Of a stretch of DNA of 64,000 nucleotides, positions 1 to 64,000 are shown in pieces. How positions within the stretch are numbered: position 1 is the first letter of the stretch; the number at the start of each line of letters is the position of its first letter. Location of the stretch: NCBI GenBank assembly GCA_002428265.1, contig DIUR01000010.1, positions 3,639 through 67,638 of the forward strand. The letters are read 5' to 3'. This stretch comes from Bacteriovoracaceae bacterium UBA6153 (GTDB lineage: Bacteria > Bdellovibrionota > Bacteriovoracia > Bacteriovoracales > Bacteriovoracaceae). A model generated the notes under the pieces. The model saw nothing but the letters and a program-made list of their open reading frames with translations. It ran no database searches and had not been told where the DNA came from. The translations under genes and the position numbers were made by a program.

Positions 1-26
1 ATATCGATCTTGTTGACGAAGAATAG
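1..26 (+). CDS. rpsB: 3' end of the upstream gene, probably ribosomal protein S2 (partial)
   Basis: Frame from nt 3 reads IDLVDEE-stop (TAG 24-26). An acidic tail directly before tsf fits the usual rpsB-tsf synteny; the call rests on synteny only. Confidence 0.35.
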
Positions 27-67
27 TCCCTGATTAGTTTTAATTTTTAAAAGATAAGGAAATAGAT

Positions 68-724
68 ATGACACAAATTACTGCAAAACTTGTTTCTGAG
101 CTAAGAGAAAAAACTGGTGCTGGAATGATGGACTGTAAAAAAGCTCTTGGTGAAGTAAATGGCGATATCGAAAAAGCTATCGATTACCTAAGACAAAAAG
201 GTCTAGCTGCTGCTCAAAAGAAGCAATCTCGTATTGCCGCTGAAGGTGCTGTAGCATCATACATCCACGGTGGAAAACTTGGTGTAATGGTTGAAGTTAA
301 CTGTGAAACAGACTTCGTAGCTAAATCAGAAGATTTCCAAACTTTCGTTAAAGATGTAGCTATGCACGTAGCTGCAGCTGATCCTAAGTTCGTAAGAGCT
401 TCGGAAATGGATCAGGCATTCGTAGATAGAGAAATTGCAATCTATACTGCTCAGTTAAAAGAAGAAGGGAAACCAGAAAACATGATCCCGAAAATCGTAG
501 AAGGAAAAGTTAAGAAGTTAGCTTCTGAAGTTTGTCTTCTTGATCAAAAATTCATCAAGAACCCGGACATTTCTGTTCAGGATCTAATCAATGAACTTAC
601 TATTAAAGTTGGAGAAAAAATCGACGTAAGAAGATTTGTAAAATTCAACCTTGGAGAAGGTATTGAGAAGAAAGTTGACGACTTCGCAGCTGAAGTTGCT
701 TCTATGACTGGTGGAAAGCAGTAA
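68..724 (+). CDS. tsf: translation elongation factor Ts (short form)
   Basis: LREKTGAGMMDCKKAL N-terminus, EVNCETDFVAK motif, AAGGA RBS upstream. Confidence 0.98.
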   Translation: MTQITAKLVSELREKTGAGMMDCKKALGEVNGDIEKAIDYLRQKGLAAAQKKQSRIAAEGAVASYIHGGKLGVMVEVNCETDFVAKSEDFQTFVKDVAMHVAAADPKFVRASEMDQAFVDREIAIYTAQLKEEGKPENMIPKIVEGKVKKLASEVCLLDQKFIKNPDISVQDLINELTIKVGEKIDVRRFVKFNLGEGIEKKVDDFAAEVASMTGGKQ

Positions 725-746
725 TTAAGAATTTATGAAATCACAC

Positions 747-775
747 AAAGGGGCTTGCAAAGGCCCCTTTTTTTT
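747..775 (+). terminator. rho-independent terminator after tsf
   Basis: AAAGGGGC-ttgcaaag-GCCCCTTT stem followed by a T run ending at 775. Confidence 0.8.
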
Positions 776-791
776 GACCAACAATTGAGGA

Positions 792-1508
792 ATGATAATG
801 AAGTATAACCGAATTCTTTTGAAACTTTCTGGTGAGGCACTTGCCGGTGAACTAGGACACGGAATTTCTGCAGAAGTGTTAACGACTATCGCTGGAGAGA
901 TTAAAGAACTTCAAGCTATGGGTGTTGAAATCGCGATCGTTATCGGTGGCGGAAATATTCACCGTGGAGTAGCAGGTGCTACTAAAGGAATGGATAGGAC
1001 AACTTCAGATCACATGGGAATGCTTGCGACAGTGATCAATTCACTCGCTCTTCAAGATAGTCTTGAAAGACATGATATTAACTCTAGAGTTTTAACAGCT
1101 ATCGATATGCAAGAAATTGCAGAGCCGTACATTAGAAGACGTGCTGTTCGCCACCTTGAAAAGAAAAGAGTGGTTATCTTTGCAGCTGGAACTGGGAATC
1201 CATACTTCACAACAGATACTGCCGCAGCGCTTCGTGCAAATGAAATTGACGCACAGGTGATAATGAAAGCAACAAAAGTTGATGGAATCTATAATAAAGA
1301 CCCAATGAAGTTTAAAGATGCTGTAAAGATTGATAAACTGAAGTTTATGGATGTTCTAAATCAAGGGCTTGCTGTTATGGATTCAACAGCAATTAGTCTT
1401 TCGATGGATAACGAAATTGATATTCTTGTTTTCAACATGTTTGAAAAGGGAAATATCAAGCGCGCTGTTCTTGGTGAAAACATCGGTACGATTGTAACTA
1501 ATAAATAG
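792..1508 (+). CDS. pyrH: UMP kinase
   Basis: [19 protein letters not shown] and [17 protein letters not shown] motifs. Confidence 0.98.
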
Positions 1509-1535
1509 AATATTAAATAACGAAAGGGGTCTCAT

Positions 1536-2093
1536 ATGATGAACGAAACAAAAACTTCATTAAATGATTCAATGAAAAAAGCCGTTGATTCACTTAAGCA
1601 CCAATTAACAAAAGTACGTACAGGAAGAGCATCAGCATCTATTTTAGATGGTGTTCAAGTTGATTATTATGGATCTATGTCACCAATCTCTCAGCTTGGT
1701 CAGATCTCAACTCCTGAAGCACGTCTTCTTCAAATTCAGCCATTCGATAAAACGATGATCGCTGCTATTGAAAAAGCTATTTTTGGAGCTAACCTTGGTG
1801 TAACTCCAACGAACGATGGAAACTTTGTTCGTCTTAACTTTCCTTCATTAACTGAAGACAAAAGAAAAGACATCGCAAAAGAAATTAAGAAAATTGGTGA
1901 GGACGCGAAAGTTGTTCTAAGAAACCTACGTCGTGATTCTAACGAAGCTATTAAAAAGGCTGAGAAAGATAAGACGATTTCAGAAGACGATTCTAAAAAA
2001 ATCCAAACTGAAATCCAAAATATCACTGATAAATTCACGAAAGAGATCGACACCGTCATCTCTAATAAAGAAAAAGAAGTACTGGCAGTTTAA
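1536..2093 (+). CDS. frr: ribosome recycling factor
   Basis: VRTGRAS motif, helical RRF pattern, synteny with pyrH. Confidence 0.97.
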   Translation: MMNETKTSLNDSMKKAVDSLKHQLTKVRTGRASASILDGVQVDYYGSMSPISQLGQISTPEARLLQIQPFDKTMIAAIEKAIFGANLGVTPTNDGNFVRLNFPSLTEDKRKDIAKEIKKIGEDAKVVLRNLRRDSNEAIKKAEKDKTISEDDSKKIQTEIQNITDKFTKEIDTVISNKEKEVLAV

Positions 2094-2105
2094 TTGGATA
2101 CAACA

Positions 2106-2867
2106 ATGGAACCTCTGGTTCACAACATTAAGCACGTCGCTGTCATTATGGATGGCAATGGCCGTTGGGCCAAAGAGCGTTCTCACCCGAGAGTGTGGGG
2201 CCACGTGCGCGGTTCCGGAGTTGTGTCACATATTGTTCAGGAAGCGGACTCACTGGGGATTGAAGCGCTTACAATGTATGCGTTCTCATCAGAAAACTGG
2301 AGTCGTCCACAGACTGAAGTTCTTGTGCTCTTTAATCTTCTTTATAAATTCTTAAAGAAAGAGCGCACACGTATTTTAAAAAACAACATCAGATTCAGAA
2401 TCATGGGAGATATAACAAATCTTCCAGAGCAGACTAGAAAGCTGATTGCTCAGTTAGAGCAAGAGACAGCTCATCATCAAGGCTTAAAATTAACTTTTGC
2501 TTTTGGTTACGGTGGACGATCTGAAATCACTCATGCAGTTAATAATTTTATTAAAGCTAATCCTGGAAAAGAAATCAGTGAAGAAGACTTAAATGACTTT
2601 ATGATGATTCCTGATCTTGGTGATGTGGATTTATTAATCAGGTCGGGTGGAGATCACCGCGTATCTAATTTTATGCTTTGGCAGATAGCTTACGCGGAAA
2701 TGTATTTTACAAAAACAAAATGGCCGGATTTTACGGTTACTGAGTTTAGATACATTATTGAACAAGTCGCTAAAAGAGAAAGACGTTTTGGAGCAGTTGC
2801 TCCAACAAATAATCTTCAAGACAACATCATAGTCGCACGCGAAAATCAAAGAGCGATCAGAGGCTAA
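2106..2867 (+). CDS. uppS: undecaprenyl diphosphate synthase (cis-prenyltransferase)
   Basis: HVAVIMDGNGRWA, YAFSSENWSRP and RVSNFMLWQIAYAE motifs. ATG 2106 is preferred over the track's TTG 2094. Confidence 0.96.
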   Translation: MEPLVHNIKHVAVIMDGNGRWAKERSHPRVWGHVRGSGVVSHIVQEADSLGIEALTMYAFSSENWSRPQTEVLVLFNLLYKFLKKERTRILKNNIRFRIMGDITNLPEQTRKLIAQLEQETAHHQGLKLTFAFGYGGRSEITHAVNNFIKANPGKEISEEDLNDFMMIPDLGDVDLLIRSGGDHRVSNFMLWQIAYAEMYFTKTKWPDFTVTEFRYIIEQVAKRERRFGAVAPTNNLQDNIIVARENQRAIRG

Positions 2868-3700
2868 TGATGTCAAATACAAAAGAAAGAATCATTTCAG
2901 CATTAATTATGGCGGCGATCGTGATCGCAGCAGTATTAGGCGGAAGATGGACAACACTTCTAGCTGTTTGGGCCGCAGGTGTACTTTGTATTGATGAGTT
3001 GCTTTGTAATTTTGCTAAAGTTAAAAGAAGCGATTTCGTTTTTAAATATGTCGTGATCTTTTTCACACTCTTTTTTGTCACAGTAAATGCACTCAATGCC
3101 AGACTTTCACTTTATTTTTTCACGATAGCATCTTTGATGCTGAATTTATTTTTGATTTATTACTTATTTAAAATTCCTATGGAAAAAGCGTTCATGAAAA
3201 ACAGCGCTATTAAAACTCCGGGATTAATTGCTGCTTTAGTTATCCTTCCACTTCTGTCGTTTGGGATTCATTTCGAGACGGAAAATTGGAGACAAATTCT
3301 TGGTATGTTATTGATCGTTACTTACTCTATGGATACCGGAGCTTGGTTTGTTGGCAAAAATTTCGGTAAACATAAATTATGGCCAGTAGTAAGTCCTAAG
3401 AAAACTGTTGAGGGATTAATTGGTGGTATGATCATTGCTGCACTATGTGGCTCATTGGCATGGTACTATTTCTTTGATCAATTCAGATGGTATTACTCAG
3501 TTATTTTCGCTCTTTGCGGAATGATGTCGCAAGTCGGTGATTTAGTTCAGTCAAAACTTAAAAGAGAGTTTGAAATCAAAGACAGCTCAAACCTGATTCC
3601 AGGACATGGCGGGGTATACGATCGTATAGACAGCCTTATCTTTCTGTCGCCTTTTTTCGTGATTGTTGTAAAATACTTAGGACAGCAATTTACAATTTAA
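2867..3700 (+). CDS. cdsA: phosphatidate cytidylyltransferase
   Basis: SPKKTVEG and GDLVQSKLKREFEIKDSSNLIPGHGGVYDRIDS motifs; multi-TM. Confidence 0.96.
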   Translation: MMSNTKERIISALIMAAIVIAAVLGGRWTTLLAVWAAGVLCIDELLCNFAKVKRSDFVFKYVVIFFTLFFVTVNALNARLSLYFFTIASLMLNLFLIYYLFKIPMEKAFMKNSAIKTPGLIAALVILPLLSFGIHFETENWRQILGMLLIVTYSMDTGAWFVGKNFGKHKLWPVVSPKKTVEGLIGGMIIAALCGSLAWYYFFDQFRWYYSVIFALCGMMSQVGDLVQSKLKREFEIKDSSNLIPGHGGVYDRIDSLIFLSPFFVIVVKYLGQQFTI

Positions 3701-3734
3701 AACTCTCAATTTGTCAGAGTATTAAGAGGCTTCC

Positions 3735-5309
3735 ATGTTATTAGAAAAAATCGTCGTATTTATTATTTTCCTTGGGCCATTGGTTTTTTTCCATGAGCTC
3801 GGCCACTTTCTTTTCGCCAGATTATTTGGTGTTAGAGTTGAAGTCTTTTCAATTGGATTTGGTCCAAAACTTTTCAAGAAAAAATGGGGTGATACTGAGT
3901 ATGCAGTCTCAGCTATACCACTAGGTGGATACGTTAAGATGTATGGAGATGATCCATTCAATAAAGATGATATCCCTGAATCAGAAAGAGCAAAAAGTTT
4001 TACTCACCAAGGTAAGTGGGCACGCTTTTGGATCGTTATGGGTGGACCATTAGCGAACTTCATTTTAGCTTTCGTGATTTTCTTTGCTCTATTAATTGCT
4101 GGAGAGAGGATTCCAGAAATTAAAATTGGTGCAATCACTCCAGAGACAAGCCTTTATCAAAATGGCGTAAGAACAGGTGACGTTCTTGTTCAAGTGAACA
4201 AAAACGATGTTTATAACCCTTCTGACTTAATGGTTGATGGAAATACAATTGTTAGTTCGTTAACAATTAAAAGAAATGGCGAGACAAAAGAATTAAACGT
4301 TAACTTTGCCGGAGATAAATTCTTCGAAGAAGTTTTAAAGTATCCTCCTTTTTTAAGAAAGCCATACCTGGTTGATAACAGCGCTAATCGTTTTGTGATT
4401 ACTGCTAATAAAGATCAAACTGATTCTCAGCACTCAATTGAAGAGCTGGCGAATATGGAAAACGTAAAAACTCTTTACTTGTACCCGGTTGTTAAAGGTG
4501 AAGACCTGGCGAGCGATACAGTAAAGGTTGATACTGCTGCAGTTAAAGAAATTAAGGTTTCATACAATAATCTAAATACTCTTTTAATTGCTCTTGAAGC
4601 TCAAGGTCTAAGAACCATTGATTTAATGGTTAGAAGTGTAAACATGGGTTCTCCAGCCGATAAAGTTGGAATCAAAAGTGATGATGTATTCATTAGTCTT
4701 GAGGGACAGAAAGTTTATAGCTTTGAAGAATTAAGAACAAAACTTCAGACAATTAATAAGCCTACTGTAGATGTAGAAGTCTATAGTGCAGGTGTGCTTA
4801 AAAAAATTACAGTGACTCCTGATTCAAGTGTTCAAGATGGAAAAACTGTTAAGCTCTTAGGTGTATATAGTTTCATTGAGGTTTTAAAAACAAACTTCGT
4901 TTTAACAAAGTCTAAAGGTCTTTGGAGCTCGACAACAGTTGCCGTTGCCCGTACATGGGATTCAATGAAGAAAACTGTTGATGGGTTTGTGAAATTGATT
5001 ACAAATCAAGTTTCTCTGAAATCAATCGGTGGACCACTTGCTATTGGTAAAGTTGCCCATGATTCATTTAATACATCACTTTCATACTTCTTTCAGTTAA
5101 TGGCACTCATATCTGTAAACCTTGGTGTTATTAACCTTTTCCCAATTCCAGTTCTTGATGGTGGGCATATCATGTTCATCGTTTTAGAAATTGTGAATCG
5201 TGGACCACTTTCGAGAAGAAAGATGGAGATTGCTCAACAGGTAGGGTTATCAGTTCTGTTAATGCTAATGGTTGGTGCAATTTTTAATGATGTGACTAGG
5301 TTCTTTTAA
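3735..5309 (+). CDS. rseP: RseP/M50 intramembrane metalloprotease with PDZ domains
   Basis: HELGH zinc motif, GGPLAN, INLFPIPVLDGG. Confidence 0.95.
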   Translation: MLLEKIVVFIIFLGPLVFFHELGHFLFARLFGVRVEVFSIGFGPKLFKKKWGDTEYAVSAIPLGGYVKMYGDDPFNKDDIPESERAKSFTHQGKWARFWIVMGGPLANFILAFVIFFALLIAGERIPEIKIGAITPETSLYQNGVRTGDVLVQVNKNDVYNPSDLMVDGNTIVSSLTIKRNGETKELNVNFAGDKFFEEVLKYPPFLRKPYLVDNSANRFVITANKDQTDSQHSIEELANMENVKTLYLYPVVKGEDLASDTVKVDTAAVKEIKVSYNNLNTLLIALEAQGLRTIDLMVRSVNMGSPADKVGIKSDDVFISLEGQKVYSFEELRTKLQTINKPTVDVEVYSAGVLKKITVTPDSSVQDGKTVKLLGVYSFIEVLKTNFVLTKSKGLWSSTTVAVARTWDSMKKTVDGFVKLITNQVSLKSIGGPLAIGKVAHDSFNTSLSYFFQLMALISVNLGVINLFPIPVLDGGHIMFIVLEIVNRGPLSRRKMEIAQQVGLSVLLMLMVGAIFNDVTRFF

Positions 5310-5893
5310 TGCATTCTTTGTATGTGGATAGTACTTCTGGATTAGTGATCGGGCTGCTTGACTCAGATTTTAACTGGGTTGAGTACCTCGATACTCAAGA
5401 GAAAAAACCTTCAGAAGTTATCCATGTAGAAATCTTTAATCTTGTTAAAAAATACAATCTTGATTTAAAAAATATGAACTTCTTTTTTTCAGCAGGCCCT
5501 GGATCATACACTGGGATGCGTTTAGGAGAAGGGATTGCTCAGGTGCTTGCCTGGGATTCATTAAAGGTTTTTTCGTTTCATCATTTTGATGTTCCTGTGA
5601 TGGTAGGAGTTGAAAAAGGCTTCTGGGTAACGAATGCTTTTAAAGGGCAAGTATTTATCTATAACTGGGATGGGAAAAAAGCTGAAAAGGAACTTGTTAA
5701 TTCGGCAGATTTTAAGATTGTTGACCTTGAGTTAGGTTATACACTTTCAAGCGAAGTGAAAGATTTTGGGCATCTTAAAACGACAAAAGATCTAATAAAA
5801 AATGAGTCTCAAAAAATCTTTTCAAAAGTTTACGAAGAAAAAATGAGAGAAGCACCTTACTATTTCCGAACATTGGAAGAGGAATTTAAATAG
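5309..5893 (+). CDS. tsaB: tRNA threonylcarbamoyladenosine biosynthesis protein TsaB-like
   Basis: GPGSYTGMRLG motif and N-terminal LYVDST; shorter than a typical TsaB. Confidence 0.8.
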   Translation: MHSLYVDSTSGLVIGLLDSDFNWVEYLDTQEKKPSEVIHVEIFNLVKKYNLDLKNMNFFFSAGPGSYTGMRLGEGIAQVLAWDSLKVFSFHHFDVPVMVGVEKGFWVTNAFKGQVFIYNWDGKKAEKELVNSADFKIVDLELGYTLSSEVKDFGHLKTTKDLIKNESQKIFSKVYEEKMREAPYYFRTLEEEFK

Positions 5894-5894
5894 T

Positions 5895-6554
5895 ATGGTG
5901 AAGTCTTATCTTCCTGCCAAATTTAATACTTTTGCTTTCATTGTATTCTTTTTACTTTGGCTTTTTAGTTTTTATAAAACCATGCTACTTGCAATGGTCG
6001 CCTACGTTGTCTTGTATGTGACTTTAAGAAAAAATAGAAACGACTTTCGCGATGATCCGATGTCCACTAAAGGTGTAATGTTCTCACCGGCCAATGGAAA
6101 AATCGTGCATATCGAACACAATGTCTCGCACGGAATGTATGGTGAGCAGTTAGTGGAAATCCAGATCATGATTCCATGGTGGAAAGAGATGGGGGTTTTT
6201 ATGCCGCTATCAGCAGAGATCAAAACACTTTTAGTCCTAAAAGGTCAGTCGTTTTTCAGATATCACAAAGCTGAAGAAAAAATTGGAACGAGAGAAGGCA
6301 AAGGGGTCGCACTTGCTCTGGATAACAGAGGGGAGACGACGGGTCTTACATTTTTTAAGTGCAAAGTCGGTTTATGGCCTGAATTGATGGTTATGCCCGG
6401 TGATAGAGGCGGACGCAGAGTGAATATCGGATACTTTCCCTTTGGTGGAACAGTGATGCTTTATTTACCGAAAAAATATGAGATACTAATGAAAATAAAC
6501 GATGAAGTTACTGCGGGTGAGTCAATCCTTGCCGTAATTCCCGATCATGCCTAA
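5895..6554 (+). CDS. phosphatidylserine decarboxylase-like membrane protein, probably catalytically inactive
   Basis: SPANGKIV motif, N-terminal TM helices, located directly before pssA. The C-terminal motif reads FGGTVMLYLP instead of FGSRV. Confidence 0.75.
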   Translation: MVKSYLPAKFNTFAFIVFFLLWLFSFYKTMLLAMVAYVVLYVTLRKNRNDFRDDPMSTKGVMFSPANGKIVHIEHNVSHGMYGEQLVEIQIMIPWWKEMGVFMPLSAEIKTLLVLKGQSFFRYHKAEEKIGTREGKGVALALDNRGETTGLTFFKCKVGLWPELMVMPGDRGGRRVNIGYFPFGGTVMLYLPKKYEILMKINDEVTAGESILAVIPDHA

Positions 6555-6566
6555 AGGTTATTAGAA

Positions 6567-7337
6567 ATGCTAAATACTCCAAGAAGACTCGCTTTTTTCC
6601 TTCCTAACACATTTACTGCGTTAAATATGGCATGTGGATTCTTCTCAATCATCCTTGGATATAAAGGAGATTTTTATCAAGCTTCAATGATCCTGGTTCT
6701 TGGTGCTATTTTCGATTCAGTTGACGGGAGAGTCGCAAGAATGACTGGAACTCAATCAGCATTCGGTGAGCAATTCGATTCAATTTCAGATGTCGTTACT
6801 TTTGGTGTGGCGCCGGCATTTCTTGTTTATAACAAATTCTTTATTGGAATGGGACGTCTTGGTCTTATTACATCATTCATTTTCTTATTATGTGGAGCTC
6901 TAAGGCTTGCTCGCTTTAATGCCAACATTGATAAAGTAAGCTCTGATTTTTTTCAGGGACTTCCTATTCCAAGTGGAGCATTAGCTATTGTAGGTCTGAC
7001 TTTATTTTCAATGGAATTTCCAGAATTGTTTGATTATAAAGCTGCTTCATACGTGGCGATTGGATATGTTTTATTTTATGCCTTCTTGATGATTTCAAGC
7101 ATTCCCTTTAACTCTTTTAAAAACTCACCATGGGTGAAGTCACATAAGAAGAGAGTTTTATTTATTATTTTCGTTATTATGATTCTTATTTTCTCATACC
7201 ATGAAGTGATGATCGGTGGTTTGATCCTGCTTTATGTTCTTGGGTCTCTTCTTTATTTCTTTAAAAATAAAGGTGCCCTTGAAGAAATGTTTCACTGGAA
7301 AGGTGATGATGAAGAAGACCACGGTCATCAGATTTAA
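6567..7337 (+). CDS. pssA: CDP-diacylglycerol--serine O-phosphatidyltransferase
   Basis: PNTFT, DGRVARMTGTQSAFGEQFDSISD (CDP-alcohol phosphotransferase motif), RLARFN, FQGLPIP. Confidence 0.95.
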   Translation: MLNTPRRLAFFLPNTFTALNMACGFFSIILGYKGDFYQASMILVLGAIFDSVDGRVARMTGTQSAFGEQFDSISDVVTFGVAPAFLVYNKFFIGMGRLGLITSFIFLLCGALRLARFNANIDKVSSDFFQGLPIPSGALAIVGLTLFSMEFPELFDYKAASYVAIGYVLFYAFLMISSIPFNSFKNSPWVKSHKKRVLFIIFVIMILIFSYHEVMIGGLILLYVLGSLLYFFKNKGALEEMFHWKGDDEEDHGHQI

Positions 7338-7373
7338 TTTTTTTTAAGTTAAGATACTTAGTAGGAGTATTCT

Positions 7374-8339
7374 ATGTCTGGAAGGAATCTGGCAGTTGTC
7401 TTTACCTCCCTCTTATTTTCACTATCAGTGAGCGCTGTTGACTTGGAACATTCGGTTTCAGGCGATGACGAAATAGAAAACACATTAGAAACATCGAAAG
7501 TCTCTGGAAATAGCCCTTACCTGGTCGAAGGTGAGTCTTCAGATAACGTTGAAAAATCTAAGCCTAATGGCGAAGATTATATTTTCAATCATGGGGTTAA
7601 AGAAGTTTCTGGGAAAAATAATAAACGTTATAAAGATTTTGGTTACACAATGCCGGGATCTGCTGAAAAACAAGAAAACTACATCGAGCTTGATAAATTA
7701 AAAATTGCAAAAGATTTTAGAAGAGCAGGGACGGCTGGCTTCAATATTACTTTTGTAAAAAACGACTTTGATTATACGTCTGATAACGATGTCATCAATC
7801 GCACAGTTGGGACTGGTTACAAAAGTGTAAAGGGTGGAACTATATTATTCAGAAACGATCAGTATATTTTTAAAACAGATTATTTGAATGCTCATTGGTC
7901 AATCGGTGCTGGAGTTGGATATAATTCTGGTCGCGGTATCTTCATTGATGGAACGAGAAGTAATACAACTTTCAAACTTTGGGAAGTTCCTATCGATGCA
8001 GGTCTAGGATTAGAAATTCCTTTATACAGCTGGTTTAAAATTGCAGGAACCGGAGGACCGAGTGTGATGGGTCTTATGCAAAACAGGTCTGATATCCAGC
8101 GTGGTGAAAAAGGGAAAAGGAAAATTCAAGTGAGCCCAGGATATTTCGCCAATGCTCAGTTTAAAATTAACCTGACAGGCTTTAGTGATGACATGGCCTA
8201 TGAACTATTTTCTAGCAGTGACATCACAAACTTATTTTTAAATCTTGAAATTCGCCACCAAAAGTATGCGAGCTTTCAGGATGCGATTGAAATTTCTGGA
8301 ACATCTTTTGGTTTAGGTTTTACATTTGAATATTTATAA
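7374..8339 (+). CDS. hypothetical exported protein, probable outer-membrane beta-barrel
   Basis: Signal peptide (VSA-V), alternating amphipathic strands, C-terminus FGLGFTFEYL. Confidence 0.6.
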   Translation: MSGRNLAVVFTSLLFSLSVSAVDLEHSVSGDDEIENTLETSKVSGNSPYLVEGESSDNVEKSKPNGEDYIFNHGVKEVSGKNNKRYKDFGYTMPGSAEKQENYIELDKLKIAKDFRRAGTAGFNITFVKNDFDYTSDNDVINRTVGTGYKSVKGGTILFRNDQYIFKTDYLNAHWSIGAGVGYNSGRGIFIDGTRSNTTFKLWEVPIDAGLGLEIPLYSWFKIAGTGGPSVMGLMQNRSDIQRGEKGKRKIQVSPGYFANAQFKINLTGFSDDMAYELFSSSDITNLFLNLEIRHQKYASFQDAIEISGTSFGLGFTFEYL

Positions 8340-9093
8340 AATCACTGTTGCCTATAAAGGAACTCACTTTTCTGGATTTCAGGTCCAGGCGACAGACACA
8401 ACTATTCAAGGTGAGATCAATGCAGCCTTGAAAATTCTTTCCAAGTCAGATGAGATCAAAACTCTTGGTTCTGGTAGAACCGATGCAGGTGTTCATGCTC
8501 TTGCTCAGGTGATGAAAATAGAAATTCCAGTTTTTATACCAGTCCAGAATATTGCAAAGGCCATCAATGCGCATTTGCCTGATGATATCAGGGTTATTGC
8601 TGCAGAAATTTCTAATAGTGAATTTCATCCAATCTATTCTGCTAAATCAAAAGAATATAATTACGTTTTTACGACAGAGGAAGTGATCTCTCCATTTGCC
8701 AGAGAACTCATGACGCACTTCCCGTTTGACCTAGATATTGAGCTAATGAGAAAAGGCTGCCAGATTTTTTGTGGAGAACATGATTTTATAAATTATCAGT
8801 GTGTCGGAACTGATGTTGAGAGCACAGTGCGAAAAATTATCTCTTGTGAACTGGTGCGCCAAGAGTCAACTGGGCATTGGGGGAATTTAGTTGGAGAGTA
8901 TTATGTTTTAAAAGTGGTCGGAAACGGCTTCTTGAAGCAAATGGTGCGTCTTCTCATGGGCGCATTAATCAGTCTGGGAAAAGGGAAAATAACCCTGGAA
9001 GATCTTGAAAAATCACTTAAAACACCGCTTAAAAATCGTCTTGGTGCAACTGCTCCGCCGCAAGGATTGTATCTTAAAGAAGTCCATTATTAG
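8326..9093 (+). CDS. truA: tRNA pseudouridine(38-40) synthase
   Basis: GSGRTDAGVHA catalytic motif, GFLKQMVR, TAPPQGLYL. Confidence 0.97.
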   Translation: MNIYKITVAYKGTHFSGFQVQATDTTIQGEINAALKILSKSDEIKTLGSGRTDAGVHALAQVMKIEIPVFIPVQNIAKAINAHLPDDIRVIAAEISNSEFHPIYSAKSKEYNYVFTTEEVISPFARELMTHFPFDLDIELMRKGCQIFCGEHDFINYQCVGTDVESTVRKIISCELVRQESTGHWGNLVGEYYVLKVVGNGFLKQMVRLLMGALISLGKGKITLEDLEKSLKTPLKNRLGATAPPQGLYLKEVHY

Positions 9094-9128
9094 CCGCTAA
9101 TTCTCCAAGCGAAAAACGTCGCAATTCA

Positions 9129-9157
9129 TTGACATTACGGGCCCTCTTTAATACTTT
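9129..9157 (+). promoter_or_regulatory. sigma70-type promoter of tig
   Basis: TTGACA-17 nt-TACTTT upstream of tig. Confidence 0.55.
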
Positions 9158-9186
9158 TGGAGAACTATTTTTAAGAGAGGATTTTT

Positions 9187-10470
9187 ATGTCTTACACAGT
9201 AAAAAGCGTCAATGGATGCACAAAAAAAATTGAGTTTAACTTCGCAAGTTTAGACTTATCAAAAGAAATCAAAGCAGCGGTTGTTAGAAAGCAAAGTACA
9301 ACAAACGTTAAAGGATTCAGAAAAGGTAAAGCTCCTCTATCAATGGTAGAGCAAGTTTATGGGCCACAAATTGAATCAGATGCACTTAACTCATTTGTTC
9401 AATCACAACTTTTCGAAGCTGTGACAAAAGAAAAATTCAAGACTGTTGGATACCCAGCTTTCGAAAACGTAAAGTACGATGCTGGTAAATCAGTTTCTTT
9501 CGATGCTGTTGTTGAAGTTTTCCCAGAAATCAAACTTAAAGATTACTCTGCGCTTACTTTCAAAAAAGAAAGCTCAGAAGTAACTAAAGAAGATATGGAT
9601 AAAATGACTAACAATTATCTTGGTTCAAAAGCTGAGATGACTGAAGTGACAGATGCAAAAGCTGCACTTAAAAAAGGTGACTTTGCTGTTTTCAACTTCG
9701 AAGGTGTTAAAGCTGACGGATCAAGACCAGAAAACATGAAAGGCAATGAGTACCTTCTTGAAATTGGTTCAGGACAATTCATCCCAGGATTCGAAGATGG
9801 AATGATCGGAATGAAAAAAGGTGATAAGAAGAACATTCTTTTAACTTTCCCAGCTGATTACCATGCTGTTGAACTTCAGAATGCAAAAGTTACTTTTGAA
9901 ACTGAACTTCTAGAAATCAAAGAGAAAAAATTCCCAGTTCTTAACGATGAACTAGCAAAAGAGTTCGGATACGAATCAGTTGCTGATTTCAATGAAAAAA
10001 ATAAAAAAACTCTTCAGGCACAAAAAGAAAGACAGACAGCTGAGAAGCTTCACTCTGACATTCTTGAAAAACTTGTTAACGAAAATAAGTTTGATGTTCC
10101 AGCTACACTTGTTCAAAACCAAGAAAAATATCTTCAAGACGATCTGGCAAAAAACCTTAAGTCTCAAGGATTCAACGAAGGAATGGTTGCTGAATATTTC
10201 GAAAGATGGAAAGGCGATATCCACACTAAAGCTGAGTTCCAGGTAAGATCAGGACTAATCCTTGATCACCTAGCACAAGACTTTAAGATTGAAACATCAG
10301 AGTCTGACTTCAACACTAAGCTTGAAGAAAGCGCAAAAACTGCTGGAATCGATGTAGAAACTGTTAAGAAGTACTACAGCTCAAATGAGCAGATTAAGAG
10401 CAACATGATGTATGCTATTCGCGAAGAAAAAACTTTCGAAGCACTTAAAAAGAAATTAAAAATCTCATAA
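9187..10470 (+). CDS. tig: trigger factor
   Basis: GFRKGKAP ribosome-binding signature; FKBP domain GSGQFIPGFEDGMIGMK. Confidence 0.97.
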   Translation: MSYTVKSVNGCTKKIEFNFASLDLSKEIKAAVVRKQSTTNVKGFRKGKAPLSMVEQVYGPQIESDALNSFVQSQLFEAVTKEKFKTVGYPAFENVKYDAGKSVSFDAVVEVFPEIKLKDYSALTFKKESSEVTKEDMDKMTNNYLGSKAEMTEVTDAKAALKKGDFAVFNFEGVKADGSRPENMKGNEYLLEIGSGQFIPGFEDGMIGMKKGDKKNILLTFPADYHAVELQNAKVTFETELLEIKEKKFPVLNDELAKEFGYESVADFNEKNKKTLQAQKERQTAEKLHSDILEKLVNENKFDVPATLVQNQEKYLQDDLAKNLKSQGFNEGMVAEYFERWKGDIHTKAEFQVRSGLILDHLAQDFKIETSESDFNTKLEESAKTAGIDVETVKKYYSSNEQIKSNMMYAIREEKTFEALKKKLKIS

Positions 10471-10475
10471 TTTTG

Positions 10476-10502
10476 AAAGGCTCCTTCGGGAGCCTTTTTT
10501 TT
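10476..10502 (+). terminator. rho-independent terminator of tig
   Basis: AAAGGCTCC-TTCG-GGAGCCTTTTTTTT. Confidence 0.9.
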
Positions 10503-10505
10503 GAC

Positions 10506-10531
10506 AAAAAAAAGGCCCCTGAAGAGGGGCC
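10506..10531 (-). terminator. rho-independent terminator of valS
   Basis: GGCCCCT-gaag-AGGGGCC stem with an A8 run on its left, which is a U run on the minus strand. Confidence 0.85.
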
Positions 10532-10540
10532 GATGTTTCT

Positions 10541-13210
10541 TTAGCTTTTAAACTGAATCAGGTTTTCCTGAATACTTTGCATTTTTTCTCTTAAGTCTCT
10601 ATCAGCAATCTTAACTTCTTCACGTACATTTTCAGGCGCGTTTTTCATGAAGTTTTCATTCTTGATCTTCGCTTCGTTTTTATTGAAGTCAGCAGTTGTT
10701 TTAGCAAGTTCTTTTTCAAGTCTGGCAATCTGCTCTTTTAAATCAATAACACCATCAAGCGGAACGAAGACCTCTGTGTGAGTTAAAATATTAACGATAG
10801 ATTTATTTGGACGATTTAATTCTTTATTACCAACAGATAAATTCTTCACTCTTGCCAGTTCCTGGAAGTTAATCAGATTAGCTCTGAAATAAGTAATCAG
10901 TTCCTGGTTATCTGTGAAGAGCTCAACGCTAACTTCGTCTTTAGGTTTAATATTTACGCTGGCGCGAAGATTTCTAATACTTGTGACAACTTCTACGAAC
11001 GTGTTCATCTGATCCTGATCAGCTTTGAACTCCAAGTTTTTATCGTACTCCGGATAATCTTGAGCAATTAGTAGATCTTCATTTTCATCTTTTAAGTGAG
11101 ACCAAAGCTCTTCTGTGATGAAAGGAGTGATTGGGTGAAGCAGTGCCAGCATTTTTTTGAAAACAAACTTTAGAACTGAAACCCTTTGTGCTTTCTGAGG
11201 CTCGTTATCGCCTTTTAAAATGTTTTTTGAAAGTTCAATAAACCATGAGCAGTACTTGTCGTAAACAAAGGCGTAAATGGCCGCAGAAGCTTCGTCGTAG
11301 CGATAGATTTCCAGCGAGTCATTCATGATTTTTGCAGTTGTATTAAATTCTGCAAGAATCCATCTTTCATGGTGATCGAGTTTTGAATAGTCTGCAATGA
11401 AAGCAGAGCCATCCTGAAGATGGGGTTGAATGAAGCGGTAAGCGTTCCATACTTTGTTTATGAAATTTCTGTATCCACTGATTCTTTCAGGATCAAGATT
11501 GATGGCGCGGTTGTATCCAGCTCCACTTGCTAAAGAGAATCTGAAAGCATCTGTTCCATATTGAGCAATCATATCAAATGGATCAATTCCATTTCCAAGA
11601 GATTTACTCATTTTTCTTCCTAGCTTATCGCGAACGATAGCGTGGATGTATGTATCTTTAAAAGGAACCTGGTTTTGAGTTTGAAGTGACATCATCATCA
11701 TTCTAGCTACCCAGAAGAAAATAATATCGAAACCTGTTACGAGAACTGATGTAGGGAAGAAAGTATCAAATCTTTTTTCCTTCATGGCCGCTTCATTTGG
11801 CCATCCAAGAGTAGACATTGGCCATAGTCCTGAAGAAAACCATGTATCTAAAACGTCAGGGTCTTGCTCAACTTTGTTTGATTTACATTGAGGACATGTC
11901 GTTTCAATTTGCTCACTTGCCCACTGATGATTGCATCCTGCGCAGTAGAAAACCGGGATTTGATGTCCCCACCATAATTGGCGAGAGATACACCAGTCTT
12001 TTGGATTTCTTAGCCATGAGTAATAAGTATTCTCCCATTCTTTTGGATAAAACTTCATGTCGCCATTTTCAACAGCTTCAACTGCACGCTTACTCATGTG
12101 AGTGACGTTAACAAACCATTGTTTTGAAACCATAGGCTCAATTGGAACACCTGAGCGCTCGCCGTGGCCAACTGGATGCATGTGGCTTTTCTTGTCTAGT
12201 AGCAGTCCTAGTTCATCTAATTTTTTAGAAACAACGTTGCGGGCAACTTTTGTAGTTAGACCTTTGAACTCCATCCCGTGATCGTTAAGAGTTCCATCTT
12301 TATTGAGCATGTTGATAATAGGAAGGTTGTGACGTCTTCCAATTTCAAAGTCATTAAAGTCATGTCCAGGAGTAACTTTTAGGCATCCAGTTCCTTTTTC
12401 CAGGTCAACGTGTTCGTCACCGATAATAGGAACTTCGCGGTTACAAAGTGGAATGATGGCCATTTTACCAATGAGGTGCTTGTAGCGCTCATCATTTGGG
12501 TTAACTGCAACAGCAGTGTCACCAAAAAGTGTTTCTGGTCTGGTCGTTGCTACTTCAAGAGTTTCATCTGAACCTTTGATAGCGTATTTAATGTGAAAAA
12601 AGTTTCCTGCAACATCTTTATGCTCAACTTCAGCATCTGAAACTGCTGACTGAAGCATTGGGTCCCAGTTAACAATATAGTCACTTTGATAAATAAGTTT
12701 TTGGTTGTACATATCAACGAAGAACTTTTTAACAGCTTGATTTGGAATTGGATCCAGCGTGAATGTTAAGTAGTCCCAGTCACAGCTCGCACCCATGGCA
12801 CGCTGTTGGTCCAGAATATGATTTCCGTATTCTTCTTTCCATGCCCAGATTTTTTTAACGAACTCTTCACGAGTGAAATCGCGGCGAGTTTTCTTTTCTT
12901 GTTCGAAAACCATTTTCTCAACAACTGATTGAGTGGAAATACCAGCATGGTCAAGACCTGGAAGAAAAAGTGTTTCGTAACCCTTCATTCTCTTGAAGCG
13001 AATTAACGAATCCTGAGTCGTAATATCCAGAGCGTGCCCAGCATGCAGTTTACCTGTTACGTTTGGCGGGGGAACGATAATACAAAAAGGTTTATTGGCA
13101 CGTCCTTTTTTCGGTTTGAAGTATTTTCCAGACTCCCAGAGTTTGTACCATTTAGATTCAACATCAGTAGGAGAGTAAGTCGTTGCTAGTTCATTTGGTG
13201 TCGTTGTCAT
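10541..13210 (-). CDS. valS: valine--tRNA ligase
   Basis: PPPNVTGKLHAGHA (HIGH), DWCISRQLWWGH, KMSKS, C-terminal coiled coil. Confidence 0.98.
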   Translation of the reverse strand: MTTTPNELATTYSPTDVESKWYKLWESGKYFKPKKGRANKPFCIIVPPPNVTGKLHAGHALDITTQDSLIRFKRMKGYETLFLPGLDHAGISTQSVVEKMVFEQEKKTRRDFTREEFVKKIWAWKEEYGNHILDQQRAMGASCDWDYLTFTLDPIPNQAVKKFFVDMYNQKLIYQSDYIVNWDPMLQSAVSDAEVEHKDVAGNFFHIKYAIKGSDETLEVATTRPETLFGDTAVAVNPNDERYKHLIGKMAIIPLCNREVPIIGDEHVDLEKGTGCLKVTPGHDFNDFEIGRRHNLPIINMLNKDGTLNDHGMEFKGLTTKVARNVVSKKLDELGLLLDKKSHMHPVGHGERSGVPIEPMVSKQWFVNVTHMSKRAVEAVENGDMKFYPKEWENTYYSWLRNPKDWCISRQLWWGHQIPVFYCAGCNHQWASEQIETTCPQCKSNKVEQDPDVLDTWFSSGLWPMSTLGWPNEAAMKEKRFDTFFPTSVLVTGFDIIFFWVARMMMMSLQTQNQVPFKDTYIHAIVRDKLGRKMSKSLGNGIDPFDMIAQYGTDAFRFSLASGAGYNRAINLDPERISGYRNFINKVWNAYRFIQPHLQDGSAFIADYSKLDHHERWILAEFNTTAKIMNDSLEIYRYDEASAAIYAFVYDKYCSWFIELSKNILKGDNEPQKAQRVSVLKFVFKKMLALLHPITPFITEELWSHLKDENEDLLIAQDYPEYDKNLEFKADQDQMNTFVEVVTSIRNLRASVNIKPKDEVSVELFTDNQELITYFRANLINFQELARVKNLSVGNKELNRPNKSIVNILTHTEVFVPLDGVIDLKEQIARLEKELAKTTADFNKNEAKIKNENFMKNAPENVREEVKIADRDLREKMQSIQENLIQFKS

Positions 13211-13213
13211 ATT

Positions 13214-14524
13214 TTAAGCCTTAATTATTTTTAACATCTCTTCCAGATCATTAATGCTGAAAGTGTGTTGTTCTTTTGTCGTTAGATTTTTTAGTTGAAT
13301 TTCACCTTTAACCATTTCATCACTTCCCATGAGGGTGACAAAACGCACACCTTTTTTCTCAGCAGTCGGAAAGACTTTTTTGAATTTTAGTGCTTCTAGA
13401 CTAGTGACAACTTTTAATCCGCTTTTTCTTAAGCTTTTTGCCAGCTTCATTGAAGCCTCAAGTCCATTATCTTCTTGGAACGTGATAAGAATATCATTCG
13501 TAGGATTATCTAGGTTTGGTAGAAGTCCGTGGACTGTTAGGAAGTCTTCCAGCGTGACGTCACCTAAACCAAAACCAACTCCTGGAAGTGGGTCTTCGTT
13601 GAAGATTTGCAGAAGATTAGCAAAAGCTCCACCACCACAAAGAGCGCGGCGGTTGTCCGGATGCTTGTCGAACATTTCAAAAACTATTCCGGTGTAATAA
13701 TCAAGGCCTCTCACGATACTAGGATCGTAAACAAGATATTCAGTTAAGCCGTTACTTTTTGTAAGCAGAATAAACTCATTGAAAGCATCTGCAATTTCAC
13801 TTTCATTGTGCTTTTTTAAGAAAGCATTAACATCATCAAATGTTTTCAATTCTAGATAACTGTAAAACAGGCCTTCAGCTTCAGGAGTTAATCCAACTTC
13901 AGCCACCATTTTTTGAACAGCTTCTAGGTTTACCTTTTTTGATTTGTCGGCAATTTTATAAAGACGGTGTGTTTGTTTATCATCTGCTTTCATCATGCGC
14001 TTAAAAACAGCATCAACGATGGCACGATCATTTAAAACGATTTCGAAATGCTTATTAGTAGCACCATAACTTTCAAATAACTCAATTGCCATTTGAAGAA
14101 TTTCAACTTCGCCAGTTCTTCCAGGGGCCCCAAAGATATCGCAGTTCAATTGCCAGAACTCGCGCATTCTTCCGCGCTGAGGTTTTTCATATCTCATCAT
14201 TCTTGGAATAGAAAACCAACGAAGTGGCTTGCTTGATTCTCTGTGAACCTGAGCAACCATACGAGCAACTGTCGGAGTCATCTCTGGGCGAATGGCCACG
14301 TGGCGATCACCGCGATCAGTGAATGAGTAGATTTGCTCAGTAATTAATTCTTCACCAGACTTTGCCAGGTACAGATCAACTTCTTCAAGAATCGGGCCTT
14401 CGTAAGATTCATAACCGAAGCTCTCAGCTGTTTTAGTCATGACAGAAAAAAGGTAATCCTGAACTCTCTTATTTTTAGGAAAAAAATCGCGGGTACCACG
14501 GTAAGGTTGTTTGTTGAGGGCCAT
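13214..14524 (-). CDS. hisS: histidine--tRNA ligase
   Basis: RGTRDF, RPEMTP, RYEKPQRGRMREFWQ, RGLDYYTG. Confidence 0.97.
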   Translation of the reverse strand: MALNKQPYRGTRDFFPKNKRVQDYLFSVMTKTAESFGYESYEGPILEEVDLYLAKSGEELITEQIYSFTDRGDRHVAIRPEMTPTVARMVAQVHRESSKPLRWFSIPRMMRYEKPQRGRMREFWQLNCDIFGAPGRTGEVEILQMAIELFESYGATNKHFEIVLNDRAIVDAVFKRMMKADDKQTHRLYKIADKSKKVNLEAVQKMVAEVGLTPEAEGLFYSYLELKTFDDVNAFLKKHNESEIADAFNEFILLTKSNGLTEYLVYDPSIVRGLDYYTGIVFEMFDKHPDNRRALCGGGAFANLLQIFNEDPLPGVGFGLGDVTLEDFLTVHGLLPNLDNPTNDILITFQEDNGLEASMKLAKSLRKSGLKVVTSLEALKFKKVFPTAEKKGVRFVTLMGSDEMVKGEIQLKNLTTKEQHTFSINDLEEMLKIIKA

Positions 14525-14590
14525 TATGTGTCCTTAATAAGCTCTGGTTTGAAAGTGCATTTTCAGAGGAAAAAGTTATCACATTTAGAG

Positions 14591-15487
14591 CTAAAAGTCT
14601 TGTAGCCATTCAGCGTCATTGCTGGGTTTTGGTAAATTCTGAAGGGCCGGAGGTGCGTTTTCATCATCCAACCAGTTTTCCTGAGTGGGCTTTGGAAGAT
14701 CGAGTGGAGAATTATTCAGTACAGGTGCCAGAATATCATCAACGCTCTTTTGCTCTTGCGGCATAGATGTTGGTTTAAGAGGGCTTAGGGTAATATCTTT
14801 AACAGAGAAAAATTTCAGGTCACTATCAGCGATCTCTTTAGTTTCGATGGGAGTCATACTTGATTCTTTGGCCATCAGATGGAAGCTGTTTTGAATGTTG
14901 GTGAGGGCTTCAATCATTTTGGGAAGTAGTGCGCTCTTGAGCGTATCCGGATAATCCGCGGCTTCAGGTGTGACTTTAGAAATCCAGAACTGCAAGAGCT
15001 CTGCTTTCTTTTCTAATTTTCTGTATTCAACTTTGTCTGTTTTAATATTATTGTTTTTTTGAAGTAAATATTCTTTGTATGTGGCATTCCCAACGAGATC
15101 AATGCTGTCTTTTAATAAGGCATTCAAAAACCAGTTAATGAAATTATCATTAGATTTCGCAATTCCTGATCTTAGATTTGCAATACTGACACCATCAATT
15201 GGCTGCTTGTTGGCTTCAGCATAATTTTTTAGGAATGTTTTATAAATCTCAATTTTTCCGACCATAAAAATGTCTTCTTTAGACATGGCCCTAGCGTATT
15301 TATCAATGTTTTTAATAGTAGGTAATATCTTGTTATAAGAAGTCAGATCATTTCTTTGAAGACTATCAACTATCAGATTAATTTCAAGAGGCATCTCTTT
15401 AGAGCCTAAAATAGTTTTTTGGGCGTAAGAGTCCGTGACAGATAAAACTGCAAGAAGAATTAAAAATGTTTTAAACATTTTATTCAT
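14591..15487 (-). CDS. hypothetical exported helical protein with a Pro-rich C-terminal tail
   Basis: Signal peptide ending SYA-Q; no recognised motif. ATG 15487 is preferred over GTG 15496 and overlaps the upstream stop. Confidence 0.7.
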   Translation of the reverse strand: MNKMFKTFLILLAVLSVTDSYAQKTILGSKEMPLEINLIVDSLQRNDLTSYNKILPTIKNIDKYARAMSKEDIFMVGKIEIYKTFLKNYAEANKQPIDGVSIANLRSGIAKSNDNFINWFLNALLKDSIDLVGNATYKEYLLQKNNNIKTDKVEYRKLEKKAELLQFWISKVTPEAADYPDTLKSALLPKMIEALTNIQNSFHLMAKESSMTPIETKEIADSDLKFFSVKDITLSPLKPTSMPQEQKSVDDILAPVLNNSPLDLPKPTQENWLDDENAPPALQNLPKPSNDAEWLQDF

Positions 15488-16580
15488 TAGCACCATCTAT
15501 TTCTTTTATTGCTTCTGAGGCCTGTGCCGGTGGCAATGATTTTAAAGAATCTATATTTTTATAATCAGAAGTTCCTTTCACTATGTAATAATGGCCTTTA
15601 TCCAAAGCAAGGATTGTTCCATCCATATTGATAGCACTTGAAATAGTTTTCATTTCACTAAGAGGTGTGAGTGCTTTTGTATCTGGATTTAAATCGACAA
15701 GGTCTGTTGTATATCGCTCATTTGTTCCATAGTTTTTGATAAAAGTAATATTGTTATCTTTTCCATAATCACAGATGAGCTGGCCAGAGTCATTTGTCGT
15801 GGAATTGTAAATGGCTTCGCGTTTAGCAAAATCAGTTAATGGAAGTGCTACTCTTGAAATTACCGTTCCATCTTTTGAGTAGTTGATTCCAAACAGCCCC
15901 ATAATTAAGGAATTTTTGTGAAGACAAATTTCAGCCTTCATCATTGGGGAATTGGCCTTGTAAATAATCTCAGCTTTTCCCGTAGTTCTTTTAAATTGCA
16001 GAAGCCCTACGGCCCCAGTTTCACTTAAGTCAGTATAATAAATTGTATCATCATCACTCATGATAACCTGAGGAGTGAAATAGGGATTGATTCTGTTATT
16101 GAGTTTAATTGTAAATTTGAGAGCACTGTTGGCCGTACTTTCAAAGGTAATCAAGCGAGAGTAGTTATCGTAAAAAGAAACCCAATTGTCATTTAAGTGA
16201 AGGGCGGCAGTATGTCCTTTGCCAACTTCTCTTAAAACAGTATCGCCAAAATTAAGAATAAAGATTTTTTGATTTGCTCTGATTGAATAAAAATTGTGAA
16301 AATCTTGGTTTTGTAGCACAACTATTTTCTTGCGAGATTCCGAGCCAATGAGGGTGTACTGAGTTCCAACTTTGCCTTTTAATAATTCGACAACTTTATA
16401 GTTACTAGAGTAGAGCAAACTGCCAGAACGTTTCTGATAATAAGTAAATTTTCCATCCTGGCTTAGAAATCTGATATTGCTGACAGCTTGTTTGGCTAGA
16501 AGTTCAGGCAATACAATCTTGGCCTGAAGTGATTCAGACAATATTAATGATAGGAATAGTATTTTTAGTATCATGTTCAT
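15480..16580 (-). CDS. hypothetical exported beta-rich protein, possibly a beta-propeller
   Basis: Signal peptide ending LQA-K, short repeated beta-strand/turn units, SQDGKF turn resembling TolB/PD40 blades. Confidence 0.65.
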   Translation of the reverse strand: MNMILKILFLSLILSESLQAKIVLPELLAKQAVSNIRFLSQDGKFTYYQKRSGSLLYSSNYKVVELLKGKVGTQYTLIGSESRKKIVVLQNQDFHNFYSIRANQKIFILNFGDTVLREVGKGHTAALHLNDNWVSFYDNYSRLITFESTANSALKFTIKLNNRINPYFTPQVIMSDDDTIYYTDLSETGAVGLLQFKRTTGKAEIIYKANSPMMKAEICLHKNSLIMGLFGINYSKDGTVISRVALPLTDFAKREAIYNSTTNDSGQLICDYGKDNNITFIKNYGTNERYTTDLVDLNPDTKALTPLSEMKTISSAINMDGTILALDKGHYYIVKGTSDYKNIDSLKSLPPAQASEAIKEIDGANE

Positions 16581-16581
16581 A

Positions 16582-18420
16582 TTATTTTCTAATGCCGTAT
16601 AAGGTCCACAAGCTCAGTGGATGAAGTTCCTGGTAAGCGCTAATTGCATTAAATATATTAGGCCATAATAAAAATCTTGGTGTGTGCACATCATCGATAG
16701 CAAGCCTTGAAATAAGAAGACTTTCGCCATCTTTCACGACATATCCATCGACAATAAAAGGCATTGGCTTACATTGATTGATAGCGATTCTTTGAAATTG
16801 CTCTGGGATTAAATCCTCAGCACAGCCGATTCCATGAATAATCCCAGTAGGCATTTTATCAAGAAAAAACTTAAGATCAGTCAGGTTTCTAATCATTCTT
16901 TGCTGAGTGCCTTTAACTTCATTAATCAAACTGGTGAATGAATATCTCTCATTCATATAAACTGTTGGGAAATAATCGAATGTGGGAGTACCGATAAATT
17001 TGATGTCTTGCTGAACTTTTTCTTCCCATATAACTTTCTTTTCACATGACATTGTGGTGCAGGTGTCGCCGCTAAAAACAATGAAGCAGCCAAATTTGAA
17101 CTCAGAACGATTTGGATTATAGGTATTGGAGTCAACAATTCGACAAGTTGTTTTGGCCGGAGCTCCTTTATTGAGATAAAGAATTTTTGCAACAACCTGA
17201 TCTTCACTGAGTGGTTCATCAGCTCGAGAGCCCGGAATATAAGTCGTGCAGGCTTCTTTATTAGTCACCCTATTCATGTAACAAACTTTTAGAGGCCAAC
17301 CGGCTTCATTTTTAATATCTAAATTAAGTCGAGCGAGGGAATAGTTAGTTTCACCGCTGCAAGTCTCTTTTGTGCTGAGGATTTTTCTCGGGGCAAAATG
17401 GTTAATAATTCTATGAATATTAGTTAATGCTTCGTTATCAATATTTCCCGGACAATCGTGATAATCTGTAATCAGCTTAGACTTATTAAGAGCTGTTGAG
17501 AGCACATCACAATTTTGTAGAGGGAAATTAGATGGATAATCCTTATTTCCTCTTGTTTCACAAAACTTGGCTTCAGTAGCTAATTTAGTTGCACAATTTC
17601 TAAGGTCTAAGTTGGTGAACTTGTCTTTTTTATTCATCATTTGCTGACACTTGTAGCTCATCTTATATTCTGGTACTTCAGAATTTAAAATTTTACTCCA
17701 AACGTCGTCTTTCAAATAATTTGAACAAAACAACTCTTGATTTGAAAGAGAGTTGCAAAGGTTATCAAGATAGATTCTTTTAACCAGTGGGATGCGCTCA
17801 CGATAAAAGTCAGCAAGTCTCTTTAAGTTTGGTTTTTTAAAGACCTGTTGGATTCTGCATAAGTATGGAGTAAATGCATTATCAAGCCATTCATTGTGAA
17901 TGGTGTTACATTCAGCTTTTGTCTTGGGGATAGTGAATTTGATTCCTTCGATGGTTTTTTGTGAGTTGGCCTCGGTAAAAAAAACAGAGTACTCACTATT
18001 GTTTAAACACTTCTTTTTATAAATCTGCTGGAAAAAATCATCTTTTAGCATAGAGGCCGATTCAATGGCCCCGTCTTTATTTTTATAATTGATAAGAATA
18101 TTATCAATATTTCCTTCCGTTGTTTTCAAAAGATTGGTTTCAAGTACAGAGAGAAAGCGACACTCATCTTTTTGGGCGAGTTTTAAAAAGCGCTCGTCAG
18201 AATGCATAAGGAGAGATTTAACATACTGAGGGTCTAGTTTTACATCAGTAAAACCAGATAGGTCTGAGACAACTTTTAGATTGGCCGTAATACTTGATTT
18301 ATTTTTTTGAAATTGATCTTTGTGAAGTTCCAGGAGTCTTTCAAAGCTTTCGATAATTCCCGGGGCTGTAGATTCTTGAGATATGGCCTTGCCAGGTAAA
18401 CTGGCAAGGCAAGCAAGCAT
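16582..18420 (-). CDS. hypothetical Cys-rich exported protein
   Basis: About 20 Cys spread through the mature part. The start is uncertain: ATG 18420 lies 7 nt after the upstream stop, versus TTG 18474. Confidence 0.7.
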   Translation of the reverse strand: MLACLASLPGKAISQESTAPGIIESFERLLELHKDQFQKNKSSITANLKVVSDLSGFTDVKLDPQYVKSLLMHSDERFLKLAQKDECRFLSVLETNLLKTTEGNIDNILINYKNKDGAIESASMLKDDFFQQIYKKKCLNNSEYSVFFTEANSQKTIEGIKFTIPKTKAECNTIHNEWLDNAFTPYLCRIQQVFKKPNLKRLADFYRERIPLVKRIYLDNLCNSLSNQELFCSNYLKDDVWSKILNSEVPEYKMSYKCQQMMNKKDKFTNLDLRNCATKLATEAKFCETRGNKDYPSNFPLQNCDVLSTALNKSKLITDYHDCPGNIDNEALTNIHRIINHFAPRKILSTKETCSGETNYSLARLNLDIKNEAGWPLKVCYMNRVTNKEACTTYIPGSRADEPLSEDQVVAKILYLNKGAPAKTTCRIVDSNTYNPNRSEFKFGCFIVFSGDTCTTMSCEKKVIWEEKVQQDIKFIGTPTFDYFPTVYMNERYSFTSLINEVKGTQQRMIRNLTDLKFFLDKMPTGIIHGIGCAEDLIPEQFQRIAINQCKPMPFIVDGYVVKDGESLLISRLAIDDVHTPRFLLWPNIFNAISAYQELHPLSLWTLYGIRK

Positions 18421-18427
18421 AATTATC

Positions 18428-20455
18428 TTACAAAACTGATTTGGCCAGAATGGAAGCGATATCTTCAACTTCAAGGTTTTCCGTTTCCTTAACGTGAGCT
18501 TTCGACGAATTAAAGTTAATCATACAATAAGAACAGGCCGTAGCCAATTTGTTAACTTCTTTTTCACCAATGTCTTTAAGTCGGTTATTCGCAATATGCT
18601 CTCCTTCTGGAAGCTCATACCACATATTTCCTCCGCCCATTCCACAACAAAGGGCCTTATCTTTATTTCTTTCCATTTCTTTAATCTTAATTCCCTGAAT
18701 AGAATTTAAGATCGCTCTTGGAGCATTGTATTCACCGTGGTGACGGCCCAGGTAACATGGATCGTGGAAAGTTAGCTCTTCATTAATCGCTTTTTCTGGA
18801 TAAAGTTTTCCTTGGTCCAGAAGTTCAGCTAGTAATTCAGTATGGTGAACTGTTTCAAAAGCACCGTCTTCAAATTTTGCGTACTCTTTACCAATAGTAT
18901 GTAAACAGTGAGGGCAATGAGTGACGACTTTGCCGAAATCATATTGTCTCATGTTCGCAATGTTTTCGATGGCAATTTCATAGAAAGAATATTCATCACC
19001 AAATCTTCTAACAGGATCACCATTACATTTTTCTGTTTTACCCATAACTGCGAAGCTGACTCCAGCTTTTTTCATCATGGCGATCGTGTCTTTTACAACT
19101 TTTTGGTTTGATCCATCGTAAGATCCAGCGCAACCAACATAATATAAATAATCAACTTTTTTACCAGCTTCAATAACAGGTATGTTTAGGCCATCTGCCC
19201 ATTTAAAGCGATCTTGTTGAGAAATCCCCCAAGGGTTACCTTGGTTCTTAATTTTGTTAATAGCATCGCCCGCCGCTGGAGGAATGTCTCCCAAGGTAAG
19301 GGCCTTGTAGCGTTTTGCTTCCATGATGATTTGAACGTGCTCAATATTAGAAGGACATTCTTCCATACAAGCACCACAAGTCGTACAGGCATCAAGTTCA
19401 TTAGCTGAATAAATTGGATTTTCACCCCAGATTTCAGCATCTGTCTGACCGCTTGCCTGAGTAGCAAATGAAAGGTCGCGAGCTTTAGTAATAATTTTTT
19501 TAGGATCAAGAATTTTTCCAGCAAGATTAGCAGGACAGACTTGAGTACAACGTCCACATTCAACACATGAAAGTAGATCGAAGTTATTTTTCATTGTAAG
19601 TTCAGAAAGTTTGCCTAAACCAAAAGTTTCAGCGCTTTCATCTTCAAAGTTCATTGGCTTTAATACACCACCTCTTTTTGGAGGAGTGATTAAAGAAGCA
19701 ACTGGCAATAAGAAAATGTGTGAAAACTTTGAATAAGGAATTGTTGCGATAAAGACCATTGTGTTGGCCATGTGTAAGAACCAAAGTGTTCTAAAGCTAT
19801 AAGCTAGAGTTGCATCACTCATATTAAAGTAACCAAATAGACTAGCTAGTGCCCAGCCAACAGGAGACCATACTGATTCATTGATTGGCATGTTGTTACC
19901 AAGGATTCTTAATCCTTCAATCAAATAACCAATAACAACAAGAAGAATCAACATGGTGTACATGAAAAGCTCTTGCTTAGGTTTTGTCGCTTCAAGATAA
20001 GCTGGCTTTTTAATATAGCGGCGGTGGTAAGCAAATCCGATTCCTACGAGAATCATAATCCCTGCAACATCAGCTAAAAAAGAAACAACAATATAAGTTG
20101 TTCCCTGGAAAACTTTTAAGGGAGTATCGTAATGAACAGCAACTAAGTCAGTGGCAATCCAAAGAATAAAAAATCCGTAAAAAATTAATCCGTGAAAAAA
20201 TCCTACATATTTAAAGCGAGGAACTTTTCCTGTCAGTAATGACGTGTGAAAAAATCTGGCCCAGTTTAATTTTTCAGGAAGCAGACCAGGAATACCTTTT
20301 ACTCCCTGTCCTTTAGTAACGAACAATAATTTTTTATACATACCTGTGGCCAGAAAACCAAGGCTGATTAAAAACATGCCGTACATGATGAATTTAAAAA
20401 CGTGTGGAATGTTCCACATGATTTCTCTGGTGGCGAGTGTACTTACCTCTCCCAT
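18428..20455 (-). CDS. membrane-bound Fe-S oxidoreductase (FadF/HdrD-GlpC-like: TM domain, 2x[4Fe-4S], two CCG domains)
   Basis: CVECGRCTQVCP, CTTCGACMEECP, FHDPCYLGR and CCGMGGG motifs; N-terminal TM helices; GGAG RBS. Confidence 0.9.
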   Translation of the reverse strand: MGEVSTLATREIMWNIPHVFKFIMYGMFLISLGFLATGMYKKLLFVTKGQGVKGIPGLLPEKLNWARFFHTSLLTGKVPRFKYVGFFHGLIFYGFFILWIATDLVAVHYDTPLKVFQGTTYIVVSFLADVAGIMILVGIGFAYHRRYIKKPAYLEATKPKQELFMYTMLILLVVIGYLIEGLRILGNNMPINESVWSPVGWALASLFGYFNMSDATLAYSFRTLWFLHMANTMVFIATIPYSKFSHIFLLPVASLITPPKRGGVLKPMNFEDESAETFGLGKLSELTMKNNFDLLSCVECGRCTQVCPANLAGKILDPKKIITKARDLSFATQASGQTDAEIWGENPIYSANELDACTTCGACMEECPSNIEHVQIIMEAKRYKALTLGDIPPAAGDAINKIKNQGNPWGISQQDRFKWADGLNIPVIEAGKKVDYLYYVGCAGSYDGSNQKVVKDTIAMMKKAGVSFAVMGKTEKCNGDPVRRFGDEYSFYEIAIENIANMRQYDFGKVVTHCPHCLHTIGKEYAKFEDGAFETVHHTELLAELLDQGKLYPEKAINEELTFHDPCYLGRHHGEYNAPRAILNSIQGIKIKEMERNKDKALCCGMGGGNMWYELPEGEHIANNRLKDIGEKEVNKLATACSYCMINFNSSKAHVKETENLEVEDIASILAKSVL

Positions 20456-20607
20456 AGTGTCTCCTAAAATAACGCGAGCAAATTAGTCTGATATTCAATG
20501 TTTTGATCCCTTTTAGAATAGATGAGAATCCCAAATATTTAAATGAGAAATTTAGTTAAATAAGGCATAATAAAAATCCCAATAGCAATTTAGATTGGAC
20601 GATTTAA

Positions 20608-21642
20608 ATGAAAATATTTTTAGTTACAGTATTGTCTTTTTTCACTCTGAGCTGCGCAAGAGTTCAGACACTCAATCTTAAAGAGCATGCCTATTCTGAA
20701 AGACCCAACCATGTCATTTGGATTCAAATTGCCGGCTTTTCAGAAGAGCATATTCCATTATTACGTTTTAATGTTTCGGAAGCGGCCAATAAAACGAGCA
20801 TGGAGCAAATGGATTGTGTAGGTAAGATGTGGAATTTTAATTTATTCCAGCTGCGACCTGAAGCAAGTAGAAGTTTTTTGTCACAAAGCAATGGCTCAAA
20901 AAATATTAGCGGGACATGTGAAGACTATGCAGTTAAACCAGCGTGGAGCTACATGCAGGATATTAATTACGCTACGGCCATAATGGAAACAGGAGCAGGT
21001 ACTGAGCAAAGCTTAGAAAAAGCGTTAGGCTGCCCAAACAATATAACTCTCGATACACATAAAACTCGCTTCTACAAAATGGGCCCGGAAGTCACACCAG
21101 TACATAAATCTTTTCACTATCAGGATTCCCCAGAAATGGTGCAGGAGTCTAATAAGCCTGGAATGTATTACGACAGGTCATGCCAGAAAGGTATCTGTTA
21201 TTCGACACTTTCAAATAATTTTAAAACGGTTTGGACTTCGCTTACCAAAGTTCAGAGAAAAACGTTTTTTGTAGTTCGCGATTTTAATTTCCAAAAAGGG
21301 TTGAAGAAAAAAGACTTGAGCTTTGCTAAAGAATCTCTTCTGGAAATTGACCGCATTGTCTCTATGCTTGAAGGACAAAAGCCAGGTGAAACTTTAATTA
21401 TTATCAGTGGGGCCGAGTCGCTTCCTATTGAATTTCCACTTCAAGGCAAAGAGTGGTCTGATTTTGAAAAGAGCGGAAAAAATATTATTTATAAAAACTC
21501 TTCTTTGATGTCTCCGGTAATGGCAAGAGGAGCAATGGCAGAAAATTTTTGTGGAATTTTTGAAGAATCAGAAATGTTAAAAAGAACGATTTATAAACCA
21601 GAAGCTAAGAAATTTAACTGGGATAGTGTGAACCCTTTTTAA
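20608..21642 (+). CDS. lipoprotein with an alkaline-phosphatase-like fold, degenerate active site
   Basis: Lipobox TLSC (Cys16). The segments HVIWIQIAGF, FFVVRDF and ETLIIISGAE follow AP core strand order. Confidence 0.55.
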   Translation: MKIFLVTVLSFFTLSCARVQTLNLKEHAYSERPNHVIWIQIAGFSEEHIPLLRFNVSEAANKTSMEQMDCVGKMWNFNLFQLRPEASRSFLSQSNGSKNISGTCEDYAVKPAWSYMQDINYATAIMETGAGTEQSLEKALGCPNNITLDTHKTRFYKMGPEVTPVHKSFHYQDSPEMVQESNKPGMYYDRSCQKGICYSTLSNNFKTVWTSLTKVQRKTFFVVRDFNFQKGLKKKDLSFAKESLLEIDRIVSMLEGQKPGETLIIISGAESLPIEFPLQGKEWSDFEKSGKNIIYKNSSLMSPVMARGAMAENFCGIFEESEMLKRTIYKPEAKKFNWDSVNPF

Positions 21643-22475
21643 GATTCAAATTCTTCGCGAGTTAATAGATAGCTCGTTTTACAGTAATCACATTTAGTTT
21701 CGATGTGCGCTTCATGGGGTTCAAATACAGAATCCATTCCACTAGACCAGACAATTGAGCGAACACCTTCAAACATGCGCTCTCTAGAGCAAGTACATTT
21801 AAATTTAATTTCCTTAGACCCTAGGAAAATTAATCCTTCGGATTCAAATAAAGACTGAATGTCAGATTGCTCAGTTGTCCCAACTTCATAAAGTTTGCTG
21901 ACTTTTTCTTCAAGACGGCCCCAGTATTCAGAAATGCTTAAAACGTAATTCGTTCTTACTCTATTAACATTAATTTCTGGAAGTTTTTGAATCATTAAGC
22001 TTTGGTCAGATGCTTGGCTTAAAAAGACTTCACTATTAACCTGGTACGATTCAGTTAAAATGCTGTTAACGACATTGTGAAAATCAACTTTATCCAATTG
22101 AATAATAGAGTTATGTGGCTGAAGTTCACCGGGAAGAAGTTTTACGATACGGCATTTTCCATCAATTGATTTTGGAAACTGGTTAAAGTCTTCAGGAATC
22201 AGAAGAGTTCTCATCTGGCCTTGATCACTCATTTCAATTTTTAAACGAAAATAGGGTTCATCTGAGTCAATGTAGACTCCAAGACCTTCACCTGGTTTTA
22301 AGAATGAAATCATTGGTTGAAGAGAAAGAATTGCGTCACGGTAATAATTAAAACCTGCACCTACCACAGAGTGGATAATGGCGAGGTCGTTGATCAACTT
22401 CTGACCTTCGAAGAAGTGGAGAGTGAAACCCTCATTTTGATCAATAAAACTATACAATCGACTTTCTGGAAGCAT
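21639..22475 (-). CDS. hslO: Hsp33 redox-regulated chaperone
   Basis: C-terminal zinc switch FKCTCSRER...KCDYC. Confidence 0.88.
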   Translation of the reverse strand: MLPESRLYSFIDQNEGFTLHFFEGQKLINDLAIIHSVVGAGFNYYRDAILSLQPMISFLKPGEGLGVYIDSDEPYFRLKIEMSDQGQMRTLLIPEDFNQFPKSIDGKCRIVKLLPGELQPHNSIIQLDKVDFHNVVNSILTESYQVNSEVFLSQASDQSLMIQKLPEINVNRVRTNYVLSISEYWGRLEEKVSKLYEVGTTEQSDIQSLFESEGLIFLGSKEIKFKCTCSRERMFEGVRSIVWSSGMDSVFEPHEAHIETKCDYCKTSYLLTREEFES

Positions 22476-22523
22476 AAAATATTTTTATCAGAAGTTCATA
22501 GGTTTGTCTTGGAGAAAAGCGTT

Positions 22524-24809
22524 GTGCTAGATGTAGTCTTTTATCAATCCAACCAAGATTTATTGCAGAAAATGGGGGATGAAAATCCACCATTGATTAT
22601 CTGCCCAAGTCCTCAGGTTGCTGATAACTTGAGAAGTCTTGCTCCAGAGCTAAATATCATTACCATTTCAAAATGGACAAGTGACCATCTTAAAACCTTG
22701 GGTCTAAAAAGGGCCAGAAAGTCTGAGCTTATGATTAAGCTTGCTCCAGTCTGGAGACATTATTTTCCAAGTGAAGGGACCTCTCTTTTTTTAGAGGCAT
22801 TTGAGCTCTTTACGGAGCTGCGCTCATACACACTGAATATTGAGTTACTAAATGAGTTTTTGGCAGAGCTAGACGAAACAACCAGAAAATCAATTCATAT
22901 TTTTTGGATTTATTTAGATCAACAGGAAATTATCGATGAACATCTTAGTTATTTAAAAGTGACTGAGTCTAAGAATCATCAAACTTTTTGGATGGTTGGA
23001 TTTAAGCACATGAGTGGTGTTCAAATCGATATGCTCAAAACAATCAGTGAGGAGCACTCAATCGTTGTATTGTTCCCACAATCAGTTTATTCAGAGTCCC
23101 TTCCAAATGACTGGATCAGATGGCTTTCTGCGGATGAAGTCATTAGAGAGAAGTCTCAAATTGATAAATCAGATATTAAGATAAATATTATCCCCAAAGG
23201 GAAAGCAAATGTTGTGCTTGAAAAGTTTTTTAATAAACATCCAGCATTCGATCTTGTTATGGCCGGAACTCAAATTGGTTTAGTGGCCCTTCAGGAAGCT
23301 CAAAAGAAGAAATCATTTTTTAAAACGACAGAAGACTTATTTTCTATTGAAATAGAATTGCTGACGCTTGAAATAAGATTGATTCTTAAAGAAAAAAAAT
23401 CTCTAAGCTCAGAAGAGTTGAATCTTTACCTGGAAGATCAAAAAAAGATCTCTATAAGCAGTGGCCAGTATAGAAAGTTTAAAACGCTAGAGCTGATGCA
23501 AGCAGCATTGGAGCTCTATTCTGAATTTCAGCCCAATATAGATGCATTTGCTATCGATATTCTGGAGTTTATTGTAGGTCTTAATTCACCAAGAGTTTCT
23601 TTATTGTCTCTAGAGTCTCATACTGAAAGAATGTTCATTGATATGAATGGACTTAACTTTAGAGATGAAGAAAGATCCATTGGTTTATTCGCGACAGTGA
23701 GTATGGGAGGCTTTAGGGCCAATGAAAGGATTCTCAGTGAAGCTATGACCAAAGCTTTGAGAGTCATAGGGCCAATTAAAAGAGCAGGACTTGATTTTCT
23801 TTTTCATAAGTATGAACTTCTATCGATTCTAAAAGATCAAAAGAATATTCTGCTCATTGAAGAGCAACTACTTGAGTCTGATTTATCATGGAGAGAAATT
23901 TTAAAGAATTTCAACCTTGTCGAGTATGACCTTGATGTTCATTATAAAATTAAAGAAGTTAAAGAGCATCTCAATGACAAGAAAAAGTCTGGACCTTTTA
24001 TTCAAACATACTTTTCAGCCTCTAGGCTTCAAAGCTTCATAGATTGCCCTCAGAAATATTATTTTAATTACATTGATAAGATAGATAATAGACCAGATGA
24101 AAGATCGGCCCTCGGGCCTGATGAATTAGGAAATTTGGAGCATAAAATTATTGCTGCGTATTTTGAAGAGAACGACTTTCAAAGCGAAGCAGAAGTTAGT
24201 ATTAAAAACCACCGAAAATCTTGTTTGAGAATTTTTAACGAGTACCTAATTGAGAGCAGTCTTATTCTGAATGAAACGGAAAAAGCGCGTAGTTATAATG
24301 AAATTATGCACTATACGCTCAATGGAATTGTTTTCCTTCATGAGTTAATGAAAACAAAAAAAGCTGTCTCAATCAAATTTGAAATACCTCTTAAGGAAAA
24401 TCCATGGATACTTAAAGGTTCTATCGATTGTTTAATTGAGCTAGGAAATAAAAAAGTTATAGTTATTGATTTCAAAAGATCTAGTAGTGCCGCCGGCACA
24501 AAGGCCGAGACTATTGAATTTAAAAAAATTCAAATGTGGGTTTACTTGCTTACACTAACTCATTCGGGGCAAGAAATAGATTCATTTGGTTATCTGAATT
24601 TAAGCGATATCAATGATGATAAGTTATTTTTTGATTCGGCTGATTCTGAAAAACTAATGACTGATTCAATGGATTCAGCAAAAGAAGTTATCGAAAAAGC
24701 TATTTCAGGAATTAAGACTGAAGTACCTTTTTTGCCAAGCCCCCGAGAAGCTAAAGTTTGTAGTTTCTGTGCCGTTAATCTCTTTTGTCTAAAAGGGGAG
24801 ACTCTATGA
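22524..24809 (+). CDS. addB: AddB-like PD-(D/E)XK nuclease subunit
   Basis: SASRLQSFIDCP, KGSID, VIDFKRS and C-terminal CSFC-x5-C. GTG 22524 has GGAG 9 nt upstream; the track start 22317 overlaps hslO. Confidence 0.8.
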   Translation: MLDVVFYQSNQDLLQKMGDENPPLIICPSPQVADNLRSLAPELNIITISKWTSDHLKTLGLKRARKSELMIKLAPVWRHYFPSEGTSLFLEAFELFTELRSYTLNIELLNEFLAELDETTRKSIHIFWIYLDQQEIIDEHLSYLKVTESKNHQTFWMVGFKHMSGVQIDMLKTISEEHSIVVLFPQSVYSESLPNDWIRWLSADEVIREKSQIDKSDIKINIIPKGKANVVLEKFFNKHPAFDLVMAGTQIGLVALQEAQKKKSFFKTTEDLFSIEIELLTLEIRLILKEKKSLSSEELNLYLEDQKKISISSGQYRKFKTLELMQAALELYSEFQPNIDAFAIDILEFIVGLNSPRVSLLSLESHTERMFIDMNGLNFRDEERSIGLFATVSMGGFRANERILSEAMTKALRVIGPIKRAGLDFLFHKYELLSILKDQKNILLIEEQLLESDLSWREILKNFNLVEYDLDVHYKIKEVKEHLNDKKKSGPFIQTYFSASRLQSFIDCPQKYYFNYIDKIDNRPDERSALGPDELGNLEHKIIAAYFEENDFQSEAEVSIKNHRKSCLRIFNEYLIESSLILNETEKARSYNEIMHYTLNGIVFLHELMKTKKAVSIKFEIPLKENPWILKGSIDCLIELGNKKVIVIDFKRSSSAAGTKAETIEFKKIQMWVYLLTLTHSGQEIDSFGYLNLSDINDDKLFFDSADSEKLMTDSMDSAKEVIEKAISGIKTEVPFLPSPREAKVCSFCAVNLFCLKGETL

Positions 24810-27800
24810 GTTCAGTTGTCAGGTCTCCTAATCCAGAACAGTTAATTGCTATTAATCATAATGGGGGAAAAATACTTTCTGCCGGAGCAGGCTCGGGAAA
24901 AACATTTGTTATTATCGAGCATATTATCACGTGGCTTGATCAGTTAAAAAACAAGACACCAGCAGCTGAATGGGCCCAAGTTATTCCATTTCAGTTACCT
25001 AAAGTTGTTTTGATGACATTCACCAAAAAAGCAGCTGGGGAAATGTCGATAAGAATGATGAAGAAGGTCGATGATCTATGCATTCTTCATGAGGACGATT
25101 CTGCGGGAGAGTTTTGGCAGATCATAAGACAATACCTAACAATGATGAATATCACGACGATTTCATCTTTTTGTCACCAACTCATCAGCCAAGGATACTT
25201 TGCTGAAGTTGGTAGTGATGTTCAAATTCTGTCAAATGTAGAGTTCAAAAATAAAATATCTAACCTTTTTAATCTTTGGTTTATTTCAAAAAATGCAAAT
25301 CTAGGCCAGGTGTTTCAGGCTAATTCTACAGCTTTGATAAATGCGATGATTGAAATCTATAATTCGCCTGAATTAAGACTTATGTGGAAAGAGCCACTTG
25401 TTAAAACCACGGCTGCGAATGAATTGAATGACTACATTGAAAAAGTTATTGTCACGCTTGAGCTTCAAGAATTATTTGATGACTCCATTGACCTTACAGC
25501 AGAGACCAAGGAAAAAGATAAAGGCTGGTTTACGCTACTGCAAAGTTTTGATCAGCTAACAAAAACTACCGGAAGTCTTTCTTCTGGAAATTTCAAAGAC
25601 TATGCACAATGGGCAACGAATATTGGAAGGCTTCCAGTTGCAGCGAAGGCCATGAGTGAAGATCAAAAAGAAGCTCTTGTTAAGGTTAAGTCGCTGGTGT
25701 CAGAAATAAGAGATATCCAGGAAGATTTTTTAAACTTCATTGAGCATTATGACATTTACTGGTCATGGGTTGAGACTTTCCAGGATGTTTATAATTACAT
25801 TGATCGCAATTATTTTATGGAAAAGGGATTTGCGTTCGCCGATCTCGAATATTATGCCTGCATTGGATTGAGAAATGCAGAGGCCAGAGAAAAAGTAAAA
25901 AGTCATTTTGATTATTTTATCGTAGATGAATTTCAGGATACATCATCTGTTCAGTACGAAATTTTGCGCCAGTTGATAGGTGGGGATCATAAGCGCTTAT
26001 TCTGCGTTGGGGATAAAAAGCAGGCCATTTATGGTTTTAGAGGTGGTGAACTTCTAGTTTTTAATCAATGCGCAGAAATGTTGGGAAGTGAAAATAATAT
26101 CTGGTTGAAAAATAATTTTCGCTCTCATGGAAAAGTTATCGATTTCAATAATCGCTTTTTTGAGCTGATCTTTCCATTAGGACATGGTTTTGAAGGGAGT
26201 GATCCTAACTCAGTTTTAATGGAAGCACAGACAATCCCCGACTCAAAGCAGTTTCATGGGGAAGTCGAGCGCTTAAAAACTGAAATCACCGGTCTTGAAA
26301 CGGATAAAAAATTAGATTTAGAATATTATGAAGCTCAGGCACTATTTCAAACTGTCAAAGAACTTTTGGCACGCGCAGAAATTGAAAATGTTTGTGTGTT
26401 ATACCGTAAACTAAAACCGAGCTCAATTCTTCTGGATCTTCTGGCCAGCGAAGAAATTCCATTCAGTGCACAGGTTAAAGTTGAATATGGCGAAGACCCA
26501 ATCATTAATCTCTTTTTAAGATCCATTGAATTAAAGCTAAACCAAAATGATCCTAAAAAATTGGCATCGACTTATTTTCTGATGAACACATTGCTTGAAG
26601 TCCTCGAAGTTCATGCTGATGTGAAAGTCATTCAAGAAAGTTTTCTTGGCGACCTGAATATTCTAGGTCTAAGAATGGGCTTTCATAAATTGGTTTATTC
26701 ATTAGGACTTAGTAATTCTCAATATCAGGAAAATAGTAAGCTCATTGACTCCATTTGCAGAGTTTGCAATGAAGACCCCATAAAAGTTTTTCATTTGCTC
26801 TCAAGTGAGAGTTCAGAAAAGTATTCCATGGAAGTTATGAATGGCGCTCGAGCAAAGAGAGTCATATTGATGTCCGCCCATGCCTCTAAAGGATTGGAGT
26901 TTGATGCTGTCTTGTTAGGTGGAATCCATAGCAATGGCTCGCAAATGGGAAAAACGGATACAATTGGTAAATTTCCAAAAAGCTTTCGTTGGAAGAGAGT
27001 TTATAACCAAAAGAAATTTTATAAATCTCCTACCTATTACTTAGAAGCTGAAATTGATAAAGCTAAAGAATTTTCTGAAAGCAAAAGGCTGCTTTATGTG
27101 GCCTGTACGAGAGCAGTTAAGTACTTGGGATGGATTGATTTGTGGGCCAATCTCGCGGGCAAAATAAAAGAAATCTCTACTGGTGCAAATCACTGGATCA
27201 CCGCCATGAGGCTAGGCCCGACTGATGAATTGTTGGTAACTGAAAAAAATATTCAGATTTCTAAAGTTGATGATTATAAGAATGTTGAAATCCCTTTGAT
27301 CTTAAAAGATTCTTTGGGACTTATTGCGGTAAAAGAACAAGCTCGTCTTGGAGTATTTGCTGAAACTTCGGTTACAAAGCTTGCTCACTTGTCTCAATGC
27401 CCTTTTAAATTTTATCTTTCAAATATTTGTAAAATTACTCCTCCAAAAGCTGGAGTTCCATCATTTCTTCTTTCAAACGATGATGAAGAAAGTATTGAAG
27501 AAGAAGAGATTTTCTATTCTTCTATGGAAAGGGGAACAAGAGTTCATGCCAATTTATCAAAACTACTATTAGGTGAAATGCTTATTGAAGACGTAGAACC
27601 TATGGAAAAAGATAAAGTAGAGTGGGTTTTAAATGAAGCTAAAAAGATTTCGCTAGAAAAAAATATTATCAGCGAAAAACAAATTAAATTCTCACTTTTT
27701 GGGCAGATGATCTCAGGGACACCTGATTTAATTTTTGAAAATGATGAAGAATTAATTGTCTGGGACTTTAAAACTGGAAGTCGGGATGAAGGCAATGAAG

Positions 27801-28063
27801 AGAGCTATTGGTTCCAGTTAATGAGCTATGCGTACGCCTATGCTAAGCTTAAGCAATTTACTCCGGAAAAAATGATACCCCTCACCTTGGTCTACGTAGA
27901 TCAAAAAAAGCTAGTCACAAAAGATTTAAATTTTTCTCAAATTAGTGCTTTTCTCTTTGAGAAATGGACAAAAACAGAGTCGCTTAATCAAGTAAATTAC
28001 TCTCATTGTAAGCATTGTGAGTACTCATCAATTTGCATTCACTATAAAAGTTCTGCTCCTTAG
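24806..28063 (+). CDS. addA: AddA-like UvrD/SF1 helicase-nuclease
   Basis: AGAGSGKT, DEFQDT, VGDKKQAIYGFRG, HASKGLEF, RLLYVACTRA and C-terminal WDFKTG; ATGA-coupled to the addB stop. Confidence 0.9.
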   Translation: MSSVVRSPNPEQLIAINHNGGKILSAGAGSGKTFVIIEHIITWLDQLKNKTPAAEWAQVIPFQLPKVVLMTFTKKAAGEMSIRMMKKVDDLCILHEDDSAGEFWQIIRQYLTMMNITTISSFCHQLISQGYFAEVGSDVQILSNVEFKNKISNLFNLWFISKNANLGQVFQANSTALINAMIEIYNSPELRLMWKEPLVKTTAANELNDYIEKVIVTLELQELFDDSIDLTAETKEKDKGWFTLLQSFDQLTKTTGSLSSGNFKDYAQWATNIGRLPVAAKAMSEDQKEALVKVKSLVSEIRDIQEDFLNFIEHYDIYWSWVETFQDVYNYIDRNYFMEKGFAFADLEYYACIGLRNAEAREKVKSHFDYFIVDEFQDTSSVQYEILRQLIGGDHKRLFCVGDKKQAIYGFRGGELLVFNQCAEMLGSENNIWLKNNFRSHGKVIDFNNRFFELIFPLGHGFEGSDPNSVLMEAQTIPDSKQFHGEVERLKTEITGLETDKKLDLEYYEAQALFQTVKELLARAEIENVCVLYRKLKPSSILLDLLASEEIPFSAQVKVEYGEDPIINLFLRSIELKLNQNDPKKLASTYFLMNTLLEVLEVHADVKVIQESFLGDLNILGLRMGFHKLVYSLGLSNSQYQENSKLIDSICRVCNEDPIKVFHLLSSESSEKYSMEVMNGARAKRVILMSAHASKGLEFDAVLLGGIHSNGSQMGKTDTIGKFPKSFRWKRVYNQKKFYKSPTYYLEAEIDKAKEFSESKRLLYVACTRAVKYLGWIDLWANLAGKIKEISTGANHWITAMRLGPTDELLVTEKNIQISKVDDYKNVEIPLILKDSLGLIAVKEQARLGVFAETSVTKLAHLSQCPFKFYLSNICKITPPKAGVPSFLLSNDDEESIEEEEIFYSSMERGTRVHANLSKLLLGEMLIEDVEPMEKDKVEWVLNEAKKISLEKNIISEKQIKFSLFGQMISGTPDLIFENDEELIVWDFKTGSRDEGNEESYWFQLMSYAYAYAKLKQFTPEKMIPLTLVYVDQKKLVTKDLNFSQISAFLFEKWTKTESLNQVNYSHCKHCEYSSICIHYKSSAP

Positions 28064-28091
28064 TTGCGAGTCATCACTCCTGTGTTAAAAT
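28064..28091 (+). promoter_or_regulatory. sigma70-type promoter of the glt-like cluster
   Basis: TTGCGA-16 nt-TAAAAT with an extended -10 (TGn). Confidence 0.5.
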
Positions 28092-28135
28092 AAATATAAA
28101 TTCTTAACCTCAATGGTTGGTTCATTAAAAGCAGG

Positions 28136-28855
28136 ATGCGTATGAAATCAAAAGTTTTGGCTTCTTTAGTTCTATTCACGTTAGTTTTTACAACAAATTT
28201 ATTCGCAAGTGAAAAAGACATTTACGAATTTTCATGGCTTGATCCTGACAAGGAAGTATTTGTTCTTCAAAATAGAAAATACAGAAAAGCTAATCGCGTT
28301 CACGTAAACGTTGGTGGTGGTATTACAACTTCAGGAGCGTTTGTTGATTCAACAGCGATTCAAGGAAGAGCAGGATACTTCTTCTCTGAAGATTTCGGAT
28401 TCGAAGGGATTTATTCAAAAAACTCTGGGAAAGAAAACGATACAGCTAAAGGCGTACGTAACAACAACCAGGGTGGATCGGGAACAACTCCATTTAGAAG
28501 AATTGTTGATAGCTACATGGGAGCTATGATTCTTTGGTCTCCGTTTTATAGCAAGATCAACACATTCAATAGCATCGTGTATATGGATTGGATTTTTGGT
28601 GTTGGTTACGGGCAACTTAAAGAAAAAAATAACAAGCTTCGTTTTACTGTAGGTCAGTCTGCAGAAGGACAAGAAACTCTTGAAACTCACAGCGGAATTA
28701 TGTGGGAAGCTGGGTTAAAGTTCTATCTATCTGAAAATTTCAACATCAGAACTGATTTAACAGCGATCCATTATAGTGCGGAAAATATTTCGACATCAGG
28801 TTCGACTTATAAATCGAACTACGATGCGACTGTGTCTCTAGGCTACTCATTCTAA
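28136..28855 (+). CDS. outer-membrane beta-barrel of the GltA/GltB/GltH gliding-associated family
   Basis: Signal peptide, VFVLQNRKYRK motif, terminal SLGYSF; first gene of the glt-like cluster. Confidence 0.75.
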   Translation: MRMKSKVLASLVLFTLVFTTNLFASEKDIYEFSWLDPDKEVFVLQNRKYRKANRVHVNVGGGITTSGAFVDSTAIQGRAGYFFSEDFGFEGIYSKNSGKENDTAKGVRNNNQGGSGTTPFRRIVDSYMGAMILWSPFYSKINTFNSIVYMDWIFGVGYGQLKEKNNKLRFTVGQSAEGQETLETHSGIMWEAGLKFYLSENFNIRTDLTAIHYSAENISTSGSTYKSNYDATVSLGYSF

Positions 28856-28871
28856 TAAAGGAGAAGTGAAT

Positions 28872-30287
28872 ATGAAAAAATCATGCTTATTGCTCTTCTT
28901 GCTTACGATTGGAATGAACGCTCAGGCTTCAATTCAAGGTGCTCGAAGAATATATCAGGTTGGCGATAAATCCCGCTACCCACAACTTGCAGCTGAATTA
29001 GTACAAGAAAAAATGTACTTTAGCGCAGCTCCATTTATTAAAGAATATCTTGCGACCAGCAGAGTTAATGATGCTGCTGTTGATAAAGTTTTAGATGATG
29101 TTATTACTGCTGTTGGTGTAAAACAATTTGAAGTACTACCAGCTAACATCCTTGAAAAATCTAATGCTCCTACAGTTCGTTATATTTTAGCGAAAAAAGC
29201 TTTTAGAGCTGGGAAATTTGATCAGGCCATTAAGTATCTTGATCGCCGAATTGAAGACTGGCATCCAGTTAAGCCTTTCGCACTTTTATTAGAAGCAAGT
29301 GCTTTGGCCGTAAGTAAAAGAGAAGATAAATCAAACGCAGTCTTTAGAGAGTGTATTGATGTTGCGAACTCTCAAATTAAAAAGACGGATAATAAAGACC
29401 GTATCAGACAGCTTCAAATTACGCGTGACTATTGCGTAGTGGGTATTCCAAGAGCTCAGTTTGCCCTTCAAAAACATGAAGAAGCAAACCTTTCATACCT
29501 TGATCTGCCAAAATCCTCATATATCTGGCCAGAAATTTTATTTGAAGAAGCATGGAATAGTTTTTATCTAAAAGATTACAATAGAACATTAGGAAAGCTT
29601 GTAACTTACAAGGCACCAGTTTTTAACTATACGTTCAATCCAGAAATTGAAGTGTTAAAAGCACTTTCATATATGGAGCTTTGTCTTTGGGAAGATTCTA
29701 AAAAAGCGGTTGAAGGATTTTATAGCCAGTATGAAACTGACAACGTTGGATATAAAAAATTCATCGATTCTTTAGGGAAAGACTACCGCCAGTATTACAT
29801 GCTGGTAAAAGATCATGCTGATGGAAAATACAAAGAAAATAAAATTCTAAGTAATGCACTGGCAAACATTGGTAGAGACCCAGCTTACCTGGAGCTTTAT
29901 AGTTCATTCAATAATGGACGTGACGAAATCGAAAGACTTAAAGGTCTTCCAAATGATGCGCTTAAGACAGCCCTTAATGAAAATTTAAGAGAGTCACTAA
30001 GCCTTCAAAGAAACCTGATCGGAAGTTATGTTCGCGGACAACTTCAGCTTTATGCTGCTCAAGTCGTAAGAGCTTTCGAAGATATGAGTTATATCAAGCT
30101 TGAAGTTTTATCTAAAAGAAAAACTGAGCTTTATGATGACGTCTCAATGCGTGAAACAGGAAGAGCGAGAGGTGATGTGGCCCACCTTCGCAGAACGGAC
30201 AAACAATATTTTTGGACGTTCAATGGTGAGTTCTGGGCCGATGAATTAGGCGATTATGTCTTCTCTTTAAAATCGGAATGTAAGTAA
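28872..30287 (+). CDS. gltC: GltC-like TPR protein of the gliding apparatus
   Basis: C-terminal FWTFNGEFWADELGDY...SEC signature and LFEEAW TPR segment; ATG 28872 lies 7 nt after AAGGAGA. Confidence 0.8.
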   Translation: MKKSCLLLFLLTIGMNAQASIQGARRIYQVGDKSRYPQLAAELVQEKMYFSAAPFIKEYLATSRVNDAAVDKVLDDVITAVGVKQFEVLPANILEKSNAPTVRYILAKKAFRAGKFDQAIKYLDRRIEDWHPVKPFALLLEASALAVSKREDKSNAVFRECIDVANSQIKKTDNKDRIRQLQITRDYCVVGIPRAQFALQKHEEANLSYLDLPKSSYIWPEILFEEAWNSFYLKDYNRTLGKLVTYKAPVFNYTFNPEIEVLKALSYMELCLWEDSKKAVEGFYSQYETDNVGYKKFIDSLGKDYRQYYMLVKDHADGKYKENKILSNALANIGRDPAYLELYSSFNNGRDEIERLKGLPNDALKTALNENLRESLSLQRNLIGSYVRGQLQLYAAQVVRAFEDMSYIKLEVLSKRKTELYDDVSMRETGRARGDVAHLRRTDKQYFWTFNGEFWADELGDYVFSLKSECK

Positions 30288-30289
30288 TT

Positions 30290-33178
30290 ATGAAAAGAAA
30301 AACACTTCTAGTACTATGTTTAGGAATATTTTTAACTAATACTCTTGTGATTAACAAGGCCCATGCTGATGTTGAGCAACGTAGGGCAGAGTTAATTAAA
30401 GTTCTGGATGAAGAGCTTAGAGAAGTGACTCGTCTCAATAAGCAGATCGGAGCTCAAAGACCCGATTTGATGTTAAGAATGGCCCAGGTCCTTCTGGAAA
30501 AAGCACGTCTACTAAAAGATTTGGAAAATCAGAAATACCTAGAAACCCCAAGTGCTCAAAGAGAGAAGTTAAATAAAGATCAGGTTTATAAAGAATCTAG
30601 AAGATACTTTGATCAAGCACAAAAGACAGTTTTAGTTCTTCTTAAAAAATTTAAAAAATTCGATGAGAAGGGGGACGCTTATTATATCCTTGCTTACAAC
30701 GCAAAAGAGTTAAAACAAGAAGAGCAGTCTAAGAAGTTTTTTCAAAAGGCCCTTGAAGAATCTAAGAGTGGTTCAGTCGTAGCCGATAAATCTCGTATTG
30801 CGCTTGCTGAAATTTATTTCAATAAAGGATCTTTCGATAAATCGATGGCCCTTTATGAAGCTGCTTTGAAAAACAAGCGTGATAAATGGTGGACGAAAGA
30901 TGCTTTTAACCTGGCATGGTCATACTTTAAAATGGGAAGATATGATAAGGCCATCGATACGATGACAGAATCGTATGAACTATCAAAAAATCCTAAATTC
31001 ATTGATATGTCTAAAAGTATTGAAAGAGATCTTGCATTCTTTTATACGGAAGCAGGTAAGTCGAACGAAGCCATCGCATTCTATAAAAAGAATGGAAAAA
31101 GTGTATCAGACATTATGTTAAAAGTAGGGCGCTACCTTAAGACTCAAGGTAAGTTTGCTGCTGCTGAAAAAACTCTTGGAGAAGCACTTCAGTATAAAAC
31201 AAGTGAGAAAGAAGAAATTGAACTCAATATTGAATTGATCAGTTTATATGAGAAATTTGGTCGTGATCAAAAGCATCTAGAAACAAGTAGAGCTTTATCG
31301 GCACAGTTTTCTAAAGGAAATCTGACTCCGGATCAAGTTGAAATTTTAAAGTTTAACGTTGATAAAATGTCAGCTCTTATTCAGCAACAGCTGGTATCTA
31401 AAACTTACGAGAATCAAGAAAAGATTCGTGAAGCAAAAGCAGCAGCAGCAAATGAATATTTCATGATGAGTGCTCTGGTTTCTCCAGAGAAAGCTCAGGT
31501 TGCTTACTTCCATGCAGGAGAGACTTATTTTGCTATCGGTAAATTTGATAAAGCAGTGCCTCTTTATGCAGAGTCGATTAAGCGCGCTCAGTTAAATAAA
31601 GATAAAAAAACTGAAGGCCAGGCCAGCAATGCGATGATGGTTTCTCTTGGTAAAGGTGTTAATAAGAAAACGACAGAGGATTACCTAATTCCAGCTTACG
31701 AAGGATTTCTTTCAGTTGAGCCAAAAGGTGATAAATCATCAGTCGTTTATCAAAGATTATTCTCAGCTCAAATGGGAAAAAAGAATCTTCCAGCAGCTGA
31801 AAAAGTTTTAATGAACTACAAAGCTAATTTTCCGGGAGAAGTAGACACTCAGGAAAAAATGCTTGCTCAGGTTATGGATTACTACAAAGACACGGGTGAC
31901 AAAGTTGCTCTAGGTAACTGGGCAAAACGAATTGAAGCCAATGAGTTCAAAGTTAATCCAGAGTATGCATCAAAAGTTAAAACTCTAGTGCTTGGAATGC
32001 AGTTTGAAAAAGTTGAACAAGCAAGTGTGAAAGGCGATAAGCGCGGAGCACTTAAAGGATATTTAGAGATTTATAAATCTCCTGAAACTGATAATGAAGC
32101 GAAGAAAACTGCTGCTTATAATATTGCAGTTCTTTTTTATGAGACAGGTGATTGGAAACAAATGCATGCATGGTCAGACCGTGCAGTAAGTATGATGACT
32201 CCGGCCGAAATTAATAAGTTTGAAAAAGATTTCATTTTGTTTACAACTGATTTATTTCAACGTCGTCAGTTTGCTGAGTCTGCAGCTTTAAGTGAAAAGA
32301 TTTTTGATAAAATTTGCACAAGCAATTCGAAAAGCACCAAGATTTTCTTTAAGAACGCGAACGTTATTTATCTGGCCGATAAGCAATTTGATAAGAGTTT
32401 AGCTCTTCTTGGAAAAGCTCCTAAGTGTGGATTAGGTAACGATGTTATCTTGCCTGGATACTTAGATCATTTAACAGAGCTAGCTGCTTCAAATAAATGG
32501 GGATCTTTTAACGAAGTCATCAAGAATTTAGAATCTTCTAAAGAAATGTGGCCACAGTTAATCTATCCATCAAGTTTGCTTGCTAGCGAATTGGAAAATA
32601 TCGGAAGACCAGATGATGCAAGAAAAGTAAGAGCAAAGATGGTTACTTATTATGAATCTGCTAGAAAATCGAAAATGGATGTTCCACTTGAAGGTTTAGA
32701 TGCAATTTCATTAATTAGATTAACTTCACTAGAAGAACAAGTTAACAAGTTAAACTCTATGAAGTTAGCGTTTCCTGAAGCTGAGTACAACAAAATGCTG
32801 AAAGCGAAATTTGTTATGCTTGATAAGATCACAACTGAAGCTATTTCAATTGCTGAATTAGGATCGGGGATTGGTATTGTTAGAGCGTACAGAATTATCG
32901 TTGAAGCTCATGAGTCTCTTCGCAATGAAATGATTGGCTTTACTCCAGAAGGAAAATCTCCAGAATACGTAAGCTCTTTTCAAAAAGGGATGGTTAAAAC
33001 CAGCGCTCCTCTAGAAAAGCAAGCTCAGGATTTTAGAGAGACAGCAATTAAGAAAATCGAAAAAGAAAATATTTTATCTTCAGACAATGGTTGGTTCCTA
33101 TCTCGCAATACGGCCTTGATTCCTGAATACTTTAATGACAAAGGGAATGTGCTGATGGATAAGGCAGGTGCAAAATGA
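30290..33178 (+). CDS. gltD: large periplasmic TPR protein, GltD/AgmU-like
   Basis: Signal peptide, many TPR-like repeats, position between gltC-like and gltE-like genes. Confidence 0.7.
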   Translation: MKRKTLLVLCLGIFLTNTLVINKAHADVEQRRAELIKVLDEELREVTRLNKQIGAQRPDLMLRMAQVLLEKARLLKDLENQKYLETPSAQREKLNKDQVYKESRRYFDQAQKTVLVLLKKFKKFDEKGDAYYILAYNAKELKQEEQSKKFFQKALEESKSGSVVADKSRIALAEIYFNKGSFDKSMALYEAALKNKRDKWWTKDAFNLAWSYFKMGRYDKAIDTMTESYELSKNPKFIDMSKSIERDLAFFYTEAGKSNEAIAFYKKNGKSVSDIMLKVGRYLKTQGKFAAAEKTLGEALQYKTSEKEEIELNIELISLYEKFGRDQKHLETSRALSAQFSKGNLTPDQVEILKFNVDKMSALIQQQLVSKTYENQEKIREAKAAAANEYFMMSALVSPEKAQVAYFHAGETYFAIGKFDKAVPLYAESIKRAQLNKDKKTEGQASNAMMVSLGKGVNKKTTEDYLIPAYEGFLSVEPKGDKSSVVYQRLFSAQMGKKNLPAAEKVLMNYKANFPGEVDTQEKMLAQVMDYYKDTGDKVALGNWAKRIEANEFKVNPEYASKVKTLVLGMQFEKVEQASVKGDKRGALKGYLEIYKSPETDNEAKKTAAYNIAVLFYETGDWKQMHAWSDRAVSMMTPAEINKFEKDFILFTTDLFQRRQFAESAALSEKIFDKICTSNSKSTKIFFKNANVIYLADKQFDKSLALLGKAPKCGLGNDVILPGYLDHLTELAASNKWGSFNEVIKNLESSKEMWPQLIYPSSLLASELENIGRPDDARKVRAKMVTYYESARKSKMDVPLEGLDAISLIRLTSLEEQVNKLNSMKLAFPEAEYNKMLKAKFVMLDKITTEAISIAELGSGIGIVRAYRIIVEAHESLRNEMIGFTPEGKSPEYVSSFQKGMVKTSAPLEKQAQDFRETAIKKIEKENILSSDNGWFLSRNTALIPEYFNDKGNVLMDKAGAK

Positions 33179-34107
33179 AAAAATTACTACCACTAATTAT
33201 TTTAATACTGGCATCTTGTTCGACAACGCCAGATAAAGCCTCAAGAGAGATTGCTTCAAGCAAAAGAGCGGTAAGCTCTGAAGAAGACTTTTCATGGGTT
33301 GAGCAACTTAACTTTGATAAAAAAACAGAAGAAAAATATAGAGCGGATAAAGATGAATTTGATTTTTCATCTTCTGATGAATCATCACATGCACTATTAA
33401 AAGAGTCTCTGACTTCATTGCCGGCCGCGAAGCTGGAAGAGACTGTCAGTAAAACTGATGACCCTTTAATGATTATCAACATTAAATGTTATCAGGGGAA
33501 ATTTGATGAGGCCCTAAAGATTGCAGACGACCAGTATTCAAAATACAAAGCCAATACTAGTTACTGGAATCAACTTGGGACTTGTTACTTTTTAAAGTCA
33601 GATTTCGCAAAGGCCATTTTGTTTTATAATAAGTCACGCGACCTAGACGCGAAATTTGTCCCACCTGTTAATAACCTTGGTGTTGTTTATCAGAAACAAG
33701 GCAAGTTCCAAAAAGCACTTTCAGCGTTTAAACTCGCTGCTGACTTGAATACTTTTGCAGTCACTCCAACTTACAATCTGGCGCAATTATATTTACGCTT
33801 TGGAACTGTTGGTAAAGCCTTGCCAATTTTCCAGGGGCTTCAAAAGCGTAGTCCTAAAGACGTTGAAGTAAGTTCTGCTCTGGCATCTTCTCATTTAATC
33901 AAGGGAGATTACCAGTCGGCCGCAGATATCTACGCTCGCTTTGATAAATCAACTCTGGCGCTTCCATCTGTTGGTTTAAATTATGCGGTTACATTAAAAT
34001 TATTAAATCGTCCTATAGATGCACAAACAGTTTTTGGAAATGTGAGTTCATCGTCAGGGCCAATTGCCGAATATGCACAGAAAGTTGAAAAATTTATCAG
34101 GAATTAA
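33175..34107 (+). CDS. gltE: TPR lipoprotein, GltE/AglT-like
   Basis: Lipobox LASC (Cys15); TPR motifs YWNQLGTCY, NNLGVVY, YNLAQLY. Confidence 0.72.
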   Translation: MKKLLPLIILILASCSTTPDKASREIASSKRAVSSEEDFSWVEQLNFDKKTEEKYRADKDEFDFSSSDESSHALLKESLTSLPAAKLEETVSKTDDPLMIINIKCYQGKFDEALKIADDQYSKYKANTSYWNQLGTCYFLKSDFAKAILFYNKSRDLDAKFVPPVNNLGVVYQKQGKFQKALSAFKLAADLNTFAVTPTYNLAQLYLRFGTVGKALPIFQGLQKRSPKDVEVSSALASSHLIKGDYQSAADIYARFDKSTLALPSVGLNYAVTLKLLNRPIDAQTVFGNVSSSSGPIAEYAQKVEKFIRN

Positions 34108-34110
34108 AAT

Positions 34111-34395
34111 ATGAAAACATCTCTAGCACTATTTTTTATTTTTCTTAGTTTAGGCGCTTCTGCTCAACAGGATATTCGCGAAGGGCAGGAAGTAAAAGTC
34201 GGAAACAAAAAAGTTATTTACACTTACAAGCAGTATGAGAAATTCGACTTCGATGATTTAAACATCGAAGGGGATTCAGGCGCTCCAAGTGACATTTCCA
34301 TTTCACCAATTCATGAAAAACGCTTTACGAATAGACTACCTTACAGAAAGTCTTTCACTGTAGAGATCAAAAAAGGTATCGAGCGCGTAAGATAG
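34111..34395 (+). CDS. cglF: CglF/GltF-like small exported gliding protein
   Basis: Signal peptide and YK-x4-FDFDDLNIEG-x4-P...R-x-SF pattern, matching the CglF family as I recall it. Confidence 0.8.
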   Translation: MKTSLALFFIFLSLGASAQQDIREGQEVKVGNKKVIYTYKQYEKFDFDDLNIEGDSGAPSDISISPIHEKRFTNRLPYRKSFTVEIKKGIERVR

Positions 34396-34512
34396 GGCAG
34401 GTGGCATCCATTATTGGCATGCCCCCTCAGAAAGCCTTTTAACCTTTCATATACTTAGCTCTTCTTAAGGGCAATGGACCGTGTTTTTGCCGATATCAGT
34501 TATACTAATCCC

Positions 34513-34962
34513 ATGAATGTTTTAAAGAACCTATCGGGTATTCAACTCACGAGGATTAAACTAGCTCTGCTACTGGCCTTCAGTACATTGTTATTGTTTC
34601 AGTTCTTTATTGGTTTTGTGTCTTTCGAAGATTATCTGATTGGCTTTGTGTACATTCTTTTTTTAAACGATCTCTATATCAAAGTTAAAAAGCCTGATCT
34701 CTTATTTTATCACGACGAAAGAATCAAGCGCTCATTGATGTCGCTTATTTTTTTAGTGCTATTTTTCTTACCGTTTCTATTGGATGCTTTTAATTTGAAC
34801 GATACTACGAGAACGTTTATTTACCGCTTAGGCTTCATGCTTTGGGCCCAGGTGTTCTTGTTAGATGCATTTGTGAATTATCGCCAGACTCAGTCTAAGC
34901 AATGGCTCCTGATTACTAATATGGCGGCGCTGATGATTGTGATTGGGGCGTTTATAAATTAG
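34513..34962 (+). CDS. hypothetical multi-pass membrane protein
   Basis: About five hydrophobic segments. ATG 34513 lies 6 nt after a TATACT box; ATG 34474 is the alternative start. Confidence 0.65.
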   Translation: MNVLKNLSGIQLTRIKLALLLAFSTLLLFQFFIGFVSFEDYLIGFVYILFLNDLYIKVKKPDLLFYHDERIKRSLMSLIFLVLFFLPFLLDAFNLNDTTRTFIYRLGFMLWAQVFLLDAFVNYRQTQSKQWLLITNMAALMIVIGAFIN

Positions 34963-35534
34963 TAGTTCTCAGGAAATAAGCTACGCTCAATTCCTTCGAT
35001 AAAAATGTGAATACACTTAATATGAATTTCTTGAATGCGATCACTGATAGGTGAGTCGACAACTAATGCCACATCAACCATGTCTTTTAATTTCCCGCCG
35101 CCTTTACCTAAAAGGCCCACAACTTTCATTCCTTTCTTTTTTGCAGCTTCAACAGCTAAAAGAACGTTTGGTGAATTTCCAGAAGTAGAGATAGCAAGAA
35201 GAATATCACCCTTATTTCCCCAAGCTTCTACGTAACGAGAGAAGACGACATCGTAGCCGTAGTCGTTTGATACGCAAGTCAGGTGAGAGGGATCGTTGAT
35301 TGCCATAGCGGCAAGAGGCTTACGTTCTTTTCTGAATCGTCCGGTTAACTCTTCAGCAAAGTGCATGGCATCGCACATAGATCCGCCATTTCCGCAGCTG
35401 AAAGCTCTTCCGTTATTCTTAAAAGACTCGACCATCAGTGAGATGGCCGAATTTATTTTTTCAGAATTATCTTTGTTCTCAATAAACGAGTTTAATGTTT
35501 TTTGAGCATCTAAAAGTGATTCAAGAACGAACAT
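34959..35534 (-). CDS. gmhA: D-sedoheptulose-7-phosphate isomerase
   Basis: CGNGGSMCDAMHFAEE, STSGNS, DRIQEIH. Confidence 0.96.
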   Translation of the reverse strand: MFVLESLLDAQKTLNSFIENKDNSEKINSAISLMVESFKNNGRAFSCGNGGSMCDAMHFAEELTGRFRKERKPLAAMAINDPSHLTCVSNDYGYDVVFSRYVEAWGNKGDILLAISTSGNSPNVLLAVEAAKKKGMKVVGLLGKGGGKLKDMVDVALVVDSPISDRIQEIHIKCIHIFIEGIERSLFPENY

Positions 35535-35537
35535 GGG

Positions 35538-35861
35538 TTATGCCATTTCTTCTAGAGACTTTTTGATTTCATCTTTTGCTTGAACTCCAACAAGAGTTTT
35601 TGCAGCTTGACCATTTTTGAAGAAGATCATTGTTGGGATCCCACGGATACCATATTTTTGAGCTAGCTCAGGATTGTCATCTACGTTTACTTTTACGATT
35701 TGAGCTTTTTCGCCTAATTCTTTAGCAACGTCGTCAAGTATTGGTCCAAGTACGCGACAAGGTCCACACCACTCAGCCCAGAAATCTACTAGAACTGGTT
35801 TGTCTGATTTTAATACGTCTGATTCAAAATGTGCTACGTCTGTTTTATTTACTGAACTCAT
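35538..35861 (-). CDS. trxA: thioredoxin
   Basis: DFWAEWCGPC, IRGIPT. Confidence 0.97.
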   Translation of the reverse strand: MSSVNKTDVAHFESDVLKSDKPVLVDFWAEWCGPCRVLGPILDDVAKELGEKAQIVKVNVDDNPELAQKYGIRGIPTMIFFKNGQAAKTLVGVQAKDEIKKSLEEMA

Positions 35862-35990
35862 AAAGTTCTCCTTTTGGTTTAAGGTTCATTCTACCTAAGT
35901 CTCTGAGGAAATGAAAACTTAAAAATATTCTGCAATGCAATTGGAAGCTATAAAATGAGCTTAACTTATGAGCTAAGGAGGGGTTTTCCT

Positions 35991-36019
35991 TTGCAAATTG
36001 CCTGGGCTATCACTAAGAT
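35991..36019 (+). promoter_or_regulatory. sigma70-type promoter, probably giving a leaderless RDD-polA transcript
   Basis: TTGCAA-17 nt-TAAGAT, then 6 nt to ATG 36026; no RBS. Confidence 0.55.
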
Positions 36020-36025
36020 TGATTT

Positions 36026-36529
36026 ATGGATAGAAAGTATCTATTAGAAAAAGCGATACGTGTCGCAAAATTAACCCGCCTGATTGCTAAAGCGATAGAT
36101 ATTTTTATCGTGGCGTGTTTTTCAATTTGGTTTTACCCACTGGGTATCGTACTGGGAATAATTTATATTTCTATATGTGACGGTATGAGTAATGGGCAAT
36201 CGGCCGGTAAAAAGTTTATGGGCTTTGCAGTGAAGTCCCTCGAAGACGGCTCGCCTTGTTCGTATAAGCAGTCGGTAATTAGAAATCTTCCTTTTACACT
36301 TCCGCTTTTAGTCGCATTAGTTTTTGCAATTCCAGGTATTATTCTCGGCGCCATTTTAGGTGTCGTTCTTATTGGTTTTGAGCTTTATCTTCTTTACAAT
36401 CTCGACTCAGGACATCGTCTCGGAGATGTCATGGCAGATACCTCTGTTATGGCCAACGATGACAACTTCGCAGGAGTCAAAAATAGAAAGACAAGTTGGT
36501 GGACTTCGGATACACCTGGTTCTATTTAA
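36026..36529 (+). CDS. RDD family membrane protein
   Basis: RLIAKAID, GQSAGKKFMG, RNL and HRLGDVMADTSV motifs. Confidence 0.88.
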   Translation: MDRKYLLEKAIRVAKLTRLIAKAIDIFIVACFSIWFYPLGIVLGIIYISICDGMSNGQSAGKKFMGFAVKSLEDGSPCSYKQSVIRNLPFTLPLLVALVFAIPGIILGAILGVVLIGFELYLLYNLDSGHRLGDVMADTSVMANDDNFAGVKNRKTSWWTSDTPGSI

Positions 36530-36550
36530 TACAATTTCAGGATCACTATT

Positions 36551-39211
36551 ATGTCAAAAAAACGTTTGATCATCGTCGACGTCTCAAACTTTATATTCCG
36601 TGCCTTTTTTGCCATCCGTCCAATGCATTCACCAGAAGGTGTCCCGACGAATGCTGTGTATGGAATGTTAACCATGCTTTTGAAACTTTTGTCAGACCAG
36701 AGACCCACTCACGTTTTTTTAGCATGTGATACGAAAGGTGGATCATTTAGAAATGAACTCTATAGCGAATACAAAGCTAACAGAAGCGAGCCGCCTGAAG
36801 ACCTTATTCCTCAGTTTGCACTAATTAATGAATTAATTGGAAAAATGAATCTTCCAACTTTTTGCCTTCCGAACTATGAAGCCGATGATTTAATCGGTTC
36901 TGCTTGTGTTCAATGGAAAGAGTATTTCGATGAAATTTTTATTGCTTCAGGTGATAAAGACTTAATGCAATTTGTAGGGGGCAACGTAAAGATGCTCGAT
37001 ACAATGAAAGACAAGATTTATTCTCCTGATGATGTCGAAGAAAAAATGGGAGTTCGTCCGGAACAGATCGTCGATTATTTATCTATCGTTGGCGATACTT
37101 CAGATAATATTCCGGGAATGAAAGGCATTGGCGCTGTCGGTGCTGCAAAACTTTTAAAGGAGTATGGAACTCTTGAAAATATTATTGCTAACAAAGACAG
37201 TCTGAAAGGTAAAAAAGTTATTGAAGCTTTTACTGATCACTTAGAGATGGGGCTTCTGTCTAAAAAATTAGTGCAGATTACAACAGATGTTCAGCTAGGA
37301 CATACGGCCGAAGAAACAGCGGTGAGTTTTTATCCGACTAACGAATTGTCTGACTTTCTTCAAGGCTTAGGATTTAAAACTATTTTGACTAAGCTTCAAG
37401 ATATGCGCTTTCAACATCACCTTGCACGTGAAACTGATAAACGTATTGATGGAACTTCAGATGATGGCCCAATTGATAGTGAGTTATTTAACCAGACGAA
37501 AGCGGCCAGCATTAATGTGGTAGAAGTTGATATCAATAACTTTGATGAAGTTATGGCAACCGCAGTGGAAGCAGGTCAAGTTGCTGTTCACGCTCTTTAT
37601 GATGTCGATGATATCTACACGAGAAAAATTACAAGAATCTATTTTGCTTTTAACGATACGACCGCTTACACGGTTCAAAATGACCTGGTGGCGGATACGC
37701 TAAAAAGATTCTGGAGCAATCCAACGATTGAAGTGATCGGAGAGAATTTAAAGAAAGACCATGTTTATGCCCTTGTTAATGACATAACTTTCTCATCAAA
37801 AAAATTCGATATCGGACTTGCTCATTTCAATATCAATACAAGCACAAGACATGACATTGATGTTTTGATGAAAGAGTATTTGAATATGGAAACGGGAGCT
37901 GATGAAAATCAAGCTAACGCTGAGAGAGCTTACGCGCTTTTTGTTCTTGCAAAAATCTTCAGACAAAAAATGGAAGAGCTGAAGCTTATCGATATCTACA
38001 ATACAATCGATTTAAATATTATTCCGGTTCTGGCCAAAATGGAAAAAGAAGGTGTTTCACTTAACGTGAATTATCTTAAAGAGCTGGAAATTGAGCTTGC
38101 TGCTGAAATCAAAAGAGTAGAAGCAGAAGTCTTCGCTATCGCTGGCGGAGAGATGAATTTAAATTCACCAAAGCAAGTTGGAGTACTCCTTTTTGAAAAG
38201 TTAAATCTTCCTCCAATTAAAAAAACCAAGACAGGTTACTCAACTGACGCCGAAGTTTTAGAAGAATTAGATGGAATGAATATCAGTGAAGTTCCAGGAC
38301 TTCTTTTAACTCATAGAGAGTATGGAAAAATTCTATCAACTTATGTAAAAGCACTTCCGGAACTAATCAACCCACTGACAAAAAGAATTCACACGAATTA
38401 TAATTTAATCGTGGCCCAGACTGGCAGACTTTCTTCGACAAATCCTAATTTACAAAACATTCCGGTAAGAAGCCCGATGGGTGAGAAAGTGAGAAAAGCT
38501 TTCATCGCAAAACCTGGAAAGATTCTTCTTGCAGCTGACTACTCTCAAGTAGAACTAAGGCTGCTTGCTCATTTTTCAGCAGATCCTACCATGCTTAAAT
38601 CATTTAAAGACGAAGTTGATATTCATGCTCAGACTGCTTCTGAAGTGATGGACATTCCTGTTACTCAGGTCACAAGCCGCGAGCGTGGAATGGCAAAAAC
38701 TGTTAACTTTGGCTTAATGTATGGCCAGTCATCATTTGGTCTTGCTTCAACTCTTAAAATTTCTAGAACTGAGGCCAAGCAATATATCGACAAGTATTTC
38801 GCTCGCTTTAGTTCGATTAAAACTTTCTTAGACACTCTAAAAGATAAAGCTGAACAGACAGGATATGCTGAGACTCTTCACGGAAGAAAAAGATTCTTAC
38901 CAGATATTCATTCTCAAAATAGAACTATTAAAGCCCAGGCCGAAAGAATGGCGATCAACAGTCCAATTCAAGGAACTGCCGCTGATATTATCAAGCTTGC
39001 TATGATTAAGATTGATCAGGAAATGACCTCTATGCAATTAAAATCAAAAATGCTTTTACAGGTTCACGATGAACTTATCTTTGAAGTCGTTGAAGAAGAA
39101 TTAAGTATTATGAAAGAGCTGGTCTGCCGTGGCATGGAAACAGTTGTTGAATTAACTGTTCCCATGAAGGTCGATATGGGGATCGGTATTAACTGGTACG
39201 ATATAAAATAA
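36551..39211 (+). CDS. polA: DNA polymerase I
   Basis: N-terminal 5'-3' exonuclease (FRAFFA, EADD, GDKD); polymerase motifs DYSQVELR, KTVNFGLMYG, QVHDE. Confidence 0.98.
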   Translation: MSKKRLIIVDVSNFIFRAFFAIRPMHSPEGVPTNAVYGMLTMLLKLLSDQRPTHVFLACDTKGGSFRNELYSEYKANRSEPPEDLIPQFALINELIGKMNLPTFCLPNYEADDLIGSACVQWKEYFDEIFIASGDKDLMQFVGGNVKMLDTMKDKIYSPDDVEEKMGVRPEQIVDYLSIVGDTSDNIPGMKGIGAVGAAKLLKEYGTLENIIANKDSLKGKKVIEAFTDHLEMGLLSKKLVQITTDVQLGHTAEETAVSFYPTNELSDFLQGLGFKTILTKLQDMRFQHHLARETDKRIDGTSDDGPIDSELFNQTKAASINVVEVDINNFDEVMATAVEAGQVAVHALYDVDDIYTRKITRIYFAFNDTTAYTVQNDLVADTLKRFWSNPTIEVIGENLKKDHVYALVNDITFSSKKFDIGLAHFNINTSTRHDIDVLMKEYLNMETGADENQANAERAYALFVLAKIFRQKMEELKLIDIYNTIDLNIIPVLAKMEKEGVSLNVNYLKELEIELAAEIKRVEAEVFAIAGGEMNLNSPKQVGVLLFEKLNLPPIKKTKTGYSTDAEVLEELDGMNISEVPGLLLTHREYGKILSTYVKALPELINPLTKRIHTNYNLIVAQTGRLSSTNPNLQNIPVRSPMGEKVRKAFIAKPGKILLAADYSQVELRLLAHFSADPTMLKSFKDEVDIHAQTASEVMDIPVTQVTSRERGMAKTVNFGLMYGQSSFGLASTLKISRTEAKQYIDKYFARFSSIKTFLDTLKDKAEQTGYAETLHGRKRFLPDIHSQNRTIKAQAERMAINSPIQGTAADIIKLAMIKIDQEMTSMQLKSKMLLQVHDELIFEVVEEELSIMKELVCRGMETVVELTVPMKVDMGIGINWYDIK

Positions 39212-39212
39212 G

Positions 39213-39623
39213 TTAAAGCGATTTATAGTGAAACGTGACCGGAAGTTTAATATCTGGATTTAAACTTCTCGTCACCGGACACGTGTGAGCGATGTCTTCA
39301 AGGGCCGCTCTCTCATTTTCAGCGATTGTATCAGGAAGTGTGATCTCAATTGTTAGTTCTGAAACCATTCTCGGGCTCATCTGCATTTTTTTAGTCACGA
39401 CAAAGCTCGCCCCTGTGACGTCCAGACCGCTTTTATTGCCGTAAATGGCCATCGTCGTCAGGATACAGCTGCCCAAGGCAGCACCGAGTAAGTCAGTAGG
39501 CGAGAAGGCCTCTCCTAGTCCATTATTATCTTTTGGGGCATCCGTTGAAATCTTAGTTTCTGAAGGCCCGTGAGTTAATGTGCAGTGAAGTTTTCCTTCG
39601 TAAATTCCCGTCATCATGACCAT
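39213..39623 (-). CDS. OsmC family protein
   Basis: TDAP...GEAFSPTDLL-x5-SC and second Cys in HTCPV; ATG 39623 follows AAGGAG. Confidence 0.88.
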   Translation of the reverse strand: MVMMTGIYEGKLHCTLTHGPSETKISTDAPKDNNGLGEAFSPTDLLGAALGSCILTTMAIYGNKSGLDVTGASFVVTKKMQMSPRMVSELTIEITLPDTIAENERAALEDIAHTCPVTRSLNPDIKLPVTFHYKSL

Positions 39624-39803
39624 AGTCGTCTCCTTTGTCGTAAAAATAGCTTTGGCAATTGTGCCCTTAAGTCCTAAAAATGGCAAAAATGACTGCCTGG
39701 GTTAGTACGACTTAGAAAATATTTTTTAGCCCCTAACCTTGACACTATTCCACAGTGATACCACATTGTTTGTATTAAATTTTTAATAACTTATGGAGGT
39801 TAT

Positions 39804-40091
39804 ATGCAATTAAAGCCGTTACAAGACCGCGTTGTCGTTCAACGTTTGGATGAAGAAACAAAAACTGCAGGCGGAATTATCATTCCTGATAACCACGCAG
39901 AAAAACCATCACAAGGAAAAATCCTTGCGGTTGGAACTGGATATAGAAACACTGATGGATCAGTAAGAGCACTTGACGTAAAAATCGGTGACACTGTTTT
40001 ATTCGGAAAATACTCTGGAACGACAGTTAAAGTTGAAGGAAAAGAAGTTCTTGTTATGAAAGAAGAAGAAATTCTTGGTGTTCTTCACTAA
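39804..40091 (+). CDS. groS: co-chaperonin GroES
   Basis: [27 protein letters not shown]. Confidence 0.98.
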
Positions 40092-40103
40092 TTTAAAAAT
40101 TGA

Positions 40104-41768
<1,665 letters not shown>

Positions 41769-41800
41769 TTCACGCTTCCTTTCAAGCTATGAAATCTATT

Positions 41801-41832
41801 AAAGGAGCTCCTTTGGGGGCTCCTTTTTTTTG
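41801..41832 (+). terminator. rho-independent terminator of groESL
   Basis: AAAGGAGCTCC-tttg-GGGGCTCCTTT stem followed by a T run. Confidence 0.85.
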
Positions 41833-41907
41833 CCTTTTTATTTGTCACGCTCCTTTAAGAGATGTTCTAATATTCCCAAATTAAAATTTAAACATTGGGC
41901 ACACTCC

Positions 41908-42738
41908 ATGAAAACAATCATCGCATTAATTGCATTAACATTCTCACTTCAAACATTTGCGGCCTGTCCTGATATCACTGGTTCGTTTTTTGATGCTGAT
42001 ACTGAAACTGTCCGCACAATCACTCAAGATCAATGCGCAAGCACGACTTGGTCTGATGAGGATGGGACAACTATTCTTATTGCCGATGGTGTAGAAAGAG
42101 TTCTTCAGTCTGAAGGATCGATGACGGCCTATGCAAAAGTCACTTTTACAACAGAAGAATTTATCATTGATATCCGAATGGATTATGGCGGAAGCAATGA
42201 TTATGATCTGCCTGTGAGATGGATCACATCTTATCGCATTGATAAATTCAACAACCTGGTTGAAAAGATCATTCCATATAAAGAAGATGGGTCTATGGGG
42301 GGAGTTGAGTATATCACCTTTAGAAGAGTGAAAACGGCTACTGCGCTTAATTGTCCTGATTTAAGCGGATCTTATTTGGATAAAAGTGGAGAGAGCGTTG
42401 TGCTTTCTCAAAAAGGCTGTGGCGAGGTCTCGATATTATCGCGCCCGTTATCGCATACCCTTATGTTAAATAATGAATATACACTTGTTTTAGATGATCA
42501 ATACAATCGCGCTTTTGGAAGAGGAACTTTTGAAGCAGCAGAGTTGGTATTAGAAGTTAAGATCGAATACAAAAAAGACCCAGGTATTCCGGCGATGTTT
42601 CTTCCTGTCAGGGCGGTTAATAGATACTCACATACAGACAGTGGAGATCTTCTGGAAAAATCCACAATCTATAATTCATCAAATAAAGTCATAACTAATA
42701 CGAAAACCATTTACAAAAAATCCCCTGTAAAAAAGTAA
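41908..42738 (+). CDS. hypothetical exported protein with two tandem homologous beta-domains
   Basis: Signal peptide ending TFA-A. CPD(I/L)(T/S)GS...Q-x2-C and LPVR...Y...L(V/L)EK each occur twice. Confidence 0.75.
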   Translation: MKTIIALIALTFSLQTFAACPDITGSFFDADTETVRTITQDQCASTTWSDEDGTTILIADGVERVLQSEGSMTAYAKVTFTTEEFIIDIRMDYGGSNDYDLPVRWITSYRIDKFNNLVEKIIPYKEDGSMGGVEYITFRRVKTATALNCPDLSGSYLDKSGESVVLSQKGCGEVSILSRPLSHTLMLNNEYTLVLDDQYNRAFGRGTFEAAELVLEVKIEYKKDPGIPAMFLPVRAVNRYSHTDSGDLLEKSTIYNSSNKVITNTKTIYKKSPVKK

Positions 42739-42860
42739 TGAGGTCAAAATTTTGAATCTTACTTTTTCTTTTGACACCTATAGAGGCCAGAAGGGTGTCC
42801 TTTCGTCACTAAAGTAGATTAGACAGTTATGCCAATCAAGGTGTTACCAATTTGACGGTC

Positions 42861-42878
42861 TTGGCATAGAGAGTGCAA
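42861..42878 (+). promoter_or_regulatory. sigma54 (RpoN) -24/-12 promoter
   Basis: TTGGCATAGAGAGTGCAA: GG at 42863-64, exactly 10 nt, then GC at 42875-76; intergenic. Confidence 0.65.
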
Positions 42879-42897
42879 TAGTCATAATCAGGAGATC

Positions 42898-42960
42898 ATG
42901 GATGATTTCCACCAAGGTTGGGATTCAAGGAAGATTTATTTAAGAGGAGCTTTAGGATGA
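42898..42960 (+). CDS. 20-aa leader ORF (MDDFHQGWDSRKIYLRGALG), absent from the ORF track
   Basis: AGGAG at 42890-94, ATG 42898; its TGA (42958-60) overlaps the next ATG (42957-59). Confidence 0.4.
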   Translation: MDDFHQGWDSRKIYLRGALG

Positions 42961-43298
42961 AGCAAATTACAAGACTAGGAAAGGTCACTATTACAGCTTT
43001 GGGTTTGAGTATGATTTTGGGAGTGCAAGCAGCACTTGCAACGTCGGCAATCAGCCTTTCTTGTCCTGAGAAATACATCGCTACAGTGACTAATGTAGAA
43101 GATGTAGATTCATCCGCTGCCCTTCAGAAGGTCGAAGTCGACTTCCAGATTATTCAGACGCTCAAAGGTGATGAGATTCGTTCTAAAAAACTACAGGTCG
43201 TAAAAGATGGGCCTATTAAGTTTAAGAGCGGAGAGATCTACACACTTGAAGCAAATAATATCTGGCTTTGTTCTGCGACTGCATTTTCTAAAATATAG
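42957..43298 (+). CDS. small exported protein, TIMP/NTR-like OB-fold candidate
   Basis: Signal peptide ending ALA-T, two Cys, pattern C...V-x-F-x-I-x2-LKG...F-x2-GE-x-Y-x-L...C; GAGGAG RBS. Confidence 0.6.
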   Translation: MKQITRLGKVTITALGLSMILGVQAALATSAISLSCPEKYIATVTNVEDVDSSAALQKVEVDFQIIQTLKGDEIRSKKLQVVKDGPIKFKSGEIYTLEANNIWLCSATAFSKI

Positions 43299-43367
43299 AA
43301 TTTAGTTTTCTCAAAACTTTCCATGGATGGAGAGTCGTTATAGTGAATATTTTTACAAGGAAGTAAA

Positions 43368-44192
43368 ATGAAGCACACAAAAAAATTGGCCATGAGCATT
43401 TCCCCCCTCTCGCTTATGGCCATTTTATTGTTCCTGGGTATGACTTTTACAGCACATGCCTACACATTCACCTCAGATTTTAAAAATGGTTTTTACTGGG
43501 CATCGTTCCCGATAAAGATGAATAAATTTGCTCCTGTCGCAAGCGACTCGGCACTTTTAGAAAAACTTTCCAATGAAGCAGTCGCTGAATGGGAAGCTGT
43601 CATTGGAAAAGATATTTGGGAGTTCACGGCCGTTCAAAATACAGCGAACTATGCGGGGAACTTTATCAGATGGTCTGATAATTTTGGCGCAGAAACTGGT
43701 TATGATCCTCAAAGAACATTGGCGATCACAATCAGATATAATTCAGGAACAAATTTTCAGCAGACAGTTATTATCTTAAATGGAAGTATCGCTTCTCTTA
43801 GACAGAACTGGGGAAACACCCTAAAGACCACTATTCTTCATGAGATTGGACACACTCTTGGGCTTGATCACTCGGAAGATTCAGGTGCTGTGATGGCCGC
43901 AAGCCTTGGTGCTGCTGTTAGTTTGCAGTCAGATGATATTGAAGGAGTGAATGCAGTTGTTGATGAAACATCGAGAAGACAATCGACTGGTTATGTTTCA
44001 CCACTCTCAACTTCAACATCTGAAAAAAAGGTTGCTGCTTGTGGAACAGTTGAAGATATCTCAAAGAACTCAGGTGGGTCAGGTGGAGCGATGGCAAATT
44101 TCATGGGATCTCTGATGGTAGGATTAATGTTGATTGTAATAGTAGGAAAGCTTGAAAGGACTAGGCGTCAAAAGGGTTTTGTCAGGTATTAA
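43368..44192 (+). CDS. matrixin family (M10) zinc metalloprotease with a C-terminal membrane anchor
   Basis: HEIGHTLGLDHS zinc motif, AVM Met-turn, signal peptide ending AHA-Y, C-terminal TM helix plus basic tail. Confidence 0.9.
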   Translation: MKHTKKLAMSISPLSLMAILLFLGMTFTAHAYTFTSDFKNGFYWASFPIKMNKFAPVASDSALLEKLSNEAVAEWEAVIGKDIWEFTAVQNTANYAGNFIRWSDNFGAETGYDPQRTLAITIRYNSGTNFQQTVIILNGSIASLRQNWGNTLKTTILHEIGHTLGLDHSEDSGAVMAASLGAAVSLQSDDIEGVNAVVDETSRRQSTGYVSPLSTSTSEKKVAACGTVEDISKNSGGSGGAMANFMGSLMVGLMLIVIVGKLERTRRQKGFVRY

Positions 44193-44200
44193 AAATATAG

Positions 44201-44227
44201 TTAATTTTCATTTGAAAATGCCGATAA
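44201..44227 (+). promoter_or_regulatory. sigma28 (FliA)-type promoter
   Basis: TTAATTTT-11 nt-GCCGATAA versus consensus TAAAGTTT-N11-GCCGATAA; the -10 box ends 6 nt before ATG 44234. Confidence 0.6.
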
Positions 44228-44233
44228 AAAGGC

Positions 44234-44710
44234 ATGAATGAAAACAACAAAACCACAATTAATTACATCTTTTACCTTCAAACAAAACTAGAGCTGGATA
44301 ATACGTATTATGTATTAGCAGAAGTACTAGGAAAGATTAATATAAGTTTACTTCCGATACAGGAACAAGATTTAAAAGATATTGATAAAAGTAAAAAACA
44401 ACATGTAATAGTTGTGAGAAATGATTTTTCATCTGCATTTGCTTTTAACAATATTAGAAAGAATTTCCTTGAAGCTTCTATGAACTCTGGTAAGCTCGTT
44501 GTTTACGATGTAAGCTCTTTTTCTGAAATAGAAAATGCAGCAAAGTTTGAAAGCAAAAATGTTTACAGGTATTTTCAACTTCCACTCAATGTGAAGCAAA
44601 TTGCAATGACGGTGGCCGTAGAATATTACAAAGACAGGAATGCAGCTCCGGCAGCGGAATGGCCAGGCGGGCGTAGAGCGAAATTGCCTTCTATGACGAA
44701 TTCAAACTAA
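44234..44710 (+). CDS. hypothetical cytoplasmic protein, pseudo-receiver-like
   Basis: Five alternating beta/alpha segments; FQLP where a receiver has KP; conserved acidic residues absent. Confidence 0.55.
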   Translation: MNENNKTTINYIFYLQTKLELDNTYYVLAEVLGKINISLLPIQEQDLKDIDKSKKQHVIVVRNDFSSAFAFNNIRKNFLEASMNSGKLVVYDVSSFSEIENAAKFESKNVYRYFQLPLNVKQIAMTVAVEYYKDRNAAPAAEWPGGRRAKLPSMTNSN

Positions 44711-44729
44711 GGCGTATACTTAGAAGAAT

Positions 44730-45143
44730 ATGAAAGTAAAAATCAGTGAAGAAACGCAACGTATGCTCATGCTGTTAAAGCTTGATGCCAAAAGATTATT
44801 TGAGCGAATCAAATACAGATCTCCAGAATACATGTACGAATTTTCACTTAAGCGCACGAGAGATCATTTCCCTGCGGTGTTTACGAATCGTTATGATTCA
44901 ACCACTATCAGAGATCTTTTGTTGTGCGGACAAGAGGTGATCGTCGGTCTTGATAATTTTTATTCAAGAGTCGATGAGATGCGCTGGTATTTAAACCATA
45001 CTCAAGACATGCCCAACAGAGTGGAAGACAAAGTTCAGGCGCACGTAAGAGATTTAGAAAAGTTATTCGAGACATTGAATTTATATATAGACGTAGAAAT
45101 GGGCCTTATCAAAGAACAAACGAATCATGAAACAGACAATTAA
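44730..45143 (+). CDS. hypothetical cytoplasmic helical protein
   Basis: 137-aa ORF with normal codon usage; TATACT 9 nt upstream. Confidence 0.7.
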   Translation: MKVKISEETQRMLMLLKLDAKRLFERIKYRSPEYMYEFSLKRTRDHFPAVFTNRYDSTTIRDLLLCGQEVIVGLDNFYSRVDEMRWYLNHTQDMPNRVEDKVQAHVRDLEKLFETLNLYIDVEMGLIKEQTNHETDN

Positions 45144-45636
45144 TATCGTAGCATTTTTTTTCGTACTCTCTATCCCGTTTGCACTATCTTCGCAGACGAG
45201 AAAAGCTATTCCTGCGGGAAGATATGAAGCTCTGTCGGGAGTGAAGAACTCAAGAAGTGTAAAGAGCACAGATTCAATCAACGATAAGAAAGATTCTACA
45301 ACTTTGTTTTGGAATGAAGTTCTCAATCACATGCCAGAAAATACTCAGAACCTTTCATATTTTGCGACAGGGAAGATGGATGAATTTTCAAGCTCTCTTC
45401 TTGTCAACAAAGGTTTAAAGGCCTCTAAGAAGATTGGAGCTGGCACAAACATTATCTTTAGCGATGATTTAAACCGCGACCGTGAGATCTTTAAAAATCT
45501 CAAGAATAAAAATAACCTAGTAGTTTTGAAAGACTCTCATCAGCTTAAAGATGTAATGACTTCATTAAATCAGTTTGAAGTTCTTCTTTATCAAGCAGAA
45601 GATCAAAGCAATTACTTCCTGCTAAAATTAAAATAA
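45127..45636 (+). CDS. hypothetical exported protein
   Basis: Signal peptide; overlaps the upstream gene by 17 nt. Confidence 0.65.
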   Translation: MKQTINIVAFFFVLSIPFALSSQTRKAIPAGRYEALSGVKNSRSVKSTDSINDKKDSTTLFWNEVLNHMPENTQNLSYFATGKMDEFSSSLLVNKGLKASKKIGAGTNIIFSDDLNRDREIFKNLKNKNNLVVLKDSHQLKDVMTSLNQFEVLLYQAEDQSNYFLLKLK

Positions 45637-45672
45637 ATAACTAACTCAGTTGCTCAAGTATAATCTTCCTTC

Positions 45673-45701
45673 TGGACGAAAATTCAATCCGTCCTGATAA
45701 T
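45673..45701 (+). promoter_or_regulatory. sigma70-type promoter, probably leaderless
   Basis: TGGACG-17 nt-GATAAT, then 6 nt to ATG 45708. Confidence 0.45.
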
Positions 45702-45707
45702 AGATCT

Positions 45708-46394
45708 ATGAGTTTAATTTTAAAGATCATTCCAGTTATTATGCTGCTTGTTTCAACGAGTGCGTTTTCTGCACTTTCAGAAGATGGATTTTTTTCGGGA
45801 AGAATTTCTAAAATCAATCGCGAAATCTCTGTCGTCAGAATCAAAGTTGATTTCGACAACATCAAATACATTAACGTCAAAGACAAGCTCGAATTTTGGG
45901 ATGAAAAAAACAGTACATTAAAATGTAAGAGTTACGTCATCGGCAGAACGTCTGATTATATTTTATTAAAACTTCCAGACATGAAGTACTGTGAGCAGAA
46001 TCTCTATTTCACCACCGGGGCCTATTTTAAGTTCTTCAGTGAAGACTTAAAGAATAATGTCAGCATGGGCCGTGAAGTGGTAGGGATACTTATTAAAAAA
46101 CGCATGGCAGTTCAAGGCCAGATGGATGTTCGAAATAAAGAAATTCAGGGCCACATGGATAGGGTAGGCTCTCTCAATGCGCGTTATCAAACACTCCGCG
46201 AAAAACTAGAGCAAGAGTGGCAAAAGGAACTCCATGCTTTAGACGAGGACAGGACATACTCTCTAAGGTCTTATAAAGATTTAGAACGCCGCCGTGATGA
46301 GATTGATCAAAAGCTTGAACAGTATAAGCTCAAAGATGAGAATCTCACTCTCGATCGCTGGTCTCTAGACTCTAACCTGTATTTCAAAAAATAA
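45708..46394 (+). CDS. hypothetical exported protein: N-terminal beta-domain plus C-terminal coiled coil
   Basis: Signal peptide ending AFS-A; heptad-like charged C-terminal half. Confidence 0.7.
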   Translation: MSLILKIIPVIMLLVSTSAFSALSEDGFFSGRISKINREISVVRIKVDFDNIKYINVKDKLEFWDEKNSTLKCKSYVIGRTSDYILLKLPDMKYCEQNLYFTTGAYFKFFSEDLKNNVSMGREVVGILIKKRMAVQGQMDVRNKEIQGHMDRVGSLNARYQTLREKLEQEWQKELHALDEDRTYSLRSYKDLERRRDEIDQKLEQYKLKDENLTLDRWSLDSNLYFKK

Positions 46395-46423
46395 TTGAAC
46401 TCAGGACACTTCTATTCTAAGCT
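46395..46423 (+). promoter_or_regulatory. sigma70-type promoter of the peptide ABC operon
   Basis: TTGAAC-17 nt-TAAGCT. Confidence 0.5.
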
Positions 46424-46453
46424 GTATTAATTTTTTAAAAGGTGGGAAATACT

Positions 46454-48079
46454 ATGAAAAAGTGTGTAATTGCTCTTTCTTTTTTGCTTGGTGCCATGAA
46501 TGCACATGCAATCGGAAATCCTAATGCTCCATTCGGTGGAGAGTTCAAAAACAATCTCGGACAGGCCCCTACAACATTAAATCCTCTTAGCTCTTCAGAT
46601 GCTTATGCAAGTGAAGTTCAATCGATGATTATGGAAGGACTTCTTACTAGAAATACAGACACGAGAGAGTGGGAGCCAGCTCTTGCAAAAGAATGGACGA
46701 TTTCAAAAGACCAAAAAGTTTTTGAGTTCACACTGAGAGACGGAGTGAAGTGGCATGATGGAAAACCTCTTACTATTGAAGACGTTAAGTTTTCTTTTGA
46801 TGCGATCATGGATCCAAAAGATAAATATAAAACATCTCACTTAAAGCCTTATTACGAAAACATTAAGTCTGTAGAAATCAGCGGACCAAATAAAATTAAG
46901 TTCACAGTAGGAACTCCATACTTCAACAACTTTTCTGTTGCTGCTGGTTTAACTGTTGTTCCAATGCACTTATATAAAAACCCAAGTAAAGAGCAAGAAA
47001 AAGTTCTTAACAGAACGCTTGTTGGTACTGGGCCATACATGTTGAAAGAGTTCGATCGCTCGAAAAGAATTTTATTAACAGCAAACCCAAACTGGTGGGG
47101 AAGAAGTATTCCTTCAATGAAAGGGATTCATAATTTCCAAACAATCAATTTACGTTTTATCCAGGATTCAACTATTGGTATCCGTTCATTAGAAAATGGT
47201 GAGATTGATTTCTTGGGTCTACAGCCAGATGAATACCAACAAAAAGCAGTTGGTCCAAAATGGGGAAAAAGTGTAAAGAAAGTTAAAGCTGAAAACAAGC
47301 AGGTTACTGGATACACTTTTGTTGGATTTAACCTTACAAACCCAATGTTTAAATCTGTTAAAACCAGAGAAGCAATGGTTCACCTTTTCAACAGAAAAAA
47401 CATTATTGAAAAACTATTTTTCAATCTTTCAACTCCTGCGACTGGGCCTTTATACCCAGCTAGTGATTATGCTGATTCAAGTGTGAAGCCAATTGAGTTC
47501 GATCCAGCTCTTGCTCTTAAAAAATTAAATGAAGACGGATGGAAAGATACTGATGGGGATAGAATCCTTGATAAAATGATCGATGGTAAGAAAGTAAAGT
47601 TAAGCTTCACTATTCTTGAACCACTTCCTGATTATGTTAGATACTTAACAGGATTCCAACAGGACGCTAAGAAAGCAGGTGTTGATGTTCAGATTAAAGT
47701 CGTTGAGTGGAACGCGTTCATTAAACTTCTTGATGAAAGAAAATTCGAAGCAGTAAGACTTGCTTGGGGTGGTGGGGACCTTGACTGGGATCCAAAACAA
47801 ATCTGGCACTCAGATTCAATTGCAAACTCAGGATCAAACTTCGTAAGCTACAGCAACCCAAAAGTTGATAAACTTATTGATGAATCTCGTGTTGTAATGG
47901 ATAAAAAAGTTAGAATCACGAAACTTCGCGAAGTTTACAGAACGATCGCTGCTGATGTTCCTTATATCTTTTTATTTAGCAATAAATACAGACTCTATGG
48001 CCACTCTGAAAGAATGGGCAGAGAGAAAGATGCATACACTTATGGTGTAGGTACTGATTACTGGTGGATTGCAAAATAA
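46454..48079 (+). CDS. peptide ABC transporter substrate-binding protein (family 5)
   Basis: PTTLNP, EPALAKEW, LRDGVKWHDGKPLT-x2-DVKFS, VGTGPY; ATG 46454. Confidence 0.92.
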   Translation: MKKCVIALSFLLGAMNAHAIGNPNAPFGGEFKNNLGQAPTTLNPLSSSDAYASEVQSMIMEGLLTRNTDTREWEPALAKEWTISKDQKVFEFTLRDGVKWHDGKPLTIEDVKFSFDAIMDPKDKYKTSHLKPYYENIKSVEISGPNKIKFTVGTPYFNNFSVAAGLTVVPMHLYKNPSKEQEKVLNRTLVGTGPYMLKEFDRSKRILLTANPNWWGRSIPSMKGIHNFQTINLRFIQDSTIGIRSLENGEIDFLGLQPDEYQQKAVGPKWGKSVKKVKAENKQVTGYTFVGFNLTNPMFKSVKTREAMVHLFNRKNIIEKLFFNLSTPATGPLYPASDYADSSVKPIEFDPALALKKLNEDGWKDTDGDRILDKMIDGKKVKLSFTILEPLPDYVRYLTGFQQDAKKAGVDVQIKVVEWNAFIKLLDERKFEAVRLAWGGGDLDWDPKQIWHSDSIANSGSNFVSYSNPKVDKLIDESRVVMDKKVRITKLREVYRTIAADVPYIFLFSNKYRLYGHSERMGREKDAYTYGVGTDYWWIAK

Positions 48080-48094
48080 TTAAGAGGTTTTCCT

Positions 48095-49132
48095 TTGTTT
48101 ACTTATATTTTAAAAAGATTATTGATAATGATCCCAACTCTGCTTGGGGTCACTATCGTTACGTTTGCCATTATCAATCTTGCCCCTGGTAGCCCAATCG
48201 AGCAGCGAATTCAGCAAATGAAATTCGGTGGAATGGGTGGTGAAAGCGGCGGTGGCGGGCACGGTGGAGACAATAAAAGCTCTGCTGTTAGTGAAGAAGT
48301 TATTGAAGCGCTTAAAAAGCAGTATGGTTTTGATAAACCAGTTCATATCCGTTACTTGATTTGGTTGAAGAATCTTTCAAGATTAGATTTCGGTGAGAGC
48401 TTTACTTATGAAGAGCCAGTTATCGATGTTATCACCAGTAAGTTTCCGGTCTCATTGCAGTTCGGAGTTGTGTCACTGATTATGTCGTATCTTGTTTCTA
48501 TTATTCTTGGAGTTGCCAAGGCCGTTAAGCACGGGAGCTCTTTCGACTACGTCACGAGCTTTTTACTCTTTGTCTTTTATTCGATACCAGGATTCATGCT
48601 CGCCATTCTCCTTATTGTTTATTTCGCCGGTGGAAGTTTTTATGACTGGTTTCCGATGGGAAATCTTTATTCAGATAACTACTATGATCTAACGACATGG
48701 GGAAAAATTACGGACAGGCTACATCACTTTGTGTTGCCGCTAATTTGTTACATGATTGGATCATTTACCATTTTAACAATGCTTATGAAGAACTCTCTTC
48801 TTGATGAAGTTAAGAGAGACTATATTCGTACTGCTCGTGCTAAAGGCCTGTCAGAGAAAGTTGTTTATCTAAAACATGCTTTAAGAAATGCCCTTATTCC
48901 TATTGTTACTGGGATTGGTGGATTCGTATCAGTATTCTTCGCCGGAGCTCTTTTACTTGAAATTATTTTCCAGTTAGATGGAATTGGTCTTCTAAGTTAT
49001 AAGTCTATTCTTCAAAGAGATTATAACGTCATCATGGGTCTGATCTTTATTCAAAGTTTATTGATGTTGATTGGTAACCTGTTGAGTGACTTGGCTTATG
49101 TAATTGTTGACCCAAGGATTGATTTCAAATGA
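48095..49132 (+). CDS. peptide ABC transporter permease (OppB/YejB-like)
   Basis: RLLIMIPTLLG, LDFGES, DYIRTARAKGL, HALRNALIP, DPRI. Confidence 0.92.
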   Translation: MFTYILKRLLIMIPTLLGVTIVTFAIINLAPGSPIEQRIQQMKFGGMGGESGGGGHGGDNKSSAVSEEVIEALKKQYGFDKPVHIRYLIWLKNLSRLDFGESFTYEEPVIDVITSKFPVSLQFGVVSLIMSYLVSIILGVAKAVKHGSSFDYVTSFLLFVFYSIPGFMLAILLIVYFAGGSFYDWFPMGNLYSDNYYDLTTWGKITDRLHHFVLPLICYMIGSFTILTMLMKNSLLDEVKRDYIRTARAKGLSEKVVYLKHALRNALIPIVTGIGGFVSVFFAGALLLEIIFQLDGIGLLSYKSILQRDYNVIMGLIFIQSLLMLIGNLLSDLAYVIVDPRIDFK

Positions 49133-50148
49133 TTGATAAATACATAAAGAATGAATTAACTCGCAAGCGCTGGAAGATTTTCAAAAAAAGTAAAGCAGCT
49201 GTTTTTTCATCGATACTACTTTTTCTTTTAGTTTTAGCTACAGTTGTGTCGCCGTTTATTGCTAACAGCAGACCTATTATTGTTAAGTATCATGGCTCAA
49301 CTTACTTTCCTATTTTCAAAGACTACAATACTGAAGACTTAGGTATAACAGACTCAATGGATGTTGATTACCGCGCTTTAAAAATGGAAAACGGTGATTA
49401 TGCCCTATGGCCTATCATCCAATGGGACCCATATGAGAGTAATGCGAAAGTAGAGTACTATCCATCACCTCCAAGCCAAGAGAATCTCTTTGGAACAGAT
49501 GATAGAGGAAGAGATGTTTTCACCAGACTTCTTTATGGATTCAAATACAGTTTCGTGTACGCAATCGCTGTATGGTTCATCTCTCTTTCAATCGGAACAC
49601 TTCTGGGCGGGATCATGGGGTACTACGGAGGAAAAGTAGACTTCGTAGGACAAAGAATTGTTGAAGTTTTAAGTACTGTGCCTCAGTTTTTCTTATTGAT
49701 TATTTTAATTTCGATTTTCTCACCATCACTATTTATGCTGATTGCGATCTCATGTATTTTTGCATGGATTAGTATTTCTTATTATGTGCGTGGAGAGTTT
49801 TTAAAAAATAGAAATCGCGAGTTCGTTGAAGCAGCGAAGTCTCTTGGAGCTTCTGACTTAAAAATTATTTTTAAGCACATTCTTCCAAATTCACTGACTC
49901 CGATTATTACTTTTGCACCATTTACCATTGCCGCTGAAATCGTGGGCCTAGCTGCTCTTGATTATCTGGGTTTTGGTTTACAAGTTCCTACACCAAGCTG
50001 GGGAGAGTTACTTGCTCAAGCTCAAAAGAACTATACGATTGCCTGGTGGCTTGCCGTCTATCCTTCTCTTGCACTATTTACAGTGCTTACACTTCTGAAC
50101 CTTATTGGCCAAGGAGTAAGAGATGCGATGGACCCGAACATGACTTAA
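49129..50148 (+). CDS. peptide ABC transporter permease (OppC/YejE-like)
   Basis: FGTDDRGRDV, EFVEAAKSLGA, HILPN, GVRDAMDP. Confidence 0.92.
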   Translation: MIDKYIKNELTRKRWKIFKKSKAAVFSSILLFLLVLATVVSPFIANSRPIIVKYHGSTYFPIFKDYNTEDLGITDSMDVDYRALKMENGDYALWPIIQWDPYESNAKVEYYPSPPSQENLFGTDDRGRDVFTRLLYGFKYSFVYAIAVWFISLSIGTLLGGIMGYYGGKVDFVGQRIVEVLSTVPQFFLLIILISIFSPSLFMLIAISCIFAWISISYYVRGEFLKNRNREFVEAAKSLGASDLKIIFKHILPNSLTPIITFAPFTIAAEIVGLAALDYLGFGLQVPTPSWGELLAQAQKNYTIAWWLAVYPSLALFTVLTLLNLIGQGVRDAMDPNMT

Positions 50149-50157
50149 AAGTTTTTA

Positions 50158-50192
50158 CTGTAGGGGTTAAAAGAAATATTTTACCCCTACGG
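50158..50192. terminator. hairpin between the convergent ABC operon and btuB, probably a terminator
   Basis: GTAGGGGT(T)AAAA...TTTT-ACCCCTAC inverted repeat overlapping the btuB stop codon. Confidence 0.55.
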
Positions 50193-51975
50193 TCATAATT
50201 CTTCCGCCCGTTCCAAATCCTGCTACGTCTTCATACTCTTTATCTAAAATATTTCTGACCTTCGCATAAGTTTGAAGCCTTTCATTCATGTCTACTGAGT
50301 ACTCTGCATGAAAGATCATGTAACTTGGAAGACTCACATTATTTCCGGCATTGTCGACATCCGGTCTCTTTCCCGTAAAGTCTGCTTGAAAATTAATAAA
50401 CTGATTATCAGCTTTGTGATTAAGAGCGATTTTCGCATTGATATTAGGCCTTCTCGCGAGTTTTTGCCTTGCCGTCATGTCTTTGGCCGAGAGCAAGGTT
50501 GCTGCCAGATCTACACTGGTTTCAGGAGAGATTTGTGTGGCAAAAATATTCTCAACACCGATAATTCTAGCTCTTCCAGCATTGCGATTTACAAAAGTTA
50601 CCGGCTCATAACTGTGTCTATTATCTATTTCTGTATAAAAAAGTGTCGAGGTGTTTTTATGGATAGCAAAGTATGTCTCAAACCCCAATTCGGCCGTCTG
50701 GCTTTTTTCCGGTTCAAGATTTTTGTTTCCATAATTTACATCATACAGCTGAAATAAACTCGGGGCCCTAAATCCTGTTGAGTAACTAAGTTTAATAAGA
50801 GAAATATCAAAATTGTGAAGAAAAGCTGCTTTGTAAGTAAAGTGCTCTCCAAAATATTTATTGCTGTCGACTCTGGCACCTAGATTAAAAACATTCGATT
50901 CAAGCTCATAACGATTATAAAGAAAGAAGCTAGTGTTCTCGTTATAGTTTCCATCTCTGTCGCTTTCATGTTGATAATCGAGATTAATATTTTGAGTTAA
51001 TTTGTCAGTAGTGTATTGAGTATGATTAATGGCGACAGTATCAAGTTCACCTTTATTTTTTGTAAGAGAGGCGGCCGGATTCAATGTATCAGCAAGAATA
51101 TGTAGTTCTCTATAATGCAGACTCTTGGAATAGTTAATACTTGTTTCAGCTTTGTCCCAATTGTAAATGTAGCCAGCCTTCATAAAATGCTGCTGTGATT
51201 TTAAAAAATCATTTGGATCATCACTGCCAGGGCCACCACCTTTATCAAGATCAGATTCATCGTAAACACCTCTGTAGTTTAAGGTAAATTCACCTAATGA
51301 TCCTAAGGTTTGATTAAACCCAGCAGAGACCGTTGTTCTTTTTTCACCGTCATCTTCAAGACCAGGATGAGCTGCGGAAAATCCTTTCGTCTTAAATTGA
51401 TCAACACCGAGACTAAACGAATTTGTGTCAAACTTCTTTTGAAAATTTGCGGATGCATTGAAAGTGGCAAAAGTTCCATAATCAAATGTTGCTGATCCAG
51501 AATCTTTGTCACTCGCTTTTTTTGAAGTAATAAGAATCACTCCACCAATAGCATTTGATCCATATAAAAGACCTTGTGAGCCTTTTAAAATTTCAATTCT
51601 TTCAATGTTATTTAGACTCAATCGTCCTAAGTCAAACTGGCGTGTGGTATTGCTCGGATCATTCATAATGATTCCGTCGATAACAACTAAGGTGTGAGAA
51701 GAGTCACTTCCTCGCAAGAATAAACTAGTATTCGCTCCAGGAGGACCTGATTGAGCAAGTTTTAAATCTGATTGAGAGGAAAAGAGCTCATTGATACTTG
51801 TGGCACGCTCAATTTCACTAGCTTCAAAAACTTTAATGTCAGAAGGGGACTTATCAAGTGAGCTCTTAATTCTATCAGCTCTTACGATAAGTGCACCATC
51901 ATCAGCATAGGCATTAAAATGAAATTGAAGGGTCAAGGCCATAAGGGGCAGTAGCGTGAATTTTTTCTCAAGCAT
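50167..51975 (-). CDS. btuB: TonB-dependent cobalamin receptor
   Basis: Plug motifs LVVIDG and IERIEILKGSQGLLYGSNAIGGVI, terminal GVKYFF, cobalamin riboswitch upstream. The real start is ATG 51975 after GGAGGA. Confidence 0.85.
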   Translation of the reverse strand: MLEKKFTLLPLMALTLQFHFNAYADDGALIVRADRIKSSLDKSPSDIKVFEASEIERATSINELFSSQSDLKLAQSGPPGANTSLFLRGSDSSHTLVVIDGIIMNDPSNTTRQFDLGRLSLNNIERIEILKGSQGLLYGSNAIGGVILITSKKASDKDSGSATFDYGTFATFNASANFQKKFDTNSFSLGVDQFKTKGFSAAHPGLEDDGEKRTTVSAGFNQTLGSLGEFTLNYRGVYDESDLDKGGGPGSDDPNDFLKSQQHFMKAGYIYNWDKAETSINYSKSLHYRELHILADTLNPAASLTKNKGELDTVAINHTQYTTDKLTQNINLDYQHESDRDGNYNENTSFFLYNRYELESNVFNLGARVDSNKYFGEHFTYKAAFLHNFDISLIKLSYSTGFRAPSLFQLYDVNYGNKNLEPEKSQTAELGFETYFAIHKNTSTLFYTEIDNRHSYEPVTFVNRNAGRARIIGVENIFATQISPETSVDLAATLLSAKDMTARQKLARRPNINAKIALNHKADNQFINFQADFTGKRPDVDNAGNNVSLPSYMIFHAEYSVDMNERLQTYAKVRNILDKEYEDVAGFGTGGRIMTVGVKYFF

Positions 51976-52070
51976 GATTCCTCCGCGGGTATAAGGAAGA
52001 TAAAAATGGATCGGGCTATAACCGTTGCGGGACAGCGTTGGAGTTACACCAACTTCACTTGTTTTTATCT
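51976..52070 (-). ncRNA. compact cobalamin riboswitch (class II-like)
   Basis: Minus strand: 9-bp AGATAAAAA/TTTTTATCT stem, GTTGG-TGTAACT-CCAAC T-loop hairpin, CTGTCCCGCAACGG core, short CGG-TTATAG-CCCG stem, and a TTCCT/AGGAA stem covering the RBS. Confidence 0.85.
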
Positions 52071-52102
52071 TTGAAGCTCTATTATTAAGGAATCCTTCTG
52101 GC

Positions 52103-52131
52103 TTTACAATAAAAATGCTCCGGCCTAGACT
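52103..52131 (+). promoter_or_regulatory. sigma70-type promoter of the btuFCD-like operon, probably leaderless
   Basis: TTTACA-17 nt-TAGACT, then 6 nt to ATG 52138. Confidence 0.55.
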
Positions 52132-52137
52132 TTTTAG

Positions 52138-53214
52138 ATGATGAGAACACACTTTATAGTTTTATTTATGCTTTCAATAATCACTATAAGCGTGTGTAAC
52201 GCTTCAGAGTGTGAGTCTGAAAAAGTACTCGAAGAATATAAACCTCGTTATGCAAAATTATTCTCTATTAAGTATTATAAAAATTTTAAAATTATCGAAT
52301 CTAAAAACGACCGAATCTTAATTGGTGATAAAAAGTCATTAAACTGTAAAACCAAATTATTTATCATGACAGATAAGGCCAGTCGTTTTGTTGCGACTTC
52401 AACAACACATCTACCTTTTTTAAAAACCTTCAGGCTTGAAAAAAGTTTAGTTGGATTTCAAGGCGTGAAATATATCTATAACGAAGAGCTTAAAAAACAG
52501 CAGGTAAAAGATATTCACTTTCAATTAAATGCAGAAGAGCTTCTTTCCCTGAAGCCAGATCTTGTGATGGCCTATTCTTCTAATTTAGCTAGTGAGAAAA
52601 GAATTAAAGACCTGAGAAAACTTAATGTTCCCATTGTTCTCAATAGGGACTTTGAAGAAACGCACCCGCTGGCCCGCGCTGAATGGATGGTTTTTTCTGC
52701 AGCTTTTTTCTCAAAAGACCAGGAAGCGAAAAAAGTCTTTATTGCTTTAGTTGATAATTACAATAGCATTAAGACAATCGCGATGAGAGAGGCCAGTGTG
52801 AAGCCTAAGATTCTGGTTGGTGATATTCAAAATGGTAAATGGGCAACTTGTGGAGGAACTAGTGACCTGGCCATATTAATTGCAGACGCTGGCGGAGATT
52901 TGATTTTAAAAAGTGAGAGCCCAGAAACTCAGAATATTCCACTAGAGAAAATTCTTGCAGCAAAGATCACACCGCAGTACTGGCTTTCACAAAACACTTG
53001 GACATCCAAAAATGAATCTTTAAAAGACTCACGCTATGGGCAATTTAAAACGATTCCTCTTTATAACAATAATAATTTAGTGAATGTGAATGGCTTTAAT
53101 GATTACTGGGAAACAGGTGTTTCAAGGCCAGATTTGCTATTGCAAGATCTCTACAATATTTTCACTTCACAAAAAAATCCCAATCAGAAACTGATATGGT
53201 ATAAAAAATTATAA
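52138..53214 (+). CDS. cobalamin/iron-chelate ABC transporter substrate-binding protein (BtuF-like)
   Basis: TSTTH, SLKPDLV, HPLARAEW and DYWETGVSRPDLLL motifs; divergent from btuB. Confidence 0.8.
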   Translation: MMRTHFIVLFMLSIITISVCNASECESEKVLEEYKPRYAKLFSIKYYKNFKIIESKNDRILIGDKKSLNCKTKLFIMTDKASRFVATSTTHLPFLKTFRLEKSLVGFQGVKYIYNEELKKQQVKDIHFQLNAEELLSLKPDLVMAYSSNLASEKRIKDLRKLNVPIVLNRDFEETHPLARAEWMVFSAAFFSKDQEAKKVFIALVDNYNSIKTIAMREASVKPKILVGDIQNGKWATCGGTSDLAILIADAGGDLILKSESPETQNIPLEKILAAKITPQYWLSQNTWTSKNESLKDSRYGQFKTIPLYNNNNLVNVNGFNDYWETGVSRPDLLLQDLYNIFTSQKNPNQKLIWYKKL

Positions 53215-54173
53215 TGAATACCAGATCACTGATAACATTGTTGAGCTTTTTATTGATAACGGTTTTGTTGTCATTGGTGCTCATTAGTTATGGCGATGTC
53301 GGTTTTACCTTAAGTGACGAAGTCGTCGTCTGGCAGCTTCGCTTTCCAAAAATTATTGTGGCCTTTTTTGCTGGAGGATTACTTGCTTCTGCGGGTCTTC
53401 TTCTTCAGGTTTTTTTCCAAAACCCATTAGCTGGCCCTGATCTTTTAGGGATCAATGCAGGTTCGAGTTTAGGTGTGGCCCTTTTTATAATGGCTTCAGG
53501 ATTTCTCCCAGAATCTGTAATGACTATTGGTCAGCCCTTTATGGCGATGATAGGAGCAATGGGAGTCTTTACCTTGCTGGCCTTTCTTGTTCATAAGAAT
53601 TTAAGTCGCATCAGTCTTTTAATTTTAGGTCTTTTAATCGCTAGCTTCACATCAAGCTTTATCAGTGTTCTGGTAAACATGACTCCAAGCCTGCAAGTCA
53701 AAAACTTTTTAATGTGGTCGATGGGAAGTTTTCAAGGGCAAACCTTAGAAGAGCTTCCACTTTTTATCTTTTTATCATTTGTGGGAATTTTACTTTTAAT
53801 CACCCTTCCTAAAAAGCTAAATCAATTCATTATAGGCGAGCAGTATGCAAAAAGCATGGGGATGAATGTTCGCTCATTTAAATTTTCGTTAATATTGATT
53901 TGCTCATTATTGGTTGCAACTGTCACAGCTTTTTGCGGGCCAATTGGTTTTATTGGAATCATCGCTCCTCATATTGCTAGAAGCTTTCTTAAGCGCAGTG
54001 ATATTCGCCTGGTGATGCCAGCGGTTTTTTTAATAGGAAGTGCTCTGGCGCTTTTTACGGAACTGATTTTGATATTTACCAGTCAATACTCTTTGGCAAC
54101 AAATTCGATCCTCGGTCTTATAGGTGCTCCGGTCATCGCTCTTTATTTATATAAAGAAAGGAGAATGCTGTGA
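53214..54173 (+). CDS. FecCD/BtuC family permease
   Basis: QNPLAGPDLLG, GEQYAKSMG, GPIGFIGIIAPHIAR. Confidence 0.9.
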   Translation: MNTRSLITLLSFLLITVLLSLVLISYGDVGFTLSDEVVVWQLRFPKIIVAFFAGGLLASAGLLLQVFFQNPLAGPDLLGINAGSSLGVALFIMASGFLPESVMTIGQPFMAMIGAMGVFTLLAFLVHKNLSRISLLILGLLIASFTSSFISVLVNMTPSLQVKNFLMWSMGSFQGQTLEELPLFIFLSFVGILLLITLPKKLNQFIIGEQYAKSMGMNVRSFKFSLILICSLLVATVTAFCGPIGFIGIIAPHIARSFLKRSDIRLVMPAVFLIGSALALFTELILIFTSQYSLATNSILGLIGAPVIALYLYKERRML

Positions 54174-54883
54174 TTGAATTTAAAAATCTCAGTGTGGGCT
54201 TTAATAATAAAACCCTTCTTAAAGACCTTGATGGGAAAATTGAAAAAGGTCAGCTGATTGCTTTAATGGGAGTTAATGGAGCAGGGAAGAGTTGTTTACT
54301 TAAAACACTTACCGCTCTTAATCCAAAACGATCAGGAGAGCTGAGTCTTGATAAAGTTAGTTATGAATCAAGTTCACCATTAGATCTTGCTAAAAAAATG
54401 GCCGTCGTTTTAACAGAAAAAATTCATGCCGATTTTTTAAAAGTTATTGAACTCATTCATTTGGGACGCTCTCCTTATACTGATGTCTGGGGAAATCTGA
54501 GCGATGCTGACTCAAAAAGCATTTTTGAAGTTATTAGTCTTTTAAAATTAGAACGAATACAGAACAATTTTTTCTCAGAATTAAGTGACGGACAAAAACA
54601 AAAAGTTCTCTTGGCCCGTGCACTTGTGCAGGCTCCACAGTATTTATTTTTAGATGAGCCGACAACTTATCTGGATATTCCTTCAAAAGTAGAGTTAATG
54701 AAAACACTGAAGCAGCTCTCTCATGAAAAGCAAATGGCCGTTTTTTTTAGCACTCACGATTTAAATTTAATTGAAGATGTTGTGGATTTTATCTGGCTGA
54801 TAGATGCAGATGGTGTTTTGCATATCAAAAGCCCTGAAGATTTAAGATCCTCTGGGCTTCTGAAAACAAATTTTAATATTTAG
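54170..54883 (+). CDS. ABC ATPase (BtuD/FecE-like)
   Basis: GVNGAGKS, LSDGQKQKVLLARAL, LDEPTTYLD, STHD. Confidence 0.92.
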   Translation: MIEFKNLSVGFNNKTLLKDLDGKIEKGQLIALMGVNGAGKSCLLKTLTALNPKRSGELSLDKVSYESSSPLDLAKKMAVVLTEKIHADFLKVIELIHLGRSPYTDVWGNLSDADSKSIFEVISLLKLERIQNNFFSELSDGQKQKVLLARALVQAPQYLFLDEPTTYLDIPSKVELMKTLKQLSHEKQMAVFFSTHDLNLIEDVVDFIWLIDADGVLHIKSPEDLRSSGLLKTNFNI

Positions 54884-55950
54884 ATTTGAACGAGAGTCAC
54901 ATCAATTGTTCTCTCTTTTCCCTCTCTGACAATTTTCACTTTAACGGTCTCACCAATTTTGAATTTATTAACAGTAGTGTAAAGATCGTCATAACTCTTA
55001 ATTGTTTCATTGTTAATTCCAACGATGATGTCTCCGAGAATATACTGACCTCTGCGGTTACTCATAATTCCTTTCAGACCAGCTTTAGATGCAGGACCTT
55101 TGGGGTCGACAAATTTTACGACAACTCCATCACGAAGACCCATTCTTGCAGCATAATAATCTTCAAGGATCGCAATTCCCAATCCTGGACGATTTACTTT
55201 TCCGAATTGAATCAGTTGAGGAACAACATCTTTAACAATATTTACGGGAATAGCGAAACCAAGGCCAGCGCTTGCTGATGATCCTCCAGCATTATAGATC
55301 ATGGTGTTGATACCAATTAATCTACCTTGTGAATCGAGAAGGGCCCCACCAGAGTTTCCAGGGTTAATAGAAGCATCTGTTTGAATCATTCCGTTAATAG
55401 AGACACCACCGATACCTTTAATCTTTCTATCTAGAGCAGAAACTGATCCTGTTGTTAATGTATGATCTAATCCAAGTGGATTTCCAATCGCCAGAGCTTT
55501 TTGACCAACTAAAAGGGTTTTAGAATCTCCTCTTGAAATAGCTTTTAAATTTTTAGGAATTTCTTCCAATTTTAAAACAGCTAAGTCATTTTTTGGATCT
55601 ACGCCAACAACTTTAGCGCGGTATTGTTTTTTGTCTTCGCGAAAAGCGATTGAGAATGCATCTCCATCTGCCACTACGTGATAGTTCGTTACGATATGCC
55701 CTAGATTGTCCCACACAAGCCCTGAGCCCATTCCGGCCTGCACTTCTGTGACATCCATATCAAAGCGGCCTTGAGTCTTTCTAAGGTTGCTTACGTTCAC
55801 AACAGAGTCTGCTGTATTTTGAAAAACGGCGATTGAGTTTTTTTCCGTTTCAAGCAGCATAGCGACTTCTTTTTTAGCAGTTTGCTGCTGCGAAAATGCT
55901 GGTACTGAAAAACATAGCGAAAACACAACCAAAAGACTTAACTTCTGCAT
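54880..55950 (-). CDS. HtrA/DegP family serine protease (S1C, one PDZ)
   Basis: TNYHVV, DLAVLK, QTDASINPGNSGG, C-terminal PDZ; ATG 55950 after GGAGG. Confidence 0.93.
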   Translation of the reverse strand: MQKLSLLVVFSLCFSVPAFSQQQTAKKEVAMLLETEKNSIAVFQNTADSVVNVSNLRKTQGRFDMDVTEVQAGMGSGLVWDNLGHIVTNYHVVADGDAFSIAFREDKKQYRAKVVGVDPKNDLAVLKLEEIPKNLKAISRGDSKTLLVGQKALAIGNPLGLDHTLTTGSVSALDRKIKGIGGVSINGMIQTDASINPGNSGGALLDSQGRLIGINTMIYNAGGSSASAGLGFAIPVNIVKDVVPQLIQFGKVNRPGLGIAILEDYYAARMGLRDGVVVKFVDPKGPASKAGLKGIMSNRRGQYILGDIIVGINNETIKSYDDLYTTVNKFKIGETVKVKIVREGKERTIDVTLVQI

Positions 55951-56019
55951 GAACTCCTCCTTGCATCGAATGTACTCTATAGATATAATCCCGGAATAGA
56001 TTTTGATCAAGAGGCCATT

Positions 56020-56928
56020 ATGGAAATTAAGTTTTACAACCGCGTGACAGGTAAAGTGGACCATGAAATGGTCTATGGCGATAAATTTATTGAATGGCTT
56101 TATGAATCGACTTCTGGAAAAGGGATGTCACACCTTATTTGCAAAGCGCCACTCAGTAAATTTTATGGGGCCTTACAAGACAGCCCACTAAGTCAGAAAA
56201 AAGTTGCGCCATTTATAAAGAAATTCAATATCCAGATGGAAGACTATCTTCCTGAGGAAGGTCGTACTTCGAGCTCTCCTTACTCAACTTTTAACCAGTT
56301 TTTTATCCGTCGTTTTCAACCGGGAAAACGCCCTATTGTAGAAAATCCAAAGGAGATGGCAGCTTTTAGTGAAGCTCGTTATTACGGTTATGAAAGTGTG
56401 CAGGATAATGAAACTGTTCCTGTTAAAGGCCATAATCTAAAACCAAAAGCGCTGATTGCGAACTCAAAGTGGGAAGATACTTTTGAAGACGGGCCACTAC
56501 TTCTCGCAAGATTGTGCCCTGTTGATTATCACCGCTACCATTTTCCAGATGATGGAAAAATTGTTGACGACTACAGAGTCACAGGTCTTTATCACTCGGT
56601 AAATCCACTGGCCTTAAAATCAAAAGAAGACATTCTTATTACGAATGAAAGACATGTCACAATTCTTGAAACAAAGAACTTCGGAAAACTTGCCTATATT
56701 GAAGTCGGTGCCATTTGTGTTGGAAAAATCATCCAGTCAAAACCACTTGATAAGGGGAGATCGTTTGCTCGCGGTGAAGAGAAAGGCTATTTTCTTTTTG
56801 GTGGATCAACGGTCATCGTTATTGGTGAAAAAGGAAAATGGAAGCCTAGCTCTGACATTTTAGAAAACACTAAAAAAGGAATGGAGACATACCTTCATTT
56901 AGGAATGACAGTCGCAAACATCGGATAG
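56020..56928 (+). CDS. psd: phosphatidylserine decarboxylase proenzyme, intact motifs
   Basis: TFNQFFIRR, RLCPVDYHRYHFP, EVGAICVGKI and FGGST cleavage site. Confidence 0.93.
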   Translation: MEIKFYNRVTGKVDHEMVYGDKFIEWLYESTSGKGMSHLICKAPLSKFYGALQDSPLSQKKVAPFIKKFNIQMEDYLPEEGRTSSSPYSTFNQFFIRRFQPGKRPIVENPKEMAAFSEARYYGYESVQDNETVPVKGHNLKPKALIANSKWEDTFEDGPLLLARLCPVDYHRYHFPDDGKIVDDYRVTGLYHSVNPLALKSKEDILITNERHVTILETKNFGKLAYIEVGAICVGKIIQSKPLDKGRSFARGEEKGYFLFGGSTVIVIGEKGKWKPSSDILENTKKGMETYLHLGMTVANIG

Positions 56929-57668
56929 TGATCTGAAGGAAAGACGTTATTAAAAGAGCGTTTTTCCATGTGAAGATAGCTGCACTCAAATTGTGCCGGC
57001 ATTAAAATCCAATCTATTCTTGAGCCCTCAGCGGCTTCATTTCCATTGAATCCATGATGGCTTGTTTCTTCTTTATAATTTTTTTCAACCCATGGGTCTT
57101 TGAGATTGAAGGCATTCATTAAATCATTTTTGATTTGAGACTGGGGGGATTCATTAAAGTCTCCCATGATAAAAATGTTTTGGTCCCCAAGTTTTTTAAG
57201 TTCAGCGATCAAGACAGCAACCTGGCCAGTTCTGGTTTCATTTAAAATGTGGTCGAGGTGAACGTTGGCAATTAATAGTTTTTTATTTGTCTTTATGATT
57301 TCGACTTCTGCCCAAGTGCAAAGCCTGGGAAACGAGCTGGAAAAAGAGCTTGATCCAGGAACATCAGGAGTTTCAGAAAGCCAAATGTCTCCAGAGCGCA
57401 AAACCTTTATTTTTTTCAAGTCCACAAAAAGGCAAGGGTACATCCGCACATCAATCCATTCGCGATGAGAGTCAATGAGAGTGAGGTTCGTTAATTTTTC
57501 ATCCAGCTCTTTTATTTGGCCTATTCGGCCTTCTTGAGTGGCCAGGATATCGGGAGAAAAGTTCTGATAAAGCTCAGTTAATAACGGAAGTCTATGAGGC
57601 CAGTCGTGGGGGCCATCTGCCGGATTGGCATAACGAATATTGCTGGTAATAATTTTGATTTCGCTCAT
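56895..57668 (-). CDS. endonuclease/exonuclease/phosphatase family protein
   Basis: SNIRY, TQEG, NVHLDH, GDFN, RIDWI, SDH. Confidence 0.9.
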   Translation of the reverse strand: MSEIKIITSNIRYANPADGPHDWPHRLPLLTELYQNFSPDILATQEGRIGQIKELDEKLTNLTLIDSHREWIDVRMYPCLFVDLKKIKVLRSGDIWLSETPDVPGSSSFSSSFPRLCTWAEVEIIKTNKKLLIANVHLDHILNETRTGQVAVLIAELKKLGDQNIFIMGDFNESPQSQIKNDLMNAFNLKDPWVEKNYKEETSHHGFNGNEAAEGSRIDWILMPAQFECSYLHMEKRSFNNVFPSDHYPMFATVIPK

Positions 57669-57772
57669 AAATTGTTCTTATTTTAAAACACTTCATTCTC
57701 CTATGAGAACACTAATCTCAAATATTCTTAGCAATGCACTTATGAAATCAAAAGTTTAACTATCAATTACGC

Positions 57773-57790
57773 TTGGCATCCTCTGTGCTT
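57773..57790 (+). promoter_or_regulatory. sigma54 (RpoN) -24/-12 promoter
   Basis: TTGGCATCCTCTGTGCTT: GG at 57775-76, exactly 10 nt, then GC at 57787-88; intergenic. Confidence 0.6.
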
Positions 57791-57816
57791 TATGAGTCAT
57801 AAACCTGGAGGGGATA

Positions 57817-58152
57817 ATGGAATTACAAAAGACAATTCTGAATCAGTACATGCTTTTAAACAATAAACCTACTTTGAAGAAAATTTCTGCTGATACAGGC
57901 ATTCAACTAACAAGAGTTTTTAGACTCTTCAACGGCAGCACGATGAAGCTATCGGAGTTTGAAATATTCAACAAGAAAGTCAAAGAAAAGATGGGCTTAA
58001 CGGAAGGACTTGAGGCGCTCGCTTTTGAATGCTCACTTAAATTGAGTCCTGTTGCGATTAAGGATTTAGAGGTTTTTCTCAAAAGAAAGATCGAAGTTTG
58101 GAAGTTGGCCCAGATACAAAAACAACCAATTTCAACTCATTTAACAGCGTAG
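57817..58152 (+). CDS. putative XRE/Cro-like helix-turn-helix protein
   Basis: TLKKISADTGIQLTRVFRLFNG HTH pattern; GGAGG RBS. Confidence 0.65.
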   Translation: MELQKTILNQYMLLNNKPTLKKISADTGIQLTRVFRLFNGSTMKLSEFEIFNKKVKEKMGLTEGLEALAFECSLKLSPVAIKDLEVFLKRKIEVWKLAQIQKQPISTHLTA

Positions 58153-58171
58153 TAACGCAAAGGGATATTTT

Positions 58172-58693
58172 ATGAAAGACGGATTATTACTCATTGAAAG
58201 AATTGTTATTGAATCGCTCTCGAAGAAAGAAAAAAACATCCAAGAGATTGAAATTGATACGAATTTAGCCCATGGTTTGTTGCTAAACATCCTGCCAAAC
58301 CTCTTAATGCGTAACATGATTAAGTATAAAAATGGCACGTATTCTCTAGACAAAGAGCACTGTTTTCAATGGTTAGGAGAGGTGAATAAAAAGCAAAATG
58401 TCAAAGAAGAGGCCCGTGAAATCTTCACCTCTTTAGTGAATCAATACTTTGAAAAAGATGCCACATGTCCTCAACATCTAGGGGCCCAATTGAAGATACA
58501 AAAGATGTGGCTAACTCATGATGAGGAAATAATTTTAAAGTCTCATATGAATGCATTGGAAGGTTTTTTCAATGGTGTAAAAGAAGCTAGAAAACGTCAT
58601 CCTCAGAGGGAAAAAACCTGTGAACAGCGAGTGGTTATCTGGGGTGCAACTCATTATTCGGATTTAGTTGAGGGTGTTTTAAAAGCAGTTTAA
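58172..58693 (+). CDS. putative winged-helix protein
   Basis: IIESL...NIQEIEIDTNL...ILPNLLMRNMI-x3-GTYSL winged-HTH pattern. Confidence 0.55.
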   Translation: MKDGLLLIERIVIESLSKKEKNIQEIEIDTNLAHGLLLNILPNLLMRNMIKYKNGTYSLDKEHCFQWLGEVNKKQNVKEEAREIFTSLVNQYFEKDATCPQHLGAQLKIQKMWLTHDEEIILKSHMNALEGFFNGVKEARKRHPQREKTCEQRVVIWGATHYSDLVEGVLKAV

Positions 58694-58727
58694 GTAAAAA
58701 AATTTTCATTTTTTTTTAAGAAGATAG

Positions 58728-58757
58728 TTGACTTCAATACCCCAACAGTAATATAAA
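58728..58757 (+). promoter_or_regulatory. sigma70-type promoter of the small lipoprotein
   Basis: TTGACT followed 18 nt later by TATAAA. Confidence 0.4.
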
Positions 58758-58817
58758 TTTACATATCATTATTGTGCACGGTAACACGTCATCGAAACGA
58801 AACTTAGGAGATTTGAG

Positions 58818-59030
58818 ATGAAAAAATTATTAGTTCTTGCTCTTGTTGTATCTGCAATGTCATTCGGTTGTTCAAAAAAAGAAGAAACAACTACAACTGA
58901 AGTTGCTCCAGCTACAACTGAAATGGCTCCAGCTACAGAAACTGCTCCAACTGCTGAAGTTGCTCCTGGTACAGAAGCTGCTCCAACTGCTGAAGCTGCT
59001 CCAGCTGCAGAAGCTGCACCTGCTCACTAG
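58818..59030 (+). CDS. small Ala/Pro/Thr/Glu-rich lipoprotein
   Basis: Lipobox SFGC (Cys18), AGGAG RBS, own terminator. Confidence 0.85.
   Translation: MKKLLVLALVVSAMSFGCSKKEETTTTEVAPATTEMAPATETAPTAEVAPGTEAAPTAEAAPAAEAAPAH
58896..59024 (+). repeat. in-frame tandem repeat, 7 copies of (T/A)E-x-AP-x, period about 18 nt
   Basis: Peptide units EVAPA, EMAPA, ETAPT, EVAPG, EAAPT, EAAPA, EAAPA. Confidence 0.85.
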
Positions 59031-59066
59031 TTATTAACCATTCTTTAATTAGAGTGTTATTAATAT

Positions 59067-59095
59067 AAAAAAGGCTCCTTCGGGAGCCTTTTTTA
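59067..59095. terminator. bidirectional rho-independent terminator
   Basis: A6-GGCTCC-TTCG-GGAGCC-T6 between convergent genes. Confidence 0.9.
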
Positions 59096-59098
59096 TTT

Positions 59099-59566
59099 CT
59101 AGCCTACGTATCCATGTGTCTTTATAAAATCTTGTACTAAATCCATAAACCTGTGATCAATGTCTTTATTCTCCGGAGAGTCTTCACAACATTGAAGGTA
59201 GCCGAGCATTTTTTGAAATGGCGTTGTTCTGTTCTCACTAGCAAGCCACTCTTGGAAATAAGTGATGGCATTAAGCCAGGCCCCAAGTGAGTAGTTAGAG
59301 TGATCGACCACTCTGAAAAAATAATCAATCCCAGGAACACCTACCGGACGCTCTTTAGAATCTTGAAATAAAAGTTTTACCATGAGTTCTGTTTGAGGAA
59401 TCGTTGCGGCCCCTTTAGTAAGGCGAACAAGATTTCTATCAGAAAGAAACTTTTCTGGAATAGTGGCACGTGCAAACTCTAGAGTGGCACGCCACTCTTC
59501 GCCTTTTTGTTCGATGACATCTTGTAGTGTATGAATAGGTTTTTTTATGGGATTATTTTGGTTCAT
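59099..59566 (-). CDS. hypothetical cytoplasmic protein downstream of metH
   Basis: 155-aa ORF; GGA before the ATG; overlaps the metH stop region by 14 nt. Confidence 0.75.
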
Positions 59567-62500
59567 ATCCTAAATTTGGTGCCAGCCATTTTTCTATTGT
59601 TGCTACTGGCATCTCCTTTCTTTTAGCATAATCCTCGATTTGATCACGTCCAAGACTTCCTACGTTAAAATAGCGTGCTTCAGGATGATTAAAATAAAAT
59701 CCTGAAACTGAGCTTGGCGGATTCATCGCGAAGTTTTCAGTGAGAGTGACACCAGTGTGAGCTTCTGCATTTAAAAGATCCCACAGAAGTTGTTTTTCAG
59801 TGTGATCAGGACATGCAGGATATCCTGGAGCAGGTCTTACGCCGCGGTATTTTTCTTTAATTAAATCTTCATTAGATAAATTTTCATTCAGACCGTATCC
59901 AAAAATCTCACGAACTTTTTTGTGAGCAAGTTCGGCCAGGGCCTCTGCCAGGCGATCTCCAATGGCCTTCACCATGATAGATGAGTAGTCATCATTTTTG
60001 TCTACAAACGTTTTTGCATAAGCTTCTACTTCATGACCAGCTGTCACGACAAAGCCGCCAAAATAGTCGTTGTGGCCTTCTGGTGCGATAAAATCAGCGA
60101 GGCTATGGTAAACGCCATCATCTCCAATTTTTTCTTTTTGCTGACGAAGAAAGTGCAGAGTCTTGTTGTTATTAACAATGACATCATCGCCGCGTGAGAA
60201 AGCCGGGAAAATACCGATCAAAACTTTTGGATTGAATATTTTCTTCTTAACGATGTCATTTAGTAAAACCTGAGCATCGTGGAAAAGTTTCTGTGCCTCT
60301 TGTCCGTATTTTTCATTGCCGAGAATTTTTGGATAAGTCCCTTTTAATTCCCAGGTCCAAAAAAACGGCGACCAGTCTATATAAGGAATAACTTCTTCAA
60401 GACTGATATCCAGATTAAAAATTCCAGTGCGGGATGGTTTGGCGATTTCTATTTCATTCCAATTTGTTTTGAATGAGTGAGCGAGAGCTTCATGATAAGG
60501 AATTAAAACATTGTCCTGCGCTTGATTAGCGTGTCGATCTCTCAGCGCTTGAAAGCTCTCTTTCATATTGCGGGCATATTCATCTCTTCTTTCCGGAGAG
60601 ATGAGATTTGTACAAACTTCGATAACAAGTGAAGCATCTCCAACGTGAGCGATTGGAGAGTGGTAGTGAGGAGCAATTTTAATAGCAGTGTGAGCTTTAG
60701 ATGTTGTCGCTCCACCGATAAGTAGTGGAGTCGTAAAACCCTGGCGCTCCATTTCTTTTGCAACGTGGATCATTTCATCAAGGGATGGAGTAATGAGTCC
60801 AGATAATCCAATGATGTCTGCTTTTAATTCTTTGGCAGTATCTAAAATCTTTTGAGCTGAAACCATAACGCCAAGATCGATCACTTTGTAGCCATTACAA
60901 GCGAGAACCACACCGACAATATTTTTACCGATATCGTGAACATCACCTTTTACTGTGGCAATAACAAAAACACCTTGCTCGCGAACTTCAACAACCGCAT
61001 CCAGTTTTTCCTGTTCCATAAATGGCTCAAGATAAGCGACGGCTTTTTTCATAACTCTGGCCGATTTTACAACCTGAGGAAGAAACATTTTGCCTTCACC
61101 AAAAAGATTACCGACAACTTTCATTCCGGCCATTAAAGGGCCTTCGATAACATTAAGGGGGCGCCCTAATTTTACACGAGCTTCTTCTGCATCAATTTCA
61201 ATATACTGGTCAAGGCCTTTAACCATTGAGTAAGAAATTCTCTCTTCCAGAGAGAAGTTTCTCCATTCATCAACTTTAGTTTCAGATTTATCTGATTTTT
61301 GATTTTTTAATGTTTCGGCGAGCTCTAATAACTCTTCAGTCGCATTGTCGTGAAGATTTAAGACAACCGCTTCGCATTTAGCGCGAAGATCTGGATCGAT
61401 TTCGTCATATACAGCTAGCATTCCAGCGTTCACGATTCCCATATCAAGACCAGCTTTAATAGCATGGAATAAAAATACTGAGTGAATGGCCTCACGGACA
61501 ATATTATTTCCGCGGAACGAGAAAGAGAGATTTGAAACTCCACCAGAGGTTAAAGCACCAGGGCAAACCTTCTTTAATTCTCTCACGGCTTCAATGAAGT
61601 TGACTCCATAAGCATTGTGCTCTTCGATACCTGTTGCAACAGTTAGAATATTTGCATCGAAAATAATATCGCATGGATCGAAATCAAGTTTTTCAATTAA
61701 TAAGTCATAAGCGCGTTTACAGATTCTGACTTTTTCATCTTTAGTGGCCGCTTGTCCTTGTTCATCAAAGGCCATAATAACAACGGCTGCACCGTATTTT
61801 TGAATCAGGCGGGCCTGTTCCAAAAATTTCTCTTCGCCTTCTTTTAATGAAATAGAATTGACGATTGCTTTACCTTGAAGACATTTTAATCCTGCTTCAA
61901 GCACTTCCCACTTTGATGAATCGATCATGATAGGGACGCGCGAGATATCAGGCTCACTTCCTACTAAGTTTAAGAAGTGAATCATACAGGCCTTTGAATC
62001 AAGCATCCCTTCATCAAAGTTAATGTCGATAATGTTCGCGCCGTTTTCCACCTGTTGCCTGGCAACCGAGAGAGCTTCGTCGAAATTAGAGGCCTTAATA
62101 AGTTTTGCGAATAAAGGGGAGCCGGTGACGTTTGTGCGCTCACCGACCATATAAAAAGGCTTGTTGTGTGTATCTTCTATTGTAAATGGTTCTAGCCCCG
62201 AAAGGCGAGTAGCTTTTTTAATTAAAGGCGTAATTCTTGGCTTTTTTGTCTTACATTTTTTTACAATGGCATTAATGTGATCAGGAGTCGTCCCGCAACA
62301 GCCACCTAGAATATTAATAAATCCAGCATCGACAAACTCACCAACGAACTTTGCAGTCATCACAGGCGTTTCATCATATCCTGTCGGAGAAAGTGGGTTA
62401 GGCAGTCCTGCGTTCGGGTAACAACTGACATAACAGTCGGCAATTTTCGAAAGCTCTTCTAAATAAGGACGCATCTCTTTTGCACCTAAAGCGCAGTTTA

Positions 62501-63239
62501 GACCTACTGAAAGTGGTTTTGCGTGGCGGACTGAGTTCCAGAAGGCTTCTGTCGTTTGCCCTGACAGTGTTCGTCCAGAGGCATCAGTGATTGTTACAGA
62601 AAGCATCAGTGGAAATTTTATTCCGACTTCTTCTTGAAATTTTTCAATAGCAAAGATCGCCGCTTTTAAATTTAGAGTATCAAAAGTTGTTTCAGGTAGC
62701 AGAATGTCTGCTCCGCCTTCAATAAGAGACTTGGTCTGTTCATAATAGTTTTGAACAAGTTCATCAAATGTCACTGCTCGGAAAGCTGGATTATTTACAT
62801 CTGGTGACATGGATAGAGTTCTGTTAGTTGGCCCCAGTGCTCCGGCCACATAACATTTGCGGCCTGGATTTTTTGCCATGAAATCATCACAAGCTTTTTT
62901 AGCAAGCTTTGCTGATTGGAAATTGATGTCGTGAACAGCGTGCTCGAGATCGTAATCTTTCTGAGCAATTCTTGTTCCCGAAAATGTGTTGGTTTCGATA
63001 ATGTCAGCACCTGCTTCCAGGTAAGCCGTGTGAATGGCATAAATAACATCAGGTCTTGTAAGAGATAATAGATCGTTGTTGCCTTTTAAATCACTTGGGT
63101 GATTTTCAAAGTGTCCTTTTCTAAAATCCTCTTCCTGAAGTTTATAAGTTTGAATCATGGTGCCCATAGCACCATCGAGAAACAAAATCTTTTCTTTAAG
63201 AGTTTTTTCCAGTTCTAACAGAGTTGAATGTTTTTTCAT
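59553..63239 (-). CDS. metH: cobalamin-dependent methionine synthase
   Basis: [33 protein letters not shown] (B12-binding His), [12 protein letters not shown]. Confidence 0.98.
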
Positions 63240-63242
63240 TTC

Positions 63243-64000
63243 TTACTTTTGATATTTTTTTACAATATCTACAATAGTGTTGGTGTCGTTCATAATATAG
63301 AAATGCACACAGGGAGCGCCGCCTTCGAGGAGACCTTTAACCTGATTGCTGGCCCATTCTTTTCCAATGGCAGAAACATTTTTTGGGTCACTTGTGACAG
63401 CTTCTACAAGTTCATCAGGAAAATCGATATAAAAGTTTTTTGGAACGCTTACGAGTTGGGTAGTGCTTTTTAAGACTTTAATTCCTGGAATGATGGGAAC
63501 AGTGATGCCAGCAGCACGAGCTTCTTTTACAAAGTTAAAGTAGTGGTTGTTATCAAAAAACATTTGAGTAACGACATAATCGGCACCCGCATCTACTTTG
63601 CGCTTAAGATTAATTAAATCAAGTTTTAAGTTTGGAGCTTCGAAGTGTTTTTCAGGGTAGCCTGCAACGCCTATGCAGAAATCGAATTTGGCTGAGCCTT
63701 CGAGTTCATCGAGAAACTGGCCTCGATTTAAAGCATTAACTTGTTCAACTAAATCTGAAGCGTAATAGTTCATACTACGGTTTCGTGATAATTCTTTTTT
63801 ATAATTTGGGCCATCGCCTCGAAGGGCAAGAATATTATGAATACCCAAGAAATTTAGTTCAAGTAATGCGTCTTCAGTTTCTTCTTTTGAGAAACCTAAG
63901 CAAAGAAGGTGGACAACTGTGTCAATCATGAAACGGTTTTGGATGATCCCACAGATACCAATTGTTCCTGGACGCTTTTTATAAATCTTGCGTTCAATAG
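63243..64000 (-). CDS. metF: methylenetetrahydrofolate reductase (5' partial)
   Basis: LALRGD, VAGYPEKH, KRKVDAGADYVVTQMFF, HFYIMN. The frame stays open to the window edge (IERKIYKKRPGTIGICGIIQNRF). Confidence 0.93.
   Translation of the reverse strand, partial: IERKIYKKRPGTIGICGIIQNRFMIDTVVHLLCLGFSKEETEDALLELNFLGIHNILALRGDGPNYKKELSRNRSMNYYASDLVEQVNALNRGQFLDELEGSAKFDFCIGVAGYPEKHFEAPNLKLDLINLKRKVDAGADYVVTQMFFDNNHYFNFVKEARAAGITVPIIPGIKVLKSTTQLVSVPKNFYIDFPDELVEAVTSDPKNVSAIGKEWASNQVKGLLEGGAPCVHFYIMNDTNTIVDIVKKYQK

Follow-up and report, generated by a model that had tools for sequence, protein, structure and literature searches.

Genetic organization of the psdX locus

The window, a stretch of 64,000 nucleotides of DNA from Bacteriovoracaceae bacterium UBA6153, carries the gene order cdsA-rseP-tsaB-psdX-pssA-orf321-truA. 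The subject of this study is psdX, a homologue of short-type phosphatidylserine decarboxylase (PSD), which is packed closely between a tsaB-like gene and pssA (Table 1). The PssA protein scores 129.6 bits against TIGR00473 (cut-off 107; CDP-alcohol phosphatidyltransferase), and its motif D-G-x2-A-R...G-x3-D-x3-D is intact. The order cdsA-rseP-tsaB-psdX-pssA is kept across the Bacteriovoracaceae, and the adjacency of psdX and pssA was found at every locus inspected. Contigs from RNA libraries (X16, X19) overlap parts of both genes, none of them spanning the junction, and are no proof of transcription or co-transcription.

Table 1 Position of psdX, its motifs, its neighbours and the second PSD gene in the window.
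Feature	Position	Strand	Description
tsaB-like gene	5309..5893	+	stop 1 nt before psdX start
psdX	5895..6554	+	219-aa ORF, Ser-less homologue of short-type PSD
N-terminal hairpin of psdX	5916..6023	+	two hydrophobic helices, residues 8-23 and 27-43, then basic L-R-K-N-R (AF2 model)
S-P-A-N-G	6084..6098	+	residues 64-68; canonical S-P-A-D-G, whose Asp corresponds to E. coli D90
W-W-K-E-M-G-V-F-M-P	6177..6206	+	residues 95-104; replaces canonical x-x-N-V-H-x-N-R-x-P
P-G-D-R-G	6396..6410	+	residues 168-172; most conserved motif specific to the Ser-less family
F-G-G-T	6441..6452	+	codons TTT GGT GGA ACA, F183-G184-G185-T186; former self-cleavage site F-G-S-R
pssA	6567..7337	+	CDP-diacylglycerol-serine O-phosphatidyltransferase; start 12 nt past psdX stop
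orf321	7374..8339	+	exported outer-membrane beta-barrel-like protein, 321 aa; directly after pssA
Long-type PSD gene	56020..56928	+	302 aa, presumed working decarboxylase; D-Y-H at 56524-56532, G-G-S-T at 56800-56811

The protein encoded by orf321 leads in the ESM Atlas to clusters of outer-membrane beta-barrels (MXAN_2562-like), mostly from Bdellovibrionota, with a PagL-like cluster as a weak lead. The gene occupies the same position in nearly all family loci inspected, and in several relatives it overlaps the 3' end of pssA. In the families that possess an active short PSD, BLAST did not find orf321 beside pssA.

The window itself seems to stem from a MAG of a hydrocarbon metagenome. Several independent studies of wastewater yielded metagenomes with DNA nearly identical to window positions 5309-7337 (at least 90% of sampled words). 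These assemblies fragment into short contigs of raised depth at positions 6397-6464, where psdX is most conserved; the probable cause is that co-occurring strains have this stretch in common.

Loss of the maturation and catalytic residues

PSD self-cleaves at the Ser of its G-S site, and this Ser becomes the pyruvoyl cofactor. The Pfam model PF02666 recognises only the C-terminal 38 residues of psdX, with 32 bits (cut-off 22) and an E-value of 1.2e-7. Among the NCBIfam models for short-type PSD (PRK05305 group), the best, NF003678, aligns with psdX over its full length but reaches 53.5 bits against a cut-off of 225; this is the maximum for all 11 models, and psdX falls far below the cut-off (183-377) of each. 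Alignment of profiles with hhalign, built from 48 distant members of the Ser-less family and from 15 canonical short PSDs, joins the two groups over 198 columns with 99.8% probability and an E-value of 3.6e-29. In this alignment, the Gly of the psdX family lies on the canonical Ser, the downstream Y-L-P is in register, and a residue other than His lies on the canonical His.

The initial annotation had read the codons at the former cleavage site as F-G-G-T where PSDs linked to pssA read F-G-S-R, and re-reading of the frame reproduced this exactly. G185 occupies the column of the pyruvoyl Ser, which is invariant in the 15 canonical short PSDs. Among 150 cluster representatives of the psdX family, this column holds Gly in 139 of 148 residues (94%). 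These representatives are the best 150 from a HMMER search over 1.84 billion cluster representatives, which returned 391 clusters at E <=1e-3 and 194 at <=1e-10.

The upstream motifs are altered as well. The His of the maturation motif and the Asp of S-P-A-D-G are invariant in canonical short PSDs. The segment G100-V-F-M-P104-L-S-A-E108 contains no His, as had been noted initially, and both the sequence alignments and the profile-profile alignment agree on this point; both His of the maturation motif are missing from psdX (M99, F102), and the family-wide His column is Y, M or F in the best 150 cluster representatives. The Asp of S-P-A-D-G is gone too. Its replacement, N67, is invariant in 121 orthologues, and across the family the position is N in 43%, S in 21% and T in 10%. 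The canonical motifs NE(R/Q)N and A-x-R-R-I are likewise missing from the Ser-less family. Other residues are newly conserved. In P-G-D-R-G, conservation among 148 representatives amounts to 97% for G169, 99% for D170, 69% for R171 (K in a further 17%) and 88% for G172, and the newly conserved polar residues of the family are E108 (83%), R122 (83%) and D170.

In the E. coli enzyme, maturation uses D90/D142-H144-S254, and the S254A protein remains uncleaved (PMC7952604). Equivalents of S254, H144, H147 and D90 are all missing from psdX. Because the self-cleaving Ser, the activating His and the Asp are lost, psdX should be unable to form the pyruvoyl cofactor or to decarboxylate PS. We also considered T186 as a replacement nucleophile. 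This residue aligns after the Ser, with the R of FGSR and the T of LGST, and its column is T in 49% and S in 17% of the family, the rest being non-hydroxyl residues (K, I, V, L, A and similar). Since T186 sits one position past the Ser and only 66% of representatives have Thr or Ser there, atypical cleavage is unlikely as a conserved function, and T186 was rejected as a conserved nucleophile. The initial suggestion that Thr could at best give an atypical cleavage is refined by the assignment of T186 to the post-Ser column.

Predicted structure of psdX

An AF2 model of psdX computed with 137 diverse sequences reached a pLDDT of 93.6 and a pTM of 0.88, superseding an earlier run on a shallow alignment of 24 orthologues of at least 65% identity (pLDDT 48.5). 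The model consists of two N-terminal helices followed by an all-beta domain. R45, in the basic stretch behind the helices, is nearly invariant across the 137 sequences, and canonical short PSDs have the same anchor arrangement. By the positive-inside rule, the beta domain is predicted to be cytoplasmic. Foldseek matched the model to EIIA-Glc, to PsiD (a PSD-like tryptophan decarboxylase) and to E. coli PSD with a probability of 1.00; for the beta chain of E. coli PSD, the E-value ranges from 5e-3 to 1e-2. G184 and G185 are located in a turn between two strands, at the place where PSDs cleave. When PDB sequences were searched with the family profile, only spurious matches to transmembrane helices appeared, so that PSD chains were reached solely by fold, and psdX leads in the ESM Atlas to generic PSD clusters only. 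Prediction of a complex of psdX and PssA with two alignments gave a score of 0.00, which is below the mark and neutral on binding.

Conservation, distribution and origin of the Ser-less family

A search through 5.8 billion proteins gave 166 homologues, of which the best 120, with identities of 65-98%, all read F/L-G-G-T; those of the 120 that bear a name are labelled Bacteriovorax or Bacteriovoracaceae. G185 is invariant in 121 of 121 orthologues across this identity range, T186 is invariant within the genus, and P104 is invariant or nearly so among close orthologues. Contigs from two independent wastewater DNA studies span the F-G-G-T codons with zero differing letters. Chance, a sequencing error and a strain-specific mutation are ruled out by the invariant Gly together with the two independent contig sets. 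The orthologue alignment called for by the initial annotation thus shows a conserved Ser-to-Gly replacement; relatives carrying FGS, which would have spoken against the proposal, were absent from the family and found only in other families of Bdellovibrionota.

Within a set of 61 related genomes, psdX is present in all 28 of the same genus. In other genera of the Bacteriovoracaceae, this place is taken by homologues of 29-36% identity, which likewise have G-G. Three genera were missed by the narrow profile; each has an ORF of 192-224 amino acids between tsaB and pssA, which a broader profile recognises (E-values of 1e-34, 3e-14 and 1e-10), and two of these ORFs read L-G-G and C-G-G. In an even sample of the family, psdX was found as a single copy in 141 of 151 genomes and in 59 of 65 genera. 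No psdX match was obtained in the remaining ten sampled Bacteriovoracaceae genomes, and in about six of the 141 the gene is split between frames or contains a stop. On account of these two groups, psdX appears dispensable in some lineages. The split or stop-containing copies, among them those on G138:C32, G076:C29, G072:C26, G168:C36 and G033:C12, suggest occasional gene decay, or assembly errors. A separate irregularity is a psdX ORF of 292 amino acids in a genome of the same genus (G015:C94:1077-1949; protein P0001), which matches query residues 1-147 and then 74-218. The two matches lie in different frames and may reflect a frameshift, an assembly join, or an internal duplication of ~70 residues.

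The motif P-F-G-G-T-V-[LFM]-[LIV]-Y was also scanned in one genome per species over 185,579 species. It yielded 31 confirmed loci, mostly labelled Bacteriovorax, Bacteriovoracaceae or Bacteriovoracales, with single records from Halobacteriovoraceae, Oligoflexia, Deltaproteobacteria and Bdellovibrio sp. All eleven of the motif loci that were inspected (L066-L076) have the same operon order.

Other families of Bdellovibrionota carry a canonical short PSD adjoining pssA, with S-P-A-D-G, N-V-H-x-N-R-x-P and F-G-S-R, and at some of these loci rseP and truA lie nearby, as they do at the psdX locus. As the psd-pssA pair is common to both, psdX and the active short PSD are positional orthologues. The 48 Ser-less and 15 canonical sequences were also placed in a maximum-likelihood tree, in which one branch separates the groups with an SH-aLRT of 100. 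This topology is compatible with a single loss of the Ser and does not contradict a single origin.

Selection on psdX and the C-terminal tail of PssA

Within the genus, dN/dS values (Nei-Gojobori) of psdX range from 0.041 to 0.059 with a median of 0.045, compared with 0.030 for pssA and 0.059 for tsaB, all resting on four pairs with unsaturated dS (<1.5). The purifying selection that the initial annotation had proposed to look for is thereby seen. Over 276 pairs, the median dN is 0.164 for psdX, 0.166 for pssA and 0.338 for tsaB. Between genera, psdX has a median identity of 33% and PssA one of 55%, which corresponds to a 1.5-fold divergence of psdX relative to PssA; for active short PSDs and their own PssA the ratio is 1.0 (47% vs 50% identity). 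By these substitution measures, psdX is clearly under selection, but its constraints are looser than those on the ancestral enzyme. Faster divergence between genera under continued selection fits a binding or scaffolding role.

A further difference is seen in the partner protein. The C-terminus of PssA in the Bacteriovoracaceae consists of a conserved (M/I)-F-x-W-K-(S/G)-E followed by an acidic tail (window positions 7280-7334), whereas the tails of PssA proteins that accompany an active short PSD are basic and unrelated. In the three genera where psdX is most degenerate, the PssA tail is altered and the F-x-W is missing. The correlation may be a lead, and only that, since the lineages are related and may represent one or two events.

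An intact long-type PSD elsewhere in the genome

Besides psdX, the 3.79-Mb assembly has just one PF02666 match, a long-type PSD located ~50 kb from psdX in the same window. As had been reported initially, this second PSD keeps DYH and GGST; re-reading of the motifs places its Ser263 at the codon TCA at 56806. The protein scores 161.9 bits against PF02666 and 295.6 bits against its best NCBIfam model, NF001941, which is below that model's cut-off of 371. Long-type PSD was found in 147 of 151 Bacteriovoracaceae genomes and in 117 of the 118 high-quality ones. Among the genomes sampled from the rest of the phylum, the majority show a single strong match to PF02666, the exceptions including G045 with two and G048 with none. 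Long-type PSD was not found in the sampled families that have the F-G-S-R short type beside pssA (f6, f7, f8, f12). Such a distribution would be expected if catalysis had passed to a second PSD in the ancestor of the family, freeing the copy linked to pssA.

Three genomes of the genus contain a third PF02666 gene (G012:C9:32433-33020, G014:C19:18977-19561 and G026:C132:5281-5862). With E-values of 1e-29 to 4e-33 and frames of 277-295 amino acids, one of them interrupted by a TAA, these genes are distinct from both psdX and the long PSD.

Interpretation and alternative explanations

The best reading of the comparative sequence data is that psdX probably represents a conserved pseudoenzyme, in which the catalytic residues have been lost, fold and length have been kept under selection, and an active PSD is co-present. 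We are highly confident that psdX is dead as a PSD and that it has been functionally retained. The initial annotation had described a full-length, membrane-anchored, catalytically dead PSD in the pssA operon with an intact PSD elsewhere, and this description is borne out by the family-wide Ser-to-Gly replacement, the purifying selection, the positional orthology and the co-occurrence of the two genes. The roles that it put forward for psdX, as a PssA partner, a lipid-binding scaffold or a regulator, are hypotheses.

We postulate that psdX is a direct descendant of the short-type PSD linked to pssA. Before the sampled genera of Bacteriovoracaceae diverged, it would have lost the Asp, the activating His and the Ser of self-cleavage, which is now Gly, and PS decarboxylation would be the task of the long-type PSD, whose gene lies 50 kb away. 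Bound to the membrane and co-produced with PssA, the psdX protein would most likely serve as a non-catalytic accessory subunit or regulator of PS/PE synthesis. Its task might be to stabilise PssA, to tune it, or to retain the product PS until hand-over to the long PSD. A role with PssA is favoured because of the tight operon junction, the shared membrane location and the PssA tail. The adjacency of psdX and pssA is inherited from the operon of the ancestral enzyme, and by itself it is therefore no sign of a present functional link. Whether the retained function is that of a non-catalytic partner in the PssA or PS-PE pathway seems to us evenly balanced. The more specific version is tentative: psdX may be an obligate non-catalytic subunit of the membrane machinery of PS synthesis, which binds PssA, possibly through the F-x-W/acidic tail, or PS, and so controls how much PS is made, kept and passed to the long PSD.

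A different use of the protein is conceivable in which psdX has been neofunctionalised, either for another chemistry or for binding of a lipid or head group through E108, R122 and P-G-D-R-G, without a pyruvoyl group. The newly conserved E108, R122 and D170 could in that case form a new active or ligand site; the strong purifying selection and the fact that such family-specific polar residues are missing from canonical PSDs are in keeping with this, as is the diversification of PSD-fold proteins to other substrates, exemplified by PsiD in the fold search. However, the family conserves only three or four polar positions throughout, G-D-x-G is also present in canonical PSDs as a structural hairpin, and the fast divergence between genera suits a binding or scaffold protein better than a precise active site. 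To our knowledge, all enzymes of the PSD fold use a pyruvoyl group, and on the whole we regard a new function of this kind as rather unlikely. Somewhat similar in probability, and unlikely as well, is that psdX, in the manner of a prozyme, binds the long-type PSD to activate it, to inhibit it or to determine its location. Nearly every genome of the family does contain an active pyruvoyl enzyme together with a dead relative, and the AdoMetDC/prozyme complex of trypanosomatids offers a precedent (PMC5201418), but psdX and the long PSD are of distantly related PSD subtypes, with their genes 50 kb apart, and psdX is the orthologue of a different PSD type and no recent paralogue of the long PSD.

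The two remaining explanations deny either the importance of the protein or the loss of its activity. The psdX ORF might be a leftover, kept for the expression of pssA through translational coupling or an internal promoter, with a functionless product. The tight 12-nt junction and the lineages with very degenerate, split, stop-containing or undetectable psdX would fit such a role of the DNA; the low dN/dS, an amino-acid conservation equal to that of PssA within the genus, and motifs kept across at least 150 clusters at 50% identity do not, and the confidently predicted fold would likewise argue for selection on the protein, which makes this explanation very improbable. Still less credible is a decarboxylase that remains active, with cleavage at G185-T186 to give a 2-oxobutyryl cofactor, or with some other atypical maturation. 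Although T186 does not vary within the genus and about two thirds of family representatives have a hydroxyl residue in its column, the residue aligns one position past the Ser with L-Y-L-P behind it in register, its column is occupied by K, I, V, L, A and the like in a third of the family, and the His and Asp that activate the nucleophile are missing.

Relation to known systems and significance

The closest known counterpart of the psdX product, favoured here as a non-catalytic partner of PS synthesis, is the short-type bacterial and archaeal phosphatidylserine (archaetidylserine) decarboxylase (PRK05305; NF003678; PF02666), with which it shares its length (~215-230 amino acids), the two-helix anchor, the fold and the place immediately upstream of pssA. 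The residues common to both are F-R after the anchor, S-P-x-x-G, P104, G179, F-G and Y-x-P. In contrast to the short-type enzyme, psdX has Gly for the Ser of F-G-S-R; the His of V-H-x-N-R-x-P, the Asp of SPADG, NE(R/Q)N and A-x-R-R-I are all replaced, and P-G-D-R-G, E108 and R122 are conserved anew. E. coli PSD (PDB 6L06, 7CNW-7CNZ), of the long type with L-G-S-T, resembles psdX as a fold match and as an anchored, monotopic membrane protein of the same pathway. Unlike that enzyme, psdX has none of the residues for maturation or the cofactor, and it may be viewed as a natural equivalent of the S254A variant with further losses (PMC7952604). With the AdoMetDC prozyme of trypanosomatids, psdX has in common that selection maintains an inactive relative of a pyruvoyl decarboxylase beside an active enzyme for the same step (PMC5201418). 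The prozyme differs from psdX in its fold and family and in being eukaryotic. It also forms heterodimers with the active enzyme, of which it is a close paralogue, while psdX and the active PSD represent two different subtypes, psdX being orthologous to one of them. In the literature on PSD in connection with Bacteriovorax, pseudoenzymes or inactive paralogs, we found no paper on PSD homologues that lack the Ser.

Textbooks present PS decarboxylation as a step of bacterial membrane biogenesis that needs a single enzyme, and PF02666 matches beside pssA are routinely annotated "phosphatidylserine decarboxylase". Several sources annotate the psdX family in this way. As psdX is homologous to PSD but fails its defining catalytic features, it should not carry that name. 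For a whole clade, PSD annotations would thus be wrong, in that the copy linked to pssA would not be the enzyme and the real PSD would be encoded at another site. The locus provides a natural example of enzyme replacement, where a second type of PSD takes over the chemistry and the original is retained and reshaped under selection; such replacement with retention points to a non-catalytic role in controlling PS/PE synthesis, which can be tested in culturable Bacteriovorax and may also occur in other groups of bacteria. If psdX is indeed an obligate subunit of the PssA machinery, then, together with the beta-barrel gene coupled to pssA, it would amount to a family-specific rewiring of aminophospholipid synthesis in predatory bacteria.

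Follow-up and report, generated by a model that had tools for sequence, protein, structure and literature searches.

An exported protein and a matrixin-type protease encoded in tandem

The window, a stretch of 64,000 nucleotides, carries at 42957..43298 the gene for a small exported protein of 113 aa, member of a new family lacking a Pfam or NCBIfam model, and immediately downstream the gene for a zinc protease; all the features described here reside on the + strand. A Shine-Dalgarno-like sequence, AAGAGGAG, lies ahead of the small gene (42942-49). The promoter-like site found farther 5' (TTGGCA-16-CATAAT, 42861..42888) is a consensus match only (10/12), and promoter-like sites are fewer in the region than in shuffled sequence. 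The N-terminus of the product reads MKQITRLGKVTITALGLSMILGVQAALA, followed after the predicted cleavage site by TSAISLSC. Residues 1-28 (42957..43040) form a predicted Sec signal peptide cut after ALA, in which n-region, h-region and AxA site could be read. The stretches YIATVTNV, VEVDFQIIQTLKG and FKSGEIYTL highlighted by the original prediction are all found in the protein, along with Cys36 and Cys105. In the family alignment the signal peptide is variable and the mature part strongly conserved, and a site obeying the (-3,-1) rule is located exactly 7 residues ahead of the first Cys in 81 of the 98 members. Cleavage would free a “trunk” of 7 residues, TSAISLS (43041..43061), of near-constant length and predicted to be flexible (residues 1-4 have pLDDT <50 in AlphaFold models), with a hydrophobic residue at position 4. 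Few parts of the protein are less conserved than the trunk (0.8-1.4 bits per position), a point counted against a mechanism of the AprI or TIMP type. In many family members the Cys is preceded by K, R, D, P or E; cleavage directly at the Cys is therefore excluded, and the Cys falls at about position 8 family-wide. The reading of the protein as a lipoprotein was rejected, the residues ahead of the Cys being unfit for a lipobox.

A spacer of 69 nt (43299..43367), including the ribosome-binding site AAGGAAG (43357-63) and in which no terminator-like site was found, separates the small gene from that of the protease (43368..44192), a matrixin-type M10A enzyme of 274 aa. The assignment is supported by the Pfam model PF00413, Peptidase_M10 (42.9 bits, above the gathering cut-off of 24), by PDB matches to the catalytic domains of MMP-1, -2, -8, -12 and -13, and by the presence of the HExxHxxGxxH signature followed by Ser (HEIGHTLGLDHS, 43839-43874) and of the Met-turn AVM (M176, 43893-95). 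The signal peptide (aa 1-31, 43368..43460) is cut after AHA, and AxA-type sites are found in all orthologues. Both products of the pair thus carry signal peptides, a feature counted in favour of a role of the small protein in periplasmic latency.

The catalytic domain (43461..44007), which ends with a conserved RQxTGY segment, lacks a propeptide. Residues 96-196 of the protease align with residues 56-155 of the chain of the MMP-2 catalytic domain. Only about 10 residues are left between the signal peptide cut and the beginning of the catalytic domain, too few to accommodate a propeptide. The sole Cys of the protease, C225, is located in the C-terminal tail, hence a PRCGxPD switch is impossible. 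The mature protease begins with an invariant aromatic residue (Y32 in YTFTSDF), and all orthologues feature [YFW]-x-[FYL]-T-x-D-F directly behind the AxA-type site. MMPs gain an aromatic N-terminus only after propeptide removal; this protease is a minimal matrixin, in which the cut made by signal peptidase would directly expose it. The mature catalytic domain contains the three catalytic His only (3-6 His in the orthologues), which makes a structural zinc site of the MMP type, with its His-rich S-loop, unlikely, and to judge from its residues the protease appears to lack such a site.

The protease ends with a tripartite tail (44034..44189): an A-C-G-T-V motif and, past a spacer rich in Gly, a TM helix (about 44094-44153) followed by the basic residues RTRRQK. 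Cys225 (44040-42) is invariant in the alignment of orthologous proteases, and lies about 25 residues beyond the catalytic domain and about 18 residues ahead of the helix. No other ORF of the window has a tail of the Cys-TM-basic type. The same architecture, an invariant-Cys motif followed by a TM helix and a basic cluster, defines MYXO-CTERM sorting signals, whose Cys is lipidated; their clients acquire their fold in the periplasm, tethered to the inner membrane (PMC11980579). The tail of the protease is arranged likewise, and may be regarded as a putative sorting or anchoring signal of the MYXO-CTERM type. Against a sorting role, no NCBIfam model, the CTERM ones included, matched four orthologous tails at E<=10; NF041905, a family of myxosortase-dependent metalloproteases, matched weakly (29 bits, cut-off 250). 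Like myxosortase clients, MXAN_2677/2678 included, the protease combines an N-terminal signal peptide with a Cys/TM/basic C-terminus. Unlike them, it comes from a Bdellovibrionota-like lineage rather than from Myxococcota, has a score below cut-off, and leaves about 18 residues between the Cys and the TM helix.

The anatomy outlined by the original prediction is hence correct: both ORFs are in place, the 113-aa protein is an exported one with Cys36 and Cys105, the gap measures 69 nt, and the M10 protease is devoid of a cysteine-switch propeptide. The caveat that the mature N-terminus of the small protein, TSAISLS-C, is not the canonical one of TIMPs applies to the whole family.

Family and predicted fold of the small protein

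The small protein has no Pfam match at E<=1 and no NCBIfam model, and matches by sequence neither any PDB chain nor any inhibitor chain at E<=10. Similarly, 63 family members yielded no Pfam match at E<=0.01. These searches support the notion that the protein founds an undescribed family, without sequence relatives in Pfam, NCBIfam or PDB. Both Cys and the motifs described below are kept in 132 close homologues and in 90 clusters of more distant ones, and therefore cannot be ascribed to chance. A repeated search, carried out with a diverse family alignment, mostly retrieved the same close family again. Cys36 and Cys105 are the only Cys of the protein, and are invariant in family alignments; the exception is one paralogous subgroup in which a single Cys is found. 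Their invariance, along with export, suggests that the two residues plausibly form a disulfide.

Two AlphaFold (AF2) models, having pLDDT 81 and 86, depict the domain at 43062..43295, bracketed by Cys36 (43062-64) and Cys105 (43269-71), as an all-beta, OB-like barrel of five strands (10-22, 30-42, 48-54, 66-72, 75-81). No helices were assigned by DSSP in either model, and the mature domain after the trunk is about 78 aa long. The best-conserved surface is not the trunk, but is formed by the CPxKF motif, the near-invariant lysines K11, K30 and K55 (mature numbering), and the LKxGPxxFxxG loop, part of the motif LKxGPxxFxxGxxY. According to the conservation profile, no His, Asp or free Cys is conserved in the family. 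The hypothesis that the protein may be a metallochaperone was rejected, since metal-binding residues are not conserved. No ligand-binding motif was recognised by Pfam or NCBIfam.

The protein had been predicted to be a TIMP-like one with an NTR/OB fold. The five-stranded OB-type barrel, which is shared with TIMP and NTR domains, is found in both models, and the first part of the prediction holds. The top PDB matches found by Foldseek are indeed the NTR domain of PCOLCE1, the C345C domains of C3 and C4, agrin NtA, and TIMP-2, -1 and -3. Though obtained with two independent models, these matches are weak (E 0.02-0.09, TMq 0.57-0.68), generic OB folds of unrelated phage proteins scored the same E-values in a control search of BFVD, and the bacterial DUF2500 matches the fold equally well; the export chaperone CsaA is also among the matches. 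Homology to TIMP/NTR did not stand. When the family alignment was compared by hhalign to four N-TIMPs, whose sequences had been validated against PDB, the probability was 0.17%, and neither the protein of the window nor the 63 members match the profiles PF00965 and PF01759. The mature protein starts with TSAISLS-C instead of Cys1-x-Cys3, has 2 Cys and one possible disulfide in place of six Cys and three disulfides, and its domain of about 78 aa, one third shorter than a module of about 120-130 aa, has no helices packed on the barrel. Membership in the TIMP/NTR family is not supported, and the small protein is not demonstrably related to animal TIMPs. The view that it is a true, highly diverged homologue, inhibiting in the fashion of TIMPs, can appeal to the fold matches and to the fact that the partner gene encodes a matrixin, but in the light of the above differences is quite improbable. 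Also doubtful, though somewhat less so, is that the protein may be a minimal, one-disulfide prokaryotic counterpart of TIMP/NTR domains, either an ancient relative or a product of convergence, which would inhibit in trans a matrixin devoid of propeptide. If so, the pair would make a complete bacterial system of the MMP-TIMP type, with an inhibitor encoded apart in place of zymogen latency, and the small protein would be a new MEROPS inhibitor family.

Conservation of the gene pair

Orthologous loci were gathered by using the protease alignment. The small gene resides immediately upstream of the protease gene, on the same strand, in all the 32 assessable orthologous loci, and in none of 47 other, unrelated M10-like loci. 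Seen from the small protein, an M10 gene comes next in every assessable context, including homologues having only 21-30% identity. The co-occurrence anticipated by the original prediction is therefore real, and the pairing of the small gene with this matrixin subfamily is strict. The gap between the two genes varies in relatives from an overlap to about 90 nt, the strand being always the same, and the pair is unsplit in >40 loci, down to 21-40% identity. At one locus (L006) the pair is kept and the flanking genes differ, at another (L023) the small gene is duplicated in place, and the genes that immediately precede the pair differ from locus to locus.

Two genes located farther downstream (44234..45143), encoding proteins of 158 aa and 137 aa without signal peptide, are conserved along with the pair, and are kept also at locus L006; they could form part of the same operon as the pair. 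The array formed by the small gene, the M10 gene, d158, d137, d228 and Opp, often preceded by groESL, retains its synteny throughout the clade, and the adjacency of the pair is consequently in part inherited gene order. No Pfam, NCBIfam or PDB match was found for d158, d137 and d228. Similarly, a scan of PHROGs and a tblastn search against phages provided no match that could link the locus to phages.

Additional signs of a direct interaction were sought, and set aside. Among all neighbour pairs, the small protein and M10 show the highest mirror-tree correlation (r 0.87, partial 0.68), but the margin over the others is small, and was not considered discriminating. The charges of the two proteins are anticorrelated (r -0.67 and -0.81), yet d158 and d228 behave alike, which denotes a lineage-wide effect, and complementarity of charge was rejected as evidence. 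Contigs assembled from wastewater runs labelled as RNA span both genes and the spacer. They were not accepted as a proof of co-transcription, because the same runs hold contigs of ~100 kb, and may contain DNA.

Plausible roles of the small protein

The small protein is probably a dedicated inhibitor, or an escort, of the adjoining protease. Tentatively, we regard it as a periplasmic latency factor, which would act while the protease folds in the periplasm, before sorting driven by the C-terminal tail. According to this view, the two genes would form a dedicated, co-transcribed module of predators of the Bacteriovoracaceae/Halobacteriovoraceae type. Given the invariant-Cys motif, the TM helix and the basic residues at its C-terminus, the protease should sit folded and anchored in the inner membrane, and might be then processed and moved to the cell surface. 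We infer that the soluble OB-fold partner, held by a single disulfide, may bind the folded enzyme in the periplasm of the predator itself and keep it silent, and would thus be a substitute, acting in trans, for the missing propeptide. Once the protease is sorted outward, the partner would either stay behind or be released. Engagement could involve the insertion of the trunk into the active-site cleft, as in AprI and TIMPs, or rather the conserved CPxKF/LKxGP surface.

Other scenarios may account for the data. The small protein could be an escort devoid of inhibitory activity, which assists folding, hands the protease over to the sorting or secretion machinery, or targets it to substrates such as the prey envelope. 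The strict linkage fits this scenario equally well, and the location of the best-conserved surface outside the trunk suits the binding of a partner or a ligand. Oligosaccharides, peptides and nucleic acids are common ligands of OB folds, and one of the fold matches, CsaA, is itself an export chaperone. Yet, MMP-type catalytic domains refold without helpers, no sorting system is known to require such a factor, and a ligand-binding motif was not recognised, making an escort of this kind possible but rather unlikely. Chances are smaller that the two genes are functionally unrelated neighbours, maintained in a slowly rearranging core region close to groESL, the small protein having a different role in the envelope. 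Synteny across the clade extends to at least 6 genes around the pair, and neither mirror-tree nor charge analyses strongly single the pair out; on the other hand, the genes directly upstream vary, the pair has not been split in any of the >40 loci, the spacing is operon-like and includes overlaps, and the in-place duplication at L023 involves the small gene. As a further option, the protein may be a substrate or pro-effector, clipped by the protease (by removal of the trunk, for example), whose OB domain acts elsewhere. An N-terminal segment that is predicted to be flexible, fixed in length and hydrophobic at position 4 is compatible with processing, and in Listeria the fragment released by a metzincin from its adjacent TIMP-like partner causes a phenotype (PMC8235301). 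However, since the small protein is no lipoprotein, there is nothing to set free; moreover, the gene order is reversed relative to Listeria, and the pair resides in a chromosomal core region, not in a prophage. We deem this option distinctly improbable. Latency could be finally ensured in cis, by the C-terminal Cys (A-C-G-T-V-E-D, compare PRCGxPD) folded back on the zinc, leaving to the small protein some other task. C225 is indeed the only Cys, is invariant, and is embedded in a conserved C-G motif ~25 residues past the catalytic domain. Taken together, Cys, TM helix and basic tail match, in contrast, known sorting signals with a lipidated Cys (PMC11980579), and back-folding seems very unlikely.

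Should the small protein be an inhibitor, it would define a new OB-fold family of M10 metalloprotease inhibitors, without relatives in Pfam, NCBIfam or PDB. A function as latency factor would disclose another route to latency, in which a separately encoded partner takes the place of the propeptide, and is coupled to the C-terminal sorting of the enzyme. This would bear on how predatory bacteria spare their own periplasm while arming the surface, and on whether the opposition of an OB barrel to a matrixin, the solution adopted by TIMPs, arose more than once. The matched pair, of about 85 and 180 residues, can be easily expressed and tested.

The idea has more precedents than the original prediction suggests, bacterial metzincins with a dedicated partner having been already described (AprA/AprI, Mep72/BamI and Mtz/Tim of Listeria). 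Compared to the N-domain of TIMPs and NTR modules (MEROPS I35), the small protein is likewise a secreted, disulfide-containing barrel of the OB type associated with an M10A protease; unlike them, it has no Cys1-x-Cys3, helices or profile similarity, and features 1 possible disulfide instead of 3, and 78 rather than about 125 aa. AprI is periplasmic, and inhibits AprA through its new N-terminus. As AprI, Inh and SmaPI (MEROPS I38), the protein described here is small (about 10 kDa), all-beta, endowed with a signal peptide, and encoded with a cognate M10 protease; the cut made by signal peptidase would leave a free N-terminal segment, and the proposed role is again to protect the periplasm of the producer. 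The trunk that follows the signal peptide here is predicted to be flexible and has a favoured length of 7 residues; its sequence is poorly conserved. In contrast to the eight-stranded barrel of I38 inhibitors, directed against M10B serralysins of the RTX/T1SS type, a five-stranded OB-like barrel is predicted here beside a matrixin-type enzyme, and no I38 member was matched by sequence among PDB chains.

In P. aeruginosa bamI precedes mep72 in a bicistronic operon (PA2782-PA2783), and BamI forms a complex with Mep72 and neutralises its toxicity. Here too a small gene lies immediately upstream of that of a Sec-exported metzincin. Mep72, which exits by T2SS, is a protein of 599 aa with CBM domains, the protease of the window one of 274 aa; BamI is reported to be in part natively unfolded, whereas a compact barrel is predicted for the small protein. 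In Listeria, the metzincin Mtz cleaves Tim, the product of the adjacent gene, and the cleaved fragment is responsible for the phenotype (PMC8235301). Differently from the small protein, Tim is a lipoprotein, its gene follows mtz, and the Mtz-Tim genes lie in prophage-like loci under a CI/Cro switch (PMC8235301), while the pair under study belongs to a chromosomal syntenic block having no PHROG or phage match. Yet, in both cases a metzincin gene is accompanied by that of a small partner, TIMP-like in predicted structure and not in sequence, and the pairing is widely conserved (PMC8235301). By analogy, a latency factor acting on the protease of Bacteriovoracaceae would parallel AprI/AprA, BamI/Mep72 and Tim/Mtz.

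Linkage of the two genes

The window carries, in tandem on the + strand, an ORF encoding a 113-aa exported protein (42957-43298) and, after a 69-nt spacer, an ORF encoding a 274-aa protease of the M10 type (43368-44192). A Shine-Dalgarno-like sequence lies ahead of each ORF, a promoter-like site upstream of the small gene (42861-42888), and no terminator-like site was detected between the two genes by scanning the window. In the small protein, a Sec signal peptide of typical make-up closes with ALA; the heptapeptide TSAISLS and Cys36 come next, and the second cysteine is at position 105. The anatomy described in the original prediction is real and non-random. All the quoted stretches of the small protein are found in the ORF, and ORFs, motifs and absence of a propeptide in the protease were confirmed in every detail. 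The ORFs starting at 42957 and 43368, 411 nt apart, are in a common reading frame with three stop codons in between; because frames differ in relatives, this is a coincidence and not a sign of read-through.

Genomic contexts were retrieved for seven small-protein homologues, including four distant ones (P0199, encoded on a contig of 1.47 Mb, ~28% identical; P0183, 25% identical; P0152; P0139, on a 937-bp contig where the downstream gene is cut). A Peptidase_M10 gene is immediately downstream in every context with readable neighbours. From the protease side, one genome per GTDB species was scanned by protease alignment, and the 80 loci returned were searched with HMMs. Full-length orthologues (40-78% identity) reside in 33 loci, whose MAGs bear the labels Bacteriovorax, Bacteriovoracaceae, Halobacteriovorax, Bdellovibrionales or Oligoflexia. 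In 32 of these loci the small gene immediately precedes the protease gene, in the same orientation; in the 33rd (L025), the end of the contig cuts the protease. None of the other 47 loci, which share just the zinc-binding region and belong to Chloroflexota, Planctomycetota, Melainabacteria, archaea and others, hosts the small gene within 4 kb. The expected co-occurrence with a matrixin is thus borne out; the linkage is strict and specific, and the pairing is strongly supported. The gap between the genes ranges in relatives from an overlap to about 90 nt. In mirror-tree comparisons the pair scores highest of all neighbour pairs, by a small margin (r 0.87), with a partial r of 0.68 when the neighbouring transporter is controlled for. 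Charge complementarity between the two products (r -0.67 and -0.81) was discarded as a lineage effect common to other neighbours.

Contigs from RNA-labelled wastewater libraries, which may contain DNA, span both genes and the spacer unbroken. Four runs from a single hydrocarbon-metagenome sample contain the exact sequence of 42850-44250. Relatives with which it has ~58% of sampled 31-mers in common occur widely in metagenomes from wastewater, including RNA-Seq-labelled libraries that yet hold contigs of about 100 kb.

Family and fold of the small protein

Judged by its sequence, the small protein founds a hitherto undescribed family. Neither the protein nor any of 63 diverse members matched Pfam or NCBIfam, and single-sequence and profile searches of PDB sequences returned nothing meaningful. 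A word-indexed search identified 132 close homologues (54-93% identity), none with an annotated function, the named sources being Bacteriovorax or Bdellovibrionales MAGs. When 1.84 billion cluster representatives were searched exhaustively with a profile, 90 clusters were obtained at E<=1e-3, 88 of which are proteins of 83-155 aa; the two outliers, both at the threshold, are very long and repetitive. No fusion to the protease was seen among the matches. Members 21-47% identical to the window protein keep both cysteines, the CPxK[FY]xGxV motif, three Lys residues, the LKxGPxxFxxGxxY stretch and the LCS motif, while signal peptides vary freely. Invariance of the cysteines and export point to a Cys36-Cys105 disulfide. 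In L023, a locus of the protease-based scan, a second, divergent paralogue (2888-3256) sits directly upstream of the canonical copy; this paralogue and the homologues P0131 and P0160 lack the first Cys, and the disulfide therefore cannot form in this subgroup. A cleavage site that satisfies the (-3,-1) rule falls exactly seven residues ahead of the Cys in 81 of 98 members. The resulting N-terminal segment, usually hydrophobic at position 4, is flexible in the model (pLDDT <50 for residues 1-4) and, at 0.8-1.4 bits, one of the least conserved stretches of the sequence; the conserved surface lies instead around the Cys pair and at the LKxGP loop.

Two AlphaFold2 models, built on a shallow and on a deeper, more diverse alignment, both show five beta-strands, lack helices and leave the N-terminus disordered (pLDDT 81 and 86; pTM 0.67 and 0.72). 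With either model, the NTR domain of PCOLCE1 ranks first in Foldseek searches of the PDB (E 0.02, query-normalised TM 0.67), and complement C3 C345C, bacterial DUF2500 and agrin NtA are among the other top matches. With the better model TIMP-2 ranks 13th, TIMP-1 34th and N-TIMP-3 43rd. The OB/NTR-like fold originally proposed holds at the OB level, and the predicted OB class can be regarded as solid. A specific NTR/TIMP relationship is not solid, as no PDB match reaches E<=0.001 and unrelated phage OB folds (DUF669/SSB-like) in BFVD match the same model at E 0.02-0.1.

The TIMP label itself fails. Profile-profile comparison of the family with four human N-TIMPs, whose sequences were checked against the PDB, gave a probability of 0.17%, and aligned only 11 residues (DFQIIQTLKGD / EIKMTKMYKGF), a likeness presumably noticed in the original prediction. 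Family members have two cysteines in contrast to the six of TIMPs, and lack Cys1-x-Cys3; the domain is devoid of helices and about one third shorter. Of six features that define TIMP/NTR domains, four proved absent on testing, and the barrel is predicted. A true TIMP homologue is very unlikely, and the chance that the pair is a bona fide bacterial equivalent, in minimal form, of the TIMP-MMP system is small.

A protease probably born mature

The protease matches Pfam Peptidase_M10 (42.9 bits, gathering score 24), carries HEIGHTLGLDHS, with the Ser after the third His typical of matrixins, and then an AVM Met-turn. The best matches among solved structures are the catalytic domains of MMP-1, -2, -8, -12 and -13. 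In the MMP-2 alignment (protease 96-196, chain 56-155), about ten residues separate the signal-peptide cleavage site from the start of the catalytic domain, and the only cysteine is C225, near the C-terminus; hence a cysteine-switch propeptide is absent. A switch operated in cis by C225, the one cysteine at hand, seems extremely improbable. All orthologues have an invariant aromatic residue directly after the AxA-type signal-peptidase site, within the pattern [YFW]-x-[FYL]-T-x-D-F-x-x-G-x-Y-W. The corresponding position in MMPs is Phe or Tyr, and becomes N-terminal only once the propeptide has been removed. The protease should therefore be born mature. The mature catalytic domain has no His besides the three catalytic ones, and the structural zinc site of MMPs is thus probably missing. 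In one MAG (STL-BDE1) the EWE motif has lost its invariant Trp to an in-frame TAG (L043 4160-4162) next to an intact small gene, denoting either a pseudogene or an assembly error.

Downstream of a conserved RQxTGY and a Ser/Thr/Glu-rich linker, the protease ends (44034-44189) with an ACGTV motif, a Gly-rich spacer, a TM helix and the basic cluster RTRRQK. Spacer, helix and basic cluster recur in orthologues, where the motif reads [AST]-C-[GA]-[ST]-[VI] with an invariant Cys; the tail is the only one of its type in the 64-kb window. Its tripartite architecture is that of MYXO-CTERM-type sorting signals, and its Cys lies ~18 residues ahead of the helix. MYXO-CTERM clients are Sec-exported and fold in the periplasm while anchored to the inner membrane. 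Lipidation of their Cys has been proposed; an intramembrane protease cleaves them, and they then reach the cell surface via T2SS (PMC11980579). No curated CTERM model matched the tail, and the only sequence-level link is a weak similarity of the protease to the NCBIfam myxosortase-dependent metalloprotease family (29 bits vs a cut-off of 250). A sorting role is likely but unproven, and the tail may represent an undescribed variant of Cys-type sorting signals in a Bdellovibrionota-like predator.

Gene neighbourhood and role of the small protein

The pair is part of a conserved block, often preceded by groES-groEL, in which small gene and protease are followed by genes for 158-aa (44234-44710) and 137-aa (44730-45143) apparently cytoplasmic proteins, a variable stretch, an exported 228-aa protein whose C-terminal half resembles a coiled coil (45708-46394), and an Opp-type peptide ABC transporter (46442-48079). 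The three proteins have no family or PDB match. All these genes are syntenic with the pair clade-wide, and together with it may make up a single functional cluster in which the uptake of peptides is linked to a protease at the surface. Upstream of the pair, 41905-42738 encodes a secreted 277-aa protein of no known family, made of two tandem ~135-aa repeats each beginning with CPD[IL][ST]GS; in relatives the module occurs as three separate ~140-aa genes between groEL and the pair (L001 3474-4771, L004 3299-4794). A Halobacteriovorax-type block from groEL to the transporter is also found in a 2.0 Mb contig titled Sulfitobacter sp. (L029, JBLHVN010000001.1), whose groEL matches that of the window at 1e-275; the bin is probably mislabelled.

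Being embedded in such a block, the two genes owe their adjacency in part to inherited gene order. Mere synteny devoid of any functional tie is, however, unlikely: the genes immediately preceding the pair differ between loci, the locus L006 keeps the pair in different flanks, and in L023 the small gene has been duplicated in place. Very probably, the small protein is a dedicated physical partner of the protease, a conclusion much more secure than any inhibitory role.

A matrixin active on arrival, and dwelling in the periplasm of the producer, would need a brake, and a soluble periplasmic partner encoded just ahead of it on the same transcript would be the natural candidate. Given this need and three experimentally studied precedents that fit, a periplasmic latency factor or inhibitor is the reading we favour, tentatively, and the function so inferred is well motivated. 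A non-inhibitory escort or adaptor is less probable, and a substrate or pro-effector, for which Listeria offers a model, distinctly unlikely. In the first precedent, the M10 protease AprA is blocked by periplasmic AprI, whose N-terminal residue, exposed through signal-peptidase cleavage, coordinates the zinc (PMC4070987). In the second, bamI lies upstream of mep72, which encodes a Sec/T2SS metzincin, in a bicistronic operon, and BamI forms complexes with Mep72 and relieves its toxicity in E. coli (PMC4334185). In the third, the TIMP-like lipoprotein Tim of Listeria is paired with, and cleaved by, Mtz (PMC8235301). What is new here is the protein family, in a new lineage; the role it would fill has precedents in other bacteria.
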